A DNA stretch of 64,000 nucleotides from Acidobacteriota bacterium (lineage in GTDB: Bacteria > Acidobacteriota > UBA890 > WLXD01). The notes below the pieces were generated by a model, which searched no databases, had not been told where the DNA came from, and worked only from the letters and a program-made list of their open reading frames with translations. A program made the translations under genes and the position numbers. The DNA lies in assembly GCA_965248695.1 (NCBI GenBank), contig CBDFKD010000002.1:3168001-3232000 (forward strand). Direction: 5' to 3'. How positions within the stretch are numbered: the stretch's first letter is position 1; every line of letters starts with the position of its first letter. Shown here piece by piece: positions 1 through 64,000 of this stretch.

Positions 1-2877
1 CCGAACGTCGTCTACATCGGCACCGGCGAGCACAACCCGCGCAACTCGACCTCGTTCGGAGATGGCGTCTATCGGTCCGACGACGGCGGCGACACGTGGC
101 GTCATCTCGGCCTGGCGGCTACCGAGCGCGTCGCCCGCATCCGCGTGCATCCGACCGATCCTGACCACGTATACGTGGGCGCGATGGGGCACGCCTGGGG
201 AACGAACGAGGAGCGCGGCGTGTACCGCAGCCGCGACGGCGGCGACACCTGGGACAAGGTGCTCTACGTCGACTACACCACCGGGGTGTCGGACCTGGCG
301 ATGGACGCCGCCAACCCGCGCATCCTGTACGCCGGCATGTGGGACTTCCAGCGTCGGCCGTGGCACTTCCGTTCCGGCGGCCCAGGCAGCGGGCTGTACA
401 TGAGCCGCGACGGTGGCGACAGCTGGACCAACCTCACCGGTGGGGAGCTCGACAACGGTCTGCCGACGGGCGTTCTCGGCCGTATCGGCGTAGGCGTTGC
501 GGTCTCGGACCACGACGTCGTCTACGCCATGATCGAGTCGAAGGATGGAGCATTGTGGCGTAGCGCTGACGGTGGCGATACCTGGACGCACGTGAGCGCC
601 GATCGCGCCATCGCCTCGCGACCCTTCTACTACAACGACTTCCGCATCGATCCGTCGGACGAGAATCGCATCTACATGGTCGGCGGGCGTCTGAACCTGT
701 CGACCGATGGCGGCCGTACCTGGGAACGGATCGCCAGGACGCATCACGGCGATCATCAGTCGTTCTGGATCAACCCCGAAGACCCGATGATGGTGGTCGA
801 CGGTAACGACGGCGGCATCGCCTATTCCTACAACGGCGGCGAGACCTGGGAGCTTGTCAACAACCTGCCGCTGCAGCAGGTGTATCAGCTCGGCGCCGAC
901 ATGCGGGATCCCTACTTCGTGTGCGCCGGCTTCCAGGACAACGACGCCTGGTGCGGCCCCAGCAACACGATGACCACTACCGGCATCCTGGAGGCCGACT
1001 GGTATCACGTGCAATACGGCGACGGCACCTACATTCAACCCGACCCGAGCGACCACAACATCGTCTACGCCGGCTCGCAGGGCGGCAGCATTCTGCGCAT
1101 CGACCTGCGCACCAACGAGAACCGCTCCATCCGGCCCTATCCGTTCTCCGGCGGAGCGGTTGGCGAGCACCCCTACCGGTTCAACTGGAACTCGCCGATC
1201 CACATCTCGCCGCACGACCCCAAGACGGTCTATCTGGGCGGCAACGTGGTGTTCAGAACCCGCGACGGCGGTGAGTCGTGGGAGGAGATCAGCCCGGATC
1301 TGACCACCAACGACGAGGAGAAACAGGCTCCTTCGGGCGGCCCCATCACCCCCGACAACACCACCGCCGAGTACCACACGACCATCTATACGATCGCCGA
1401 GTCACCGGTTCAGCCCGGGGTGATCTGGGCTGGCACCGACGACGGCTACGTGCAGATCACGCGCGACGACGGCGCCACCTGGACCAACGTGATCGGCAAT
1501 ATCCCCGTGCCGACCGAGTCATGGGTGTCGCGTATCGAGGCGTCCCGGCGTGACGCGGGCACCGCCTACGTCGCCTTCGACCGCCACCGCCTGGACGATT
1601 TCGCGCCCTACTTGTTCATGACCACCGACTTCGGCGACACGTGGTCCGACATCGGCGCCGGCCTGCCCGATCCCGGCCACCTGCACGTCGTGCGCGAGGA
1701 TCCTCGCAACCCTGACCTGCTATTCGTCGGTACCGAGCTCGGTATCTTCGCCTCGTGGGGCGCGCAGCCAGGAGGCGACGCGCGCGCGTGGACCTCGCTC
1801 CGCCTCGGTCTACCGCCCGTAGCGGTGCGCGACATCCTGATTCACCCGCGCGACAACGACCTGATCATCGGCACACACGGGCGCTCGATCCTCATCCTCG
1901 ACGACATCACGCCGCTGCAGCAGCTGCCCACCGCCACCTCCAACGACGACTCCGTCCACCTGTTCGACATTCGCACCGCGACACGCTTTCAGCCGTACAC
2001 CCGCGAGCTACGCGTCGACCTGGGCGACAAGGTCTTCGTCGGCGCCAACCCGCCCTACGGCGCCCTGATCTCGTACTTCGTCCCCCCCGAGCTGGCCTCT
2101 GACGAGCCCGTCAAGGAAGACGCCGAGGAGGACGCCGAGCCGGCGATCACCATAGAGATCCAGGCCGCCGATGGCGAGGTCGTCCGTACGCTCGAAGCAC
2201 CGGCCAACGCCGGCATCAACCGCGTGGCCTGGAACCTACGCCAGCAATCCGATGAGGAGCAGTCAGCCGCGGCGACCTTCCCGGGATCCGGGCCCACGGC
2301 GCCGCTGGTCATCCCGGGCAACTACCAGGTGGCTCTGCAGACGGCGGGAAACGAATCGACCACCGCGCTCGAGGTGCGCCTGGACCCGCGCATCGACGTT
2401 TCAGTGCAAGACCTCCATACCCAACGTGACGCACTTCTGCGACTGGCCGATTTGCGCACCAGATCACAGAAAGGAATCGAGCTCATCGACCGACTAGTGG
2501 AGCAACTGCAGGCGCTCAGCGATCGGATCGGCGATGCCGAGGCAACGGAACCGCTTGCCAGCGCTGCGGACGATATCTCGACGCGGCTCGACGCGATCAG
2601 GTCGCGGATCACGAGCCAGCCGCGCGCCAGCGCTGCCAGCGGGCCGACGGGTCCCTACATCTCGGGCCCGGAGATCCACGAGAAGCTGCGAACGCTGGCG
2701 TCGGCCGTCGGACGCGCCTCCACCGCGCCGACACGGGCTCAGGCGGACTGGCTCGAGCGACTGGATACCGACCTCGAGGCCGCCCTCGCCGACTTGGACG
2801 CGTTGGTCCAGGAACAACTCGCTGCCCTCAACCGCAGCATTATCGAGGCGAATATCCCGTTCATTCAGCAGCGCTGA
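1..2877 (+). CDS. VPS10/sortilin-like BNR (Asp-box) repeat beta-propeller protein, glycosyl hydrolase-like; 5' partial
   Basis: Frame is open from base 1 (PNVVYIGTGEHNPRNSTSFG). Many Asp-box motifs (RSRDGGDTW, STDGGRTW, TRDGGESW), plus FNWNSPIHISPHDP and a C-terminal helical tail typical of this family. Confidence 0.85.
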   Translation, partial: PNVVYIGTGEHNPRNSTSFGDGVYRSDDGGDTWRHLGLAATERVARIRVHPTDPDHVYVGAMGHAWGTNEERGVYRSRDGGDTWDKVLYVDYTTGVSDLAMDAANPRILYAGMWDFQRRPWHFRSGGPGSGLYMSRDGGDSWTNLTGGELDNGLPTGVLGRIGVGVAVSDHDVVYAMIESKDGALWRSADGGDTWTHVSADRAIASRPFYYNDFRIDPSDENRIYMVGGRLNLSTDGGRTWERIARTHHGDHQSFWINPEDPMMVVDGNDGGIAYSYNGGETWELVNNLPLQQVYQLGADMRDPYFVCAGFQDNDAWCGPSNTMTTTGILEADWYHVQYGDGTYIQPDPSDHNIVYAGSQGGSILRIDLRTNENRSIRPYPFSGGAVGEHPYRFNWNSPIHISPHDPKTVYLGGNVVFRTRDGGESWEEISPDLTTNDEEKQAPSGGPITPDNTTAEYHTTIYTIAESPVQPGVIWAGTDDGYVQITRDDGATWTNVIGNIPVPTESWVSRIEASRRDAGTAYVAFDRHRLDDFAPYLFMTTDFGDTWSDIGAGLPDPGHLHVVREDPRNPDLLFVGTELGIFASWGAQPGGDARAWTSLRLGLPPVAVRDILIHPRDNDLIIGTHGRSILILDDITPLQQLPTATSNDDSVHLFDIRTATRFQPYTRELRVDLGDKVFVGANPPYGALISYFVPPELASDEPVKEDAEEDAEPAITIEIQAADGEVVRTLEAPANAGINRVAWNLRQQSDEEQSAAATFPGSGPTAPLVIPGNYQVALQTAGNESTTALEVRLDPRIDVSVQDLHTQRDALLRLADLRTRSQKGIELIDRLVEQLQALSDRIGDAEATEPLASAADDISTRLDAIRSRITSQPRASAASGPTGPYISGPEIHEKLRTLASAVGRASTAPTRAQADWLERLDTDLEAALADLDALVQEQLAALNRSIIEANIPFIQQR

Positions 2878-2878
2878 G

Positions 2879-2950
2879 TTCCCGACCTGGTCTTGGGACG
2901 TCGACAACGACGGCGCACGTGACCTGCAGGTGAACAACTACGGGGTGCCC
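2879..2950 (+). pseudogene. Short remnant of an FG-GAP/CRTAC1-type repeat
   Basis: Reads FPTWSWDVDNDGARDLQVNNYG directly after the upstream stop. Resembles the FG-GAP consensus WxDxDNDGxxDL; no start codon. Confidence 0.4.
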
Positions 2951-3001
2951 GACGGACACCGTGGTCCGCGCGTGGCTCCGGGTGCGCCGATCACTGACGA
3001 G

Positions 3002-4237
3002 CTACTGCTCCTCCTCCGACATCTCCTCCTCGTAGACGCTCGAGGCAGTCTGCACCGCAGCGAGCGCATCGGCGAACTGAGCCCGATCGGACGGAGGCGC
3101 TCGGCGCAACGTGCGGTATAGGAGATAAACGCCGAAGGCGATATGGACGCCGGCGGTGAACAGATAGAGACCGCCGGGCGCCAGCCGCGTCATCATGGCG
3201 GAGGCAATGAACGGCCCGATGACGGCGCCGACGCCATACATGAGCAACAGGCCGCTCGACACCAGTACGAACTCGTCAGGCTCAGCGTAGTCGTTGGCGT
3301 GGGCAGCGGAGATCGAGTATATGGGGAACGAGACGGCGCCCCAGACAGCGGTGAGCGCGATGATCCCGATTGGCGAGAGCTGCGGAGTCATGAGCCACAT
3401 AGTGGCGCCAATGCCAGCCGCAACGAGGGTGATCACGGCCATCACCAGGCGTCGGTCGACGCGATCAGACCAGAAGCCGAGGGGCCACTGGCACACCGCC
3501 CCACCGAGCACGGTGGCGGTCATGAACGTCGCCGCCAGGCCCACGTCGGACGACTGCGCCGCCGTGAACAGCGGCGCTAGCGACCAGAACGATCCCGCCG
3601 ACAACCCCGCCGCGAGGCTGCCGGTCACGCCGGCCGGCGACAGTCGATACAGCCGCGGCAGGTCGACTTCGACGGTATCCGGTTGCAGCGGCGCCGAGGA
3701 GTTCGACAGCACCACCGGCACGGCGGCCAGCGACACCAGCGCCGAGGCAATCGCGAACAGCGCCATGCGATGCGGATCGTAGAGCAGCAGCATCTGCTGG
3801 CCAACGGCGAGGACCGTAAGGGTGATCAGCACGTAGGCGGAGAACACCGTTCCGCGGGTCTCGTTGGTGGCGTGCTCGTTGAGCCAGCTCTCGATGACGA
3901 CGTAAAGCACAGCGAAACAGTAGCCGGAGATCACGCGCAGGATGGCCCAAGCCCAGGCGACAGCCCACAGTCCGTGCAGCAGCGGCGCCGCCGATGCTAC
4001 TGCGGTCATGGCAGCGAACACCCGCACGTGCCCCACTCGGCGCACCAGATCCCCACCGCGTAAACAGCCAAACGTGAACCCGAGAAAATACGCCCCGCCC
4101 ATCAGGCCGATGGAGAAGGTCGAGAATTCCTCCAGCGCCGCGCGCACCGGGATAAGGACGCCCTGCAGGCCCTGGCCAGCGAGCAGAATGGCGACACCGA
4201 ACAGCAGCGCCGCAACGGGAGCGAAGGAGCGGATCAA
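3002..4237 (-). CDS. MFS transporter (YcaD-like)
   Basis: 411 aa with about 12 TM segments; motifs RRVGHVRVFA, VIESWLN and GFWSDRVDRR. Confidence 0.9.
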   Translation of the reverse strand: MIRSFAPVAALLFGVAILLAGQGLQGVLIPVRAALEEFSTFSIGLMGGAYFLGFTFGCLRGGDLVRRVGHVRVFAAMTAVASAAPLLHGLWAVAWAWAILRVISGYCFAVLYVVIESWLNEHATNETRGTVFSAYVLITLTVLAVGQQMLLLYDPHRMALFAIASALVSLAAVPVVLSNSSAPLQPDTVEVDLPRLYRLSPAGVTGSLAAGLSAGSFWSLAPLFTAAQSSDVGLAATFMTATVLGGAVCQWPLGFWSDRVDRRLVMAVITLVAAGIGATMWLMTPQLSPIGIIALTAVWGAVSFPIYSISAAHANDYAEPDEFVLVSSGLLLMYGVGAVIGPFIASAMMTRLAPGGLYLFTAGVHIAFGVYLLYRTLRRAPPSDRAQFADALAAVQTASSVYEEEMSEEEQ

Positions 4238-4240
4238 GGC

Positions 4241-4492
4241 TCAACCGTGCTGGTCGTGACTCTCTTCGTATTTGCGCTGCTCGACGGCCCGGTCCGTAGC
4301 GAGCGCCCGGTCGCGCTTCTTGGCAGCTCGCATCGCCATGCGGTGCGTACCCTCTGATTGGACCGCCGGCGTGGAGATCAGGCGCTCGAGGTCTCGGCCG
4401 CTACAGGAGGGACACTCGGGTGTCGTGCCCTTCAGCACGAGGACCTCGAACTCGCTATCGCAGGCCTTGCACGAGTACTCATAGATTGGCAT
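4241..4492 (-). CDS. FmdB family zinc-ribbon protein
   Basis: MPIYEYSCKAC...CPSCSG...LIS pattern; GGAG-rich RBS upstream. Confidence 0.9.
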   Translation of the reverse strand: MPIYEYSCKACDSEFEVLVLKGTTPECPSCSGRDLERLISTPAVQSEGTHRMAMRAAKKRDRALATDRAVEQRKYEESHDQHG

Positions 4493-4540
4493 CGTCGACT
4501 CCTCTCCGAGAGGACTCCAATTCTCGCACGTTCGCAGCCG

Positions 4541-5959
4541 CTACCTCGGACGGGTGACGTTGCCGGCCGGCCGATAGCCGGGGTCGGTCGCCGGGTCGAA
4601 CTCGAGCAACTGCCGATCGACTACGTCGCCACGCTGAACGACCATGAAGATGTTCCGCGTGTCGGCAATGCGACTGGCCGGATTGCCATCGACGATCAGC
4701 AGATCGGCGCGCTTGCCAGGCTCGAGCGTTCCCCAGTCATCTGCCTGCATCAGCACAGCGGCGTTGCGCGTCGCCGTGCCAATCGCCTGCAGCGGAGTCA
4801 ACCCCGCGTCGACCAGCAACTCGAGCTCGCGATGCAAGCCTTCACCGAAGAACAAGCCGGGAGCCGGTGTGTCGGTGCCCGCCACCAGCAATACCCCGGC
4901 GTCGAACATGCGCTTGGCGTTCTCGAGCACCGTCTGCAGCTGGTCGTCCCAGCCACTGCCATAGGACGTACCCTGCCCCCGAATGACAACGTCGGTCAGC
5001 GGCTCGAACACCCATGGCGGGGTAACTGTTCCAACCAGCGGTGCTGTCTCGAAGTCGCCGCCGCGCTCCTGCCAGCGCGCTCGCGCCTCCGACAAGGACG
5101 CGGTGGTGATGGTGGCCACACTTTCTCGGACCATCACCTCGATCGCCTCGTCGGTAACCTCGGAGTCGCCAAGATGGGCGAACGCAGTGATACCCGTGGA
5201 CGCCGTGCCGACCGATCCGTTGCGGCCCCATACGTCGACGATGGTCGGGAGTCCCTCGCGCGCCGCGGCCTCCACCAGGTGAACGATCATTTCGTCCGAC
5301 AGCCCGCTGTAGCCCTTGATCACATGCACGCCAGCGGCCTTTAGCTTGCGGACATAGCCCTGCATCTGCGGCACCGAGGAGATCGCATAGGTGCTCTCCG
5401 GCCAGGCTGGCTCGGGCCCATCGAGAAGAGGGCCAGCGAAGTACACCTTGGGGCCCGAGACCCTGCCGGCTTCGATCTCGTCGTGCAGTTGGTGGATGTG
5501 CGGCCCGGGGTCACCCAGAGTCAACACCGTGGTGACGCCGGCATAGAGAAGCGCGTCGAGATAGCGCTGGAAACCCAGAAGGTCGGCCGTTGTTCCGTCC
5601 CAGCCGCCCTGCCCCACGTGGACGTGCATGTCCGCCAGACCAGGGAGAACCGTGCGGCCGGTCGCGTCGATGACTTGCGCGTCATCGGGTACCGCTGTGG
5701 AGCTCGCCGGCCCAACCGCCTCGATGAGCTCGCCACGGATGACGATGACGCCATCCGTCAGCGGCTCGCCGCCGTTGCCGTCGATGATGCGGGCACCGAT
5801 GATCACCGTAGCCGCGGACTGCGCCGCAACGTCAGTCTGGGGCGCGACAACGGACGGCACTGCACTGCTGCCGCCACCGTCGCCGCATCCGGCTGCTGCC
5901 AGAGACAGGACGGCGAGCGCCAGGAAGGCGACCACGCGTCGGTGGCAGGGATCGCTCAT
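4541..5959 (-). CDS. Amidohydrolase family lipoprotein
   Basis: Signal peptide ending LAAAGC; PGLADMHVH, IKGY, AGTD and GTLEPGKRADL motifs. Start moved to ATG 5959 because the longer ORF overlaps the opposite-strand gene. Confidence 0.85.
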   Translation of the reverse strand: MSDPCHRRVVAFLALAVLSLAAAGCGDGGGSSAVPSVVAPQTDVAAQSAATVIIGARIIDGNGGEPLTDGVIVIRGELIEAVGPASSTAVPDDAQVIDATGRTVLPGLADMHVHVGQGGWDGTTADLLGFQRYLDALLYAGVTTVLTLGDPGPHIHQLHDEIEAGRVSGPKVYFAGPLLDGPEPAWPESTYAISSVPQMQGYVRKLKAAGVHVIKGYSGLSDEMIVHLVEAAAREGLPTIVDVWGRNGSVGTASTGITAFAHLGDSEVTDEAIEVMVRESVATITTASLSEARARWQERGGDFETAPLVGTVTPPWVFEPLTDVVIRGQGTSYGSGWDDQLQTVLENAKRMFDAGVLLVAGTDTPAPGLFFGEGLHRELELLVDAGLTPLQAIGTATRNAAVLMQADDWGTLEPGKRADLLIVDGNPASRIADTRNIFMVVQRGDVVDRQLLEFDPATDPGYRPAGNVTRPR

Positions 5960-6178
5960 TCGAGCTCCGCAGCATGAGGACGATTCGCCCCCGCATGTGG
6001 GGGCTGTCAGTAAACGCCGGCACTCAACCACAGGCCAGCCGCTTTCGCCACGGGAACCGCCACGGCAGCTGCGACTTGCGAGCCCTCGCCCCCGCAGCGT
6101 TTCGCACAGTACGGTAGGTCGCCCGGAGACGATGTGGACTCGTTTTCTTGCCAACCCGCACCAGCCGAGGACGATCGC

Positions 6179-6559
6179 ATGGATGAAGGACTGTTCGAGA
6201 AAGGACTCCAGCACCGCCGCGCGACGCTGGGGAAGGACTATGTGAACAACAGTCTGACCAGCGCCGATGACCTGACACGGCCCTTCCAGGAAGCCATGAC
6301 CGCGTGGTGCTGGGGCTTCGGCTGGGGCGACGACGCCATCGACGCCAAGACCCGATCGATGATGAACCTCGCCATGATCGGTGCCCTCGGGAGGATGCAT
6401 GAGTGGGAGCTGCACTGTCGTGGCGCAATCACCAACGGCGTGAGCTTCGAGGAGATCCGCGCCATCGTTCACGTGGTTGGGATTTACTGCGGCGTGCCGC
6501 AGGCACTCGAGTGCTTCCGCGTCGCGCGTCAGGTCCTGGAGGAGCACGACATGATCTAG
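6179..6559 (+). CDS. Carboxymuconolactone decarboxylase (CMD) family protein
   Basis: FEKGLQHRRATLG...CWG...RSMMNLAMIGALG...HCRGAITNG...IYCGVP; GAGG RBS upstream. Confidence 0.9.
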   Translation: MDEGLFEKGLQHRRATLGKDYVNNSLTSADDLTRPFQEAMTAWCWGFGWGDDAIDAKTRSMMNLAMIGALGRMHEWELHCRGAITNGVSFEEIRAIVHVVGIYCGVPQALECFRVARQVLEEHDMI

Positions 6560-6786
6560 CGGGGCTGCGAGCGCTGGGTGCCAGCGCACCCGGGCGGGTC
6601 TGGCCGGCAGGTCAAAGGCCCATCAGAGCTCTTCAGCGTCCTGCTACAATGAGACGCGTACTTCGGAGCCAGAGTGGGGTGGCATCCGACGCTGGATCGA
6701 GCGTGTTGATCCGCGTCGCGACGCCGGGAGGCAGCCGCATGATGGACGGCTCGCGAAGAGGCGCTGACCACGTCGCCGGATCGACC

Positions 6787-7674
6787 ATGCATAGCCTCCG
6801 CTGGAAGTTCGCCGTGCCGATCGACGCGCAAACCTCTCACCGTGGGCCAACCAGCAGCCTCATCTACCTGCCGGTCGCCGCACTGGTCGCGATCGCGCTC
6901 CTGTTCACCGGCAACCCGACACCGGCGGCAGACGGGCCGCTCGACACGGCGGAACAGACTCCGGCATTCGGCGGCGGCCTACGCACCATCGCGATCGACC
7001 CTGGGCACGGCGGCCGCGCCGCCGGGGCGCCGGGCATAGGCGGGCTGTCAGAGAAGGACATTACCCTGGATATCGCCGTGCGCGTGCGCGAGCTCATCTA
7101 CCGGCGGCTCGGCCTGCAGGTGTTCATGACGCGCGAGGACGATGTTGATCTGGATCTGGATTCGCGCACCGAGAAGGCCAACAACTGGGAGGCCGACCTG
7201 TTCGTCTCCATCCATGCGAATGCCTACAGGGTGGACAACGTGCGCGGCCCGGAAACCTATTTCCTGTCGGATACCGCCAGCGACACGATCGCCAGCGGGG
7301 TGGCGCAACGCGAGAACGACGATGATCCGGAGGCAGTGCGCGGGGTCGACGGCGAGGCGCTCGACTTCATCCTGTGGGATCTGGCCCACACCCAGCACCT
7401 GCGCGAGAGCAGTCTGCTGGCCGAAGAGATCCAGCAGGCGATGAACGGCGTGTGGCAGCTGCGCGACCGCGGCGTCAAGCAGGCGCCGCTGCGGGTGCTC
7501 AAGGGCGCCACGATGCCCGCCGTGCTGGTGGAGCTCGGCTACCTGTCGAATCCCCAGGATGCAGCGATGATGGCCGACCCTGGGTTCAGACAGCAGCTGG
7601 CCGAGGCGGTGTTTCGCGGCATCAACAGCTTCCGTCAGCAGCACGCCGTGCTCGCCGGCGCACCCAATCCGTAG
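6787..7674 (+). CDS. N-acetylmuramoyl-L-alanine amidase (Amidase_3, AmiC-like)
   Basis: IAIDPGHGG, SEKDITL, FVSIHAN and MPAVLVELGYLSN zinc motifs; N-terminal TM segment. Start codon uncertain. Confidence 0.9.
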   Translation: MHSLRWKFAVPIDAQTSHRGPTSSLIYLPVAALVAIALLFTGNPTPAADGPLDTAEQTPAFGGGLRTIAIDPGHGGRAAGAPGIGGLSEKDITLDIAVRVRELIYRRLGLQVFMTREDDVDLDLDSRTEKANNWEADLFVSIHANAYRVDNVRGPETYFLSDTASDTIASGVAQRENDDDPEAVRGVDGEALDFILWDLAHTQHLRESSLLAEEIQQAMNGVWQLRDRGVKQAPLRVLKGATMPAVLVELGYLSNPQDAAMMADPGFRQQLAEAVFRGINSFRQQHAVLAGAPNP

Positions 7675-7698
7675 AGCCACTCGGCGTAAACATCGGCC

Positions 7699-8322
7699 AT
7701 GGCCTCCAGCGCTCGCTCCTTCCCGATTCGAGTCACCGTTATCGCCGCGACAATCACCGTTGGGCTCGCCGTGTTACTGCTGGCCGTCAACCGACTTGGG
7801 CGCCCAACGGCGGAGACCGAGCCCATCCCCGCCGAAGAACTCGTCGCCAATCTGGGTCCCGATGGCGACCCGGATGCCACACCCGCAGACGACCTGGCAA
7901 CGGCGGCAACCGAGCCAGTCACGCTGCAGCTGTTTCTGATCGATTCCGTCAATCGACGCCTGGTATCGCGCATCCAGCGGCTCGAGGCGCCGATGACGCT
8001 GGCGGCCAAGGCCCAGCTGGCCGTCGAACGGTTGATCGACGCTGTAGGCTCACCGTTGCCGGCCGGCACCGTCGTACGCGAAGTCTGGATATCGACGGCC
8101 GGCGTTGCCTATGTCGACTTCAGTGCCGACCTGCCGGACTCGCTGCCCCGGGGAAGCCTGGCGGAAATTCACGCCGTGTACGGTGTGGTCGGGACCTTGA
8201 CGTCATCGTTTCCGCAGATACGAGCAGTGCAGTTCCTGGTCGACGGTAACGGCGTGGACACGCTCACTGGCCATTTCGACCTCGCTGGCCCGATCTCGCC
8301 GCATCGCGACTGGCTGTACTAG
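7699..8322 (+). CDS. GerMN domain-containing protein
   Basis: N-terminal TM anchor; AYVDFS...GSLAEIHAVYGVVGTL...VQFLVDG...TLTGHFDL; usual position after the amidase. Confidence 0.85.
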   Translation: MASSARSFPIRVTVIAATITVGLAVLLLAVNRLGRPTAETEPIPAEELVANLGPDGDPDATPADDLATAATEPVTLQLFLIDSVNRRLVSRIQRLEAPMTLAAKAQLAVERLIDAVGSPLPAGTVVREVWISTAGVAYVDFSADLPDSLPRGSLAEIHAVYGVVGTLTSSFPQIRAVQFLVDGNGVDTLTGHFDLAGPISPHRDWLY

Positions 8323-8606
8323 TGGCCTGTAACAGATGAACGTTGCCTATCGTGGTGGCGAAATGGGCTCGGATGCCAGGCGCTACGACGAGACGATGTT
8401 GGCCCATCTTCGAGGAGGAGCAACGGGGCAGACGGGTCCATTTCGCCACTGTTCTCTTGATGGGCCTACGGACAGATGGGCAGTTGCGGGCGATATCGGC
8501 GTTGCACCTCGTCGACGATGCTCACTGCATCGCCGTCCTCGCCGCGCCTTGATCTCACCCGCAAATCCCATCTGCGATAGGCAACGTTCATCTGTTACAG
8601 GCCACT
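8321..8606. mobile_element. Non-autonomous MITE-like palindromic element (286 bp)
   Basis: Perfect 32-bp terminal inverted repeats AGTGGCCTGTAACAGATGAACGTTGCCTATCG (8321-8352 / 8575-8606); nested internal hairpins; no credible ORF. Confidence 0.8.
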
Positions 8607-8633
8607 TAGTGGCCTGTAGGCAGCACTGACGCC

Positions 8634-9239
8634 GTGGACCTGCTCATCGGCACCCACAATCACGGCAAGATCGAGGAGATCTCAGCGCTCCTCGAAGGGG
8701 GGCCGTGGCGCTGTCGTCCGCTCCCCGAGGACGCCTCCGAGTATCCCGAGGCGGGCACTACCTTCGAGGACAACGCGCGCGGCAAGGCGCTGTTCTACGC
8801 TCGACTCACCGGCCTCATCACGCTTGCCGACGACTCGGGCCTGGAGATCGATGCGCTCGACGGCGAGCCCGGAGTCTATTCGGCGCGCTACATCGATCCG
8901 AACCTGTCACAGCAGCAGCGCAACCACGCCGTGCTCGAACGCCTTGCGAATGTCGCACCTCCTGATCGCCAGGCCCGATTCGTGTGCCACGCGGCGCTGG
9001 CGCGCCCGGATGGGCTGGTACACGAGTGCCGCGGTACGTGCAGCGGCAGTATTACCCGACAGCCTCGCGGCGAAGGAGGCTTTGGCTACGACCCGATCTT
9101 CCAGTGCACCGGCGACGAGCGCACTTTTGCGCAGCTCAGCCGCCAGGAGAAGTCTCGACGCTCCCATCGCGGCAAGGCCATCACGGCGATGATCGAGTTT
9201 CTACGCGACTGGACACCGACCGACCAGGCGGGCTCGTAG
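8634..9239 (+). CDS. rdgB: Non-canonical purine NTP pyrophosphatase (RdgB/HAM1)
   Basis: GTHNHGKIEE, TFEDNARGKA, ADDSGLEIDALDGEPGVYSARY, GFGYDPIF and SHRGKA motifs. Confidence 0.95.
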   Translation: MDLLIGTHNHGKIEEISALLEGGPWRCRPLPEDASEYPEAGTTFEDNARGKALFYARLTGLITLADDSGLEIDALDGEPGVYSARYIDPNLSQQQRNHAVLERLANVAPPDRQARFVCHAALARPDGLVHECRGTCSGSITRQPRGEGGFGYDPIFQCTGDERTFAQLSRQEKSRRSHRGKAITAMIEFLRDWTPTDQAGS

Positions 9240-9345
9240 TGCACGGCTGGACACCGACCGGCTCGGCGGGCTCATGGCGCGCGTCGAAACGGTTTCGGCG
9301 TTGTATTCTGACGCCGGGCGGGCGCTTGTTCGTGCGCCTGATTTT

Positions 9346-9419
9346 CGGGGTGTGGCGCAGCTTGGAAGCGCACCTGCTTTGGGAGCAGGGGGCCGGAGGT
9401 TCAAATCCTCTCACCCCGA
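9346..9419 (+). tRNA. tRNA-Pro(TGG)
   Basis: Acceptor stem CGGGGTG/CACCCCG, anticodon arm CCTGC-TT-TGG-GA-GCAGG, T-loop GGTTCAAATCC; CCA not encoded. Confidence 0.95.
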
Positions 9420-9465
9420 CTTGGAATTCCTTTATCTCGTGGTCACATACGACGACACGCAGGGA

Positions 9466-9496
9466 TCGAGTCACCATAGAGTCACCGCAAGAGAGG
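9466..9496. repeat. Tandem 9-mer, integrase arm-site-like, copy A
   Basis: TCGAGTCACCATAGAGTCACCGCAAGAGAGG; a near copy lies at 12299-12330. Confidence 0.55.
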
Positions 9497-9600
9497 TCGA
9501 ACCCCGCCGAGAACCCACAAAATAGCGACTGCCTTCAGCCCGATCGGCGCGCGGCGAAGCCGATGATCGGGATTATTGGGGTTTACAAGACCCCCAATAA

Positions 9601-9643
9601 AACTCATAACCCGAAGGTCGCAGGTTCAAATCCTGCCCCCGCT
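9601..9643 (+). repeat. 3' half of initiator tRNA-fMet, att-like direct repeat copy 1
   Basis: CTCATAACCCGAAGGTCGCAGGTTCAAATCCTGCCCCCGCT matches the anticodon loop to acceptor 3' strand of bacterial tRNA-fMet. The 5' half is absent. Confidence 0.85.
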
Positions 9644-9783
9644 GTGCACAGGGGCTATCCCCTCCGCCCGATACTCAATGGTTCGTACGCATTCCTTGAT
9701 TGATCCCTGAGATCGTCGGCACGACCCGGACTGACCGGGATCGAGACGACTCGCTCCGAGACCACTGGCTTCAGAGTCGACTA

Positions 9784-10599
9784 CTAGCTCGAGAGTTGGC
9801 GATCGGCGCGCCGATCTCTGTACAGCGCCGCGGCTGCGACGAGCGTGGCCGCCGCGTACACCAGGTGACCGACCCACATGCCGTGCCACTCGCCCAGAGG
9901 GTGCGGATCGTTGCGCAGGATGTCGACCGCAAAGCGGATCAGGCCGTAGCCGCCGACGAACAACCACAGCACCGTGCCATCGCGCGCTCGCCTCAGAAAC
10001 ACCCACATCAGAAGCGCGAACAGCGCCAGTCCGGCACCGGCCTCGTAGAGCTGCGTCGGGTGTATCGCTACCCCTAGCGGCGCACCCCGTGGGTAGGGGA
10101 GCAGGAGGAAGTTGTAGGTGACAGCCCACGGAAGCTGCGTTGGTGCGCCGTAGCAGCATCCTGCCGCGGAGCAGCCGATCCGTTGGATCGGGATAGCGAG
10201 GCACGCGCTCAGGGCCACGACGTCGAGGCCCTTGAGAGCCGGGATGCCGTAGAGTCGCGAGTAAAGCAGCATGGCAAGCAGGGCGACGGGCAGGGCGATC
10301 AGACTGCTGCTTCCCGTCTCCTGAAGACTCTCGACCAGCGTCGTCCACACTGCGCCGCCCTGCTGTACTTGGGCGACGAAGCGGCCGAGCCCGAAGCTCG
10401 AAGCGACGATCAGCGTGATTGGCGCCACCCAGAGGAACGCCATGTAGGCGTGGTCAGGATCGATGCCTCGTCGCCTGAAGCCGAACCGCCAGATCAGCAA
10501 TCCGACGACAACAGCGACCCCACGGGCGAAGCCGTAGGTGAAAATTGGTAACACATCGCCGCCGGGCAATGGCACCACGTACAGAATCGGCGGAAGCAT
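9784..10599 (-). CDS. Divergent prolipoprotein diacylglyceryl transferase (Lgt family) paralog
   Basis: TYG, QRIGCSAAGCCYG, PWAV, HPTQLYE and YGLIRFAVDILR motifs; about 7 TM segments. The usual GARL and GGxSFHGG motifs are absent. Confidence 0.85.
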   Translation of the reverse strand: MLPPILYVVPLPGGDVLPIFTYGFARGVAVVVGLLIWRFGFRRRGIDPDHAYMAFLWVAPITLIVASSFGLGRFVAQVQQGGAVWTTLVESLQETGSSSLIALPVALLAMLLYSRLYGIPALKGLDVVALSACLAIPIQRIGCSAAGCCYGAPTQLPWAVTYNFLLLPYPRGAPLGVAIHPTQLYEAGAGLALFALLMWVFLRRARDGTVLWLFVGGYGLIRFAVDILRNDPHPLGEWHGMWVGHLVYAAATLVAAAALYRDRRADRQLSS

Positions 10600-10735
10600 G
10601 CCGTAAATCGTATGCCGTGCGCGACCGCCGGCGAAATCGCCGGCGGCGAGGATTCTATCGGGAGCGGCGGTTCGCCCCTTGTACGAACCGAGCGACTGAG
10701 CGTAGGCTGCGGCCTTTGGGTAACAGGGAACGTGC

Positions 10736-11839
10736 ATGAGTACCGACCAGCCGGCCGACGAACACACGACGTTCTGCTTGCCGTCCAGCCGCGGCGTCCT
10801 GCGCGCCGTGGTCGTGGGCTGTTTGCTACCGCTGGTTCTTATCGGGGCGTCGACCACCGGGAGCGGCTGTTGCGGATGCTCGATCGATTCCGCATCGTTC
10901 AGTTCGCGGGGCACGGGCGCGGCCGATCCCTACTCGCTGAGCTTCCTCGGCGGCACGGCCGCGATCTCCTTTCCCGACCCGGACGGTAGCGAGATCGTCG
11001 CCAACAACGCGCGCACGCTGATCACGACCATTACTCCCGGATTGCCCGTCTTGTTCCCGGAGGGGACCCTGACCGTGACCGGCACCGCTGCCAAGGTGGC
11101 GGGGCGAGGCGGGGCGCCGCCCAAGAAACTCCTGATGGACGCGGATCACAAGGCAGCAGGCGAGTCCGCAGCCAAGGTCTTCTCCACGGTCCTGAAGATC
11201 AAGAACGGAAAGATCAAACAGACCAAGGACCAGGTCGACGGCTTCACGGCGCAGCCGGGTGAACGGGTGAGGGTGTTCCTGCGGCCCAGGGGCGGCGCCG
11301 TGACGAACGATCAGACGTACGACCTCACCTACAACTACGCCCCCACACCCGCGGGGCTGGCGGCGGCGATGCGCGAATACGGTTGGACAGCGCTGAGTGC
11401 GATCGAGACGGGGCGCCGCCTGTTGTCGACGGTGCCGGATGGCGCCGGAGCACTGCCTCTATTGTTCCGGGCCAACCGCACGATCGAGGCGAAGGCGAAG
11501 CAGGACGTAGTGAGTGTCGTGTACGGCGTTGCCTTCGAAACGGCAGCTTTCGACCTGGCGGTCGGCGCTGGCTTCTTCGGGCAGGGCGCCAGTAAGTCGT
11601 TGGCGCCCAAGCGCGTCACGGTATTCGTGGTAATACGTGACGCCGAAGGTAACACGAAGCTGTCGGTGACCTACAAGCTCGCGGTCCAGAACAACAACGT
11701 CGCTCTGGTCACCAAGGCGATCGAAGCGCTGAGCATCGAACCCGGCGACGAGCTCGATATTCAGATGAAGCTCAATGGCGGAGACGTCAACCCGGGCGAC
11801 GGCGTGTTCATTTTCCTCACCGCCACGCCGAGTCCTTGA
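10736..11839 (+). CDS. Hypothetical exported protein with GSGCCGC motif and two tandem beta-rich repeats
   Basis: 367 aa; hydrophobic N-terminal segment followed by a Cys cluster; internal duplication visible by eye. Confidence 0.75.
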   Translation: MSTDQPADEHTTFCLPSSRGVLRAVVVGCLLPLVLIGASTTGSGCCGCSIDSASFSSRGTGAADPYSLSFLGGTAAISFPDPDGSEIVANNARTLITTITPGLPVLFPEGTLTVTGTAAKVAGRGGAPPKKLLMDADHKAAGESAAKVFSTVLKIKNGKIKQTKDQVDGFTAQPGERVRVFLRPRGGAVTNDQTYDLTYNYAPTPAGLAAAMREYGWTALSAIETGRRLLSTVPDGAGALPLLFRANRTIEAKAKQDVVSVVYGVAFETAAFDLAVGAGFFGQGASKSLAPKRVTVFVVIRDAEGNTKLSVTYKLAVQNNNVALVTKAIEALSIEPGDELDIQMKLNGGDVNPGDGVFIFLTATPSP

Positions 11840-11973
11840 CGAGGACGGCTGGCAGCTCCTCTCCCTACGCGGTGCGCGTCTTCGCGGCCCGAATCTGCCT
11901 GAATCGCCTGGCATCACTCACTGCGACCAGTACTAGCAGGCTCGGCTCGCGCTGCCGTCCAGCGGGGTCCGAT

Positions 11974-12019
<46 letters not shown>

Positions 12020-12178
12020 CCAGAACGTCCCGAATGGCGCAGCGATTTTTCCCCGTGCTCGTCACCGGGGCTTTCTGCGTCGCGGGTCGATATCTAACAG
12101 CCATCTAACGATCGATAGCGATTGACAGTCCGCACGTCCCAGATCGATCGGAAGAAGGCGACCCCACGTTGCTGATCG

Positions 12179-12230
12179 GAGCAACTGATCCGTAATCAGC
12201 AGGTCCGCGGTTCGAATCCGCGCGCCGGCT
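12179..12230 (+). pseudogene. 3' fragment of a tRNA-Thr-like gene (CGT at the anticodon position)
   Basis: GAGCAACTGATCCGTAATCAGCAGGTCCGCGGTTCGAATCCGCGCGCCGGCT: T-arm intact, no matching 5' acceptor strand upstream. Confidence 0.75.
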
Positions 12231-12247
12231 CTTTGTAAGCCTCGCAG

Positions 12248-12260
12248 AATCAATATCTTG
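12248..12260 (+). promoter_or_regulatory. IHF-consensus box
   Basis: AATCAATATCTTG matches WATCAANNNNTTR exactly and lies between the tRNA fragment and the arm-like repeats. Confidence 0.5.
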
Positions 12261-12298
12261 CGGGGCTCCAGCTTCTTGTTTGCCTAGGGCGGTCTAAG

Positions 12299-12330
12299 TC
12301 GAGTGACCATAGAGTGACCACGCGGAGAGG
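12299..12330. repeat. Tandem 9-mer, integrase arm-site-like, copy B
   Basis: GAGTGACCA-TA-GAGTGACCA, 11-bp period. Confidence 0.55.
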
Positions 12331-12590
12331 TTTCGCTGTCGGTTTCAGCGCCCCTAGAAGGCTTGCGCGCTCATCGCTTGGCGGTCACTTAGCCGCCTGC
12401 TACGCGACCTCACGCCTGATCCGGTAGAGCGTGCGCTCGTGCACATCGAGGCGGATACGGCGCTGGCTGAGGTGCGGCTCGCCTCACTCATGGCGTAATG
12501 CATAGGGTCGCCAGCGCTCGATAAAGGCATCCTGATGGCATTCATTCAAACAACCTCGGGCACCGCACTCCGGCGTCGCTACTTGCCTAT

Positions 12591-13988
12591 TTAGGCATCA
12601 CCCGCGACGACGTTCGGAAGGCCAGCGAGCGCATCGAGATTTGACGCTGGGTGAACGCTACCCAGCGCCTGTTTCGGCTTGACGAAGAACGTCGCCACCC
12701 GCAGCTCACTACTCGTCGCCGACGTGGTCTGCTCCCACGCGACGATGCCGTTGGGGTCGTCGTCCAGGAAGGTGGAGCGATTGTCGGCGCGCAGCATCAG
12801 CATCTCCATCGTGTCGAGGTTGCCGCCATGCGACGCGATGGTCGTCTTCTTGCCGAAGGGCTTGGCGTTAGTGGCCATCTTCCGGTGAACGATGTTGCCA
12901 CCTCGCTCTGCAACAACTACCGGACCCAGGCTCTCCTTCGGAGCCTCGGCTCGGGCCGGTACCAAGAACGGGTCCGGGAGTGCCAAAAGGGCGGCAAATC
13001 CCTTGGAACTCGAGCCGGCGAAGACGAGACTGAGGTCACCTCCGGCCAGGTCGACCTGCCCGACATACGTGAAGGAAACGAGAGACCGGTTCTTTAGTCC
13101 GCTGACTGTGATGCCGAATAATCCGTCACTCCTCGTCTCGATGCGAGACGCGATGACAAGATCGAAACCGCCGTCATTACCCAATCTGTGGATCTCTTGA
13201 AACTGGTCTGTATCCGTATCACGGATCCCAAAGACCAAGTCCGTAGTTTCGGTATCGCGGTATAGCAGCATCTGGTACTGACCAGGACGGCCCGTCTCCG
13301 TCTTGAACTCACTGACATCGAGCACTTCCGCGCTGGGCACTAGGGCGACCGCTGGGGCTGTCTTGTATTTCTTGTCCTGCCGAAGTACGCGGGAAACCAG
13401 GGTAACAACCTTGGCCGCCCCCCTTCCCGCCACGCCGAACTGCGAGTAATATAGGGTAACGTCGACACCCTCGTCGTGTTCATCGACGAGCAGACGGGAC
13501 AGCCCGTTCAAGATCCCGTCCGAGACCAGCGTGCGCAGCTTACCCAGCTTCCCCTTTCTGCTGATCGTTCGGCTTTCCAGCGGGCCGCGTTGGAAGTCCG
13601 TCCAGACAACGAGGTACTCGCGCCGGTCGGGAATCCACGCTACCGCCGGCTCGTTGCGGAACGCCCCTTTGGCACTCAGCCGGTGCAGCGGCCCCGGCTC
13701 GTAGGTCGCCGTTGACCCGCGCCCCGAGCCTCCCTTTCTCGTAAGCAGGCGAGCACGTACCTCGCTGAGCTGAGCGGAGTCCGTGTGCGTCCACACGACG
13801 AGCACGTCGCCGTTGTCGGGATTGGCGGCCAGCTCCGGCAGCGTGTTCTGGAATTGCAGCCCATCGCTGATGACGCTGCCGTCGTCGGCTCCGCTGGCCT
13901 GGTGCCCGGAGCTATCGACCGGCTGCGCCTGTAGACCGATGCTTGCAGCAAGCAACGCCACCGTGACGATACGACCAGGGGCTTTCAT
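12591..13988 (-). CDS. Hypothetical secreted protein, possibly a beta-propeller
   Basis: 465 aa with a signal peptide; repeated PxxAx(n)LVVW blades (PELAANPDNGDVLVVW, PAVAWIPDRREYLVVW, GIVAWEQ); GAGG RBS. Confidence 0.7.
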   Translation of the reverse strand: MKAPGRIVTVALLAASIGLQAQPVDSSGHQASGADDGSVISDGLQFQNTLPELAANPDNGDVLVVWTHTDSAQLSEVRARLLTRKGGSGRGSTATYEPGPLHRLSAKGAFRNEPAVAWIPDRREYLVVWTDFQRGPLESRTISRKGKLGKLRTLVSDGILNGLSRLLVDEHDEGVDVTLYYSQFGVAGRGAAKVVTLVSRVLRQDKKYKTAPAVALVPSAEVLDVSEFKTETGRPGQYQMLLYRDTETTDLVFGIRDTDTDQFQEIHRLGNDGGFDLVIASRIETRSDGLFGITVSGLKNRSLVSFTYVGQVDLAGGDLSLVFAGSSSKGFAALLALPDPFLVPARAEAPKESLGPVVVAERGGNIVHRKMATNAKPFGKKTTIASHGGNLDTMEMLMLRADNRSTFLDDDPNGIVAWEQTTSATSSELRVATFFVKPKQALGSVHPASNLDALAGLPNVVAGDA

Positions 13989-14182
13989 CGATGACCTCCG
14001 GCGAGTGCGTTTGCATCCAGGCGTCTCTACGAGCGCCAGGAGAGACTCAGCCTACAGGCGTGGCCTGGGTGTGAACACTCGCAGAGTCAGAACAGTCGGC
14101 ACGGTCGAGTCCTAGCCCCGCTGCCGCGCGCCTCCTTGCACCTCCTCCCGTTGTATTGGCTGTGCGATTCGGCAAGGATGGC

Positions 14183-15545
14183 GGATCCGGCCCGAGTCCT
14201 GTGGAAATAAAGATGGCGTAACCTCCGAGTAGGAAAAACACAAAGCCGCCACGAGCGGCAGGAGGCTACGCCGTGAAGCAGGTTAGCACGGAGGGAACCG
14301 GGCTCGTCGAGTTCCGGCAGGACGTACAGGCGCTGTTGCGCACCAGGATCCGCGAGGCGATCCAGATGACGCTTGACGAGGAGCTCACCGAGGCGCTGGG
14401 TTGCGACCGATACGAGCGCAACGGGCAGCGGCGAGGCTACCGCAACGGCAGCCAAAGGCGTCGGGTGACGACAGCCCAAGGGCTCCAGGAGCTGGACATA
14501 CCGCGGGGGCGCATCGTGGGGCAAGACGGCAGCACCCGAGAGTTCCGCAGCGCGATCCTGCCACGGTACGCACGGCGAGCCCGGCAGGTGGACGAGGCGA
14601 TCCTGGGAGCATACCTGGCGGGAGCCAACACCCGGCGGATCCGCAAGGCGCTCTCTCCGCTGCTGGGCAAGGCGCACCTGACCAAGAGCACGATCTCCAG
14701 GGTGGTGGGGCGCCTGAAGGCGTACTTCGAGCGCTGGAGACAGCGAGATGTGTCAGGCGAGCGGTACTGGATCCTGTATTTGGACGGGTTCCATCTGAAG
14801 GTCAGGCTGGCGAGGCGGGTCGTGTCGGCGCCGGTACTGGCGGTGCTCGGGGTCCAGCCCGACGGCCAGAAGGTGTTGGTAGCGTTGCAGTTGGCGGTCT
14901 CGGAGGCAGCGGTGCACTGGCAAGGACTGATCGAGTCGCTGGTGAGACGAGGGCTGCAGGCGCCGGAGGTGCTGATCGCCGACGGCCACAAGGGCCTGGC
15001 CAAGGCGATCGAGGTATGGCCCGATGTGTCGGTGCAGCGGTGCACACAACACAAGTGGAGCAACTTACGCGACCACTGCCCGGTTCATGCACGTGCGGAG
15101 ATGAAGCGGGACTGGGATGCGATCGTCCGGGCCGATGACGGCAACCAGGCCAGAGCCGCCTACGCCGCCTTCGTACGCAAGTGGTCGACCCTCGTGCCCG
15201 CCGTGGCCCGGAGCCTGCAGGAGGCCGGCTTGAACCTGCTGACTTTCTACCAGTTCCCGAAGCCGATGTGGAAGACGCTGCGCACCACCAACGCCCTCGA
15301 GAACCTGAACCGGGAGTTCCGTCGTCGTACCAAGACGCAGGGCTCGTTCTCGACCGAGGCCGCTGGGGTGACGTTGCTGTGGAGCCTGGTCGCCTTCGGC
15401 CAGATCCGCATGCGACGCATCGATGGCCACCGGTTCTTGGCTCAGCTCACGTGCGGCCCCGACAAACAGGCCGCCTAACCGATAGGATCATCCGTCGTCG
15501 CGGAGGAGACGCTCATCCAATTTCCACGACATTCGGGGCACATCC
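14183..15545 (+). mobile_element. IS256 family insertion sequence
   Basis: Imperfect 25-bp terminal IRs (18/25; GGATCCGGCCCGAGTCCTGTGGAAA vs the reverse complement of TTTCCACGACATTCGGGGCACATCC) flank the transposase. No clear target duplication. Confidence 0.85.
14273..15478 (+). CDS. IS256 (mutator-type) DDE transposase
   Basis: YERNGQRRGYRNG, LYLDG, LIADGHKGL, QRCTQH and LRTTNALENLNREFRRRTK motifs. Confidence 0.95.
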   Translation: MKQVSTEGTGLVEFRQDVQALLRTRIREAIQMTLDEELTEALGCDRYERNGQRRGYRNGSQRRRVTTAQGLQELDIPRGRIVGQDGSTREFRSAILPRYARRARQVDEAILGAYLAGANTRRIRKALSPLLGKAHLTKSTISRVVGRLKAYFERWRQRDVSGERYWILYLDGFHLKVRLARRVVSAPVLAVLGVQPDGQKVLVALQLAVSEAAVHWQGLIESLVRRGLQAPEVLIADGHKGLAKAIEVWPDVSVQRCTQHKWSNLRDHCPVHARAEMKRDWDAIVRADDGNQARAAYAAFVRKWSTLVPAVARSLQEAGLNLLTFYQFPKPMWKTLRTTNALENLNREFRRRTKTQGSFSTEAAGVTLLWSLVAFGQIRMRRIDGHRFLAQLTCGPDKQAA

Positions 15546-15710
15546 CCTGGGGCGGAGACGACTACACAGCTCACTGCGGCGGGCGTTCTTCTGGGCACCC
15601 CGGCGTTCGCGTCGCCCGAGCAGCTCCGAGGAGACCGGGACCTGGACGTCCGGTCCGATATCTACTCCGTCGGGGCCACCCTCTTCTGGTTGCTGACCGG
15701 GCGGCCACGC
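15546..15710 (+). pseudogene. Fragment of a Ser/Thr protein kinase (subdomains VIII-IX)
   Basis: Translates as LTAAGVLLGTPAFASPEQLRGDRDLDVRSDIYSVGATLFWLLTGRP; begins at the IS end. Confidence 0.8.
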
Positions 15711-15921
15711 TCTTTAGATTCAATAAGTTATAGCCAGTCACTCTGGACACTTCCGTGTAGGGGGTCGGTATGGGGGTCGGCGAGTGACTTACGGATCGAC
15801 GTTGTTGGTGCCGGCTACGCTCCGCTCCGCCGGCTCCAACAATCTCTTGTCAGCACAGATTCTATGAGTTACGAAGTGGCCTCAACACTTGGGGCAGGTC
15901 ATAGGAGCCTAAGAAGAGGGC

Positions 15922-15954
15922 GGGGTCGGAGGTTCAAATCCTCTTACCCCGACT
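15922..15954 (+). repeat. attR-like copy of the tRNA-Pro 3' end
   Basis: GGGGTCGGAGGTTCAAATCCTCTTACCCCGACT vs 9389-9421, 31/33 identical. Confidence 0.85.
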
Positions 15955-16074
15955 CAACAAGCGGTTTCCGCGGGCGGAGATCTGGCCTGACGGACGAGCC
16001 TACCGGGCGCGCGCGCGCCCGACGGCGGCGGTCCCGAGAGCGCGAACGCTTCAAATCACAAGGGAGGAGGGCCC

Positions 16075-17058
16075 ATGTTTGTCCCAGAAACGTTTGCCAT
16101 CGCCATGGTGATGATGATCACGAGCACCGTGTGTTGGGGTTCGTGGGCAAACACGTCCAAGCTCACCACGGACTACCGATTCGAGCTGTTCTACTGGGAC
16201 TATGCGCTCGGCATCTTTCTCGTCTCCCTGATCCTCGCCTTCACCATGGGCTCGACCGGCGGCGAGGGCGAGGGTTTTCTGGCCAATGTGGCGGTCGCCG
16301 ACCGGGGCAACATCGTCTCGGCCCTGATCGGCGGGTTCATCTTCAACATCGCGAATCTGCTTCTTGTCGCTGGCATCGACCTCGCAGGCCTGGCAGTGGC
16401 TTTCCCGGTTTCGATCGGTATCGCTCTGGTCGTCGGAGTCGTCATGAGTTACGCCATCCAGCCGGTTGGCGATCCGATGCTCCTTGGCCTCGGCGTGGCC
16501 CTCGCGATCATCGCGGTGATCCTGATCGGCAAGGCGTACGGCCGCCTCGCAACCGATGGTGAGGCGGTCTCCCGCAGGAGCCTGATGATCTGTGTGATCT
16601 CGGGGCTCCTGATGGGCTCCTTCGCGCCGTTCGTGACCAGTGCACTCACCGCAGGACATCCCTTGAGTCCTTACAGCATCGCCGTGTTCTTCACCCTCGG
16701 CGCTCTTCTCTGCTGTTTTGTGGTCAACGTGTATTTCATGAAGAAGCCCCTGGTCGGGACACCGGTCAATTTCTCGGGCTTCTTCTCGGCCGGCCCCAGA
16801 AACCATGCGCTCGGAATTCTGGGTGGCTTCATCTGGGGTACCGGCACGGTGTTCAACTTCGTCGCGGCGAGCCTCGTCGGCGTGCCGATCTCGTATGCCG
16901 TCGGTCAGGCAGCCCCGATGGTGGCGGCGACCTGGGGGGTCTTCGTATGGCATGAATTCAAGGGCGCGGACAAGAAGGCGAAGCAATACCTCACGTTCAT
17001 GTTCCTCTTCTACATTCTCGCGCTGGTCGCCATCGCGAGCGCCTACAACGCGGGCTAG
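16075..17058 (+). CDS. DMT-superfamily sugar (GRP/ureide permease-like) transporter, probably ribose
   Basis: CWGSWANT...YRFELFYWDY, AGLAVAFPVSIG, SYAVGQAAPMVAATWGVFVWHEF; about 10 TM segments; directly upstream of ribokinase. Confidence 0.8.
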   Translation: MFVPETFAIAMVMMITSTVCWGSWANTSKLTTDYRFELFYWDYALGIFLVSLILAFTMGSTGGEGEGFLANVAVADRGNIVSALIGGFIFNIANLLLVAGIDLAGLAVAFPVSIGIALVVGVVMSYAIQPVGDPMLLGLGVALAIIAVILIGKAYGRLATDGEAVSRRSLMICVISGLLMGSFAPFVTSALTAGHPLSPYSIAVFFTLGALLCCFVVNVYFMKKPLVGTPVNFSGFFSAGPRNHALGILGGFIWGTGTVFNFVAASLVGVPISYAVGQAAPMVAATWGVFVWHEFKGADKKAKQYLTFMFLFYILALVAIASAYNAG

Positions 17059-17060
17059 AT

Positions 17061-17993
17061 ATGACAAAGACTTCTCATGTCGCCGTCGTCGGCAGCGCCA
17101 ACATCGATCTCACGACCTTCAACGACCGCTGGCCCCGCGGCGGCGAGACCATCTTCGGCGAGAGCTTCGACATCGGCTTCGGCGGCAAAGGCGCCAACCA
17201 GGCCGTGGCGGCCAAGCTCTGCGGCGCCGACGTTTCGATGGTCGCCTGCGTCGGCAACGATCTGTTCGGACCCTCGACGGTCGAGAACTTCGAAGCCCAG
17301 GGCATCAACGCCGACCACGTCCAGATCGTCGAGGGAATCTCGAGCGGCGTGGCACCTATTTTCGTGGACACGGCCTCGGGTCAAAACCGGATCCTGGTCG
17401 TTCCGGGAGCCAACAACAAGGTGCTCCCGGCCACGGTCGATGCGGCCTCGGAACTGCTCAAGACAGCGGACTGCATCGTCCTTCAGTTCGAGATTCCGCT
17501 CGAGACCGTCTACTACGCGATTCGCTTTGCCCACGAGAACGGCATCCGCTGCATTCTCAACCCGGCACCGGGCCAGGCGGTCGATATGGAGCAGGTCGCG
17601 AAACTCGATTACTTCGTGCCCAACGAGACCGAGGCTGAAGCGGTCACTGGCATTGAGGTCAAGAGCGTCGACGACGCCAAGCGCTGCGCCGAGAAGCTAC
17701 TCGGAGCCGGCATCAAGCGCGTCATCATCACCCTCGGTTCGATGGGCTCTCTCCTCGCAGGCGCGGAAGGCATGGAGCACGTTCCGGCCTTCGAAGTGAA
17801 CGCGGTCGACACCACCGGAGCGGGTGACGCTTTCATCGGCAGCTTCTCGGTATTCCTTGGCGAAGGTCTGGATGAAATGGGGGCCGTGAGACGGGCGAAT
17901 CTCTACGCCGGCCTCTCGACGACGGGCGTGGGCACCCAGAAGTCGTTCTTGAATCGAGCCGCTTTCGACGCTGCGTGGGCCGAACGGAAGTGA
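17061..17993 (+). CDS. rbsK: Ribokinase
   Basis: VVGSANIDL, GGKGANQAVAA, LNPAP, PNETEA and DTTGAGDAFIG PfkB signatures. Confidence 0.93.
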   Translation: MTKTSHVAVVGSANIDLTTFNDRWPRGGETIFGESFDIGFGGKGANQAVAAKLCGADVSMVACVGNDLFGPSTVENFEAQGINADHVQIVEGISSGVAPIFVDTASGQNRILVVPGANNKVLPATVDAASELLKTADCIVLQFEIPLETVYYAIRFAHENGIRCILNPAPGQAVDMEQVAKLDYFVPNETEAEAVTGIEVKSVDDAKRCAEKLLGAGIKRVIITLGSMGSLLAGAEGMEHVPAFEVNAVDTTGAGDAFIGSFSVFLGEGLDEMGAVRRANLYAGLSTTGVGTQKSFLNRAAFDAAWAERK

Positions 17994-17994
17994 A

Positions 17995-19056
17995 TTACGG
18001 CTGCGCCGGAGGCCGCCGCATAAGCTCGACAAACAACCTCTCGAAACGCTCCAAGTCGATGTCCGTTTGCACCGTCCAGGTGTTGCCGGCAAACCACGGC
18101 TCGGTGCCATCGGATGTCCAGACCGTCTTGCCATAGCTCGGTCCCGGCAGGTAGTCCACGTCTAGCCGCAGCTCTTCGGTCTCGGTGATGATTCCGGGAT
18201 CGATTATCGCGGCCGCGGCCAGCTCGTCACACATATAGCTATAGCCACGGTCCAACTCGAGATAGCTCACCCGCAGGAACTCCGCCAGCGGCGTGCCCGC
18301 ATCCGCGATCTGCTCGATCATCTCTTTGGTCATGTAGGTCTTCGGACAGACGTCGATCGGCGTCAGGTGCCGTTCCTTCCAGGGCGCGCGAACGTGAATG
18401 AACGCCGCTTCAGCGTCCCACCAGAAGTTGAATCGCTGATTGGTGTGGATGTGTCCGCCCATGGTGTAGACGGCTTTGATCTTGTCGACGATGTCGGGCG
18501 CCAGGCGAATCGCGAGCGCTATGTTCGTGAGCGGTCCCGCCGTGTGGAGTACCAGCTCACCCGGATACCTTCGAGCCATCTCGATCAGGAGCTCAGCAGC
18601 GGTCTTGTCGACCACTCTCAGCTTGACCGGGCCTCCGGGCTCTTGGTCGATAACTTCCCTGGGGTCCACCCACTCGCCCCAGTTGCCGTGCCAACCGTCA
18701 CCGCCCTTGTCGCCCCAGAGCTCTTCGCGTCGCTTCATCATCTCTTGCGAGTTCAAAAGCGGCACTTCCGAGCCCGCCGCGACCGGCACCTGTGTCTGGC
18801 CTGTCAACTCGACGATCTTGAGTGTGTGATAGACGGCCTGATCGAGCCACGCATCGCCGGCTACCACGCCGATACCGACGACCTCGATGTTGGGCGCCTG
18901 CAGCAGCATGGCGATCGAAACCGAGTCCGTCCCAGCCGGGCCGGACGTGTCCTGATCGATGAAAACCTTGACACGCTCGTGATCGTCGGCACGAACCGGA
19001 GCCGTAGGTGCGAAAACCAACCCGATCGCCAGGCAAGAAAGTGCGAAACGACACAT
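17995..19056 (-). CDS. Secreted nucleoside hydrolase (IU-NH family)
   Basis: Signal peptide ending VRA; FIDQDTSGPAGTD, AGPLTNIALA, MGG, FNFWWDAEAA and DELAAA motifs. Confidence 0.88.
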   Translation of the reverse strand: MCRFALSCLAIGLVFAPTAPVRADDHERVKVFIDQDTSGPAGTDSVSIAMLLQAPNIEVVGIGVVAGDAWLDQAVYHTLKIVELTGQTQVPVAAGSEVPLLNSQEMMKRREELWGDKGGDGWHGNWGEWVDPREVIDQEPGGPVKLRVVDKTAAELLIEMARRYPGELVLHTAGPLTNIALAIRLAPDIVDKIKAVYTMGGHIHTNQRFNFWWDAEAAFIHVRAPWKERHLTPIDVCPKTYMTKEMIEQIADAGTPLAEFLRVSYLELDRGYSYMCDELAAAAIIDPGIITETEELRLDVDYLPGPSYGKTVWTSDGTEPWFAGNTWTVQTDIDLERFERLFVELMRRPPAQP

Positions 19057-19159
19057 GGAGCTTCTCCTGTCTCCGCCGTTGAGCCGCGAGTGCATCGCGG
19101 CCTTTCTTGAGGCGGCCGCATAATTCGCTCGCGAGAATGCATGATGGAACCCGGTCCGG

Positions 19160-20365
19160 CTAGCCGAGCTTCCTGAGGATCATGCACTTCAGGTAGCGGC
19201 TCTCGGGCATACCGATGCGAATCGGGTGATCGCTACTCTGGCCCCCCCGATGCACGAGGATCAGCTCGGCTCGCACATCAGCGGCCGCCTGCTCGATCAA
19301 TTCCAGGAAATCTGCCTCGCTGATGTGATAGGAGCAGCTCGAAGTCACCAGGTAGCCGCCGGGCCGCAGCAGCTTGAGGGCACGCAGGTTGATCTCCTTG
19401 TAGCCACCGCGCGCACTTTCTACCGCCGCCTTGTTCTTGGCGAACGCCGGCGGATCGAGCACGATCGTGTCGAAGCTTTCTCCGCGATCGACGAGCTCGC
19501 GTAGGTGATCGAAGACGTTGACGGCTCGCGCGTCGATGCTGGCCTCGTTGATGGCGGCGTTGCGCTCGATCGCCGCTACTGCTTCTTCGGAAATGTCGAG
19601 CGCCACCACCTCGTCACAGCTTGGAGCGAGCTGCAGCGCGAAGGCTCCCTGGTAGCTGAAGCAATCCAGTAGCCGTCCGCGGGCAACGGTGGCGGCAGCG
19701 GCGCGATTCTCCCGCTGATCAAGAAACAGACCGGTCTTCTGGCCGCCGTGGAGATCGACTTCCAGCTGCGCCTGGCCGTCGCGGATCTGCACGCGATCTG
19801 GAATCTCGCCATGCACAACATCCACACGGCGCTCCAACCCCTCGAGCGTACGTACCCGTCCATCGTTGCGCGCCAGGACGCCGGCCGGCGACAGGAGATC
19901 CACCAGCAACTCGACGATCTCGTCGGTGCGGCGGTCGATGCCCTGGGCGAGCGTCTGCACCACCAAATAGTCGCCGTAGCGGTCGACGATCAGCGCCGGC
20001 AGCCAATCAGCTTCGGCGTGCACCAGCCGGTAGGCGTCGGCGTCGATCTCGAGCGCCTGGCGGTAGTCGATCGCCGCCTGCAGGCGCTCGCGCCACAGCC
20101 GCAGATCCGGCCGCGGTCCGCGATCACAGAAGCGGCGTAGCGCGATCTGCGACGCGTCGCTATAGAGCGCGTAGCCGACGTCACGGCCGCGCGGTCCCCT
20201 AACGCGAACGAGATCTCCGGACGCCGCTTTGATCTCGTGCAGATCGCTACGGTAGATCCACGGGTGCGACCCGTTGGCACGGCGGGCGCCTCGACGGGTA
20301 AGCACGACCTGAGGCTGCGTCGGCGTCTCGACGTGGGTTTCGCTCTCGGCGCTCGGCTCGACCAT
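19160..20365 (-). CDS. rlmI: Class I SAM-dependent rRNA methyltransferase (RlmI family, PUA domain)
   Basis: HPWIYRS, LIVDRYG, GQKTGLFLDQRENR, LDCFSYQGAF, LDPPAFAK and YLK motifs. Confidence 0.88.
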   Translation of the reverse strand: MVEPSAESETHVETPTQPQVVLTRRGARRANGSHPWIYRSDLHEIKAASGDLVRVRGPRGRDVGYALYSDASQIALRRFCDRGPRPDLRLWRERLQAAIDYRQALEIDADAYRLVHAEADWLPALIVDRYGDYLVVQTLAQGIDRRTDEIVELLVDLLSPAGVLARNDGRVRTLEGLERRVDVVHGEIPDRVQIRDGQAQLEVDLHGGQKTGLFLDQRENRAAAATVARGRLLDCFSYQGAFALQLAPSCDEVVALDISEEAVAAIERNAAINEASIDARAVNVFDHLRELVDRGESFDTIVLDPPAFAKNKAAVESARGGYKEINLRALKLLRPGGYLVTSSCSYHISEADFLELIEQAAADVRAELILVHRGGQSSDHPIRIGMPESRYLKCMILRKLG

Positions 20366-20440
20366 GATGGCGCCACACTAGCACCCCCGGCGAACGCGAC
20401 TTCACACGTTGTCGGGCGACGCGTTGCCGGGATCGAAACG

Positions 20441-23152
20441 CTACTCGGATCGCAGTGCCTGAACCGGATCCACCCGTGACGCCCCTCGCGCCGGGAGCCA
20501 GTTCGCCACCAGAGCTGTGACTAGCAACAGGGCGATGCCACCACCGAACGCAACCGGGTCGAGCGGGCTGATGCCGAAGAGTAGGCTGCGCAGGAAACGC
20601 GTCAGCAGCAAAGCGAGGACGAGGCCCATGCCGAGCCCGATCAACGGAGCGCGCATCCCCTGCCCGACCATCAAGCGGCGCACGTCGGAGACATCGGCGC
20701 CGAGCGCCATTCGCACGCCGATCTCGCGCGTGCGCTGGCCGGCGACCTGCGCGGTGACCCCGTACATGCCCACCGCCGCCAGCAACATGGCTACGATCCC
20801 CAGCAATCCACCGACGATGGCGGCAACGCGCTGCGGGAGGTAGGCGATCTCGACGTACTCCCGTAGCGACAGCACCTGTAACACGGGCATGTCCGGGGCC
20901 AACTCGTGCGCGAAGCTCCGTACCTGTGCCAGCGCGAGCTGCGGTGTCTCCGTCAGGCGCACCAGCAAGTTGGTCTGCGGTCGGTAGGCCTGGGCGACGG
21001 GGAGGTAAACGAAGAACTCCGGATCCTCGGTCAGGGAGGCGTATTTCGCGTCTGCAGCCACGCCGCGGACGGTGTACATGGCGCCTCCCATGTCGAACTC
21101 CTGTCCCGGCGCTTGCCGGCCGGGCCAGAAAAACTCGGCCGTGCGGGCATTGATGACCGCCATGGAAAGCGTTCCATCGATGTCGCCATCATCGAAGTCT
21201 CCGCCCTGCACCAGCGGCATGTCGACGGTCTCGAAGTAGCCGGGCGATACGATGTTGACGTTCGCTGGCCAGGCGCCGTCGTCAACAGGCGGATCGACAC
21301 CGTCGACGGTGATGCCGCCAAACCCGATCCTGGCGCTGAGCCCGAGCGGCAGCAGCGCCGTGAACGACGCCGCCTCCACACCGGGGAGCCCCAGAGTGCG
21401 TCGGCGAAGCTCCCGCAGCATATCCAGCGCCTCCGTCGGCTCGAGTCCACTGAGGTTTCCGTTCAGCGCCAGCGCATAGACATCCGTCGGGTCGAAGCCG
21501 ATCTGAATCGAAGCCGCGTCGTTCAGTGCCCGCAAGAAGAGCCCCGAGCCGACGATCAACAGCACCGTCAACGCGACCTGAGCTACGACCAGCGCCCGGC
21601 GCCCGCGCGCGCGGTCGGTAACCACCCAGCTGCCGCCGTCCTTGAGCGCACCGACCAGCTCGCCGCGGGAGGCACGCAGTGCCGGTCCGAGACCGAACAA
21701 CACGCCGGTGAGCACGGTGACGGCGAGCGAGAAGCCCAGCACGCGGGCGTCGATCGATGCGTCGAACACCACGTCGAAGGGCGGTGGCGTCGGAGGATCG
21801 AACGCCAGCAGCAGCCGTGTGGACCAGAACGCCGCCAGCACGCCGACGGCGCCACCTGCACCGAACAGCACCAGGTTTTCGGTGAGCAACTGGCGCAGCA
21901 ATCGGCCGCGGCTGGCGCCCACCGCAAGTCGGACGGCCACCTCGCGCCCGCGCTCCAGTGAGCGGGCCAGCATCATGCCGGCCACGTTGACGCAGGCAAC
22001 CAACAGCACCAGACCGACAACCACCATCATCACGAGCATGAAGATGCGGGCACCGGAGCGCGCCATAACCGGCAAGGTGCCGAGCACGTTGACCACCGCC
22101 CCCTGGCCCTCCAGGGCCTCCGGATGCTCAGCGACCGCAGCCGCCATGATCTCGCCAAGCTCGGCTTGGGACGCTTCGATAGAGAAGTCGTCTCTCAGCT
22201 TGCCCACCGCGAGCAGGAAGTTGCTCGGCCAGCTCTCGAGCGACGCGTCGGTAATCAGACCCGACGCCTGCATCCCTATCGGCACCCAGGCGTCGACATG
22301 CAGCAACGAGAACGTTCCGGCGAATCCCGCTTCGGCGATGCCGACGACAACCGCCGGAACGCCGTTGATACGAACCTCACGCCCGACGACTTCGGGGTCG
22401 CGCTGATAGCGGCGCGCCCACAACGAATCGCTGATCACGACCAGCGCGACGCCGCTCCCGGGGCCCGTCTCCTCCGGTCTGAAGGCGCGCCCCTGGGTGA
22501 GCTGAACACCGAGCACGTCGAAGTAGTTGTCGGTCACCTGGGCGCCCAGCACCGCCTCGGCCGCGGATCCGCCGCCGATGGCCATCGGTGCCAGTGTCCA
22601 GCCGGCGATCTCGGTCGTGCGACTGCCGGTCCGGAGAGCATCGAGGGACGGGTAGCCGAAGGTGTCGGAATCGCGCCCGTCCTGACTCCGACCGACCTCG
22701 AGGAGACACTCAGGCTCGGCTACGCCCGGCAGCGGGCGCAGCAGGATACCGTTCGCCAGACTGAAGATCGTCGTGTTGGCGCCGACGCCGACGGCGACGC
22801 ACAGAACCGCGGCCACGGTAAATCCAGGGCTCGCCGCCAGCCGCCGCACGGCGTATCTGAGATCACTCGACAGCGGGTCCACGCTGTACTCCTTCGAGTC
22901 GGCGACGGTGATTTTCGGTGACGTCAGCGATCGTCGGGTCGAGCCCGATGACGTGAGGTATCGGCGCGTCTGTCGCAGCGATCCGAGAACGTGCCGCCAG
23001 TACCAGAGCCGGGCGCGGAGCCAGCCACGTCGCGGTAGCACGTCGCGGCGGAACTCCTCTTCGATGTCGCCAAGCACGAACTCGTGGGCGTCGGGCCGCG
23101 CTAGCAGACGGAACAGCAGACGGACGATCCGGTTGCTCGATCGGGGTCGCAA
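20441..23152 (-). CDS. ADOP-type duplicated ABC permease (MacB_PCD/FtsX x2)
   Basis: DLRYAVRRL..SPGFT...GANTTIFS, LLVACVNVA..REVAVRLAVGA, QRTREIGVRMALGA and ASRVDPVQALRSE motifs; TTG start with GGAGAG RBS. Confidence 0.92.
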   Translation of the reverse strand: MRPRSSNRIVRLLFRLLARPDAHEFVLGDIEEEFRRDVLPRRGWLRARLWYWRHVLGSLRQTRRYLTSSGSTRRSLTSPKITVADSKEYSVDPLSSDLRYAVRRLAASPGFTVAAVLCVAVGVGANTTIFSLANGILLRPLPGVAEPECLLEVGRSQDGRDSDTFGYPSLDALRTGSRTTEIAGWTLAPMAIGGGSAAEAVLGAQVTDNYFDVLGVQLTQGRAFRPEETGPGSGVALVVISDSLWARRYQRDPEVVGREVRINGVPAVVVGIAEAGFAGTFSLLHVDAWVPIGMQASGLITDASLESWPSNFLLAVGKLRDDFSIEASQAELGEIMAAAVAEHPEALEGQGAVVNVLGTLPVMARSGARIFMLVMMVVVGLVLLVACVNVAGMMLARSLERGREVAVRLAVGASRGRLLRQLLTENLVLFGAGGAVGVLAAFWSTRLLLAFDPPTPPPFDVVFDASIDARVLGFSLAVTVLTGVLFGLGPALRASRGELVGALKDGGSWVVTDRARGRRALVVAQVALTVLLIVGSGLFLRALNDAASIQIGFDPTDVYALALNGNLSGLEPTEALDMLRELRRRTLGLPGVEAASFTALLPLGLSARIGFGGITVDGVDPPVDDGAWPANVNIVSPGYFETVDMPLVQGGDFDDGDIDGTLSMAVINARTAEFFWPGRQAPGQEFDMGGAMYTVRGVAADAKYASLTEDPEFFVYLPVAQAYRPQTNLLVRLTETPQLALAQVRSFAHELAPDMPVLQVLSLREYVEIAYLPQRVAAIVGGLLGIVAMLLAAVGMYGVTAQVAGQRTREIGVRMALGADVSDVRRLMVGQGMRAPLIGLGMGLVLALLLTRFLRSLLFGISPLDPVAFGGGIALLLVTALVANWLPARGASRVDPVQALRSE

Positions 23153-23156
23153 GGGG

Positions 23157-23513
23157 TCAACTCTCCACGGGCGGATCAGCCGCCGGGACCGCCCGATAAA
23201 GCTCCTCGAGCATCCCATCCGCCATGGCGTGCAGCTGATCGTAGGAGCGCTGCAGCATCGCTGCTCCGACGGCTGTCGGGCGGTAGTATTTGCGGCGGCG
23301 ACCGCCGCGCAACGCCGTCGGCTCGCCGACGCGTGAGCTCACGAACCCGCGCGCCTCCAGGCGTCCGAGAGCCGTGTAGATCGCACCGGCGGTGACCGAT
23401 CGGCCGGTGCGCGCCTCGATCTCCTGACGCACCGTGACCCCGTACGCGTCGTCACGCAATCGTAGCAACGCAAACAGAATAAGCTGCTCGAACTCACCGA
23501 GATGACTGGCCAC
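23157..23513 (-). CDS. PadR family transcriptional regulator (acidobacterial type)
   Basis: LGEFEQLILFALLRL..AYGVTVRQEI...GAIYTALGRLE..G...GGRRRKYY. Confidence 0.92.
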   Translation of the reverse strand: MASHLGEFEQLILFALLRLRDDAYGVTVRQEIEARTGRSVTAGAIYTALGRLEARGFVSSRVGEPTALRGGRRRKYYRPTAVGAAMLQRSYDQLHAMADGMLEELYRAVPAADPPVES

Positions 23514-23524
23514 AGATCCTCATA

Positions 23525-23562
23525 ACTACAGTGTAGGGATTATATATCAACCACACTGTAGT
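23525..23562. promoter_or_regulatory. Inverted-repeat operator upstream of padR
   Basis: ACTACAGTGT-N18-ACACTGTAGT, a perfect 10-bp IR in an AT-rich patch 12 bp upstream of the start. Confidence 0.6.
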
Positions 23563-23686
23563 CCTTATACTGAGCCTGAGCAAGTGACCCACGCGACACC
23601 ATCGGCTGAGCCCGACGATGGCGCCAGCGTTGTCGCCTGAGCCCCGACGATGCGGCTGCGTTGAACGAGCTATCGAAACTGTCGCC

Positions 23687-23828
23687 GGGCGGAGAGGACA
23701 CGCATCGCCCTACGGCAACATCGCCAAACCAATCGCTCGACCACTGACACCCAGGACGCGCGAGCAAGAGCACTCACCAGCCACCAAACGATGACGTTGC
23801 CTTAGGGCGATGCGTGTCCTCTCCGCCC
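23687..23828. repeat. REP doublet (REPIN-like, GTAG type)
   Basis: 36-bp inverted arms at 23687-23722 and 23793-23828 (2 mismatches); one arm reads GTAG-GGCG...CGCC. Confidence 0.65.
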
Positions 23829-23853
23829 CAGCAACCCGTCCGCGAACCACCGA

Positions 23854-24924
23854 CTAGCCGTCGCCTCCCCAATACCTCGAGATCACCTGCCGCATAGCCG
23901 GGCTCGACATCTCGAAGTCACGCGGGCGCGCATCGCCGGGGAACCACTTCCACAGGAATCCCCCCACGACGCTCGGCTCGGCCTGCATGGCCTGCAACGC
24001 AGCACGCATGCACCGACGCTGCAGCTCGTCGGCGTTCGGCCCGCCGACCTCGTAGGCCCAGGGCTCGTACGGTGCCCGGGCCGAGCGGTTGTAACCCAGC
24101 TCGGTGAACACGACCGTCTTGCCATACCGCTCGCTGAAGGCGCGCATGCGGTGCATGATGCGCGTCCAACCGGCGTCGAACGCCTCTTGCGGCGGTAGGC
24201 CAGCGAGATCCCTACCATCCTCGAGTACTGGAAAGTACGCCTGCACGCCGATGGCATCGAGGGCGTCCCAGAACGGGATGCGCTCGTAGTCCGTCCAGTT
24301 GGCCGCATAGGTGAGCGGCCCGGTGTACTGCGTCCGAACCGCGCGGATCACCTCGCGCCAGTCGGCCTCGTGGCCCACTGTCTTGTCGAGCTCGGTTCCC
24401 ACCGCGAACCCGTCGGCGTCGTGGCTGAACCGGGCGATCTCCGCTACCCAGCGGCGGTAGTCATCGAAAAACCTGCGCCAATCGGCGTCGCTATCGAAGG
24501 CGATCTCACCGCGCCAGGAGAAATTCCCCCAGTGACCCAGGTGCGGCTTGATGAAGATCTTCAGGCCCTGACGATGGGCTTCCTCGATCGGCCGCCGCAA
24601 CCAGATCGGCGCGCTCGAGGCATCCTCACCGGTGCGCCTCCAGGTGACCGAGCCGTCGTGGCCAATGCGCGCATACGGGTGGATGGAGATCCAGTTCACC
24701 CCGAGCTGCTTGAGCTCGGAAATGGTGCCGACGATCGCGTCCTTGCCCCACTCGGCGCTGCCGCGCGGGGTCGAGACGGTCATGCCGTTGATGTTCTCTC
24801 CCTGCACCGCAAGCGACGCTGGAGAATCGGCGCCGGTGACCCCCGCTCCGGGGAGCAAAAGGGCGCCCAGCAGCAGCAGCAGCGTGCCGATAGCCCGGAC
24901 CTGGCGACAACGGCGTTTGACCAT
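23854..24924 (-). CDS. Secreted glycoside hydrolase, GH113-like TIM barrel
   Basis: Signal peptide; LGVNWISI, IFIKPHL, WRGEI, VGTEL, YAANW, IGVQAYFP and FTELGY motifs. Confidence 0.85.
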   Translation of the reverse strand: MVKRRCRQVRAIGTLLLLLGALLLPGAGVTGADSPASLAVQGENINGMTVSTPRGSAEWGKDAIVGTISELKQLGVNWISIHPYARIGHDGSVTWRRTGEDASSAPIWLRRPIEEAHRQGLKIFIKPHLGHWGNFSWRGEIAFDSDADWRRFFDDYRRWVAEIARFSHDADGFAVGTELDKTVGHEADWREVIRAVRTQYTGPLTYAANWTDYERIPFWDALDAIGVQAYFPVLEDGRDLAGLPPQEAFDAGWTRIMHRMRAFSERYGKTVVFTELGYNRSARAPYEPWAYEVGGPNADELQRRCMRAALQAMQAEPSVVGGFLWKWFPGDARPRDFEMSSPAMRQVISRYWGGDG

Positions 24925-25060
24925 GACGGCTGAGGATATCAGCCGGGCAGCGACACACGAGCACCGGGGGTCCTTCGTGCCAGGGCGGGGGCCTTGCAAC
25001 CTCGGGCCGCTGACCGGCGTCCAACTTGCAGAGACCACGCCCCAGACCATGGAGCAAACC

Positions 25061-26080
25061 ATGCCTCGTAGCCGTGCCGCCCGTTCACGCCTGATGGGAG
25101 TCGCCGCGACCACTGTTGGTGCGTTGCTGTTCGCCGCGCCGGCGCCGGCGCGGGAGACTCGCGAGCTCGTCATGAGCGCCGAGTTCGACACCCGGCCCGG
25201 TGGTCGCTTGACGATCGACGTTCCCGACGCCGACCTGGTGCTGCGCAACGGTGCCGGCGACCAGGTGGCGTTCGAGATCTACGTCACCGCGCGCGACATG
25301 CAGCGCGGCCGCGCTCGGTTCGAGGCGATGAACTTCCGCGCCGATGGGTAATGCCGACGAGGTCAGCCTGCGGGCCGACAGGGAACGCAACGTCGACTGG
25401 GACTGGCGCAACTGGGGCGGCTTTACGATCACCGTCGAGGTCACGTTGCCCGAGGAGTACAACGCCGACGTACGCACCGAAGATGAAGCGACGTTGCGGT
25501 TCAGAGCCTGCGGGGCGATGTTCGGTTGCGGTCCTCGGATGGCGACATCAGCGCCGATAGCCTCACCGGCGACATCGTCATTCACACTTCGGACGGGGAT
25601 ATTGGCGTGCGCCGGATGGTCGGCGGCCAAATCGAGATCGCTACGTCCGACGGCGATGTGAGCCTCGGTGATCTGCAGGCAACCCGCATCGTGATCGATA
25701 CGTCCGACGGAGACATCAGCAGCGATCGCCTGGCGGCGGATGGGATCGAGGCGCATACCAGCGACGGGGATATCGTGGTGAGCGCGGTTGCCGGACCGAT
25801 CGAGGCGGAAACCAACGACGGCAACATCCACATCGGTATCGAACGACTCGGCGACACTAACCTCAGCAGCGGTGACGGCGACATCACCATTCGCGCCACG
25901 GACGGGCTGGCCGCCGACCTGGACATCCGCGGCTCGGACCTTTCGATGCGCAGTGAAGTACGCTTCGATGGCACGCTGGAACGCCGCGTCATCCGCGGCG
26001 CGCTCAACGGCGGCGGCCCGACGCTGACCGCCCGCACTCGCGACGGCAGCATCGTTCTGCGACTCCGCGAGCCGGAGTAG
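25061..26080 (+). pseudogene. DUF4097 beta-strand repeat secreted protein, interrupted by two frameshifts
   Basis: Signal peptide and repeated xTSDGDI motifs; extra G at ~25347 and two extra bases at ~25487. May be a sequencing error. Confidence 0.75.
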
Positions 26081-26131
26081 CGATAGGTCCGCAGCGGTGA
26101 GGGGCGTGACAGCCTGAACCAGGCCGCCAGC

Positions 26132-26647
26132 TCAGTCGGCCGCGGTCGAGTCGAAAACCTCGCGTGCCCTCTGGTGCAGGCGCTCCTGCGCCTCCTCGAC
26201 CTCGCGCAGCGCCTCGCGCAGCCGCTCGAGCTCGTCGGCCCGGACAGCGAGCCCCTCGCGTATGAACAGCGCCGCCGCCTCGGAGCGGCTCTTCACCGCG
26301 CCGGTCTTGACCCAGTCGTCGAGCCGGTTACGGGTCTCCTCGTCGACCCGCACCATGACCACCTGATCACGCTGCGTCTCGCTCATCTCCTCGGCGCTTG
26401 ACTTCAGGTCGGGCGACACGCAGACCACTTTGATCGCGTCGCCGATTTCGCCCAGGTCAACCAGCAGGTCGTCGAGGTTGTCGATCCCGAGGTCCTCTAA
26501 GCCGCGGCCGGCGCTCACTTCGATGTACACGCCGTTATCGGCGAGCTTGCGGCGAATCCGCCTCCAGAGACTGTCGGGCTGGTCGTTCGAATGGCCGCTG
26601 TGCTGACCCTGTCCTTGTTCTTCCGTCTGACGCGTCTTGTCGGTCAT
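26132..26647 (-). CDS. Hypothetical protein with a C-terminal ribbon-helix-helix (CopG-like) domain and coiled coil
   Basis: VVMVRVDEETRNRLDDWVKTGAVKSRSEAAALFIREGL; GGAG RBS. Confidence 0.7.
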   Translation of the reverse strand: MTDKTRQTEEQGQGQHSGHSNDQPDSLWRRIRRKLADNGVYIEVSAGRGLEDLGIDNLDDLLVDLGEIGDAIKVVCVSPDLKSSAEEMSETQRDQVVMVRVDEETRNRLDDWVKTGAVKSRSEAAALFIREGLAVRADELERLREALREVEEAQERLHQRAREVFDSTAAD

Positions 26648-26773
26648 GCGCCGCTCTCCGTTGGCATCCGGGCTGGACGGCAATCCCGCGATGTCCAGAA
26701 CTCGGTGTGGCGAAAACTCCGCTGTGGCAAATCCTCTTGATGCTGGTATCGACGTATCTTGCATGTTTGTATT

Positions 26774-26785
26774 ATGTAATTACAT
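26774..26785. promoter_or_regulatory. Perfect 12-bp palindrome, candidate operator
   Basis: ATGTAATTACAT, with extra TTACA/TGTAA copies, in the divergent intergenic region. Confidence 0.5.
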
Positions 26786-26928
26786 TACAACTGTAACGGA
26801 GGCGCGCCACGTCGTCAAGCGGGCGAGCCCTGCTAACCTGGCGGGCCAACCTCCTGGGGCGCTTGCTTCGACGCCGTCCGGTGCCCCAGGACGGCAAACC
26901 GAAGAACCTGCCTCCGGAGGACCCCTCG

Positions 26929-28971
26929 ATGCACCGAGCACTCTTTGTCGTCTGTCTTTGCCTCGCGCCGGGCCTCAACAGCGTCGCCGTCGAGGGTGTC
27001 GCCCAGGACGATGTCTCGCGGCTCACGCTGCGCGATCTGTTCGAGCTCGAAACCGTCAGCGACCCCCAGATCTCGCCGGACGGGTCACGCGTGGTGTACG
27101 TGCGTCGGTTCGCCGATATCCAGACGGACCGCTTCTACAGCAATCTGTGGATCGTCGATGTCAACGGTGCCAACCACCGTCCATTGACGACAGGCAAGCA
27201 AAATGACGCCTCGCCCCGCTGGTCACCTTCCGGGGATCGCCTCGCCTACGTGTCGGCGGCGGAGGGCTCCTCGCAGATCTGGCTGCGCTACATGGATACC
27301 GGCCAGACGTCCGAGCTGACCCATCACGATCAGGCTCCGAGCGGTCTGGCATGGTCGCCGGACGGCGAGCAGCTGGCGTTCTCGGCGTTGGTGGCCGTAG
27401 CACCTCCGCAGATCGCCGATCTCCTTGCCGCCCCGGAGGGCGCTGAATGGGCCGCGCCGGCGAAGGTGATCGACCGGCTGTTCTACCGCTTCGACCCGGT
27501 CGGGTTCTTGCCGCGCGGCGACTGGAAGCTGTTCGTCGTCCCGGCCGAGGGCGGTACTGCCCGCCAAGTCACTCAGGGCCCGGGCTCGTTCGGCGGCCCA
27601 GGCTTCGGCGGCTCGCAGATCGTCTGGTCCGCCGACGCCGCTTCGCTGTTGATCTCGGCAAACCTGAGACCCGAAGCCGACCTCGAGCCGCTCGACTACG
27701 AGGTGTACGAGGTCGATCTCACCTCCGGCGCGGCGACCGCGCTGACGAGTCGACACGGCCCAGACAACTCGATCGCCCGTTCCCCGGACGGCGACACGAT
27801 CGCCTACGTAGGCTTTGACGACCGGTACCAGGGCTACCAGCTGACCGAGCTGTATGTGGCCGATGGGGACGGCGGCTCAGCACGCGTGTTGACCGGAGAT
27901 CTCGGGAGAAGCGTCGCGTCGCCGCAATTCTCCGCCGATGGCCGTGAGATCTTCTTCACCTACACCTCGGAAGGACGCAGCCGGCTCGCCAGCATCGACC
28001 TCGACGGCGAGATGATGGACCACGTGAGCGACGCTGGCGGCGGCTGGAGCGCCTACGCCGGGGGGCCCGGCTACAGCCTGGCGAACGACGGTACCTTCGC
28101 CTTCGTGATGTCGAGCGCCGAATCACCCGGAGATATCGCGGTCGGCCGGCGCGGTGTGCCAGCGCGGCGCCTCACCGAAGTCAACTCAGACGTCCTGAGG
28201 CACAAGGAGCAGGGCGAGCTCGAGGAGATTTGGTTTGACTCGTCGCACGACGGGCGGCGAGTACAGGGTTGGATTCTGAAGCCGCCGGGATTCGATCCAG
28301 CGCGGAGATACCCGCTCATCCTCGAGATTCACGGCCCGCGATGGGATGCGGAGAAGCAGCTCATGGCGGCGTCGGGATACGTCGTGCTCTACACCAACCC
28401 GCGTGGGAGCACGAGCTACGGCGAGGAGTTCGGCAACCTCATCCACCACGCCTACCCGGGCGACGATTTCCACGACCTGATGTCGGGTGTGGACGCCGTC
28501 ATCCAGCGCGGCTACGTTGATCCGGACCAGCTTTTCGTCACCGGTGGCAGCGGCGGCGGTGTGCTGACCTCCTGGATCATCGGTCGTACGGACCGTTTCC
28601 GTGCCGCGGTCACCGTTTACCCGGTGATCAACTGGTACAGCTGGGTGCTGAGCGCAGACATCTCGGCGTTCGGGGTCAAGTACTGGTTCCCCGGTCTACC
28701 CTGGGACTACCCGGAGCACTACGAGCAACGCAGCCTGCTGTCGGTGGTCAAGAACGTGACCACGCCGACAATGGTGCTCACCGGAGAGTCAGATTACCGC
28801 ACCCCCATGTCCGAGTCTGAGCAATACTTCGCGGCACTGAAGCTGCTCGACGTAGAGTCGGTGCTGGTTCGCGTCCCCGGCGAGAGCCACGGCATCCGAG
28901 GGCGACCGAGCCATTTCATGCAGAAGGTGGCGTACATCGTCGGCTGGATGGACAAACACGGCGGCGAGTAG
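26929..28971 (+). CDS. S9 family (acylaminoacyl-type) peptidase with PD40 propeller
   Basis: Signal peptide; WSPDG repeats; NPRGSTSYG; GGSGGG nucleophile, D (ESDYRT) and H (ESHGI). Confidence 0.92.
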   Translation: MHRALFVVCLCLAPGLNSVAVEGVAQDDVSRLTLRDLFELETVSDPQISPDGSRVVYVRRFADIQTDRFYSNLWIVDVNGANHRPLTTGKQNDASPRWSPSGDRLAYVSAAEGSSQIWLRYMDTGQTSELTHHDQAPSGLAWSPDGEQLAFSALVAVAPPQIADLLAAPEGAEWAAPAKVIDRLFYRFDPVGFLPRGDWKLFVVPAEGGTARQVTQGPGSFGGPGFGGSQIVWSADAASLLISANLRPEADLEPLDYEVYEVDLTSGAATALTSRHGPDNSIARSPDGDTIAYVGFDDRYQGYQLTELYVADGDGGSARVLTGDLGRSVASPQFSADGREIFFTYTSEGRSRLASIDLDGEMMDHVSDAGGGWSAYAGGPGYSLANDGTFAFVMSSAESPGDIAVGRRGVPARRLTEVNSDVLRHKEQGELEEIWFDSSHDGRRVQGWILKPPGFDPARRYPLILEIHGPRWDAEKQLMAASGYVVLYTNPRGSTSYGEEFGNLIHHAYPGDDFHDLMSGVDAVIQRGYVDPDQLFVTGGSGGGVLTSWIIGRTDRFRAAVTVYPVINWYSWVLSADISAFGVKYWFPGLPWDYPEHYEQRSLLSVVKNVTTPTMVLTGESDYRTPMSESEQYFAALKLLDVESVLVRVPGESHGIRGRPSHFMQKVAYIVGWMDKHGGE

Positions 28972-29043
28972 AACGCGACAGAACCGCCAGCAGAAACCAC
29001 CCGGACCACGGCACGCGGAGCGCAACCCCAGGAGTCGATTCGA

Positions 29044-29787
29044 ATGCTGAACGAACGCCAAGAAGCCCTGTGTTCCACGAGTCAATGGGACTTCTCCGAC
29101 CTGAATGCGCTGATCTTCAACTGCACGCTCAAGCGCACGCCCGAGATGTCACACACCCAGGGCCTGATCGACGTCGCGGCGGCGATCATGGAGAAGAACG
29201 GTGTCAGCGTCGAAACCATCCGACCGGTCGACTACTACCTCGCGCCCGGTGTGTATCCCGACATGACCGAGCAGGGGTTCGACAGGGACGACTGGCCGGC
29301 GCTGTACGAGAAGGTCAAGGAGGCCGAGATTCTCATCATCACCTCGCCCATCTGGCTGGGGGTGAAATCGTCCACCTGTACGGCGACTATCGAGCGGTTG
29401 TATGCCAGCTCCGGCGACCTAAACGAGAACGGCCAATACGCCTACTACGGCAAGGTCGGCGGATGCCTCATCACCGACAACGACGACGGCGCCAAGCACT
29501 GCGCCATGGACATCCTCTATTGCCTGCAGCACCTCGGCTACGTCATCCCGCCGCAGGCCGATGCATGCTGGTTGGGTGAGGCCGGGCCCGGACCTTCGTA
29601 TCTCGACGAGGGGTCCGGTGGGCCGGAGAACGACTTCACCCAGCGAAATACCACGTTCCTGACCTGGAATTTGCTGCACATGGCGCGCATGCTCAAGGAC
29701 GCTGGCGGCATCCCGGCACACGGAAACCAGCGCTCCGCCTGGGAGGCCGGCTGCCGCTTCGACCACCCGAACCCGGAGTACCGCTGA
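29044..29787 (+). CDS. Flavodoxin-like / NADPH-dependent FMN reductase family protein
   Basis: NCTLKRTPEMSHT, SPIWLG, IPPQAD.WLGEAGPGPSY and NTTFLTWNLLH motifs. Confidence 0.85.
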   Translation: MLNERQEALCSTSQWDFSDLNALIFNCTLKRTPEMSHTQGLIDVAAAIMEKNGVSVETIRPVDYYLAPGVYPDMTEQGFDRDDWPALYEKVKEAEILIITSPIWLGVKSSTCTATIERLYASSGDLNENGQYAYYGKVGGCLITDNDDGAKHCAMDILYCLQHLGYVIPPQADACWLGEAGPGPSYLDEGSGGPENDFTQRNTTFLTWNLLHMARMLKDAGGIPAHGNQRSAWEAGCRFDHPNPEYR

Positions 29788-29871
29788 GAAAGTGCTTTCG
29801 ACCGCGGCAGCCACTCAGGGGAACGACCCAGCAGAAAACGGAGCACTACCCAAACCCGGAGGTCACACGCG

Positions 29872-31782
29872 ATGCGCCACGATTCGATCACCATCCTGCG
29901 GATCGCCGTTGTTGCGATGATGTGCGCGCCGGCCCTGGCCCTGCCCGCGACCCGGCAGCAGGCGTCCGAGCAGCAGGAGGGTGTGTTGACGACCATCGCT
30001 CCCTTCGGCAGCTTCGGACACATTTACGACGAGAACAGCATCGAGGGCATGCGACCGCGGATCATGGGGTCGCATGGGGCGATCTCCACCGGCCACTACC
30101 TCGCCACCACCGCAGGTCTGGAGATGCTCAAGGCCGGCGGCAACGCATTCGACGCCGGGGTCACCGCAGCGATGGCGTTGAAGGTGACGAAGATGGCCTA
30201 TGCCGGCTGGACGGGCGTCGCGCCGCTGATCCTCTACAGCGCCGAAGAAGACCGGGTGGTGACGCGCGTCGGCGCCGGTCGTAGCCCAGAGTTGGCGACG
30301 CTCGACCATTTCCTGCAACACGGCAAGACCGCGATCAACACCGCGCTGGTGCCGGCGGACGTCGACGTCTGGCTTGCGGCGCTCGACCGCTACGGGACCA
30401 TCAGCTTCGCCGAGTCGGCACGACCGGCGCTCGAGATCGCCGAGAACGGCTACCACCTGTACAAGATGCAGAAGTGGCTGGTGGAGGAGTACGCGGAGAA
30501 CATCCTGGAGTTCCCCTACAACGTCGACTTCTGGTTCCAGCACGGCGCGGGTCCACCGAAGCTCGGAGACCTCATGGTCAACGCCGATCTCGGCAAGCTG
30601 ATCCGCACGATGATCACCGCCGAGGAGAAGGCGCTGGCGAGCGGCGCCACTCGCTCAGCCGGTATTCGAGCCGCAAGGGACGTCTTCTACAAGGGCGAAC
30701 CGGCGCGCGCAGTTGATCGCTACTTCAGGGACCAGGACGGGCTGATGCGCTATGCGGACCTGGCGGACTACGAGGGTGCGTGGACGGAGCCGGTCCACAC
30801 TGAGTTCATGGGGTATGACGTTTACGTCGGCGATGGTTGGTCGCAGGGACCGAGGATGATCCTGTTTCTCAACATCCTCGAGAGCTTCGACCTGCGCTCG
30901 CTGGGGTACAACACGGCCGCCTACATTCACCTCATCTCGCAGGCGATCAACCTGGGAATGGCAGATTCCCACAAGTACGTCGGCGATCCGGAAATGGTCG
31001 ACATTCCGGACAACCTGTATTCAAAGGCCTACGCGCGTCGACGCGCCGAGCTCATCGACATGCACGAGGCGTTCGGCGACATGCCGCCGTGGGGAGATCC
31101 GGTCAACATGCTGGCGGTCGCGCCCGACTCTCCGGAGGACTTCCGCGCCGAGCCGTCGGCGGCCACGGAGCCTGCGGTCGGGAGCAGCCTGCCGGGGCTC
31201 GATACCACATCGCTGAACGTCATCGATGCGGCCGGCAACTTGTTCTCGATGACCGAGAGCGACGGCCATGCCGACACCCCGATGATCCCCGGATGGGGCT
31301 TCGGCCTCGGTGGCCGCATGGGGCAGTTCAACCTCGACCCGAGCGTCGCCAACGTCATGGCGCCCAGGAAACGGCCGCGCAACACCAACAGCCCGGTCTT
31401 GCTGATGCGAGACGGTGTGGCGTTCATGGGCCTCTCGACACCGGGTGGCGATCAGCAGATGCAGGCACTGCTGCAGGTCATCCTGAACGTCGTGCTGTGG
31501 GGAATGTCACCGGAACAGGCGCTAGACCAGCCGAGGTTCGGCAGCTACAACTTCCCGTCAACCGGCTCGGAGATCAACCGCAGTCCGGCGAAGCTGAGAA
31601 TCGAAGACCGCATCCCAGTCGAGACCGCTGATGCCCTCCGGAGCCTGGGACATGACGTCGAATCCTGGGGGCGCTGGAACTGGCGTGCCTGTGCCCCGAC
31701 GGTGAGCTATCGCGATCCGGACAGCGGCGTGTTGATCGCCGCCGGCGACGTGCGACGGGAAACGACGTCGCTCGCCTACTGA
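29872..31782 (+). CDS. ggt: Gamma-glutamyltransferase family protein, secreted
   Basis: GGNAFDAGV, N-terminal nucleophile DTTSL, PRKRP and STPGGDQQ motifs. Confidence 0.88.
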   Translation: MRHDSITILRIAVVAMMCAPALALPATRQQASEQQEGVLTTIAPFGSFGHIYDENSIEGMRPRIMGSHGAISTGHYLATTAGLEMLKAGGNAFDAGVTAAMALKVTKMAYAGWTGVAPLILYSAEEDRVVTRVGAGRSPELATLDHFLQHGKTAINTALVPADVDVWLAALDRYGTISFAESARPALEIAENGYHLYKMQKWLVEEYAENILEFPYNVDFWFQHGAGPPKLGDLMVNADLGKLIRTMITAEEKALASGATRSAGIRAARDVFYKGEPARAVDRYFRDQDGLMRYADLADYEGAWTEPVHTEFMGYDVYVGDGWSQGPRMILFLNILESFDLRSLGYNTAAYIHLISQAINLGMADSHKYVGDPEMVDIPDNLYSKAYARRRAELIDMHEAFGDMPPWGDPVNMLAVAPDSPEDFRAEPSAATEPAVGSSLPGLDTTSLNVIDAAGNLFSMTESDGHADTPMIPGWGFGLGGRMGQFNLDPSVANVMAPRKRPRNTNSPVLLMRDGVAFMGLSTPGGDQQMQALLQVILNVVLWGMSPEQALDQPRFGSYNFPSTGSEINRSPAKLRIEDRIPVETADALRSLGHDVESWGRWNWRACAPTVSYRDPDSGVLIAAGDVRRETTSLAY

Positions 31783-31810
31783 CCGTCTGCGGCGCTCGAC
31801 GGCGTCCGTG

Positions 31811-32722
31811 TTACCGGCGCTGATGGTCCAACCAGGCGTCGATGAGACTGCGCGAGATCGAGATCTGGGGCGACAGGCGCAGCGTACCGGCATCCACCGC
31901 GGTGGCGATCTCGTGGCGCGTGAACCAACGCGCGTCTTCGAGCTCCTGGTCGCCCAGCGTGATCGTGTCGGACTCGGCGACGGCCGCAAATCCCAGCATC
32001 AGCGAGGCCGGAAACGGCCATGGCTGCGAGCTGGCATAGCGCACCTCCCGGCACACGATGCCGGACTCCTCCAGCACCTCGCGGCGCACGGAGTCTTCGA
32101 GGCTTTCGCCGGGCTCGACGAAACCGGCGAGCACCGAGTACCAGCGTTTCGGCCACGCTGCCTGGCGGCCGAGGAGTATGCGGTCGTCGTGCACGACGCG
32201 CACGATGATCGCCGGGTCGGTGCGCGGAAAGTGTTGTCGGGCGCATTCGGGGTCGCCACAGCGTCGCAGCCACCCACCTTGGAGCGAATCGGCGGCGGCA
32301 CCGCAAGCGCCACAGAACCGATGCGTGGCGTGCCAGTGGGACACCGCACGCGCGTAGGCCAGCCAGCCGGCATCAGGCGATGTCATCATGGGACCGACTT
32401 GGCGCAGGTCGGCGAAGGCGCCGCCCTCGAGCCGTCCGACATCTGGCTCTGGTGTGTCGGGCAGCAACACGGCAAAACAGGCCCGATCGCCATCGGCCAG
32501 ACCCAGGAAGACGGTTTCATCCAGCGGCAGGTCGAGCGAAAGATCTGCCACGTGCAGCAGGGCTGCGACCGGATTGTCGGCGCCGATCACCAGGCTCTGA
32601 CCACGCCAGACCGGCACCAGCACCGACGTCGGATCGTCTAGCCGGCGCTGCAGCCAGTCTGCGTCCAGGCGCAGATGCGCGGCGCGATCGATCCAGGAGC
32701 TCGAATAGAAGTGCTGTGTCAC
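31811..32722 (-). CDS. nudC: NAD(+)/NADH diphosphatase
   Basis: RFCGACG zinc ribbon, FPRTDPAII, AGFVEPGESLEDSVRREVLEESG Nudix box and SQPWPFPAS. Confidence 0.93.
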   Translation of the reverse strand: MTQHFYSSSWIDRAAHLRLDADWLQRRLDDPTSVLVPVWRGQSLVIGADNPVAALLHVADLSLDLPLDETVFLGLADGDRACFAVLLPDTPEPDVGRLEGGAFADLRQVGPMMTSPDAGWLAYARAVSHWHATHRFCGACGAAADSLQGGWLRRCGDPECARQHFPRTDPAIIVRVVHDDRILLGRQAAWPKRWYSVLAGFVEPGESLEDSVRREVLEESGIVCREVRYASSQPWPFPASLMLGFAAVAESDTITLGDQELEDARWFTRHEIATAVDAGTLRLSPQISISRSLIDAWLDHQRR

Positions 32723-32728
32723 ATGCCC

Positions 32729-32735
32729 TATGGTA
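32729..32735. promoter_or_regulatory. Overlapping divergent -10 boxes (leaderless type)
   Basis: TATGGT on + lies 7 nt before ATG 32742; TACCAT on - lies 7 nt before GTG 32722. Confidence 0.55.
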
Positions 32736-32741
32736 CCCGCC

Positions 32742-33893
32742 ATGCCCACCTACCCTGGTGTAGCTCGCTCGGTGACCGGCATGGAGGGCTCGCTGTTCTC
32801 CAAGCTGGCTCATCGTCTCAAGCAGATGAAAGGCGATGTATACCCACTCCACGTCGGCGACACGTGGATGGAGCCCGCCGAGGGCTGCCGCATGCAGGAT
32901 CTGCGGGTAGACGACCACCCCGGTATGCATCGCTATTCGTCGCCGCACGGGATGCCGCGGCTTATCTCGGGTGTGGTTGAGCGACAACGGGCGCGGGTCG
33001 GGGTCGAGACGACGCCTGCCAACGTGCTCATCGCCGCCGGCGCCACGGGTGCGCTGGGCGCGGCGGTCGGAGCGACCGTCGATCCGGGCGAGGAGGTCCT
33101 GCTTCTGGCGCCATACTGGCCGCTGTTCGCCGGGATCGTCCAGTCGTTCTCGGGAAAGCCGGTAGCGGTGCCGTTCATCGGGCTCGCCGAGTCCCCGGAG
33201 GCTGCAGTCGAGGTCCTCGAGACCAAGCGCTCCGCCCGCTCGGCGGCAATCTACCTGAGCACGCCAAACAATCCGACCGGCCGCGTGATCTCGGCACCGA
33301 TTGTCGCGGCGGTGGTCGAGTGGGCGAGACGCCATGATCTGTGGATCTTCGCTGACGAGGTGTATGAGGACTACGTCTACCGTGGCGAGCATTGCTACGC
33401 GCGCACCCTGGCGCCGGAGCGCACGTTTTCGGTGCACTCGTTCTCCAAAGCGTACGGAATGGCGGGCAACCGTTGTGGCTATGTCGTGGGTCCGGCAGAG
33501 CACATGCGGGAGGTGCGCAAGGTGAGCCTGCACAGCTTCTACAGCACACCCACGGCGTCGCAGATCGCGGCGGCGAACGCCCTCGACGGGCGCGGCGATG
33601 CCTGGGTTGCCGCCGCCAGGCCCGTGTATCGCGAGCTGGGTGACGAGATGGCCGCAGTGCTCGGCGTGACGCCGCCCGAAGGGAGCCAGTTCCTTTGGGT
33701 CGACGTCGCCGACCGACTCGACGAGCGTGGCCTGATGGGCTTCCTCGAGGACTGTCTCGACGACGGTGTGCTGGTGGCCCCGGGGCCCAGCTTCGGCCCC
33801 TATCCGACCCACGTCCGCGTCTGCTTTACGGCCGCCGCCCCCGAGCGCACGCGGCGCGGCATGCAGATACTGGCGCGGCACCTCGGCAGATAG
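32742..33893 (+). CDS. PLP-dependent aminotransferase class I/II
   Basis: PNNPTG, ADEVYE, SFSKAYGMAGNRCGY and VRVCF motifs. Confidence 0.92.
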   Translation: MPTYPGVARSVTGMEGSLFSKLAHRLKQMKGDVYPLHVGDTWMEPAEGCRMQDLRVDDHPGMHRYSSPHGMPRLISGVVERQRARVGVETTPANVLIAAGATGALGAAVGATVDPGEEVLLLAPYWPLFAGIVQSFSGKPVAVPFIGLAESPEAAVEVLETKRSARSAAIYLSTPNNPTGRVISAPIVAAVVEWARRHDLWIFADEVYEDYVYRGEHCYARTLAPERTFSVHSFSKAYGMAGNRCGYVVGPAEHMREVRKVSLHSFYSTPTASQIAAANALDGRGDAWVAAARPVYRELGDEMAAVLGVTPPEGSQFLWVDVADRLDERGLMGFLEDCLDDGVLVAPGPSFGPYPTHVRVCFTAAAPERTRRGMQILARHLGR

Positions 33894-33920
33894 CCGGGCG
33901 GGAGTAGCCTCGGCAGATCG

Positions 33921-35186
33921 TCAGAAACTGAATCCGAGGCCAAAGTGCACCCGGGTATCGCCCTCGAGGTTGTTGGCAACGTCGAGGTTCAGGCGCACCA
34001 AGGGCGCCACCAGAAAAACGCCCGCTCCAACGCCGTTCTCGAACTGGGCCCGTGATATCGGCAGTCCATAGGAATAGGCCGTCGCGATGTCCCAGAAGAC
34101 GCTGAAGCCAACGCGGGCGACGCTGAACGACGTAGTCACCGGGACGCGGATCTCGGCACCTCCGAACGCCACGTTGTCGCCGCCCAGCGCCCCGGCTCGA
34201 TACCCCCGCAACGACACCATGCCACCCACGTACGGTCGCTCGTAGGCCGGCAGGGGGGCATCGGTCGTATGCAAGACCGCGCGCGTCGCCAGCACCGCCT
34301 GACCGACGAGCGTCTTGTAGGTGGCGAGCTCGAATCGGAATCGATTCGCATCCGCGCCCGTCGCCGGATCGACGCGCTGCCAACCAACGCGGGCGACCAC
34401 TGCATCGTAGGGAAACGAGACGTTGGGACGTGTGTCGAAGCTGAGTCCGGCCCCGTAGGTCCACAAGCTCTCGCTCACACCTCCGAACTCGACATCGGCA
34501 TACGCGCCCTCGAATCGAGCCCTCACGGCGTCGCTGAAGCGGCGCTCGACGAACACCGCGCCCCCGAGACGAGTGTCGTCGACGCGAGCGTGTGGGTTCT
34601 CGAACCGTCGGGCGCTCACTGTGCCTCCGACTCGATAGCCGCTGTCCCAGTCGCGCGTCACTTCGATCGCCACCTGGTCGACGCCGCCGTAGGTCACCGG
34701 AATGGAGATCAGCTCGCCACCACCGAGCAGGCTCTTGGCGGCGACGCGGCCGCCAAAGCTGAATTTCTCGTTCTCGTTGTACAGCAGCTCCGGCAGCAGC
34801 AGCAGCTTGTCGCTAGCCGAAGTCCGCTGCTGAACCGACAACACCAGCATCACGCGGTCGGTCGGGGTCAGCGACCGATAACGTCTGAGCACCTCGACCG
34901 CGCCGAAACGACCGCTGTCGAGAAGCCGCTGTCTGATGCCTGCCACATCCGCCACCGTGACGCGGTCACCCACCACAACGCCCGCTATTAGCAGCACCTC
35001 CTCATCGGACAGCGAGTAGTTGCCGTGGACACGCAACTCCACCACCAGCTCCGACGGTGGCGTGGTCGTCGCCTGTGAGATTGCCGGCAGCGCCGGACTC
35101 AGCGCCGCCGCTGTCGTCAGGAGCAGCGACCCGAGTCGTCGCGTCCGGCCGCCGCGTCGCACCGTTAAGCCGACGCTATCGACCAT
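33921..35186 (-). CDS. Omp85/BamA-TamA-like outer membrane protein with a single POTRA domain
   Basis: Signal peptide; POTRA (VHGNYSLSDEEV...LLDSGRF); GGMVSLRGY lid motif; C-terminal FGLGFSF. Confidence 0.85.
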   Translation of the reverse strand: MVDSVGLTVRRGGRTRRLGSLLLTTAAALSPALPAISQATTTPPSELVVELRVHGNYSLSDEEVLLIAGVVVGDRVTVADVAGIRQRLLDSGRFGAVEVLRRYRSLTPTDRVMLVLSVQQRTSASDKLLLLPELLYNENEKFSFGGRVAAKSLLGGGELISIPVTYGGVDQVAIEVTRDWDSGYRVGGTVSARRFENPHARVDDTRLGGAVFVERRFSDAVRARFEGAYADVEFGGVSESLWTYGAGLSFDTRPNVSFPYDAVVARVGWQRVDPATGADANRFRFELATYKTLVGQAVLATRAVLHTTDAPLPAYERPYVGGMVSLRGYRAGALGGDNVAFGGAEIRVPVTTSFSVARVGFSVFWDIATAYSYGLPISRAQFENGVGAGVFLVAPLVRLNLDVANNLEGDTRVHFGLGFSF

Positions 35187-36150
35187 CCTGTTGCTCCAGG
35201 CCCGGGATACGGAACCTGACCGTCGCAGCGACGTCGGCCTCCCGGTAGTCGAAGTACTCGAGCGCGTAGCCGATGTCGTACGAGCCATTGGCGAACGTCG
35301 CCTCTCCCAGGGCGTGGATCTCCCGAGGCAACCAGACGTCCTCCTCCGGAAACGGCTTGTGCATGACCATCTCGGCACCGATGTCGCCAACCTGCACCAG
35401 CCACCGCAGCGGCATGAAATCGAGCCCGATGTTGTCGTAGGCGATCTTGATGATCTGGTGCTCTTCGGCGAGCACCCACATGGTCACTACCGAGGTCTTC
35501 TGGAACCGGTGCGCCCATTCGAGGTCGTCGTCGTCGGGTTCCTCCTCGTCATCGTCCTCGAAGAGCTTCTTCGGGTAGTACTCGATCTTCACGAGGTTCA
35601 TGCCCTCGAACTCCTCCCAGCCGGCCACGTAGTAGTTACCCGGCTCGAACGGGAATCCGAGAAAGTAATCGCGCTCGAGCGCCTGCTCGTCGCCCGACTC
35701 GGCGGCGTCGGCGCGCTCCTGACGCTTCTCGGCGCGCTTCTCCTGACGCTCCCGAGCGCGACGCAGCCAGTCGCGCTCGAACTTCTCGCGCTCGTCGTCG
35801 CCGACCGAATGTCCGTCGATCCGGTCGGGGCTGCGAATCATGAAGCCGTCGCGCACGTACCACGTGTACTCGCCCCGATAACTGCCCAGGGGCACCGCAG
35901 CCGGACCCGTGACCTCGAAGCTCTCACGGTCGCGGACGGTATAGCGGTAGAGGTCCTCCCAGTTGGTCACCCGCCGCTCGAGGACCTTTTGCATGAACAG
36001 ATCGATATCCGGCTCCTGCTGCGCCGGTGCCGTCGTGACGGCGGAGGCAGGCGTCAGCGCTGCCATGACCACGGCGGACAACGTCAGCGTCGTCATCACG
36101 AGGCTGGCCGCCGGCGTCGCCCTGGAAGTGGTGCTCCCAAGGAGCGTCAT
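35176..36150 (-). CDS. Hypothetical secreted protein coupled to the Omp85 gene
   Basis: 324 aa, signal peptide, beta-rich; its stop overlaps the Omp85 start region; GGAGG RBS. Confidence 0.8.
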   Translation of the reverse strand: MTLLGSTTSRATPAASLVMTTLTLSAVVMAALTPASAVTTAPAQQEPDIDLFMQKVLERRVTNWEDLYRYTVRDRESFEVTGPAAVPLGSYRGEYTWYVRDGFMIRSPDRIDGHSVGDDEREKFERDWLRRARERQEKRAEKRQERADAAESGDEQALERDYFLGFPFEPGNYYVAGWEEFEGMNLVKIEYYPKKLFEDDDEEEPDDDDLEWAHRFQKTSVVTMWVLAEEHQIIKIAYDNIGLDFMPLRWLVQVGDIGAEMVMHKPFPEEDVWLPREIHALGEATFANGSYDIGYALEYFDYREADVAATVRFRIPGLEQQDGR

Positions 36151-36408
36151 GTGAACCTCCGCGAGATTCGGGACTCGTCAGAACTACGAACGGTGCGCGG
36201 AGAGGTTTCGGCGCACCCCGGGACCATGTTCGCGCGAATCAGCCCGCTGAGCACGTCCTCGTGGCGTACTCGGTCCGGGGTGCTATTAATTTAGCAGTAC
36301 GCTATTTTTCTAACACTACGGGGGGTTTCCGTTACCCGGCACCACGTGGCCTGGTCCATCCGCCCTCGATCCCTTGCCTGGAGAGCCGCAATTGCCTGGA
36401 GAGCCGCA

Positions 36409-37479
36409 ATGCGAAACGCAATCGTCCGCCTCGGCGCGCCTACCGCCATCATCTTCCTGATGGGATCTGCGCCGGCGCCTGGCTTCCACACCCTCGAGCT
36501 GGCGGCGGAACGGGTGTCCGACGACGAACGTACTTCGCTGGGGCAGCACCGACAGCGAAGACGCGCCGACTACGACCTGAACGAGCTCCGCGTCATGCTG
36601 ACGAGCAGCGACGCCGCCGAGCGCGCGCTGGGCGCGTGCCGGCTCGGCGACATGCGCTCGCGCGGCGCAGCGTTGATATCGGACCTGGTCGGGCTGCTGG
36701 CCGATGACACCCTGCTCACTCGTCACCCGTGCCGCGAAGACGAGGGTCGCGGCTACGGCAGCTCCGACGACAGCTGCGAGGACGGAGACTGCTGGCGCTA
36801 CACATCACCAGGGAAGGAAGCGGCGATTGCCCTGGCCGATATAGGCGGACCCGCCCTCGACGCGCTCATCGGCGCGCTCGATAGCAGAAGTGCCATCGTG
36901 CGACACAACGGCGCCCTCGGGCTCGGCCTCCTGGAGCAGAGGCGCGCCATCGAGCCGCTTGCAGACGCCCTGCAAGACGCCGAGGGCCGTGTACGCGCGC
37001 GCGTCGCATGGGCCCTCGGCATGATCGAGAGTGCCGACGGCGTTGCGGCGCTCGCTGCGGCCGCGGACGATCCGGAACCGAAAGTGCGTGAACAGGTTGC
37101 CTGGGCACTGGGCATGATCGAGAGTCGCAGGGGGGTTGACTCCGCGTCGACCCTGCTGGCGGACGACGATGCCGGAGTGCGGGAGCACGCGGCGTGGGCA
37201 CTGGGAATGATCGAGAGTCGCGACGCGGTAGCGGCACTGGTCAGGGCGCTAGGCACGGACGCGCACGCCGGGGTGCGCGAGCAAGCCGCCTGGGCGCTGG
37301 GAATGATCGATCCCAGCGCCGCGGCAGCGCTCGCGGACGCGCTCGAGGATGAGGACGTCGGGGTCCGCCGCCAGGCGATCTGGGCCCTGGGGATGGTGCT
37401 CGACGACGGCGACATCGACATCGACTATGCCGCCCTTTCGGACCGACTCCGTCGCGCGCTCGGACTCTCCCAACGCTAG
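36409..37479 (+). CDS. Exported HEAT-repeat protein
   Basis: Five or more repeats of VRExxAWALGMIES; signal-like N-terminus. Confidence 0.85.
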   Translation: MRNAIVRLGAPTAIIFLMGSAPAPGFHTLELAAERVSDDERTSLGQHRQRRRADYDLNELRVMLTSSDAAERALGACRLGDMRSRGAALISDLVGLLADDTLLTRHPCREDEGRGYGSSDDSCEDGDCWRYTSPGKEAAIALADIGGPALDALIGALDSRSAIVRHNGALGLGLLEQRRAIEPLADALQDAEGRVRARVAWALGMIESADGVAALAAAADDPEPKVREQVAWALGMIESRRGVDSASTLLADDDAGVREHAAWALGMIESRDAVAALVRALGTDAHAGVREQAAWALGMIDPSAAAALADALEDEDVGVRRQAIWALGMVLDDGDIDIDYAALSDRLRRALGLSQR

Positions 37480-37539
37480 TGGCCTGCCGCCTGGTTCGGG
37501 ATGCGGCACCGGATCGCTCCGGGGTGCTATAACAGTGGG

Positions 37540-38199
37540 ATGGGCAACGACGACGAAGGTCAAGCGGCAACGCGCCTGCCCGAGGTGTTGCCCATATTCC
37601 CGCTCTCGTCGGCGCTACTGCTTCCTGGATGCCGGCTGCCGCTGCGCATCTTCGAGCCGCGCTACCAGCAGATGGTCGAGGACGCCTTGGCGGGCGACCG
37701 GCTCATCGGGATGATCCAGCCGAGCAGTGCGGTGGCCGACGAGGCCGAGCCGAACCTGCAGTCGGTGGGTTGTGCCGGCCGCATCGCCTCGCTCAAGGAG
37801 GCCGAAGGAGGCCACTTCTTGATCAGCCTCGTCGGCGTATCGCGTTTCGAGGTCATTCGCGAGGTGGCTTCGGATCGACTCTACCGCCTCGTCGAGCCGC
37901 GCTGGGAACGCTTCACCTATGACACCGGCAGCACCCGGCCGGCAGCGATCGACCGCGAGGTGCTGGTGGCCAACCTGCGCGCGTACTTCGAAACCTACGG
38001 GCTGGAGGCTAACTGGCGAGCCATCGACGACAGCGGTGATGAGGAGTTGGTCAACTCCCTCGCCATGGTGTGTCCATTCGACAACGCAGAGAAGCAAGCG
38101 CTGCTCGAAGCACCGAGCCTGGAGCAGCGCAGCCAGCTGGTGATCGCGCTAATGAACATGGCGCTCCTGCAGGGCGGCGACTCGAGCACCGTGCACTGA
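37540..38199 (+). CDS. LON peptidase substrate-binding (N-domain-only) protein
   Basis: LPIFPL..LLLPG.LPLRIFEPRY..MV; GCAGRI; EKQALLEA. Confidence 0.9.
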   Translation: MGNDDEGQAATRLPEVLPIFPLSSALLLPGCRLPLRIFEPRYQQMVEDALAGDRLIGMIQPSSAVADEAEPNLQSVGCAGRIASLKEAEGGHFLISLVGVSRFEVIREVASDRLYRLVEPRWERFTYDTGSTRPAAIDREVLVANLRAYFETYGLEANWRAIDDSGDEELVNSLAMVCPFDNAEKQALLEAPSLEQRSQLVIALMNMALLQGGDSSTVH

Positions 38200-38729
38200 T
38201 GGGGCTGTTCGAGTGGGTTACCGGGCGCGCCGCGCGACCACAGGCCGACGACGCCGATGTCGAGACAGTGCGGCGCATCGCCCGTGAGCTCGATGAGATC
38301 GAGCCAGCGCAGGCGTGCTACGTGGCGTGTTTCGCCTACATCCTCGGCCGCGTGGCGCACGCCGATCTGAACATCAGCGACGACGAGACGCGTGCCATGG
38401 AAGCGTTGATCTGCGAGCGCGGCGGCTTGCCAGCTGACCAAGCCGCGCTGGTGGCGGCGATGGCCAAGCAACACAACGAGCTGTTCGGGGGGACCGAGAA
38501 CTTCCTGGTAACCCGGGAGTTCGAGCGTCTGGCGCAACGCGACCAGAAGTTGGCGCTACTCGACTGCCTGTTCGCGGTCTCGGCAAGCGACGGTTCGGTG
38601 TCCAGCGACGAGGACACCGAGGTGCGCAAGATTACCTCCGAGCTCAAGCTCGACCACCGGGACTTCATCGCAGCGCGATCGCGCTACCTGGAGCACCTCG
38701 AGGTGCTGAAGGACGAAACCGGGCCGTAG
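38199..38729 (+). CDS. TerB family protein
   Basis: AYILGRVAHADLNISDDE and LLDCLFAVSASDGSVSSDE; TGATG coupling to the upstream gene. Confidence 0.85.
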   Translation: MGLFEWVTGRAARPQADDADVETVRRIARELDEIEPAQACYVACFAYILGRVAHADLNISDDETRAMEALICERGGLPADQAALVAAMAKQHNELFGGTENFLVTREFERLAQRDQKLALLDCLFAVSASDGSVSSDEDTEVRKITSELKLDHRDFIAARSRYLEHLEVLKDETGP

Positions 38730-38747
38730 CAGCCCGTAGCAGGCCGT

Positions 38748-40532
38748 ATGCAACTCGCTCCGCTCGACCTGGCGATTGTGATCGCTTCCCTGGCGCTGTC
38801 GCTGTCCATCGGGGTGGCGGTAGCACGCCGAGCCGGCTCGAGCTCGGGCGAGTTCTTCCTGTCGGGGCGAAACATGCCGTGGTGGCTGCTCGGCGTGTCG
38901 ATGGTGGCGACGACGTTCTCCACCGACACACCCAATCTGGTTACCGACATCGTGCGCACCAACGGGGTCGCTGGCAACTGGGTGTGGTGGGCATTCTTGC
39001 TGACCGGCATGCTCACCACGTTCGTGTACGCGCGGCTATGGCGGCGCTCGGGTGTAGAAACCGACATCGCGTTCTACGAGATCCGCTACTCCGGCCGCGC
39101 GGCGGCCTTCCTGCGCGGGTTCCGGGCAATGTATCTCGGCGTGTTCTTCAACGTCATGATCATGGCCTCGGTGACGCTCGCTGCGATCAAGATCGGCGGC
39201 GTGATGCTGGGCCTCAGCCCCGCCAGCACGGTGTTGATCGCCGGGTCCGTGACCTTGGTCTACGCCATGCTGGGCGGCTTGACCGGCGTGATCCTCACCG
39301 ACTTCGTGCAGTTCGTCATGGCGCTCCTCGGGTCGTTCGCCGCCGCTTGGTACGCGCTGCAACGACCCGAGGTGGGAGGCCTCAGCGCCCTCCTTGCGCA
39401 CCCCGACGTGACCCCCAAGCTCGGGCTGGTGCCGGATTTCTCCGATCCCTCGTTGGCAGTCGGGATCTTCGTCGTACCGCTGGCGGTGCAGTGGTGGGCC
39501 ACCTGGTACCCGGGTGCCGAGCCCGGTGGCGGCGGCTACATCGCGCAGCGCATGTTGGCAGCCAAGGACGAAGCTCACGCGCAAGGGGCAACGCTGCTGT
39601 TCAACGTCGCCCACTACGCGCTGCGTCCGTGGCCCTGGATTCTGGTCGCGTTGGCCTCGATCGTCGTGTTCCCCGACCTCGATTCGCTGCGCGAAGCGTT
39701 CCCCGACGTCGATCCGAGCGTGGTGCGACACGATCTCGCGTATCCGGCGATGCTGACATTTCTGCCAACAGGGCTGCTGGGCCTCGTCGTCGCGTCGCTG
39801 GTAGCAGCGTACATGTCGACGATCTCGACGCATCTCAATTGGGGCGCCTCGTACATCGTCAACGACTGGTACCGGCGCTTCGTGCGACCGGATGCTTCCG
39901 AGCGGCGACTGGTGCTCGTCGGGCGTGTGTCGACTGCGGCTCTGATGATTGCCGCCTGCCTGGTCTCGCTGCTGCTGTCGAATGCGCTGCAGGCGTTCCA
40001 GATCCTGCTACAGATCGGTGCCGGTACTGGCCTGCTGTTCATCCTCCGATGGTTCTGGTGGCGGATCAGCGCCGCCAGCGAGCTGGCGGCGATGACGATC
40101 TCGTTCGCTGTGGCGGCCTGGTTCCAGTTCGCACACGAGGGCGTGTTCGGCGGCGTGCCCGATCCACATCAGCAGCTGCTGGCCGGCGTGGCCATCACCA
40201 CGGTCGGGTGGTTGCTGGTCACGGTGCTGACCGCGCCCACCGACGAGACAACGCTGCGCTCGTTCTATCGGCAGATCCGACCCGGCGGACGTGGTTGGGC
40301 CGCCGTCGTCGAACGCGCCGCAGCAGACGGCGAGTCGCTCGAGACGGTGGACACCGCGGCGGCTTCCTTCCCGACCGCCTTGAGCTGCATGCTGCTGGGG
40401 TCGGCGGCCGTCTACGCCACGCTGTTCTCGATCGGTTACCTGCTCTACGGCCGTCCCGGCCTCGCCCTCATGCTTGCCGTGCCGGCCGTGGGCGCCACCG
40501 TCGCCATCACGCGCCTGTGGCGGCGGCTCTAG
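38748..40532 (+). CDS. Sodium:solute symporter family protein
   Basis: FFLSGRNMPWW, SMVATTFSTDTP, AQRMLAAKDE and AAYMST motifs; about 14 TM segments. Confidence 0.92.
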   Translation: MQLAPLDLAIVIASLALSLSIGVAVARRAGSSSGEFFLSGRNMPWWLLGVSMVATTFSTDTPNLVTDIVRTNGVAGNWVWWAFLLTGMLTTFVYARLWRRSGVETDIAFYEIRYSGRAAAFLRGFRAMYLGVFFNVMIMASVTLAAIKIGGVMLGLSPASTVLIAGSVTLVYAMLGGLTGVILTDFVQFVMALLGSFAAAWYALQRPEVGGLSALLAHPDVTPKLGLVPDFSDPSLAVGIFVVPLAVQWWATWYPGAEPGGGGYIAQRMLAAKDEAHAQGATLLFNVAHYALRPWPWILVALASIVVFPDLDSLREAFPDVDPSVVRHDLAYPAMLTFLPTGLLGLVVASLVAAYMSTISTHLNWGASYIVNDWYRRFVRPDASERRLVLVGRVSTAALMIAACLVSLLLSNALQAFQILLQIGAGTGLLFILRWFWWRISAASELAAMTISFAVAAWFQFAHEGVFGGVPDPHQQLLAGVAITTVGWLLVTVLTAPTDETTLRSFYRQIRPGGRGWAAVVERAAADGESLETVDTAAASFPTALSCMLLGSAAVYATLFSIGYLLYGRPGLALMLAVPAVGATVAITRLWRRL

Positions 40533-40822
40533 GGAGGCCGCTGTCCGGAAGCATCGGGTGGAGCGTCGTGGCGGAACCGGCGACGGCGGCGCTAGACAGT
40601 TCCGCGCACCAGCGGTAAGGTCTGACCATCTCGACCCGTTCCATCTCACGGGGTCTTGCCAATGAGAACGCGCGTACCCGAGCACAGCCAACAACCGTAA
40701 CGCTGGCGAGCTGATCGCCTGCGCCCTTCATGCGGCGCCGGCGCCATCCACACATCGCCCGCGCTCTTCTACGGTCTGGTCGCGCCCGCTTCTCTACTAA
40801 CCCTCCTCGCCGGAGACTACCC

Positions 40823-42214
40823 GTGAGTTCTGCCTCTACCTTCTGGAACGACTTCAAGGACGCCGTTCGCGGCACCCAGCAGGACTATACCCAGGGTGCG
40901 GTCGGGCGCGCCGTGTTGTTGCTCGCCGTCCCTATGGTTCTGGAAACGGCGATGGAATCGTTGTTCGCCGTCGTCGACGTGTTCTTCGTCTCCAAGCTCG
41001 GGCCCTCGGCGGTCGCTACGGTGGCGCTCACCGAATCGATGATGACGATGGTCTTCACCGTCGCCATCGGCCTGTCGATCGCGGTGACGGCGATGGTGGC
41101 GCGGCGTATCGGCGAGCACGACCCCGACGCCGCGGCGCGCTCAACGGTGCAGGCGATCGGGCTCGGGTTGGCGGTTTCCGCCGCAATCGCCGTCGCCGGC
41201 GTGGCCCTGGCGCCACAGATGCTGTCGCTCATGGGCGCCTCCGAGGACGTCGTCGCCAACAGCAGCTACGCGCGCGTCATGCTCGGCGGCAACGTTACCG
41301 TGTTGCTCCTGTTCCTGATCAACGCCGCGTTCCGCGGTGCGGGCGACGCCGCCGTCGCCATGCGCGTGCTGTGGCTGGCCAACGGCATCAACATTTTCCT
41401 CGACCCGATGCTGATCTTCGGAATCGGCCCGTTCCCCTAGTTGGGTGTACTGGGAGCAGCGGTGGCAACGAACATCGGCCGCGGAACCGTCGTCGTGGCG
41501 CAGTTCTGGCTGCTCAGCCGACCTGGCGGGCGGCTGCAGATTCGTCGCGAGCACCTGCTGTTCCTGCCGGCACTGATGCTGCGCCTGCTGCGGCTCTCCG
41601 GTGCCGGCATGTTCCAGGTGTTCATCAGCATGGCGAGCTGGGTCGGCCTGATCCGCATTCTCGCCGGGTTCGGAGACGAGGTACTGGCGGGCTACGCGGT
41701 CGGCATTCGCCTCATTCTCTTTGCGCTGTTACCAAGCTGGGGCATGAGCAACGCCGCGGCCACGATGGTGGGACAGAGCTTGGGCGCCGGAAAACCCGAG
41801 CGCGCCGAAAAAGCCGTGTGGATAGCCGGCTTCTACAACCTCATCTTTCTGGGTGCGATCGGGGCCTTGTTCATCGTCTTCGCGCCGTTCATCGTCGCCC
41901 TGTTCACCGACCTGCCCGAGCCCCACCGCTGGGGCGTGCTGTGCCTGCGGATCGTCTCCGCCGGCTTCCTCTTCTACGCCTACGGCATGGTGCTCGAGAA
42001 TGCTTACAACGGCGCCGGCGACCCGTGGACGCCCACCTGGATCAACCTGTTCTGCTTCTGGATCTTCGAGTTGCCGTTCGCTTGGTTCGCAGCCCACACG
42101 CTCGGCTGGGGGCCCACCGGTGTGTTCGTCGCCATGGCGGTGTCGTTCTCGGCCATGGCGGTGATTGCGGCGTATTTCTTCCGCGGAGGCGGCTGGAAGC
42201 TGAAGAATGTCTAG
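40823..42214 (+). pseudogene. MATE efflux transporter with a single in-frame TAG at 41438-41440
   Basis: The two ORFs share one frame and join as [28 protein letters not shown], a conserved MATE segment. Confidence 0.85.
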
Positions 42215-43700
42215 CGTCGGGATCAGCGAGTTGCTCGACGCCTGCCTGCCTGCACCGCACGACCACCGCGCCGGTGGCGTCGAGCAGGCGCTGGCGATCC
42301 TGCAGCGTGACCCGGACGCCGCCCACGCCGACATCTGGACCGCATGCGCCTGTGGCGAGCTCGACACGGTTCGCTCGATGCTCGCCGACGCCCCCGACCT
42401 CGCCATCACCGCCGGCGGGCGCCGCGAATGGGTGCCGCTGCTGTATCTGAGCTTCTCCCGGTTTCTGCGCCTGGATCCGGCCCGCGCAGCCCGGATGGTC
42501 GAGATTGCCTCGCTGCTGCTGGCCAACGACGCCGACCCGAACGCCTACTGGATCGATGCGAACGAGGGTGCAGGGAATCGCGAGTCGGCGCTCTACGGCG
42601 CCGCCGGTGTCGCCAACAACGTCGAGCTGACCCGGCTGCTGATCGAGGCCGGTGCCGATCCGAACGATGGCGAGACCCCGTACCACATGGTCGAGCACGA
42701 GGCCGTGCCCTGCGCGCATCTGGTGTTCGCCCATCTGGACGAGACCAGTCGCAGCATCGCGCTCCTGCACAAGATCGACTATCCGGATCTCGGCGGGTTG
42801 CGCACGCTGCTGGAGCTGGGCGCCGATCCGAACGGGCGCTCGCCGTTCAAGAACTTCGGCCTGCATCAGGCAGTGTTCCGCGGTCATCCGAAACCGTTCT
42901 TCGACTTGCTCATCGAGCACGGCGCCGATCTCGACCGTCCCAACGGTGACGGCAAGACACCGTATGCGCTTGCCGCCCGTTCGGGGCGCAGCGAGATCAT
43001 GGAATGGCTCGCCGCGGCGGGAGCCGACACCCGGCTGGATCCGGTCGACGCGTTCCTCGCCGCCTGCGGAGCCGGCGAGACGGCGCGGGTGAGCGAGCTC
43101 CTCGAGACCGACCCGCAGCTGTTCAGCACGTTGAGCGACCACGACCGTGCCGAGATCTGCGAGGCAGCCGACGCGGGCAACACGGCGGCGGTACGAACGA
43201 TGCTCGACGTCGGTTGGGAGGTGAACACTCGCGGGCGCGTCTGGCACGAGACGGCGTTACACCGCGCCGCCATGCAGGGGCATCTGGAAACCGCCCGATT
43301 GCTGTACGAGCGCGGCAGCGATCTGACCATCCGTGATCGCTTCTATCAGAGCTCGGCGCTCGGCTGGGCGTTGCACGGTGAACACCTCGAGCTCGCTCGA
43401 CTGCTGGGCTCCGTTCCCGGACGACTCGACATCCGCGACACCGCGCAGTGCGGCTACGCGGAGCGCACCCTCGAGCTGCTGGGCTCCGGTGACCCCGACG
43501 CCGAGGTTGCAGGTGGCGATCCGGGCGTGTTGTTGCGCGCCGCCGCCGCCAGCGGCAACGTCGAGCTGGTGGGCGCGTTGCTGGAGCGCGGCGCGGATGC
43601 ATCGCTACGCAATCGCGACGGGCTCTCAGCAGTGCAGGTCGCCGAGGCGGCGGGCGAGGTCGAGGTCGTCCGACAGCTGCAGAGGGCGCCGCTTCCCTGA
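42207..43700 (+). CDS. Ankyrin repeat protein
   Basis: Repeats such as LLIEAGADPN, GKTPYALA, ETALHRAA and LLERGADAS. Confidence 0.88.
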   Translation: MSSVGISELLDACLPAPHDHRAGGVEQALAILQRDPDAAHADIWTACACGELDTVRSMLADAPDLAITAGGRREWVPLLYLSFSRFLRLDPARAARMVEIASLLLANDADPNAYWIDANEGAGNRESALYGAAGVANNVELTRLLIEAGADPNDGETPYHMVEHEAVPCAHLVFAHLDETSRSIALLHKIDYPDLGGLRTLLELGADPNGRSPFKNFGLHQAVFRGHPKPFFDLLIEHGADLDRPNGDGKTPYALAARSGRSEIMEWLAAAGADTRLDPVDAFLAACGAGETARVSELLETDPQLFSTLSDHDRAEICEAADAGNTAAVRTMLDVGWEVNTRGRVWHETALHRAAMQGHLETARLLYERGSDLTIRDRFYQSSALGWALHGEHLELARLLGSVPGRLDIRDTAQCGYAERTLELLGSGDPDAEVAGGDPGVLLRAAAASGNVELVGALLERGADASLRNRDGLSAVQVAEAAGEVEVVRQLQRAPLP

Positions 43701-43754
43701 CGGCCCGCCAGGCCGGGCCGGGCCGCTGAGACGAACCGCCATATACTGGGTACC

Positions 43755-45527
43755 GTGAGCCGCCGACGTAGCCAGGGCAATCCGACCACGCGCATTCCGT
43801 GGCCGGTCGTCGTCCTTGGGCTGGGCATGGTCGTCGCCCCCGGCTGGCCACAATCACCCGATACGAGCTCGGTCCGCTTCCGCGATGTGACCGAGGCAGC
43901 CGGTTTGGATTTCCCCTACGTCTACGGCGCCCCATCACGCCCATACGTAACCGATTCCGGCGGTTCCGGAGCCGCCTGGCTCGATTACGACACCGACGGC
44001 CGTGTCGACATCGCGATCGCCAATGGGCTCCCCGGACCCTCGGGACAACCGCACGCCGCGACGCGCGCCGCACTCGCCGGTACACCGCTGCGCGAGTCCT
44101 TGGCAGCGGATGGCAGCGCCGCACCCCACGCGCTGTTCAGAAACCTCGGCGGCCGCTTCGTCGATGTCGCCGCCGCTGCGGGACTCGACGATGCCGCGTG
44201 GGCCAACGCCGTGGTGGCGGCGGACGTCGACAACGACGGCTTCGACGACGTGTATATCACCGCGATCGGGCCGAATCGCCTGTACCGCAACAACGGTGAC
44301 GGCACGTTCACGGTGTGGTCTGCTGGGCTCGACGACCCGGGGTGGGGCACCGGTGCCGTCTTCACCGACTGGGACCTGGACGGCGACCTGGATCTGTACG
44401 CGGTTTGCTACGTCGATTTCGACGCCGGCTCGACGGCGACGCTGGGCGACGGTGTGTGCAACTACCTGGGCATCGAGGTGTTCTGTGGGCCCCGCGGACT
44501 GCTCGGCGAGCGCGATGTGATGCTCAGGAACGAAAATGCCGAGTTCATCGGAACGGCAGATTCAGCCGTCGACCCGGACCTCGGTTTCGGATTCGCGGCG
44601 CTTGCCGTCGATTGCGACGGCATCGCCCCAGCGGAGATCTACGTCGCCAACGACTCCAACATGAACCTGCTGTATCGCCTTGGCGGCGGCGGCGTCGAAG
44701 ACCTCTCGTTGTTCAGTGGCGCCGGCTTCAGCGGTGGCGGCCTGGAGCAGGCCGGCATGGGAGTGACCGCGTCGGACTTCGACGGGGACGGCGATTTCGA
44801 TCTCCTGGTATCCAACTTTCAGCACGATTACAACACCCTGTACGAGAACATCGGAGACTGCGCCTTCCGCGATGTCACCGCCGAGCGCGGCCTGGCGGCG
44901 GCAGCCTATCCGTACATGGGATGGGCTTCGCTGTTTGCCGACTTCGACGGCGATGGCGACGAGGATCTCTTTGTGGCCAACGGCCACCTGTATCCGCAAC
45001 TCGAGGGGCTCGATATGGAGCCCTTCGGACAGCGAGATTCGCTCTTTCTGAGCCGCCTACGCGAGACCGGAAGAGCGGATTTTGATCAGCTCGAGCCACC
45101 GACCGGAGTCGCCACGGACTCGGCTCTATCCTCTCGCAGCGCCGCGTTCGCCGACTTCGACAACGACGCCGATCTCGACCTCGTTGTGACCCACATCGAC
45201 CGGCCGCCTCGCCTGCTGGAGAACATCACCGCGGGATCGGCAGCGGCGTTGCGCATCACGCTCGTAGGCCGCCAGTCGAACCGCGATGCCCTCGGCGCCA
45301 CCGTGCGGGTACGCTCGGGCAAGGTCGAGCAATGGCGCGAGCTGCGACGCACGGACGGCTATCTAGGCAGCAACGACCCGCGGCTGCTGGTTTTTCTGCC
45401 GGGAGGAGTCGCCGACGAGGTCGAGGTGCGGTGGCCGGTCGGGGGAACCTGGCACGGACAGGCAATCGCGCCCGGCGACGTGGTCCTCGACGAGCAGCGG
45501 GGACTGATCGCGAGACGCGAGCGATGA
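43755..45527 (+). CDS. CRTAC1 family protein (FG-GAP repeats + ASPIC/UnbV)
   Basis: DYDTDG, DVDNDG, DFDGDG repeats; SNRDALGA.V; GYLGSND. Confidence 0.9.
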   Translation: MSRRRSQGNPTTRIPWPVVVLGLGMVVAPGWPQSPDTSSVRFRDVTEAAGLDFPYVYGAPSRPYVTDSGGSGAAWLDYDTDGRVDIAIANGLPGPSGQPHAATRAALAGTPLRESLAADGSAAPHALFRNLGGRFVDVAAAAGLDDAAWANAVVAADVDNDGFDDVYITAIGPNRLYRNNGDGTFTVWSAGLDDPGWGTGAVFTDWDLDGDLDLYAVCYVDFDAGSTATLGDGVCNYLGIEVFCGPRGLLGERDVMLRNENAEFIGTADSAVDPDLGFGFAALAVDCDGIAPAEIYVANDSNMNLLYRLGGGGVEDLSLFSGAGFSGGGLEQAGMGVTASDFDGDGDFDLLVSNFQHDYNTLYENIGDCAFRDVTAERGLAAAAYPYMGWASLFADFDGDGDEDLFVANGHLYPQLEGLDMEPFGQRDSLFLSRLRETGRADFDQLEPPTGVATDSALSSRSAAFADFDNDADLDLVVTHIDRPPRLLENITAGSAAALRITLVGRQSNRDALGATVRVRSGKVEQWRELRRTDGYLGSNDPRLLVFLPGGVADEVEVRWPVGGTWHGQAIAPGDVVLDEQRGLIARRER

Positions 45528-47005
45528 ATCACCTGGGGCCCCTTGTGCTCGCGATCGCGTTCGTCGGATGGCCGGCGCAGGACCGGGAGGCTCTGCTCCA
45601 GCGCGCCCAAGAGGCCGTTCAGGCGGGCGACTACACCACCGCGATCGAGATCTACGAAGCCGCGCTGGTCGTCGCCCCCGGAGACATGATGGCCCGCTTC
45701 GGGCGCGGTCAAGCTCATTTCCTCGCCGGAGACATCGAAGATGCGTTGCCAGATCTAGAAGCGGCACGCGACGCCAGCGGCGGCGGCGCCGTGCAGTACA
45801 TCCTCGGTCAAGCCTACCTGGAGCTCGAACGCTTCTCCGAAGCCGACATGGCGCTGGCGGCAGCAGCGCGTGAGCGGCCTGGATTCGGCCCTTTGATGAT
45901 GATGCGTGCCGATATCTGCTACCGCCTCGGGCGCATGGAGCGGGCCGAGAACCGCCTGCGCGAGGTCGCCCGCGTCGCACCCGAATGGGACGTCCCGCTG
46001 GCCCGGCTGGCGGAGCTGAGCCTCGCACGGGACGACGTCGAGGCCGCTGCCCGATGGCTCGAACGGGCCCTCACGGTGCAACCGAAGAACGTCGACACTG
46101 CCCTGCTTCTGGCAAGTACACGGGTCCGACTCGGCCGGCCCGATGAGGCGCTCGCCACGCTCGAGGAGGCAGTGCGCACGACCCCCGACTCGCTCTTCGC
46201 GCGCCTCGCCCTGGCCGAGCGTTACGACCGACTCGACCGCACCGCCGCGTTGCTGGGACAGGTCGACCAGATCCTGCAACGCTGGCCCGACGACCCGATC
46301 GCTCACATGCACCGCGCCCGACGGCAATTCCTCGCCGGCGAGCTCGGGACGGCGTTGGCCAGCGCCGACCGGGCGTTGGTCGGAGCCTCCGGGCCGGCGC
46401 CAGACTCCGACAGCACCGCTGCGAGACCAGGCCGCGGCGACCTGCTACCGCGCGTCATGAAGACCCGAGCCGAGCTCTTGAGTCGGCTCGAGCGTCGAGC
46501 CGAAGCCGTCGACGTCGCCACCGAGTTGGTGGGGCGGTTCCCTCGATACCCGGACGGGCACTTCGTCCTCGGCAACCTGCTGCTGGCTGGCGGCGACCCG
46601 GCGGGTCGGGACCATCTTCGGAAGTTCAAGCAGCTTTCCGATGCGCGGCTGCGCCGAACCGCCGGTGACACCTACCTTGCGGGTGGCGATCTCCAGCGCG
46701 CCGGATCCGAGTACGAAGGTGCCCTCGAGGCCGACGCGGACGATGTGGGGGCCTTGCTCGGGCTCGCCACCGTGCGCCGCAGAACCGCTGCGCCCGACCA
46801 GGCGCTGGAGCTTCTCGAGCACGCCCGACGCCTCAACCCCCCGCCGGTGTCATGGTACCGAGAACGCATACTGGCGCTCGACGGGGCTCGACGGCGTCAG
46901 CAGGCGCTGCGCGAATGGGAGACTGCCTCAGCGGTTCTCGGGACCGGCTTTGCGCCCGAGGTTTGGGGCGTGGTGCACGCCGGCGTCGCCGGTTGCGAGA
47001 GCTGA
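45524..47005 (+). CDS. Exported tetratricopeptide repeat protein
   Basis: Signal-like N-terminus and multiple TPR-pattern helices; ATGA overlap with the upstream gene. Confidence 0.85.
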   Translation: MNHLGPLVLAIAFVGWPAQDREALLQRAQEAVQAGDYTTAIEIYEAALVVAPGDMMARFGRGQAHFLAGDIEDALPDLEAARDASGGGAVQYILGQAYLELERFSEADMALAAAARERPGFGPLMMMRADICYRLGRMERAENRLREVARVAPEWDVPLARLAELSLARDDVEAAARWLERALTVQPKNVDTALLLASTRVRLGRPDEALATLEEAVRTTPDSLFARLALAERYDRLDRTAALLGQVDQILQRWPDDPIAHMHRARRQFLAGELGTALASADRALVGASGPAPDSDSTAARPGRGDLLPRVMKTRAELLSRLERRAEAVDVATELVGRFPRYPDGHFVLGNLLLAGGDPAGRDHLRKFKQLSDARLRRTAGDTYLAGGDLQRAGSEYEGALEADADDVGALLGLATVRRRTAAPDQALELLEHARRLNPPPVSWYRERILALDGARRRQQALREWETASAVLGTGFAPEVWGVVHAGVAGCES

Positions 47006-47043
47006 GGGCCCAACCCCGGAAGAGCCGTCGCAGCTGCGCGTGA

Positions 47044-49062
47044 TCACGCAGGGACGAATGTCGGCTCCCGGTCGCCCGCAGGCGCGAACATCCCCGGAGT
47101 GTAGGCAGTGATAACCCCCAGGAAAGCCGAGGCGGCCACCGTCAAGGGCGACGCCAGATAGAGACGCCCGGGACCTGATCGGCCCTTGTAGTTGCGGTTG
47201 ATCGCCGACACCGTGACCTGCTCCGCCGTCTCCGAGACCCCCGGACCGCAGCCGATGCAGGCGCCGCAGCCAGGCTCGATCGTCACGACGCCGGCACGCT
47301 CGAACGTCGCATCGTAGCCACGCGAGCGCGCGTACGCTTCGACCGCCTGCGATCCGAACTGAATGAAAAAGCGCACGCCGCGCGGCAGGCTCCGGCCGGC
47401 ATCCACCGCTTCCTTCACGACGCGGTGATAGAAGTCCAGATCGTGTTCCTTGCCGGCAGTGCACGATCCGCCGTAGGCGATGTCTATCGCCACGCGGCCG
47501 ATATCCGCTACCAACGCGCCGTTGGTCGGATCGGATGGAATACCGCGATCGGGGTCACCTGGATCCGCCACCATTGGCTCGATGCGACTCAAGTCGATGG
47601 TGTGTACTCCCGCCGCATACGCGGCGCCGGGGTCGGGATCGATCTGTCGAGACCGGAGCGATTCGAGATCGGCTCCAGGGCGGAATCGCGCCAGCCACTC
47701 GTACGTCTTGTCGTCGGCCTCGACGATGGCGCCGCGAGCCGAACACTCGGTGCCCATGTTGGTCAGCGTGGCGCGCTCGTCCATCGAGAGCGCCGCAACC
47801 CCTGGACCGGTGAACTCCATCACCCGGTTCAGGGTCTTCTCGCGCTTGGCGTAGTGCAGCAGGATGAACAGCATCACGTCCTTGGCGGTAACGGTTTCGC
47901 GTAGCTCGCCGATCAGCTCGAAGCAAATCGCCTCCGGCACCTCTACCAGCGTGAAGCCGTTGTAGACCAGGTTGGCGTATTCCGTGGCGCCGACACCCCA
48001 AGCGAGGGCGTTGTTGCAGCCACCCATGCAGGTATGGCTGTCGGTTGCCTGGATGAAGTCGCCCGGATCGACCATGCGCTCGCGCGCCACCTCGTGGCAG
48101 ATGCCCGGCGAGCTCCCCTCTTCATCGGCCAGGTAGCCGGCGACCTGGGAGTGTTGCTGGAACGTGCGCTGCATCTGCCGCATCTCGTTGACCTGCGGCA
48201 GGAACGGCTGCAGCTTCTCCACCTCGTCGGCGTACACCAGGTGATCCTCGAAGGCGGCGAAGCGACCGGGTCGCTCGAGCCGGTAGTCGGCGCCGTACTC
48301 CTGGGTGAGGAAATGGTGCACCTGCGCCGAGGTGAAGTCGTGTGAGTAGCCGCCGTCGACCTCCACCAGCACTGCGTCCCCGGGCTCGACGTAGCCGCCG
48401 TCGGTGCCCAGCAGATGCCCGGCAAGCACCTTCTCGGTCATGTTCATCGGCCGCTCGCGGGTGCCGTGTGCCGGTATGGTGACTTCCCCGGCCGCCAGGG
48501 CCTTGGCGAACGGGAACAAGCCCCCCTGGCGCACGATCAGGCGGGTTACCGGGTCGTAGCCCTCACAGAACTCCTCCAGCGGAACCGACTCGCCGCGCTG
48601 AAGCGCTCGGAGCACGTCGTAGCCGGCCATCAGCACGCCCTGGTTGATGTTGTTGCGGGCATGGATGGGGGCGAAGGAGTCGGCGATCGCGATGCGTATA
48701 CCGCTCCATTTCTCTGCCTGGACGGCCGTCTCGCGCGACGAGCCCACCCCCTTGCGGTACCCGGAGACGATGACCTCGAAGCCGCCCTCGCGCAGCGCGT
48801 CGCGCTCGAAGACCCGCTCGCCGTCGACGATGAGCCCGGCATATGCCTCGCGGGCGATGTCCTCGGGGCGGTAGTTGAAGCACACCCAGGCGGGCGTCAT
48901 CGCGTCGGTGTTGATGTCGTCGAGCAGATCGTCCGGTAGGCAGAGATCATCGAAATGGAGATCGAGATCGCCCGCCAGCTGCCTGCGAATCAGCTCGGCG
49001 TCCTTGGTAAGAAAGAGGACGCGCTTGCCGGGCGACAGCCGGACGCTGTCTGGAGGCCGCAT
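47044..49062 (-). CDS. Aconitase-family dehydratase, swivel (LeuD-like) domain fused N-terminal to the large (LeuC-like) domain
   Basis: N-terminal GSSRETA...SFAPIHARNNINQG; then TDSHTC, GGSCTAG, PGCGACIG, NRNYKGRSG and YLASP. Confidence 0.88.
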   Translation of the reverse strand: MRPPDSVRLSPGKRVLFLTKDAELIRRQLAGDLDLHFDDLCLPDDLLDDINTDAMTPAWVCFNYRPEDIAREAYAGLIVDGERVFERDALREGGFEVIVSGYRKGVGSSRETAVQAEKWSGIRIAIADSFAPIHARNNINQGVLMAGYDVLRALQRGESVPLEEFCEGYDPVTRLIVRQGGLFPFAKALAAGEVTIPAHGTRERPMNMTEKVLAGHLLGTDGGYVEPGDAVLVEVDGGYSHDFTSAQVHHFLTQEYGADYRLERPGRFAAFEDHLVYADEVEKLQPFLPQVNEMRQMQRTFQQHSQVAGYLADEEGSSPGICHEVARERMVDPGDFIQATDSHTCMGGCNNALAWGVGATEYANLVYNGFTLVEVPEAICFELIGELRETVTAKDVMLFILLHYAKREKTLNRVMEFTGPGVAALSMDERATLTNMGTECSARGAIVEADDKTYEWLARFRPGADLESLRSRQIDPDPGAAYAAGVHTIDLSRIEPMVADPGDPDRGIPSDPTNGALVADIGRVAIDIAYGGSCTAGKEHDLDFYHRVVKEAVDAGRSLPRGVRFFIQFGSQAVEAYARSRGYDATFERAGVVTIEPGCGACIGCGPGVSETAEQVTVSAINRNYKGRSGPGRLYLASPLTVAASAFLGVITAYTPGMFAPAGDREPTFVPA

Positions 49063-49084
49063 GCGGTCATTATATTCTTGGCCC

Positions 49085-49162
49085 ATGAGCCAGTCTCGCG
49101 CCCAGCAGATCGACCACGTCGAGCTCTACGTGCCCGACCGAGTTCGCGCGCTACGGCGCTGA
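49085..49162 (+). pseudogene. N-terminal stub of a VOC/glyoxalase family gene
   Basis: MSQSRAQQIDHVELYVPDRVRALRR*; IDHVELxVPD is the first strand motif of VOC proteins. Confidence 0.5.
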
Positions 49163-49177
49163 GGGCGCTAGAACAAG

Positions 49178-49215
49178 GAAGGCCGGCCGGTGAAGTGCAT
49201 CACCGGCCGGCCTTC
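49178..49215 (-). terminator. Intrinsic terminator-like hairpin after the TonB receptor gene
   Basis: 16-bp perfect stem GAAGGCCGGCCGGTGA/TCACCGGCCGGCCTTC, 6-nt loop, pyrimidine tail on the minus strand. Confidence 0.7.
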
Positions 49216-49248
49216 ATGACGTGGTTGCGAACTGCTACCGCGCGTGAG

Positions 49249-52207
49249 CTAGAAGTCGACTCTGACGCCGAGCTGGAACTCGCGCGGCGATCGCGCCGCC
49301 GTCGGAATGAGGAACCCGCCGCTGGTCACGAACGAGCTGCCCTGGTTGGAGTAGTTGACGCGGTTGGTGACGTTGAAGATGTCGAACAGGACCGTCGCCG
49401 TGAACGGATCGTTCAGCGGCAAACGGTAGCGAAGGCTCAGATCCAGCCGCGAGAAGTTCGGCCGAAATCCCCCGTTCTCCCTGCCAGTGGCGCTGATGGC
49501 GTCGAGAGCGATGTCCGACGTTCCGTTCGGGCTGTAGCTGCCCGCCGGCGCCACCTGACGCTCGTTGTTGTCCATACGGTCGGTCAGCAACGGCGTAAAC
49601 CGGTCGCCGCTCATGATGCGGAAGATGCCCGAGAACATCAGCCCCTGGTTGCTACCGACCGCGGTACCGGGAACCTGGTACGACCACGAGGTCACCAGGT
49701 TGTGGGGGCGAACCCAATTGGATGCGAAGTCAGTGCTTGCGGGGTTGTCCAGCCCCAGGTTGAGCGGAGCGCCGATGATCGTGCCGGTGTCGAAGTTATA
49801 GCCCGACTCGGTACGCGTCTGGAAGCGAGCCGCCTCGAGCGATCGCGCCTCGACGTTGCCGCTCTGGTTCAGGTAGGTGTACGACACCCGGGCGCTAAAG
49901 CGACCGATCGCCGAGTCCATGAAGCGACGCTGCAACGAGAACTGCAACGAGTTCGTGTTGCTCCGGCCGCCGTTGATGTAGGTGCGGACCGAGTTCAGGC
50001 TCACCGGAGCGCCGTTCAAGATGCTGATGTTCGGACGCCCGGTTGCGCGTGAGAACGGGTTCAGGTCGACCCGCAGCTGGAGGTCCCGGTTGCGGGTGTG
50101 CACGAAGTCGAAGCCGACGGATACTCCGTTGGAGATCTCGCGCTCCACACCGACGCTCAGGGTGTCAGCGTAGGGCGTCACTCGATCGGGGTTGTCGACC
50201 GTCGGCGAGCTGTTGAAGGCGCCTCCAAGGTTGCCCTCGATGTCGGCCGCCAGGTGGTCGCGCAGCTGGTTCAGCGTCGAGTAGCCGTTAGCTTGCACGA
50301 TGTCGAAGAACAGCTGCGGATCAGAGCCGGAGCCCGGTAACCCGCTCGGTGTAGCCGCTGGTCAGGTTGACCGCGTCGAGGTAGAAGTCCTCCCAGCTAC
50401 CGATCGGGAAGCGATCGTAGAACCGGCCGTAGCCGCCGCGTATCACCGTGCGGCCGTCACGCGCCGGATCCCAGCTGAAGCCGAGGCGCGGCCCGATGTT
50501 GCCCTCGCCGACGGTGCTCTGACGATCGAACCGAACCCCGAGGTTCAGGGTGACGTTGTCGGTCGGCTGGTAGTCGTCCTGGAAGAAGATGCCGACGGCC
50601 TTCTCGTGCGGAATGTTGAGGTCGGCCGCCCTGGGCGCCGCCGACGCGAATCGTGAAGTCGGTGGGATACGTGCTGAGGTCGTTCGGGTCCCACGCCGTG
50701 TCTTCGTCGAAGTCGAACTGGCCGTTCGCCGTGCTGGCGTTGTTACGGCTCACCAAACGGTCCGAGTAGTGACCGCCGAAGCGGAAATCGTGGTCGCCGC
50801 CCCAGAAATCCGGTGCGTACAACGAGAACGTATCGTCGTACTGGCGCGAGTTGTTGATGCGCGCCGACGCCACGGTGCTGGCTCCCAGCAGGATGTTGTC
50901 GTGGTCTAACGACACGTTGAGGGCGCGCTGCGCTGCGAAGGTCTTGCCGTTGTTGTTGAAGCCAGAGTTGGCGAATGCTACGTCTTCGCGGGTCACAGAA
51001 ATACGCAGGTTGTTGACGGCGCGATCCGACAGTACCGAATCGATCGAGCCGACGAAGCTGGTGTCGCGGTCGAACTCCTCGCGCGCCGCCTCGAGCGTCG
51101 TGTTGCCGCCGATGATCTGGTTGAACTGCGGCGAGTATCCTGCAGATAGCGCGCCGCGATCCGATGGTTCGAGCTCGCCTGGTAGTCGAGCTTGACCATG
51201 AAGTTGCGCAGCAGGTTCTCCTCGGTGGTGGTGAAGTTGAACTCCGGGCGGGTAGCGAACTCACGCGCGATGCCCTCGTTCGGGGTCTGACGCTCATAGC
51301 TACCGAAGAAGAACAGCTTGTCCCTGATCACCGGTCCGCCGAGCGTGCCGCCGATCGACTTGAAGGTGAAGTCGGGCTTCTCGAGGCCGGAGCGCTCGGT
51401 GAAGAAGTTCGCCTTGTTGATGCTCGAGTCCTGGTAGTAGTAAAAGCCGCTGCCGTGGACCGTGTTGCCGCCGCTCTTGGTGATGGCGTTGAGCACGCCG
51501 CCGATGGCGCGACCGAACTCGGCGTCGAACTGGCTGGTGAGAATCTGGAACTCCTGGATCGCCTCGATCGCGGTACGCGTCTGCGCACCGGCGGTGGCGC
51601 CGATCACATCGTCGTCGTTGTTGGCGCCGTCGATGTTGAAGGAGTTGCTGTTGTCATCCATGCCGTTGACGAAGATCGAGTCGGAAGCGGTCGACTGGCT
51701 ATCCGGCGACACCTGTACGCCGGGCAGCAGGCCCGCGAACACCACGAAGCTCCGACCCTGCGTCGGCAGCGAGATGAAGTCCTCGGCAGACAGGTTGCCA
51801 CCGACCTCTTTCGAGGCGACGTCAACCAGCGGGCTCTCGCCGGTGACCGTCACCGTCTCGGTAACCCCACCGAGCTCGAGCGTGGCATTGAGCTCGCCGT
51901 CCTGTCCGACACGCAACACCACGCCGGTGCTCTCGGAGGTGTTGAACCCCTGGAGGGCGAACGCGACGGTGTAGCTGGCCGGAATGAGACCGTTGATGTT
52001 GTAGCTGCCGGTCGCGGAGGTAACCGTGACACGCGCTGCCGATGTCGCCTCGTTACGAACCTTCACCGTGACACCGGGTAGCGGTGAGCCATCCGGGTCG
52101 AGCACCGTGCCCGACAGGTCGGCACGCGCGAACTGGGCCTGCGCTGTCCCGGCAAAGCCGATCGCCAGCGCAATGGTCATGAGTGCGATTGCTGTACGCC
52201 TAATCAA
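49249..52207 (-). pseudogene. TonB-dependent receptor (Oar-like, N-terminal carboxypeptidase-regulatory domain) with three frameshifts
   Basis: SGTVLDPDGSPLPGVTV, AIQEFQILTSQFDAEFG, TKSGGN, FFQDD...NLGVRFD, GPRLGFSWD and C-terminal REFQLGVRVDF; frame changes at ~51138, ~50626 and ~50342. Confidence 0.85.
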
Positions 52208-52528
52208 TCTCTCCAGACTCGGGGAAGAGCCCGCAACGACCGTGCCCCACTGTCGGCCGTCCTGCGGCGCCCGCAAATTGTATGCAGACGGTATACGTCT
52301 TATGTGCGTGCAATGATCGTGCCCGACGGCATATCTATCACGGCCCCACCGCAGCCCCGCCGACGAATCTCGTACAGATGCCGTCCTGGCCAAGCTGGGC
52401 GGGCGATTTTCGGCGACCAACTGGCGGCCTACCGTGCTCTGAATCGGCCGGCGCCGGACCGCGGCGTCTCGGACGGGTCGACAGGGGCGACTTCGCTCAC
52501 TCTTATCCATTTTTTTGGGCCGATTCGA

Positions 52529-53623
52529 TCAAAATGTTGGATCCATGCGCTCGGCCGCGCTGGCCGCTTCAAAGCGCCACGCGTGCGGTCCGAGCGCAGC
52601 GACCACGTCCGCAGCCATACGGCGTTCGCACACCGCCACCATGCAGCCTCCGAACCCGGCACCGACGACCCGCGCCCCCAGAGCACCGGCGCTTCGAGCC
52701 GCCTCGACCAGCCGATCCACCGCCGGGTGACTCACCTCGTAGTCGTCGCGAAGACCCGCGTGTGAGGCGTCGAGCAGTCGTCCCAACCGGACGAGATCTG
52801 CAGCGCCGAGCGCATCTATTGCCTCGTCGACCCGCTCCGCCTCGGCGAACACGAAGCCAGCTCGACGGCTCAGCAGCGGGTCGTCGAGTTGCTCGGCACG
52901 ACGGTTTCCTGCGGGCACATCGGCAAGCAGCCCGTCGCCGTCAACACCGAGCAGTCGGGCGGCGGCCATGCACTGGCGAACGCGATCGTTGTAGGCCTCA
53001 CGGGCGGCACCCGTTTTGGCGGCGACGACGCCTGAGTCGGCGACGACGATCGCGAGCGTTTCGGGTAATTGCACCGGAACGATGCGCAACGGCCTGAAGT
53101 CGATCCGCAGCGCGTGCCCCGGTCGAGCCAGCAACGAGATCGCGTGGTCCATACCGCCAGACAGCGTGCCGACGTAGCGCTCGGCCATGCGTGCCTCCTC
53201 GGCGAGCGCAGCTCGGTCACCGACCGGCGACATGGCGAGCAGGCTGGCGACCACCAGCGCCGAGGACGACGACAATCCGGCCTCCGGCGGCACATCACCG
53301 CCCACCACGATCTCGAGTCCGTCGTCCGGCGGGCGCACGCGAGCGGCCGCGACAACGTAATCGATCCAGGTGCCGGCAGGCGGGCGCCGGGTCAGTTGGC
53401 GCAGAGGGATTTCTGCCGCCGGATAACGGCTCGGATCCATGCTGCGAATGTGCAACGTCGACGTGCGCCGCGGCGCGGCAGCCACCCAAATGCTGCGGTC
53501 GATCGCCAGCGGCAGCACCGGGAAGCCGTTGTAGTCGGTGTGTTCCCCGATGAGGTTCACGCGCCCCGGAGCCCGAGCGATGATCTGGGCATCGGGGAGC
53601 TGGCGCAGCAGAGCTCGTCGCAT
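52529..53623 (-). CDS. galK: Galactokinase (GHMP family)
   Basis: APGRVNLIGEHTDYN, PPEAGLSSSSAL, GGMDH and GARVVGAGFGG motifs. Start uncertain (53623 or 53665). Confidence 0.9.
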   Translation of the reverse strand: MRRALLRQLPDAQIIARAPGRVNLIGEHTDYNGFPVLPLAIDRSIWVAAAPRRTSTLHIRSMDPSRYPAAEIPLRQLTRRPPAGTWIDYVVAAARVRPPDDGLEIVVGGDVPPEAGLSSSSALVVASLLAMSPVGDRAALAEEARMAERYVGTLSGGMDHAISLLARPGHALRIDFRPLRIVPVQLPETLAIVVADSGVVAAKTGAAREAYNDRVRQCMAAARLLGVDGDGLLADVPAGNRRAEQLDDPLLSRRAGFVFAEAERVDEAIDALGAADLVRLGRLLDASHAGLRDDYEVSHPAVDRLVEAARSAGALGARVVGAGFGGCMVAVCERRMAADVVAALGPHAWRFEAASAAERMDPTF

Positions 53624-53845
53624 CGTCACCGGTCTCACCAGTGGTCGGATCTGGCCGGCAAACATACCTCGCTGCGCCGCATCGTGGACGCGACCGCGTG
53701 GTGACGTGACGACCACGCCGATAGAATCCCGACTGTAAGTCTCGGTGGGGCCGCCGTGTGGAACTGGAAACGACCGTGTGGAATTGACGACGAGTGTCCT
53801 TCAACCGGTTCCGGCAAGCCACCGCTACGGAGAACAGGAGGCAAG

Positions 53846-54991
53846 ATGAGCTCGTTGCGCCAACGTATGGGGATCACGGTCGGCTGTGCCGTGCTGGCGG
53901 CGGGTTGCGCCATCGACATCGAACATGAGGGTCCGTCGCGCGGCCCGGCGACGCCGCTGGAGCGGAGCGCCGACGCCTGGGCGCAAGAAGCGCTGGACAA
54001 CGGTGAGGTCGCCGGTCTGTCAGTCGCCGTATGGCACGACGGTCAGCTGCGATTCGCCAAGGGATACGGCCTGGCGGACATCGAGAACGACCTCCCTGCC
54101 ACCGCCGAGACGGTGTATCGGATCGGCTCGATCACCAAGCAGTTCACAGCCGCCGCCATCATGCAGCTGATCGAACAGGGCCAGATCGGACTGGACAACG
54201 ACATCGGCGAGTACGTCGAGTTCCCGACCGACGGTAACCGCGTCACCGTGCATCAGCTGCTCAATCACACGTCCGGAATCAAGAGCTACACCGGACTCGG
54301 GGAGGAGTGGACGAGCACCATCCCGCTGCCGGCAACGCACGAGTCTCTCTTAGGGCTGCTCAGCGGCAAGCCATTCGATTTCGCCCCCGGCGACGAGTGG
54401 AGCTACAACAACACCGGCTTCTACCTCCTGGGCGTCATCATCGAGAACGTTTCCGGCACCTCGTACTCGGACTATCTCGACGCCCAGATCTTCGACCCGC
54501 TCGGGCTCGACGACACGACCTACTGCGACGAGAAGAAACTGATCGCGCGCCGCGCGGAGGGCTACGAGAATGAGGACGGCGAGCTGGTCAATGACGACCC
54601 GATCGATATGACGCAGCCGTTCGCCGCCGGGGCGCTGTGCTCCAACGTTGGCGACTTGCTGCGCTGGCAGCGAGCGCTCGAAGCGGGCGAGGTGGTGAGC
54701 GCCGAGTCCTACGACCGCATGACGACGACAGCGGCGCTCAACGACGGGTCCGATCTCGACTACGGCTACGGGCTCGGAGTCGGCACGCTCATCGATCACC
54801 GTCGGATCGCGCACGGAGGCGGCATCAACGGATTCGTCACCATGGCCTCGCGCTACCCCGATGATGACCTGAGCGTTGTCGTGCTCACCAACACGGCGGG
54901 CTCGACGGCGGCACAGCTCGAGGAGCGCATCGCGCGAGCGGCTCTCGAGCTACCGGAAGCCGAGGAGGATGAAGAGGCTGGAGGCCCGTAG
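53846..54991 (+). CDS. Serine hydrolase, beta-lactamase/PBP-like family lipoprotein
   Basis: Lipobox LAAGC; SITK, LLNHTSG, YNN and HGGGING motifs; AGGAGG RBS. Confidence 0.9.
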   Translation: MSSLRQRMGITVGCAVLAAGCAIDIEHEGPSRGPATPLERSADAWAQEALDNGEVAGLSVAVWHDGQLRFAKGYGLADIENDLPATAETVYRIGSITKQFTAAAIMQLIEQGQIGLDNDIGEYVEFPTDGNRVTVHQLLNHTSGIKSYTGLGEEWTSTIPLPATHESLLGLLSGKPFDFAPGDEWSYNNTGFYLLGVIIENVSGTSYSDYLDAQIFDPLGLDDTTYCDEKKLIARRAEGYENEDGELVNDDPIDMTQPFAAGALCSNVGDLLRWQRALEAGEVVSAESYDRMTTTAALNDGSDLDYGYGLGVGTLIDHRRIAHGGGINGFVTMASRYPDDDLSVVVLTNTAGSTAAQLEERIARAALELPEAEEDEEAGGP

Positions 54992-55010
54992 CTACTGACT
55001 GCTGTTGATA

Positions 55011-55033
55011 AGTATGCTGTTCATAAGCATACT
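55011..55033. promoter_or_regulatory. Palindromic operator upstream of the second padR
   Basis: AGTATGCT-N7-AGCATACT in an AT-rich patch. Confidence 0.55.
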
Positions 55034-55096
55034 ATCGATACGGCTGACGAACACTCTCAGCAACTACGCTCAGCCGCACGCCAGAGCGGAGTCGAA

Positions 55097-55468
55097 GTGC
55101 CTCGACGACCGAGCCTCGAGACTCCCGCCGGCCTGCTGCCGCTGCGCCCGATCGACCTGTCTGTTCTTCTGGTGCTCAGCCGCGGCAAGCAGTATGGATA
55201 CGGCATCGCCAAGGCCATAGCCAACGAGGCCAACGGCGCCATCGTGTTGGCGCCCGGCAACCTCTATCAGGTGCTCGATCGGTTGATCGACTGGAGGCTG
55301 ATAAGGGTCACCTCCAGGCGGCCGCAGCCCGGCGTCGGCGGCGAGCGCCGACGACACTACGATCTGACTCCGTTCGGGCGCCAGGTGTTGACCATGGAGG
55401 CCCAACGTCTCCGGGCGATGGCGTCGTCGTTGTCAGACCTCGAGGCCGTCGCCGAAGCCGGCGACTGA
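55097..55468 (+). CDS. PadR family transcriptional regulator
   Basis: QYGYGIAKAI...APGNLYQVLDRL...ERRRHYDLTPFG. Confidence 0.9.
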   Translation: MPRRPSLETPAGLLPLRPIDLSVLLVLSRGKQYGYGIAKAIANEANGAIVLAPGNLYQVLDRLIDWRLIRVTSRRPQPGVGGERRRHYDLTPFGRQVLTMEAQRLRAMASSLSDLEAVAEAGD

Positions 55469-55474
55469 GGAGCG

Positions 55475-58150
55475 ATGCGCGCCACCCGCAACGTACCCTC
55501 GCGCCTCGCCGAGGCAGCGCTCCGCGCGCTGCTGTGGCTGTTCCCAGCGGACTTTCGCCATCGACACGGCGCCGACATGCGCGAGTACCTGCGGGACGCC
55601 TGGCGAGATGCCACCCCCCAGGCTAGGCGACGCATGTTCATGCGCTTTGCGCTCAGTACGATCGGTACCGCCTGGCGCCAGCGCTGGCGTCAGCTCGGCG
55701 AGAGCCGCTCGGTTGTCGACCAACGCGCGGATCCACTGGTGCGCGAACTGCTTTCCGACGTTGCGTATGCCGCGCGACTGTTCCGGCGTAGTCCCGTGTT
55801 CACTGCCGTCGCCGTGGTCACTCTGGCGCTCGGCGTCGGCGCCAACACCGCCATCTTCAGCCTCGTCAACGCCGCACTGCTGCGGCCGTTGCCCTACTTC
55901 GAGCCCGACGCGCTGGTGTCCGTCTGGCTCTCCAGCGAGACCCGCGGCGTGACGCGAGAGATGGCCTCGCTGGCCGAGGTCCTCGATTGGCAGGAGCAGG
56001 TGAACGGCCTGAGCGCCCTGGGTGGGTTCGGCCCCATGGGGTTCACGCTGGTGGGCGACGACGGTGCCCGGAACATCGAAGCGGTCCTGACGACGCCCGG
56101 CCTGTTCACGGTGCTGGGTGTACCGCCGCTCTACGGTCGCGCACTCCGACCAGAGGACACGGAGATCGGCGCCGCCCCGGTGATCGTGGTCAGCCACTGG
56201 CTGTGGGAGCAACAGTTCGACGGCGAAACGACGATTAGCACCGCCACGTTGGAGCTAGACGGCAGCCCGGTACAAGTCGTGGGGGTGATGCCACCCTCGT
56301 TCCGGCTCGCCACCCGATATCTCGATAACATCGGCATCTACGCGCCGTTCACCTACGAGCGCGGCAGCCTGTCACGCGAATCCCGTTGGCTGGAGGTCGT
56401 CGGTCGGCTCGACGGTAACGCGACCATCCAACAGGTCGGCGCCGAGCTCGAGGAAGTCGCGGCCGGTCTGGCGCAGCTGTATCCCGACACCAACGATGGG
56501 TGGAACACCGGCATCCGGTCGCTACACTCCGATGTCATCGGCGACCATTGGGTGCCGCTGTTGATTCTGCAGAGCGCTGTCGGCTTCGTCCTGCTAATCG
56601 CCTGTGCCAACGTGGCCAACCTGCTTCTCGGCCGGGTGCAATCACGGCAGGCCGAGATCGCCGTGCGCCGTGCGCTCGGGGCTCGACGCGGGCGCCTTGT
56701 CCGTCAGCTGCTGACCGAGAGCTTGTTGCTGGCTCTGATCGGAGGCGGGCTCGGCCTGCTGCTGGCCCGGCAGAGCCTCTCACTGGTTGCCGCCGTGTTG
56801 CCCTCCGGGGTGATCGAGTTCGGGGAGATGGCGCTCGACGCGCGCGTAGTGGCGTTCACGCTCGCGGCAGCCGTCGCCACCGGTATGCTCTTTGGCCTGG
56901 CGCCGAGTTGGCGAGCGACGCGTGCCGGATCGGCAGAGTCGCTGCGTATCGTAGGCGGGCGAACGAATGACGGCCGCCGATTGCGGCAATGCCTGATCGT
57001 GGCGGAAGTGGCGCTGGCGCTGGTGCTCCTGTTCGGCGCCAGCTTGCTGATGCGAAGCTTCGATCGCCTCATGGCTGTAGATCTCGGCATCCGCACGTCC
57101 AACGTGCTGGCGTTCCAGATCGCCCCCGGTGGCGCCGACGCATCGCAGCGAACGAGCCTCTACCGCCAGGTCCTCGACCGATTGCGCCGACTACCAGATG
57201 TCGAGCACGTCGGAGCGACGACGGTCCTTCCGCTCCTGGCATCTGACTGGACGACGGAGTTCGAGGTCCCCGACGACGCGCTGGCCGGTGATGGGCGCTC
57301 GCAAGTTGCCCTCTACTACTCGGTTACACCCGACTACTTCGAGTCGATCGGTGCGCGGCTCGTGCGCGGCCGGGACTTCGGCTCGCGGGACGAGCCGGCC
57401 GAGCTCGGAGCGGCGATTATCAACGAGACCATGGCGACCGCTTTCTGGCCTGATCGCGACCCGATCGGCCGCTCGCTGACCATCGACATGCGCTTCGCGG
57501 CCACCGACACGACCAGCTTCCGCATCGTCGGGATCGCCAGCGACATCAGAGACGGGCGGCCCGACGAGACGGTTCGCCCGGCGATCTATGTACCGTACAC
57601 CCAGCAAAGCTCCCACCACATGAACTTCGTCGTTCGCACCGTGCGCGATCCGATCGACTACATCGACTCGATCCGCGCCGAGATTGCGGCCGTGAGCCCG
57701 AGCCTGCCGCTCGACGAGATCACCACGCTCGACCGCGTATACGCGTCGAGTGTGTCGGACCGGCGGTTCAACATGTTGCTGCTGGCGAGCTTCGCGATGC
57801 TGGCACTGATCCTGGCCGCGGTGGGAATTTACGGAGTCATGGCGTCCCTGGTAAGCGAGCGGACGCACGAGATCGGCATACGTATGGCGCTTGGAGCAGG
57901 GTCCGCCGCTGTGCTGCGATCCGTTGTAGCGGAGGCTCTGCTGCTCACCGGCATCGGCATCCTCATCGGCGGTTTCGCTGCCTCCGGGGTGCGAAACATC
58001 ATTGCCAGCCTGCTCTACGACCTGCAGACTGGCGACCCCGTGTCGACGGTGCTGGTGCCGGCGGTGCTCGCCGTCGTGGCGGCCGGGGCCAGCTACCTGC
58101 CGGCGCGGCGCGCCACCCGCGTCGATCCGGCTGTGGCCCTGCGCGACTAG
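55475..58150 (+). CDS. ADOP-type duplicated ABC permease
   Basis: [16 protein letters not shown]...[33 protein letters not shown] and [12 protein letters not shown] motifs. Confidence 0.92.
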
Positions 58151-58257
58151 CCGCCAGGGGGTCGATCCTGGCAGGGCGCAGCGCTCGAACGCGGGTCCGT
58201 CGGCGTCTAGTTCGGCCTTCGGTGACACACCGCGCGCATGCTATCGTGCGCGCCGCC

Positions 58258-59331
58258 ATGCCTTCCGCCGCTCCGCCGAACGCCCACCCCGACTCTTTCG
58301 AGGTTCCTGCGGCGGCCCACATTCTGGGCATTCGGTTCTCGGCTCTGGGCGACACGCTGCTGACGTTCCCGGCGCTCCGGTTGCTCAGGGCAACGTATCC
58401 CAATGCCCGGCTGACGTTCCTCACGGACACGCGCTGCGCCGGCCTGTTCGACGGGCTGGAGGTACTCGACGAGCTTCTCACGCTCGACCGCCTGGGCCTC
58501 AAGAGACTCCGGCCTGGCGCAGTGGGGCAGCTTGTGAACGGAGTGCTCCGCCCTGCGATCTGCCGCCGCTGGGACATCGTCATCGACTTCCAGTCGTTCA
58601 CGGAGACCGCGATCATCAGCGCCCTGACACGGGCGCCGATTCGCGTCGGACGACGCTACAAGACCGGCGCTCGCGCCCTCTATCGACCGTGGATCGACGC
58701 GCCACATGAGCAGGTCTACATGACCGGCGCGCACATCGACACGATCGTGCGCGCCGGGCTCGTGGAGGCCCCACCAGCCGGCGAGCGGACCTGCCGCAGC
58801 AGCTTCTATCGGGTACCGGCCGCGGCCGCGGATCGGTGGCGAGACCGACGCGCGATGCTGCAGCTGCCGCCGGCGGACCAAGCTCCGAGTATCGCTTTCT
58901 TCGTCGGTGCGGCGAAGGCGCAGAAGCTCTGGCCAGCCAAGCGATTTGCGCAGCTTGCGGGGCGCCTAGCATCCGAGCTACCGCACTCATTCCTGGTCTT
59001 CGCAGGGCCCGGTGAACAGGAGCTTGCCCGGCAGGTGGTGCAAGAAGCGGCGCAAATTGGGCTCGCCGAGCGCATCGCCAACGGCGGCTGCGGTGAACTG
59101 GCGACGCTGGCCGCAGCGTTCTCGGCGTGCAGCGCCACGGTGAGCAACGACACCGGCCCTATGCACCTGAGCGTCGCCGTCGGCACGCCAACGCTGGGCA
59201 TTTGCCGCTCCGCCAATCCGCATTTCATACCGCCGCCACCGCACCGCCACGTTGTCGCTCGCCGCGAGCAGATCGACGCAATCAGCGTCGACCAGGTGGC
59301 CGCCGATGCGCTTCAGTTGCTGGCACGGTAG
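58258..59331 (+). CDS. Glycosyltransferase family 9 (ADP-heptose:LPS heptosyltransferase-like)
   Basis: RFSALGDTLLT.P, KLWPAKRF and SNDTGPMHLSVAVGTPT motifs. Confidence 0.88.
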   Translation: MPSAAPPNAHPDSFEVPAAAHILGIRFSALGDTLLTFPALRLLRATYPNARLTFLTDTRCAGLFDGLEVLDELLTLDRLGLKRLRPGAVGQLVNGVLRPAICRRWDIVIDFQSFTETAIISALTRAPIRVGRRYKTGARALYRPWIDAPHEQVYMTGAHIDTIVRAGLVEAPPAGERTCRSSFYRVPAAAADRWRDRRAMLQLPPADQAPSIAFFVGAAKAQKLWPAKRFAQLAGRLASELPHSFLVFAGPGEQELARQVVQEAAQIGLAERIANGGCGELATLAAAFSACSATVSNDTGPMHLSVAVGTPTLGICRSANPHFIPPPPHRHVVARREQIDAISVDQVAADALQLLAR

Positions 59332-59379
59332 GCCGTCGCGTCGGCGCGGTCGGCGTGTGGGCCTGTCAGGCCTGGCAGC

Positions 59380-60564
59380 TCAGGGCGCACCGCCAGGCGC
59401 CGCCGCGAGCACTTCACCCCGCCGACTCAACCCCACTAACAGACGCACGACGCGTCCGTAGCTCTGCACCCCGCCCGGCACGCGATTGGAGCGCAGGTAC
59501 GCGTCGTTGACCCGCGTGGCAACGCGTGTGGCGCGGCCACGGTATCCCTCCCAGAACGCTCGGATGGCGTCAATGTCCGCCCGCGGCCCGGCCTCGAGGG
59601 TGGCCCACAGCTCGGACGCCGCCTCGGGAGCGTAGCGTGCCGCACCGCCAATCAGCACCGTCGCCATGTACAGGTCGGCTGCATAGCGCAGATAGGGGTC
59701 GTCGGACCCGGCGCAGGCGAGCGCGGCCGCGAGATTGGCTTCGCCCTCGTCCGTGATGCCGCGCTGATGGGCCTTCTCGTGCGCCACCGTTATCGGCAGC
59801 GAGGCGTCGGGAACCAGTCGATTGAAGGAAGGCTCGCCGGTGAAGGGAATGTAGATGCCGCTGATGCCGAGGTACGAGAAGACGGTCGAAGACAGCAAGG
59901 GCTTGGCACGCGACGGCAGATCGCCGAGCTCATCGCCGGGTAGACGCAGGTCGCGGAAGCGGGCATCGATGGCGGTGTTCAACTCGATCAGCGTCATCGG
60001 CAAGCGGGTCGCGGCGTCGACGGCGACCCCTAGTCGCCGGTGGTCGTCGTTGACGGCGTCCACCGCGCGGCGGGCCAGATCCAGGACCTCGGGCGCCTCG
60101 ATCTCCACCGTCTCGAGACCCAGACGTGTGGCCAGTGGTGGCCGCGCGTAGTTGAAGCCCCAAAGCAACAGGAACGCGAGCAGCGCCCAGCCCGTCAGGA
60201 TCCAGCCGCCGACAACCAGCCGACCGACGGCAGCCAGCCATCGCTGCCGCCGTGACGATCGTACCTCCACCGTGCCCCGACGGCGACGCTCCCGCAGCAG
60301 CCTCCAGGCGATCCACACGACCGCCGCCACCGCCAGGATCTCGGCAACCGACACCGGAACCTGAGCGTTGCCCCAGCCGAGGAGGTGGGCAACGGCCGGA
60401 TAGAAACTCCGACTGTAGGTGCGCTCGATAACGTCCGGCCACCGGAACGCCAGTCGTTGCACAAGCAGCGCCAACGGCAGCATCAGCAGACCGACGAGCC
60501 ACAACGCCCGCGACCACGGTCGCCCGCGATGCCAGCGCGACGGGCGTAACCCTGCTTCAATCAT
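59380..60564 (-). CDS. DUF3810 family membrane zinc-metallopeptidase-like protein
   Basis: WGFNYARP, GISGIYIPFTGE, AHEKAHQRG..EGEAN and GVQSYGRVV motifs. Confidence 0.85.
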   Translation of the reverse strand: MIEAGLRPSRWHRGRPWSRALWLVGLLMLPLALLVQRLAFRWPDVIERTYSRSFYPAVAHLLGWGNAQVPVSVAEILAVAAVVWIAWRLLRERRRRGTVEVRSSRRQRWLAAVGRLVVGGWILTGWALLAFLLLWGFNYARPPLATRLGLETVEIEAPEVLDLARRAVDAVNDDHRRLGVAVDAATRLPMTLIELNTAIDARFRDLRLPGDELGDLPSRAKPLLSSTVFSYLGISGIYIPFTGEPSFNRLVPDASLPITVAHEKAHQRGITDEGEANLAAALACAGSDDPYLRYAADLYMATVLIGGAARYAPEAASELWATLEAGPRADIDAIRAFWEGYRGRATRVATRVNDAYLRSNRVPGGVQSYGRVVRLLVGLSRRGEVLAAAPGGAP

Positions 60565-60635
60565 GCTCTGACCTCTGCAGGCCGTGGTGAAAGTGTGGTG
60601 GGTCTGGTTGTAACATCCTCGCACCGGAGGATCGT

Positions 60636-61901
60636 TTGACGCTCGAACTCAGCTCCAAGGATCGCTCATTGCTCGCCGGCGAGCACGGCCCTGCCGGACG
60701 ATTCGCCATGTCGATCCTCGTGCGCATGGCGGAGGCGCTCGATGTCGAGCGCATGATGGACATCTCGCAAGCACATATCGATAGCACTGTGTACCAGGGC
60801 AAGGCGACCCTGGAGTTTGCCGAACGGCTTGCCGACATGGACGCGCGAGTGGCGGTGCCTTCGACGGTGAACGTCAGCGGCGTCGATGCGGCCGACTGGC
60901 GAGAGTGGGCCGTACCGGAGGAATGGGCCGGGAACGCGTATCGGCAGATGCAGGCGTACGAGCGCATGGGATGCACGCCGACCTGGACCTGCGCTCCCTA
61001 TCAGACGGCCATGCGACCGAAGCGTGGCCAGCAGATCGCCTGGGGAGAATCCAACGCCATCGCGTTCGCCAACTCGGTGATCGGTGCGCGCACGGAGCGG
61101 TATCCCGACCTGATGGATATCTGCGCCGCGATCACCGCACGGGTTCCTGCCCGCGGCCTGCACCTGGAAGAGAACCGCGCCGGAGAGCTGCTGCTGCAGC
61201 TGGTGGACGTGCCGGAAGCGTTGCAACGCGAGGATTCGTTCTGCGCCGTGCTGGGCTACTTGATGGGAAAGATCGCCCAGGAGCGCGTGCCGGTGATCGA
61301 GGGGCTTACCGCCGTACCGACCGAGGACGACCTCAAAGCCCTTGGCGCGGGCGGGGCGTCCGCCGGCGCGGTAGCACTGTTCCACGTTGTCGGTCATACG
61401 CCCGAGGCGCCGACTTTGGAAGCCGCGTTTCAGGGCCGTGAGCCACCGGAAACGCATCAGTTGACGGTTCGCGACCTGCGCCATGCGCGCGCCGAGCTGA
61501 CCACGTTCGACGGCACCCGGGTGGATGTCGTCGCTCTCGGCAGCCCCCATTTCTCCCTCGAGGAATTCGCCCGCCTGGCGCCGCTGCTGGAGGGGCAGCG
61601 CTGTCATCCGGACGTTCTCTTTCTGGTAACCACCGGGCGGATGATGCGCGCGCTCGCCGAACAGGCCGGCTTACTGGAGTCGCTGCGGAAGTTCGGCGCC
61701 AGGATCACGGTGGATACCTGCATCCTCACCACGCCCATGCTGCCGGCCGAGATCGAGACGCTGATGACCAACTCGGCCAAGTACGCTTATTACACTCCCG
61801 GCCTGCTGAATGCACAGGTGACCTTCGGTAGCTTGGAGGACTGTGTTCGGTCGGCGGTCGCGGGGCGCGTGGAATGCGACGATTCGCTATGGCGGGGGTG
61901 A
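60636..61901 (+). CDS. Aconitase X catalytic (large) subunit (DUF521)
   Basis: AHIDS, TWTCAPY, IAWGESNAIAFANSVIGART, LGSPH, DTC and TNSAKYAYY motifs. Confidence 0.9.
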   Translation: MTLELSSKDRSLLAGEHGPAGRFAMSILVRMAEALDVERMMDISQAHIDSTVYQGKATLEFAERLADMDARVAVPSTVNVSGVDAADWREWAVPEEWAGNAYRQMQAYERMGCTPTWTCAPYQTAMRPKRGQQIAWGESNAIAFANSVIGARTERYPDLMDICAAITARVPARGLHLEENRAGELLLQLVDVPEALQREDSFCAVLGYLMGKIAQERVPVIEGLTAVPTEDDLKALGAGGASAGAVALFHVVGHTPEAPTLEAAFQGREPPETHQLTVRDLRHARAELTTFDGTRVDVVALGSPHFSLEEFARLAPLLEGQRCHPDVLFLVTTGRMMRALAEQAGLLESLRKFGARITVDTCILTTPMLPAEIETLMTNSAKYAYYTPGLLNAQVTFGSLEDCVRSAVAGRVECDDSLWRG

Positions 61902-62308
61902 TCCGCGGGCGGGTCCTGGTGCCCGGCGAGGTCGAAGGCGAAGCGCTGACGAGCACCGAGCCGTTGAGCTTCTGGGGTGGCTATGATCAGACCACCGGCG
62001 AGATCATCGACCGACGACATCCGCTCTCGGGGTGCATTGCCGCCGACAAGATTCTCGCGCTACCTGCTTCGCGCGGCTCCAGCACCACCGCCGCGGTGTT
62101 GCTCGAGGCGGTGCGCCGCCGCACCGCTCCGGCTGCGATCATCACCGATGGCGCCGACACGTTCTTGACGTTGACGGCAATCGTCGCCGACGAGATGTAC
62201 GAACGCAGCTTCGCGGTGATCGCGGTTGACGCCGAGGACTTCGAGAAGCTGCTCACCGCCCGCCGGTTGCGCGTCGCCGCCGACGGCAGCATCGCCAGGC
62301 CGTGCTAG
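61889..62308 (+). CDS. Aconitase X swivel (small) subunit (DUF126)
   Basis: GEALTSTEPLSFWGGYD..TGEIIDRRHPL.G and RGSST motifs. Confidence 0.9.
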   Translation: MAGVIRGRVLVPGEVEGEALTSTEPLSFWGGYDQTTGEIIDRRHPLSGCIAADKILALPASRGSSTTAAVLLEAVRRRTAPAAIITDGADTFLTLTAIVADEMYERSFAVIAVDAEDFEKLLTARRLRVAADGSIARPC

Positions 62309-62423
62309 CAGGCTCCCAAATCGAGCCTTTGGCGAATACCCCGCCCCCCGGGAAGGCGACTACACTCTGGTTCGCGGACCCCCCAGCGCCGATAATCGGA
62401 ACTACCCCGATCGCGAGGCAAGC

Positions 62424-63632
62424 GTGACGCCGGAACTGCTCGAACAAGGCCTACGTGTGACCGCGGCAACCTCCGTGGCTCTGTGGCTCATCATCATAAT
62501 CGACCGACGGCGCTGGTGGCCGTCGCAGTGGAGCCTGCACCTGGATGCCGCTTCCCGACAGCCGCGAGCAGGCGACCACGGCGAGCTGGTGGTTGTCGTG
62601 CCGGCGCGCAACGAAGCGGCGGTGCTGCCACGAACGTTGCCGCGACTCCTCAAGCAGAGCGACTGGTACCGGCAGCTGGTGGTGGTGGACGACCGCTCGT
62701 CGGACAACACTGCTTCGCTGGCGACGCGGCTGGCGCACGGAACCGACGCGGAACAGAAGCTCCGGGTCGTCTCCATCGACGAGCTCGAGCCGGGCTGGAC
62801 CGGCAAGCTCCACGCGCTCAACGCCGGGGCAGAAGCGGCGCTCGAAGGCTGGGAGGGTGACAAGGAACGCCAGTGGGTCTTGTTCACCGACGCGGACGTC
62901 CTGCACCCGACAACCTCACTCGGCAGCCTGCTCTCGAAGGCGTCGACCGAGGACCTCGACTTGGTGTCGGTGGTTGCCAAGCGACGTTGCGACACCCTCT
63001 GGGAGTGGCTCTTGATCCCGCCGTTCCTGTACTTCTTCCAGATGATGTTCCCGTTTCGCAGCGCCTCGGATCCGCGCTCGCGGACCGCGGCCGCCGCGGG
63101 AGGCGTCATGCTCATCCGCCGTCGAGTCTTCGATGACATCGGCGGACTTCAATCGCTCGGGCGCCATATCGACGAGCTGGCGTTGGCAAAGCGCATCAAG
63201 CGCAGCGGCAGCCGATGCTGGCTGGGGCTGGATCCCGACCTGACCTCGATACGCAGCTATGGCTCGCTCGGCCGCGTCCGCAGCACCGTGGAGCGGACGA
63301 CCTTCCAACAGCTGCGCTACCGCTACAGCCTGGTACCGATCATGTGGCTGGGCACACTCCTGCTCTTCACGCTTCCGCCCGCCCTGACCCTGTACGGTGC
63401 CATTCGGCTCGACGTGCTGCTGCTCGTACCCGCGGTACTCGCCTGGCTGTTCTCCACGGTGCATTTCTTGCCGGTGGTCAGCTATCTAGGTGCACCCGCC
63501 GTCTTCGCGTTTGCGCTACCGGTGTCGGCAACGATGTACGCGTGGATGACCACGATTTCGGCCTGGCGACACCTGCGAGGCAAACCCGCCGCCTGGCGCC
63601 CATCGCCGGAGGGGCTGCCGATCGATGGATGA
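62424..63632 (+). CDS. GT2 glycosyltransferase, hopene-associated HpnB-like
   Basis: VVPARNEA, VDDRSSD, GWTGKL, FTDAD, LIPPFLYFFQMMFPF and AAAGG motifs. Confidence 0.78.
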   Translation: MTPELLEQGLRVTAATSVALWLIIIIDRRRWWPSQWSLHLDAASRQPRAGDHGELVVVVPARNEAAVLPRTLPRLLKQSDWYRQLVVVDDRSSDNTASLATRLAHGTDAEQKLRVVSIDELEPGWTGKLHALNAGAEAALEGWEGDKERQWVLFTDADVLHPTTSLGSLLSKASTEDLDLVSVVAKRRCDTLWEWLLIPPFLYFFQMMFPFRSASDPRSRTAAAAGGVMLIRRRVFDDIGGLQSLGRHIDELALAKRIKRSGSRCWLGLDPDLTSIRSYGSLGRVRSTVERTTFQQLRYRYSLVPIMWLGTLLLFTLPPALTLYGAIRLDVLLLVPAVLAWLFSTVHFLPVVSYLGAPAVFAFALPVSATMYAWMTTISAWRHLRGKPAAWRPSPEGLPIDG

Positions 63633-64000
63633 GCCCCGGCGCGCGACGGTCTCGGTTGAGGTTCGATACGCCGAGACCGACGGCATGGGAATCGTCCACC
63701 ACGCGAACTATCTGGTCTGGTTCGAGCTCGCTCGCACCAGGTTGTGCGCCGACACCGGACACCCTTACGCCGACATCGAGCGCACCGGCTTCCGACTGAC
63801 GGTAACCGGGGCATCGGCACGCTACCGGCGGCCATCGCGCTACGGTGACACGCTGCAGGTAACCGCAGGGATCCGGCGCCTCGGCAGTCGTGGCCTGCAG
63901 TTCGAGTACGAGGTTCATCGCGACACCGAGCTGCTGGCGACCGGACACACGGACCACGTGTGGATCAACGCCGAGAACCGCCCGTGTCGCATGCCCGATG
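63625..64000 (+). CDS. Acyl-CoA thioesterase (YbgC/4HBT-like); 3' partial
   Basis: Not in the ORF track. Reads MDEPRRATVSVEVRYAETDGMGIVHHANYLVWFELAR...RYGDTLQV... Confidence 0.88.
   Translation, partial: MDEPRRATVSVEVRYAETDGMGIVHHANYLVWFELARTRLCADTGHPYADIERTGFRLTVTGASARYRRPSRYGDTLQVTAGIRRLGSRGLQFEYEVHRDTELLATGHTDHVWINAENRPCRMPD

Follow-up and report, generated by a model that had tools for sequence, protein, structure and literature searches.

Probable nested remnants of tRNA-targeting elements behind tRNA-Pro in an Acidobacteriota genome, with an orphan double-att unit as proposed landing site

Integron platforms use site-specific recombination in trans to gather cassettes that lack a promoter or a recombinase. 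The ends of islands are marked by displaced tRNA fragments in the account given in PMC4383910. As set out in PMC5704250, elements decay to att-flanked, integrase-less CIMEs, and newcomers integrate into the att sites of CIMEs; the sections concerned treat CIMEs together with site-specific tandem accretion and cite Pavlovic 2004 and Bellanger 2011.

Here, we analysed a 64,000-nucleotide stretch (the window) of an Acidobacteriota genome in which an intact tRNA-Pro gene is followed by fMet, fMet, Thr and Pro 3' parts, all on the + strand like tRNA-Pro itself. This order had been proposed in a sequence-only reading and is borne out by ARAGORN, Rfam and BLAST against the genome's own tRNAs. We propose that the locus probably consists of nested, decayed elements of the tRNA-targeting, tyrosine-integrase type, with an orphan double-att unit (the pad) as a landing site (Table 1).

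Table 1. Features of the tRNA-Pro locus, in window coordinates
Feature	Position	Strand	Evidence
rdgB/Ham1-family gene, conserved left hotspot flank	8634..9239	+	Pfam Ham1p_like, E 6.4e-59
Intact tRNA-Pro(TGG)	9346-9420	+	ARAGORN; Rfam 63.7 bits
Arm behind tRNA-Pro; direct repeat GAGTCACC-ATA-GAGTCACC at 9468-9486	9421..9568	+	
Pad piece 1, hairpin arm preceding fMet cores	9569..9600	+	Identity, fold
tRNA-fMet 3' core A, anticodon loop to position 73	9601..9643	+	BLAST, pattern search
Insert within pad fMet core, 2,330 bp	9644..11973	.	Flanked by cores A/B
lgt paralogue (ORF)	9784-10914	-	Pfam LGT, E 1.2e-31
367-aa predicted secreted protein	10736-11839	+	
tRNA-fMet 3' core B, right duplication copy	11974..12016	+	BLAST
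Pad spacer: 65-nt structured flank, then arm preceding Thr cores	12017..12178	+	
tRNA-Thr(CGT) 3' core, about positions 17-73	12179..12235	+	BLAST, alignment
Arm 1 after Thr core; GAGTGACC-ATA-GAGTGACC at 12301-12319	12236..12396	+	
465-aa predicted secreted protein, cargo	12591..13988	-	
IS256-family IS (transposase 14273-15478)	14182..15545	+	Pfam Transposase_mut, E 1.3e-82
Ser/Thr protein-kinase fragment, both ends cut	15546..15708	+	Pfam Pkinase
Pad piece 3, arm 2; GGGGGTCGG-TAT-GGGGGTCGG repeats	15709..15802	+	Colinear mapping
IS3-family element, right-end 105 bp, truncated copy	15797..15901	+	Pfam IS3 architecture
tRNA-Pro 3' core, positions 44-75 plus 1	15922..15954	+	BLAST, pattern search
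Further strain-specific block	15955..19145	.	Pfam for genes
Sugar transporter	16075-17058	+	Pfam
PfkB kinase	17061-17993	+	Pfam
Nucleoside hydrolase	17995-19095	-	Pfam
PUA/SAM methyltransferase gene, conserved right hotspot flank	19160..20365	-	Pfam

A variable interval behind tRNA-Pro and its tRNA-derived parts

We compared the locus in the analysed genome (G000, 5.9 Mb in 2 contigs) with that of four congeners (G001-G004), all four of which keep the rdgB-tRNA-Pro synteny. The site behind tRNA-Pro is empty in two of them, where the orthologue of the methyltransferase gene follows after 83 nt (G001) or 107 nt (G004). The other two are filled differently, with 2.3 kb in G003 and about 18 kb of unrelated DNA in G002; the ~16-20 nt right after tRNA-Pro are common to the window and G003. 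Content at this locus varies among relatives, in the comparison that the sequence-only reading had suggested, which marks the stretch from tRNA-Pro(TGG) up to the methyltransferase gene as a hotspot of integration. The variable stretch had been thought to end at 15954; instead, the strain-specific region spans 9421-19145 (~9.7 kb).

The intact tRNA-Pro(TGG), of which a second, identical copy lies at C2:2838155, gives the outermost insertion its left att (attL-type), and the Pro 3' core (31/33 identical to tRNA-Pro) is the right att (attR-type) of this Pro-level insertion. The block beyond it is absent from the tRNA-Pro locus of all four congeners and has no recognisable right att; no Pro-core remnant was found at 18900-19250, where the score of 20 was reached by 41 of 300 control windows. 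What lies behind the Pro 3' copy differs from the ancestral flank and a search for a second Pro copy found none, so the Pro-level history is incomplete; in one reading, this block of ribose/nucleoside genes is an older island that has lost its att site.

BLAST against the genome's own tRNAs identified fMet part A (9603-9643) as 41/41 and part B (11980-12020) as 40/41 identical to the single initiator-type tRNA-Met of G000 (C2:3669783-3669857), with 41/43 positions shared between cores A and B. The Thr core is 55/57 identical to tRNA-Thr(CGT) (C2:5294070-5294142), and the alignment lacks the 5' acceptor strand. Core patterns of 28-37 nt, with at most 3 mismatches, occurred 2, 1 and 2 times in the window and never in 100 shuffles each, so no such parts are expected by chance. 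An ARAGORN call of tRNA-Cys(ACA) at 9552-9645 was rejected as false, being a hairpin plus fMet part A. ARAGORN and Rfam found no intact fMet or Thr tRNA gene in the window, in agreement with the earlier statement that these tRNAs are not encoded locally. A fifth att-related remnant (15709-15802) is an arm that in relatives comes after Thr cores.

A portable unit and its two interruptions

A contiguous unit of ~378 bp in a relative maps colinearly onto three separated pieces of the window: positions 90-164, 122-379 and 373-467 of a 601-nt stretch of G004:C15 correspond to 9569-9643, 11974-12234 and 15709-15802. The order of this pad is hairpin arm, fMet core, ~160-nt spacer, Thr(CGT) core and repeat-bearing arm, and an uninterrupted hairpin-core-flank also lies within G000 itself, at C2:3674987-3675177. 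Window 9569-9643, whose hairpin arm folds with a 9-bp stem, matches G004:C15 and G000 C2:3674987-3675061 at 89-92% identity. The spacer (fold z = -3.2) occurs in 5/5 genomes of the genus, G000 included, and outside the genus gave one 47-nt match; its 65-nt flank comes after fMet cores and also after intact tRNA-fMet in G003:C18 and L120.

The segment from fMet B through the spacer to Thr (11975-12234) is contiguous in G004:C14 (89%), G004:C10 (82%) and G004:C15 (82%), and present in part in G001:C202. Cores are 91-98% identical among the window and G004 copies, and the spacer is 71-95% identical among all five variant-I pad copies. Sequences left of the fMet core are unrelated among the window and G004 copies, and those outside the unit are mostly unrelated (7-48% among most pairs), with the 60 nt beyond the Thr core 61-89% alike in the window versus G003:C18, and among the three G004 copies. 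What lies at the start of the fMet core differs by copy: a 498-aa integrase (PF00589 + SAM_3) in G004:C14, a hairpin arm, an inverted Leu(CAG) core, the tRNA's own 5' half (G003:C18 and L120) or the lgt insert. Core B carries the GTCGTAGG variant common to the pads of G004:C14, G004:C15 and G001:C202 and is the resident pad copy of the duplication. Judged by these alignments, fMet B and Thr are one conserved unit and not independent scars, so the fragments are not four separate pile-ups. An alternative route for the spread of the pad copies would be homologous recombination over larger segments, in place of carriage by integrative elements.

The fMet core is split by the 2.33-kb insert, which is flanked by a 43-bp core duplication (A left, B right), contains no recombinase, and lies within 9614-12013, a range covered by a single contig. 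G000 has three full-length LGT matches, this lgt gene among them, and a split pair besides (strongest match, C2:3708300). The 367-aa protein gave no significant family match (none in Pfam or PHROGs; best NCBIfam E 0.05). Apart from a 68% lgt match, the insert has no DNA match in the four congeners; relatives of the cargo genes were found neither there nor in a metagenome scan, and therefore no intact 2.33-kb element is known. Core A is tRNA-perfect and core B carries the pad-lineage variant, a polarity that fits integration in which the crossover fell at the core's 5' edge.

The second interruption, 3.47 kb, follows the Thr core and has arm 1 as its left end. Arm 1 is 85% identical to G003:C18, where it also lies behind a Thr-like core and where the block 12397-14095 is missing. 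The 465-aa cargo protein has no match in Pfam, NCBIfam or PHROGs. Throughout the 5.9-Mb genome, the pattern GAGTSACC-ATA-GAGTSACC is confined to two places, one following tRNA-Pro and the other following the Thr core; these direct repeats are putative arm-type protein-binding sites. Arm 2 is 83-88% identical to G004:C15, C12, C10 and G002:C9, in each of which it stands directly behind a Thr core. At the right junction a copy of the Thr core is missing, and just 7 nt (GCTCTTT) overlap next to the kinase fragment; entry at the Thr core 3' end may have been site-specific.

Erosion, integrases and competing explanations

The IS256 copy has no target-site duplication (flanks AGGATGGC and CCTGGGGC). 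Elsewhere in the genome are ten full-length copies and one partial copy, 99.9-100% identical; an 8-bp duplication is present at six of nine and lacking at three, and two of the copies without it have reciprocal flanks. The kinase fragment aligns to positions 154-195 of the Pkinase model (263 positions) with an E of 1.1e-5, which falls short of the curated cutoff. The IS3 remnant is ~90-94% identical over ~105 bp to ~17 genomic copies, and its first 63 bp are 87% identical to the ends of a 1,260-bp IS. The IS256 copy without duplication, the truncated IS3 and the kinase fragment represent later erosion.

As the sequence-only reading had stated, the window has no integrase: none of the 13 tyrosine recombinase (PF00589) and 2 serine recombinase (PF00239) matches of the genome falls within it. 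That reading had also proposed a search for integrases beside the intact fMet and Thr genes; no PF00589 match lies within ~50 kb of tRNA-fMet or tRNA-Thr(CGT) in G000. Many tyrosine integrases of relatives adjoin fMet and Thr cores, and L119 holds a textbook island, tRNA-Thr(TGT)...int...fragment; the proportion of 7/8 among eight integrase-adjacent loci is a biased rate, as these were chosen for a core near the integrase. The window fragments have arm sequences in common with such att sites. Because integrases, excisionases and remnants of either are lacking in the window, a tyrosine integrase is only the presumed catalyst.

We envisage the following order of events. Outermost would be the insertion bounded by intact tRNA-Pro and the displaced 33-nt Pro 3' copy. 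The pad cores would present an integrase with the same sequence that it recognises in a real tRNA gene, and an element with an fMet-type attP probably recombined with the orphan fMet core, duplicating the 43-nt core around the 2.33-kb cargo. A second piece of DNA would have come in at the Thr core 3' end, the integrase genes would subsequently have been lost, leaving CIME-like remnants, and IS256 and IS3 activity would have removed more DNA. The pad may have been filled at this locus or have arrived already filled. Nested remnants of several islands, one of two options offered earlier, are supported by the empty sites, the integrase-adjacent att arms in relatives and the IS scars.

It is unlikely that general or IS-mediated recombination, through translocation or inversion between islands and IS copies, instead brought the att pieces behind tRNA-Pro, with no integration into an orphan core at any stage and with the core duplication derived from a normal tandem array beside the genuine tRNA-fMet gene, part of which later moved to the present locus. 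Tandem-array integration into an attR copy gives the identical hairpin-core ... core-flank picture. The genome is also rich in ISs: the 1,260-bp IS3 has 66 further genomic matches, of which about 42 are full-length copies, and the IS256 family adds its many copies, missing duplications and reciprocal flanks. Of the genome's ~27 tRNA fragments, about half are not near the cognate gene (manual sorting), and fragments distant from their gene are read as signs of rearrangement in PMC9897764. However, the junctions fall at tRNA crossover points and not at IS ends, no IS is present at the pad's left break (9569) or at either end of the 2.33-kb insert, and pads occupy non-orthologous loci in G004 and G000, one of them between tRNA-Asp and a displaced tRNA-Asp 3' fragment. 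Such a history would still require site-specific integration into attR and differs mainly in the place of the event. A former tRNA-Pro/fMet/Thr cluster that lost its 5' halves is scarcely credible: weak full-length Rfam tRNA alignments exist at 11961-12017 (25.8 bits) and 12162-12230 (26.5 bits; threshold 29), but the empty interval in two congeners contradicts it, the unit recurs with the same truncation points at unrelated loci, and 5' acceptor strands are absent.

The earlier suggestion that att cores become landing sites gains from the split of the orphan fMet core, with its 43-bp duplication, and from the uninterrupted forms in G004:C15 and G000. Its further step, a currently working platform to which integrases encoded elsewhere add or remove integrase-less cassettes in trans, is distinctly improbable. 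An orphan core served as target, cores are more conserved than the spacer, the 2.33-kb insert has near-perfect repeats and, lacking an integrase, would be movable in trans only; ICE3, as portrayed in PMC5882170, shows several att systems cooperating. Yet the 13 PF00589 matches lie outside the window and away from both tRNA genes, the G004 integrase beside a pad has no closer relative in G000 than one of 26% identity, core B and the Pro 3' copy have gathered mismatches, IS insertions and truncations break the structure, and the Thr core has lost its right junction. We found no sign of present activity at the locus and no related integrase in G000. Mis-joins through tRNA-like cores or IS copies in a metagenome-derived assembly are a highly improbable source of the arrangement. 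Contigs with 0 differences, in up to four runs, cover 9395-9630, 9614-12013, 12052-14211 and 15518-15887; the four runs are metagenomic and from one study. They probably represent the source sample, so this support is not independent. Among the pieces listed, none spans the IS256 copy, 12013-12052 or 15887-16047. The IS256 copy also lacks a target duplication. The link between its left and right sides comes from nothing but the assembly and the colinearity of the pad, which independently backs the join. Cores of 33-57 nt are too short to mislead a long-read assembly of 5.9 Mb in 2 contigs.

Comparison with described systems

With Islander-type islands, which tyrosine integrases insert into tRNA genes as characterised in PMC4383910, the locus shares two features: its Pro-level insert is bounded by an intact tRNA and by a displaced, directly oriented 3' fragment of the cognate kind, and the segment is missing from relatives. 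By the starts of the identity blocks, the fMet and Thr blocks look anticodon-centred and the Pro block T-stem in terms of the classes given there. In contrast to those islands, no integrase lies inside, three of the four fragments are non-cognate and the DNA past the Pro fragment is not native flank. Because no integrase lies inside, the method outlined in that paper would filter the locus out.

The Mesorhizobium tripartite ICEs also have several att systems on one element, which yields regions bordered by att halves of different specificity (ICE3; PMC5882170). ICE3, in that description, assembles in a regulated order and is equipped with conjugation genes as well as three integrases and three excisionases, whereas the window has no recombinase, and no reciprocal partner regions were identified in G000. 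In Thermococcales, too, tRNA-targeting integrases of mobile elements reshuffle chromosomes and displace tRNA fragments; the archaeal system portrayed in PMC5495485 has large inversions and an integrase of the SSV/pTN3 type whose sequence specificity is low, whereas the window junctions are precise insertions at cores.

Unlike an integron, the window has no intI (0 PF00589), and its repeats are tRNA 3' parts of differing identity.

As in the CIMEs of PMC5704250, integration and transfer genes are lost and both att repeats are kept; as in the tandem accretion presented there, a newcomer in the att of a resident remnant gives a composite island with internal att copies. The known cases given in that source stack one specificity at one target gene, whereas the internal att sites of the window are fMet and Thr, its locus tRNA is Pro, and two of the sites travel as a ~380-bp unit. 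As strain-specific decayed mobile DNA, the locus shows how tRNA scraps accumulate far from their own genes, and we regard the pad as a probable landing site, a variation on the tandem accretion and CIME formation already known.

Displaced tRNA parts at a variable tRNA-Pro site

The window covers G000:C2:3168001-3232000 of its own genome (G000; 5.89 Mb and 65% G+C in two contigs). The one real tRNA in the region is tRNA-Pro(TGG) at 9346-9420, on which ARAGORN and Rfam agree. A sequence-only reading had described a stack of tRNA 3' parts behind this gene, and BLAST against the genome's own tRNA genes reproduced its list (see the table). All four fragments are 3' parts and lie on the + strand, with identity starting in the anticodon loop for fMet, at about position 17-21 for Thr and at position 44 for Pro. 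Patterns of the fragment cores, with up to 3 mismatches allowed, did not occur once in 100 shuffles. A 94-nt 'tRNA-Cys(ACA)' called by ARAGORN at 9552-9645 was rejected: it is a hairpin joined to fMet part A, and Rfam does not support it. A second remnant of the Pro core was not found at 18900-19250, where a score of 20 was equalled by 41 of 300 control windows.

Features behind tRNA-Pro, in window coordinates (pad, recurring ~380-bp unit; G004:C15, 601-nt stretch on contig C15 of congener G004)
Feature	Position	Strand	Observation
Pad piece, G004:C15 90-164	9569-9643		89% identity
fMet part A	9603-9643	+	41/41 against the 3' part of the genome's one initiator-type tRNA-Met, C2:3669783 (BLAST)
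lgt paralogue	first gene behind tRNA-Pro	-	one of three full-length LGT matches in G000, besides a split pair; strongest match elsewhere
Predicted secreted proteins, 367 aa and 465 aa	behind lgt paralogue		no significant family match
Pad piece, G004:C15 122-379	11974-12234		82% identity
fMet part B	11980-12020	+	40/41 against the same initiator-type tRNA-Met, C2:3669783 (BLAST)
Thr part	12179-12235	+	55/57 against tRNA-Thr(CGT), C2:5294070 (BLAST)
IS256-family element	14182-15545		10 full-length copies and 1 partial copy elsewhere in G000, 99.9-100% identical
Protein-kinase fragment	after IS256 copy		55 residues
IS3-family element, last 105 bp	after kinase fragment		relatives elsewhere in G000, ~42 full-length among 66 matches
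Pad piece, G004:C15 373-467	15709-15802		88% identity
Pro part	15922-15954	+	31/33 against tRNA-Pro (BLAST)
Sugar transporter, PfkB kinase, nucleoside hydrolase	after Pro part

The gene order to the left of tRNA-Pro (an amidase gene, a Germane-domain gene and rdgB) is kept in all four congeners, G001 to G004. Behind the tRNA, the orthologue of a PUA/SAM methyltransferase follows after 83 nt in G001 and 107 nt in G004; in the window it starts only at 19160. G003, the nearest relative (DNA identity of 88-91% in the flanks), carries a different insert of 2.3 kb with an oxidoreductase-like ORF, and G002 an insert of ~18 kb with unrelated genes. With the site empty in G001 and G004 and otherwise occupied in G003 and G002, the strain-specific segment is 9421-19145. 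The proposed comparison of the locus among relatives revealed variable content, the arrangement being identical in none of the four congeners, and showed a hotspot that extends further than the sequence-only reading had it. The sugar transporter, treated as the flank in the sequence-only reading, did not hold as the right flank: it lies elsewhere in G001, G002 and G004, with no tRNA nearby, and it is the methyltransferase gene that forms the right flank. The cargo DNA had no match in the four congeners apart from a 68% lgt hit, and a scan of metagenome contigs returned no relatives of the 367-aa protein. A MITE-like repeat of ~290 bp was also observed between the Germane-domain gene and rdgB (8319-8606); it has tens of copies with 80-98% identity in G000, G002, G003 and G004, and fewer in G001.

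The intact tRNA-Pro and its displaced 3' copy have the same orientation, with the copy downstream, as is seen in tRNA-integrated islands of the tyrosine-integrase type; likewise, the segment is absent from relatives that have an empty site at the same tRNA. An integrase inside the island, which also belongs to this picture, is lacking. The window contains none of the 13 matches to tyrosine recombinases (PF00589) and none of the 2 matches to serine recombinases (PF00239) in G000, which bears out the earlier statement that no integrase is present. The small ORFs of the island had no Pfam match and included no integrase remnant or excisionase-like ORF. The genome-wide profile matches (13 and 2) all lie away from the intact tRNA-fMet and tRNA-Thr(CGT) genes of G000, and no recombinase was found beside the other fMet or Thr fragments of this genome. 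The tRNA-Pro inserts of the window, G003 and G002 are all without an integrase (0/3).

A recurring fMet-Thr unit and its interruptions in the window

When the congeners were searched with window positions 11960-12260, fMet B, a 162-nt spacer and the Thr core were found to be contiguous three times in G004 (C14, 89% identity; C10, 82%; C15, 82%), with a partial copy in G001:C202. Six aligned copies show identities of 93-100% in the fMet cores and 57-95% in the spacers (71-95% among the five variant-I copies), and the Thr cores of the window and the G004 copies are 91-98% identical. The boundary of similarity among the copies is sharp and falls on the fMet core's first base. Past the Thr core there are two continuations, one common to the window and G003:C18, the other to the three G004 copies. 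The leading 65 nt of the spacer, which fold into a long hairpin, are also found behind intact tRNA-fMet in G003:C18, G003:C30, G000 and a metagenome locus (L120); a simple scan gave no terminator call for this flank, which we describe only as structured. The full spacer is present in 5 of 5 genomes from the genus, including G000, and was found only in this genus; outside it, the search returned one 47-nt match in another genus of the family and none in the sister family (0/15). G003:C18 and G004:C15 were considered as 'native' tRNA-fMet loci and rejected, since their flanks are themselves mosaic. The copies in G000 and those in G004 lie at non-orthologous loci.

A 601-nt stretch of G004:C15 carries, as one contiguous run, a hairpin arm, the fMet core, the spacer, the Thr core and an arm with GGGGGTCGG direct repeats. 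This unit, which we refer to as the pad, is colinear with three separate pieces of the window. Because the fMet core (G004:C15 122-164) maps twice and the three pieces are colinear, we conclude that the pad is interrupted twice in the window.

The first interruption comprises 2,330 bp (9644-11973) between duplicated 43-nt cores. Such a duplication is the mark left by site-specific integration, which here used an orphan core as its target and not a tRNA gene. The two cores agree at 41 of 43 positions, and the 2.33 kb between them contain just the lgt paralogue and a secreted protein; both att repeats are thus kept with no integrase or transfer genes between them, as in a CIME, and the same is true of the Pro pair. 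An uninterrupted arrangement of hairpin, core and flank exists inside G000 at C2:3674987-3675177. The left core, A, is tRNA-perfect, as expected if it was brought by the incoming attP, and the right core, B, is the GTCGTAGG variant that is common to the units of G004:C14, G004:C15 and G001:C202. This polarity is what a crossover at the fMet core's 5' edge would give.

The second interruption (12236-15708) begins directly after the Thr core, and its left arm carries GAGTGACC-ATA-GAGTGACC. The sole other occurrence of this repeat in G000 is 48 nt behind tRNA-Pro, and the shared motif suggests that related recombination machinery may have acted at both places. The right junction is eroded: the arm is present, preceded by the kinase fragment and only 7 nt of core. 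The same arm follows Thr cores at three places in G004 and at one in G002.

Erosion, assembly and other fragment loci

The kinase gene is cut at both sides, the IS3 remnant abuts the end of the pad arm, and the last block, after the Pro 3' copy, is closed by no remnant of the Pro core. The IS256 copy lacks an 8-bp target duplication, which six of nine other copies have. Two of the three others without it (G000:C2:2302851-2304215 and 2788391-2789753) have the reciprocal flanking 8-mers TTGTGCTC and CAACTCGA, which are the mark of recombination between these two copies. Together, the missing duplication in the window and the reciprocal flanks elsewhere indicate an IS-mediated deletion or exchange.

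The stretch is present in four sequencing runs of one study, which is probably the source of the genome. Contigs of these runs cover 9395-9630, 9614-12013, 12052-14211 and 15518-15887 with 0 differences. The IS256 copy is spanned by none of the contigs listed, and the colinearity of the pad across it provides an independent argument for the join. A joint 9420>15922, with a short side of 20 letters, was seen in a single contig of run X1; its form is unlike that of an excision product, and it was discounted. A joint from 9643 to 12017 occurred in none of the contigs; such contigs drop rare variants.

Matches to tyrosine integrases of the PF00589 type are numerous in G002 (35) and G004 (29), with 7 each in G003 and G001. 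At G004:C14 a 498-aa integrase (PF00589 and SAM_3) precedes the unit's fMet core by ~160 nt, and the best relative of this integrase in G000 is 26% identical. Eight loci were fetched because an integrase adjoined an fMet or Thr core, and in this biased choice seven have the fragment only, without an intact tRNA within ~8 kb. The remaining locus, at tRNA-Thr(TGT), is a textbook island. The pad of G004:C15 is located between tRNA-Asp and its displaced fragment. At L026 (G004:C10:10200-30199), positions 9903-10879 hold Thr(-), fMet(-), Leu(CAG)(+), a tRNA-Lys whose first 9 nt are missing, an intact tRNA-Glu and Thr(+) within 1 kb, the fMet and Leu fragments standing head to head at their anticodon-loop ends.

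G000 itself has ~27 tRNA fragments after removal of one false repeat family, roughly half of them, by our own sorting, away from the cognate gene. A 98-nt 'tRNA-Pro(GGG)' called by ARAGORN at G000:C2:4157204-4157301 is false, its first 41 nt being part of a repeat with ~45 copies. Near several fragment loci lies a 56-nt multi-copy repeat (G000:C2:4679540-4679595 and ~26 further places); as an att arm it was rejected, being the 3' end of a gene family with the C-terminus ...NWFDELKRLVPTDP. At G000:C2:2452044-2479157, seven tRNA-Arg(TCT) 5' fragments of 39-42 nt lie upstream of the gene at intervals of 3-6 kb, with one more at 2394505, and the units of this array are related and divergent (67-95%). 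For comparison, the Islander survey gives arrays of at least three for 4 of 3919 islands and 5' fragments as the rare type (PMC4383910). Four tRNA-Leu(CAA) 3' fragments lie within 30 kb at G000:C2:4077203-4106825. This region also contains IS3 and IS256 copies, and the tRNA-Leu(CAA) genes are ~4 Mb away.

Segments of L027 (G004:C15:471300-491299) are 94-98% identical to G000:C2:44337-55543 and 2454306-2456472, against a species background of ~80%. They lie beside tRNA-Asp/Val and within the tRNA-Arg array, and their similarity suggests that island DNA was exchanged recently. A second, partial Germane-rdgB-tRNA-Pro copy is found at G000:C2:2836726-2838233 (partly covered by locus L125), with an IS3 element before it. 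This copy, outside the window, matches the G002/G004 locus at 93-98% identity and the window's copy at only 72-78% and, judged by these identities, looks like a chromosomal flank that was imported. Its tRNA-Pro is followed after 230 nt by a 55-nt tRNA-Phe 3' fragment, another foreign fragment behind a tRNA-Pro.

Probable nested remnants and known systems

The best reading of the locus is that of nested, decayed tRNA-targeting integrative elements at a tRNA-Pro hotspot, with an orphan double-att unit as a landing site. Elements would have decayed to att-flanked remnants (CIMEs), and newcomers would then have integrated into the att sites of these remnants. In view of how far it is eroded and of the lack of related integrases, the locus looks like a fossil that is inactive in G000. 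The sequence-only reading had offered either nested island remnants or a cassette-collecting platform behind tRNA-Pro; this interpretation is partly supported. The nested remnants are supported, as is the orphan core as a landing site, given that an fMet core is split by 2,330 bp; a working platform is not supported.

We are doubtful about a broader model, in which the pad is a portable double docking site that rides mobile DNA in the genus and multiplies the insertion places for fMet- and Thr-specific integrases. Islands could then nest at any locus while the real tRNA genes are spared, repeated recombination would keep the cores near tRNA-perfect, and pads, not chance, would explain why stacks of foreign 3' parts are common in these genomes. 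Should the pad indeed be a portable landing site under selection, it would offer a simple and natural means of spreading integration sites, with a bearing on island growth by nesting and on the search for integrase/att pairs as tools. The window already offers a sequence-level account of tRNA 3' fragments behind a 'wrong' tRNA, namely att sites on mobile DNA that are re-used as targets and are not local scars. Island finders that need a cognate fragment and an integrase would miss the entire structure, and tRNA finders are misled by it, as in the false tRNA-Cys(ACA). A limited keyword search of the literature returned no account in which heterologous double-att units serve as landing sites.

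Decay to CIMEs and integration of newcomers into CIME att sites is a known route, as described in PMC5704250. In contrast to that description, the internal sites of the window have other tRNA specificities and travel together. Tandem accretion at one target would repeat the same att core, whereas the cores here are fMet, fMet and Thr with one cognate Pro copy. Heterologous att halves can also become neighbours in ICE3 elements (PMC5882170) and by integrase-driven rearrangements in Thermococcales (PMC5495485); neither route fits the precise insertions of the window. ICE3 elements further carry several integrases and excisionases, conjugation genes and reciprocal att halves, and the window has no recombinase. 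An integron would show intI, attI and attC cassettes, but there is no tyrosine recombinase in the window and the repeats are tRNA-derived. What is unusual here is that a double-att pad recurs and was demonstrably used as a target; otherwise the locus shows the ordinary decay of islands in a genome rich in IS elements.
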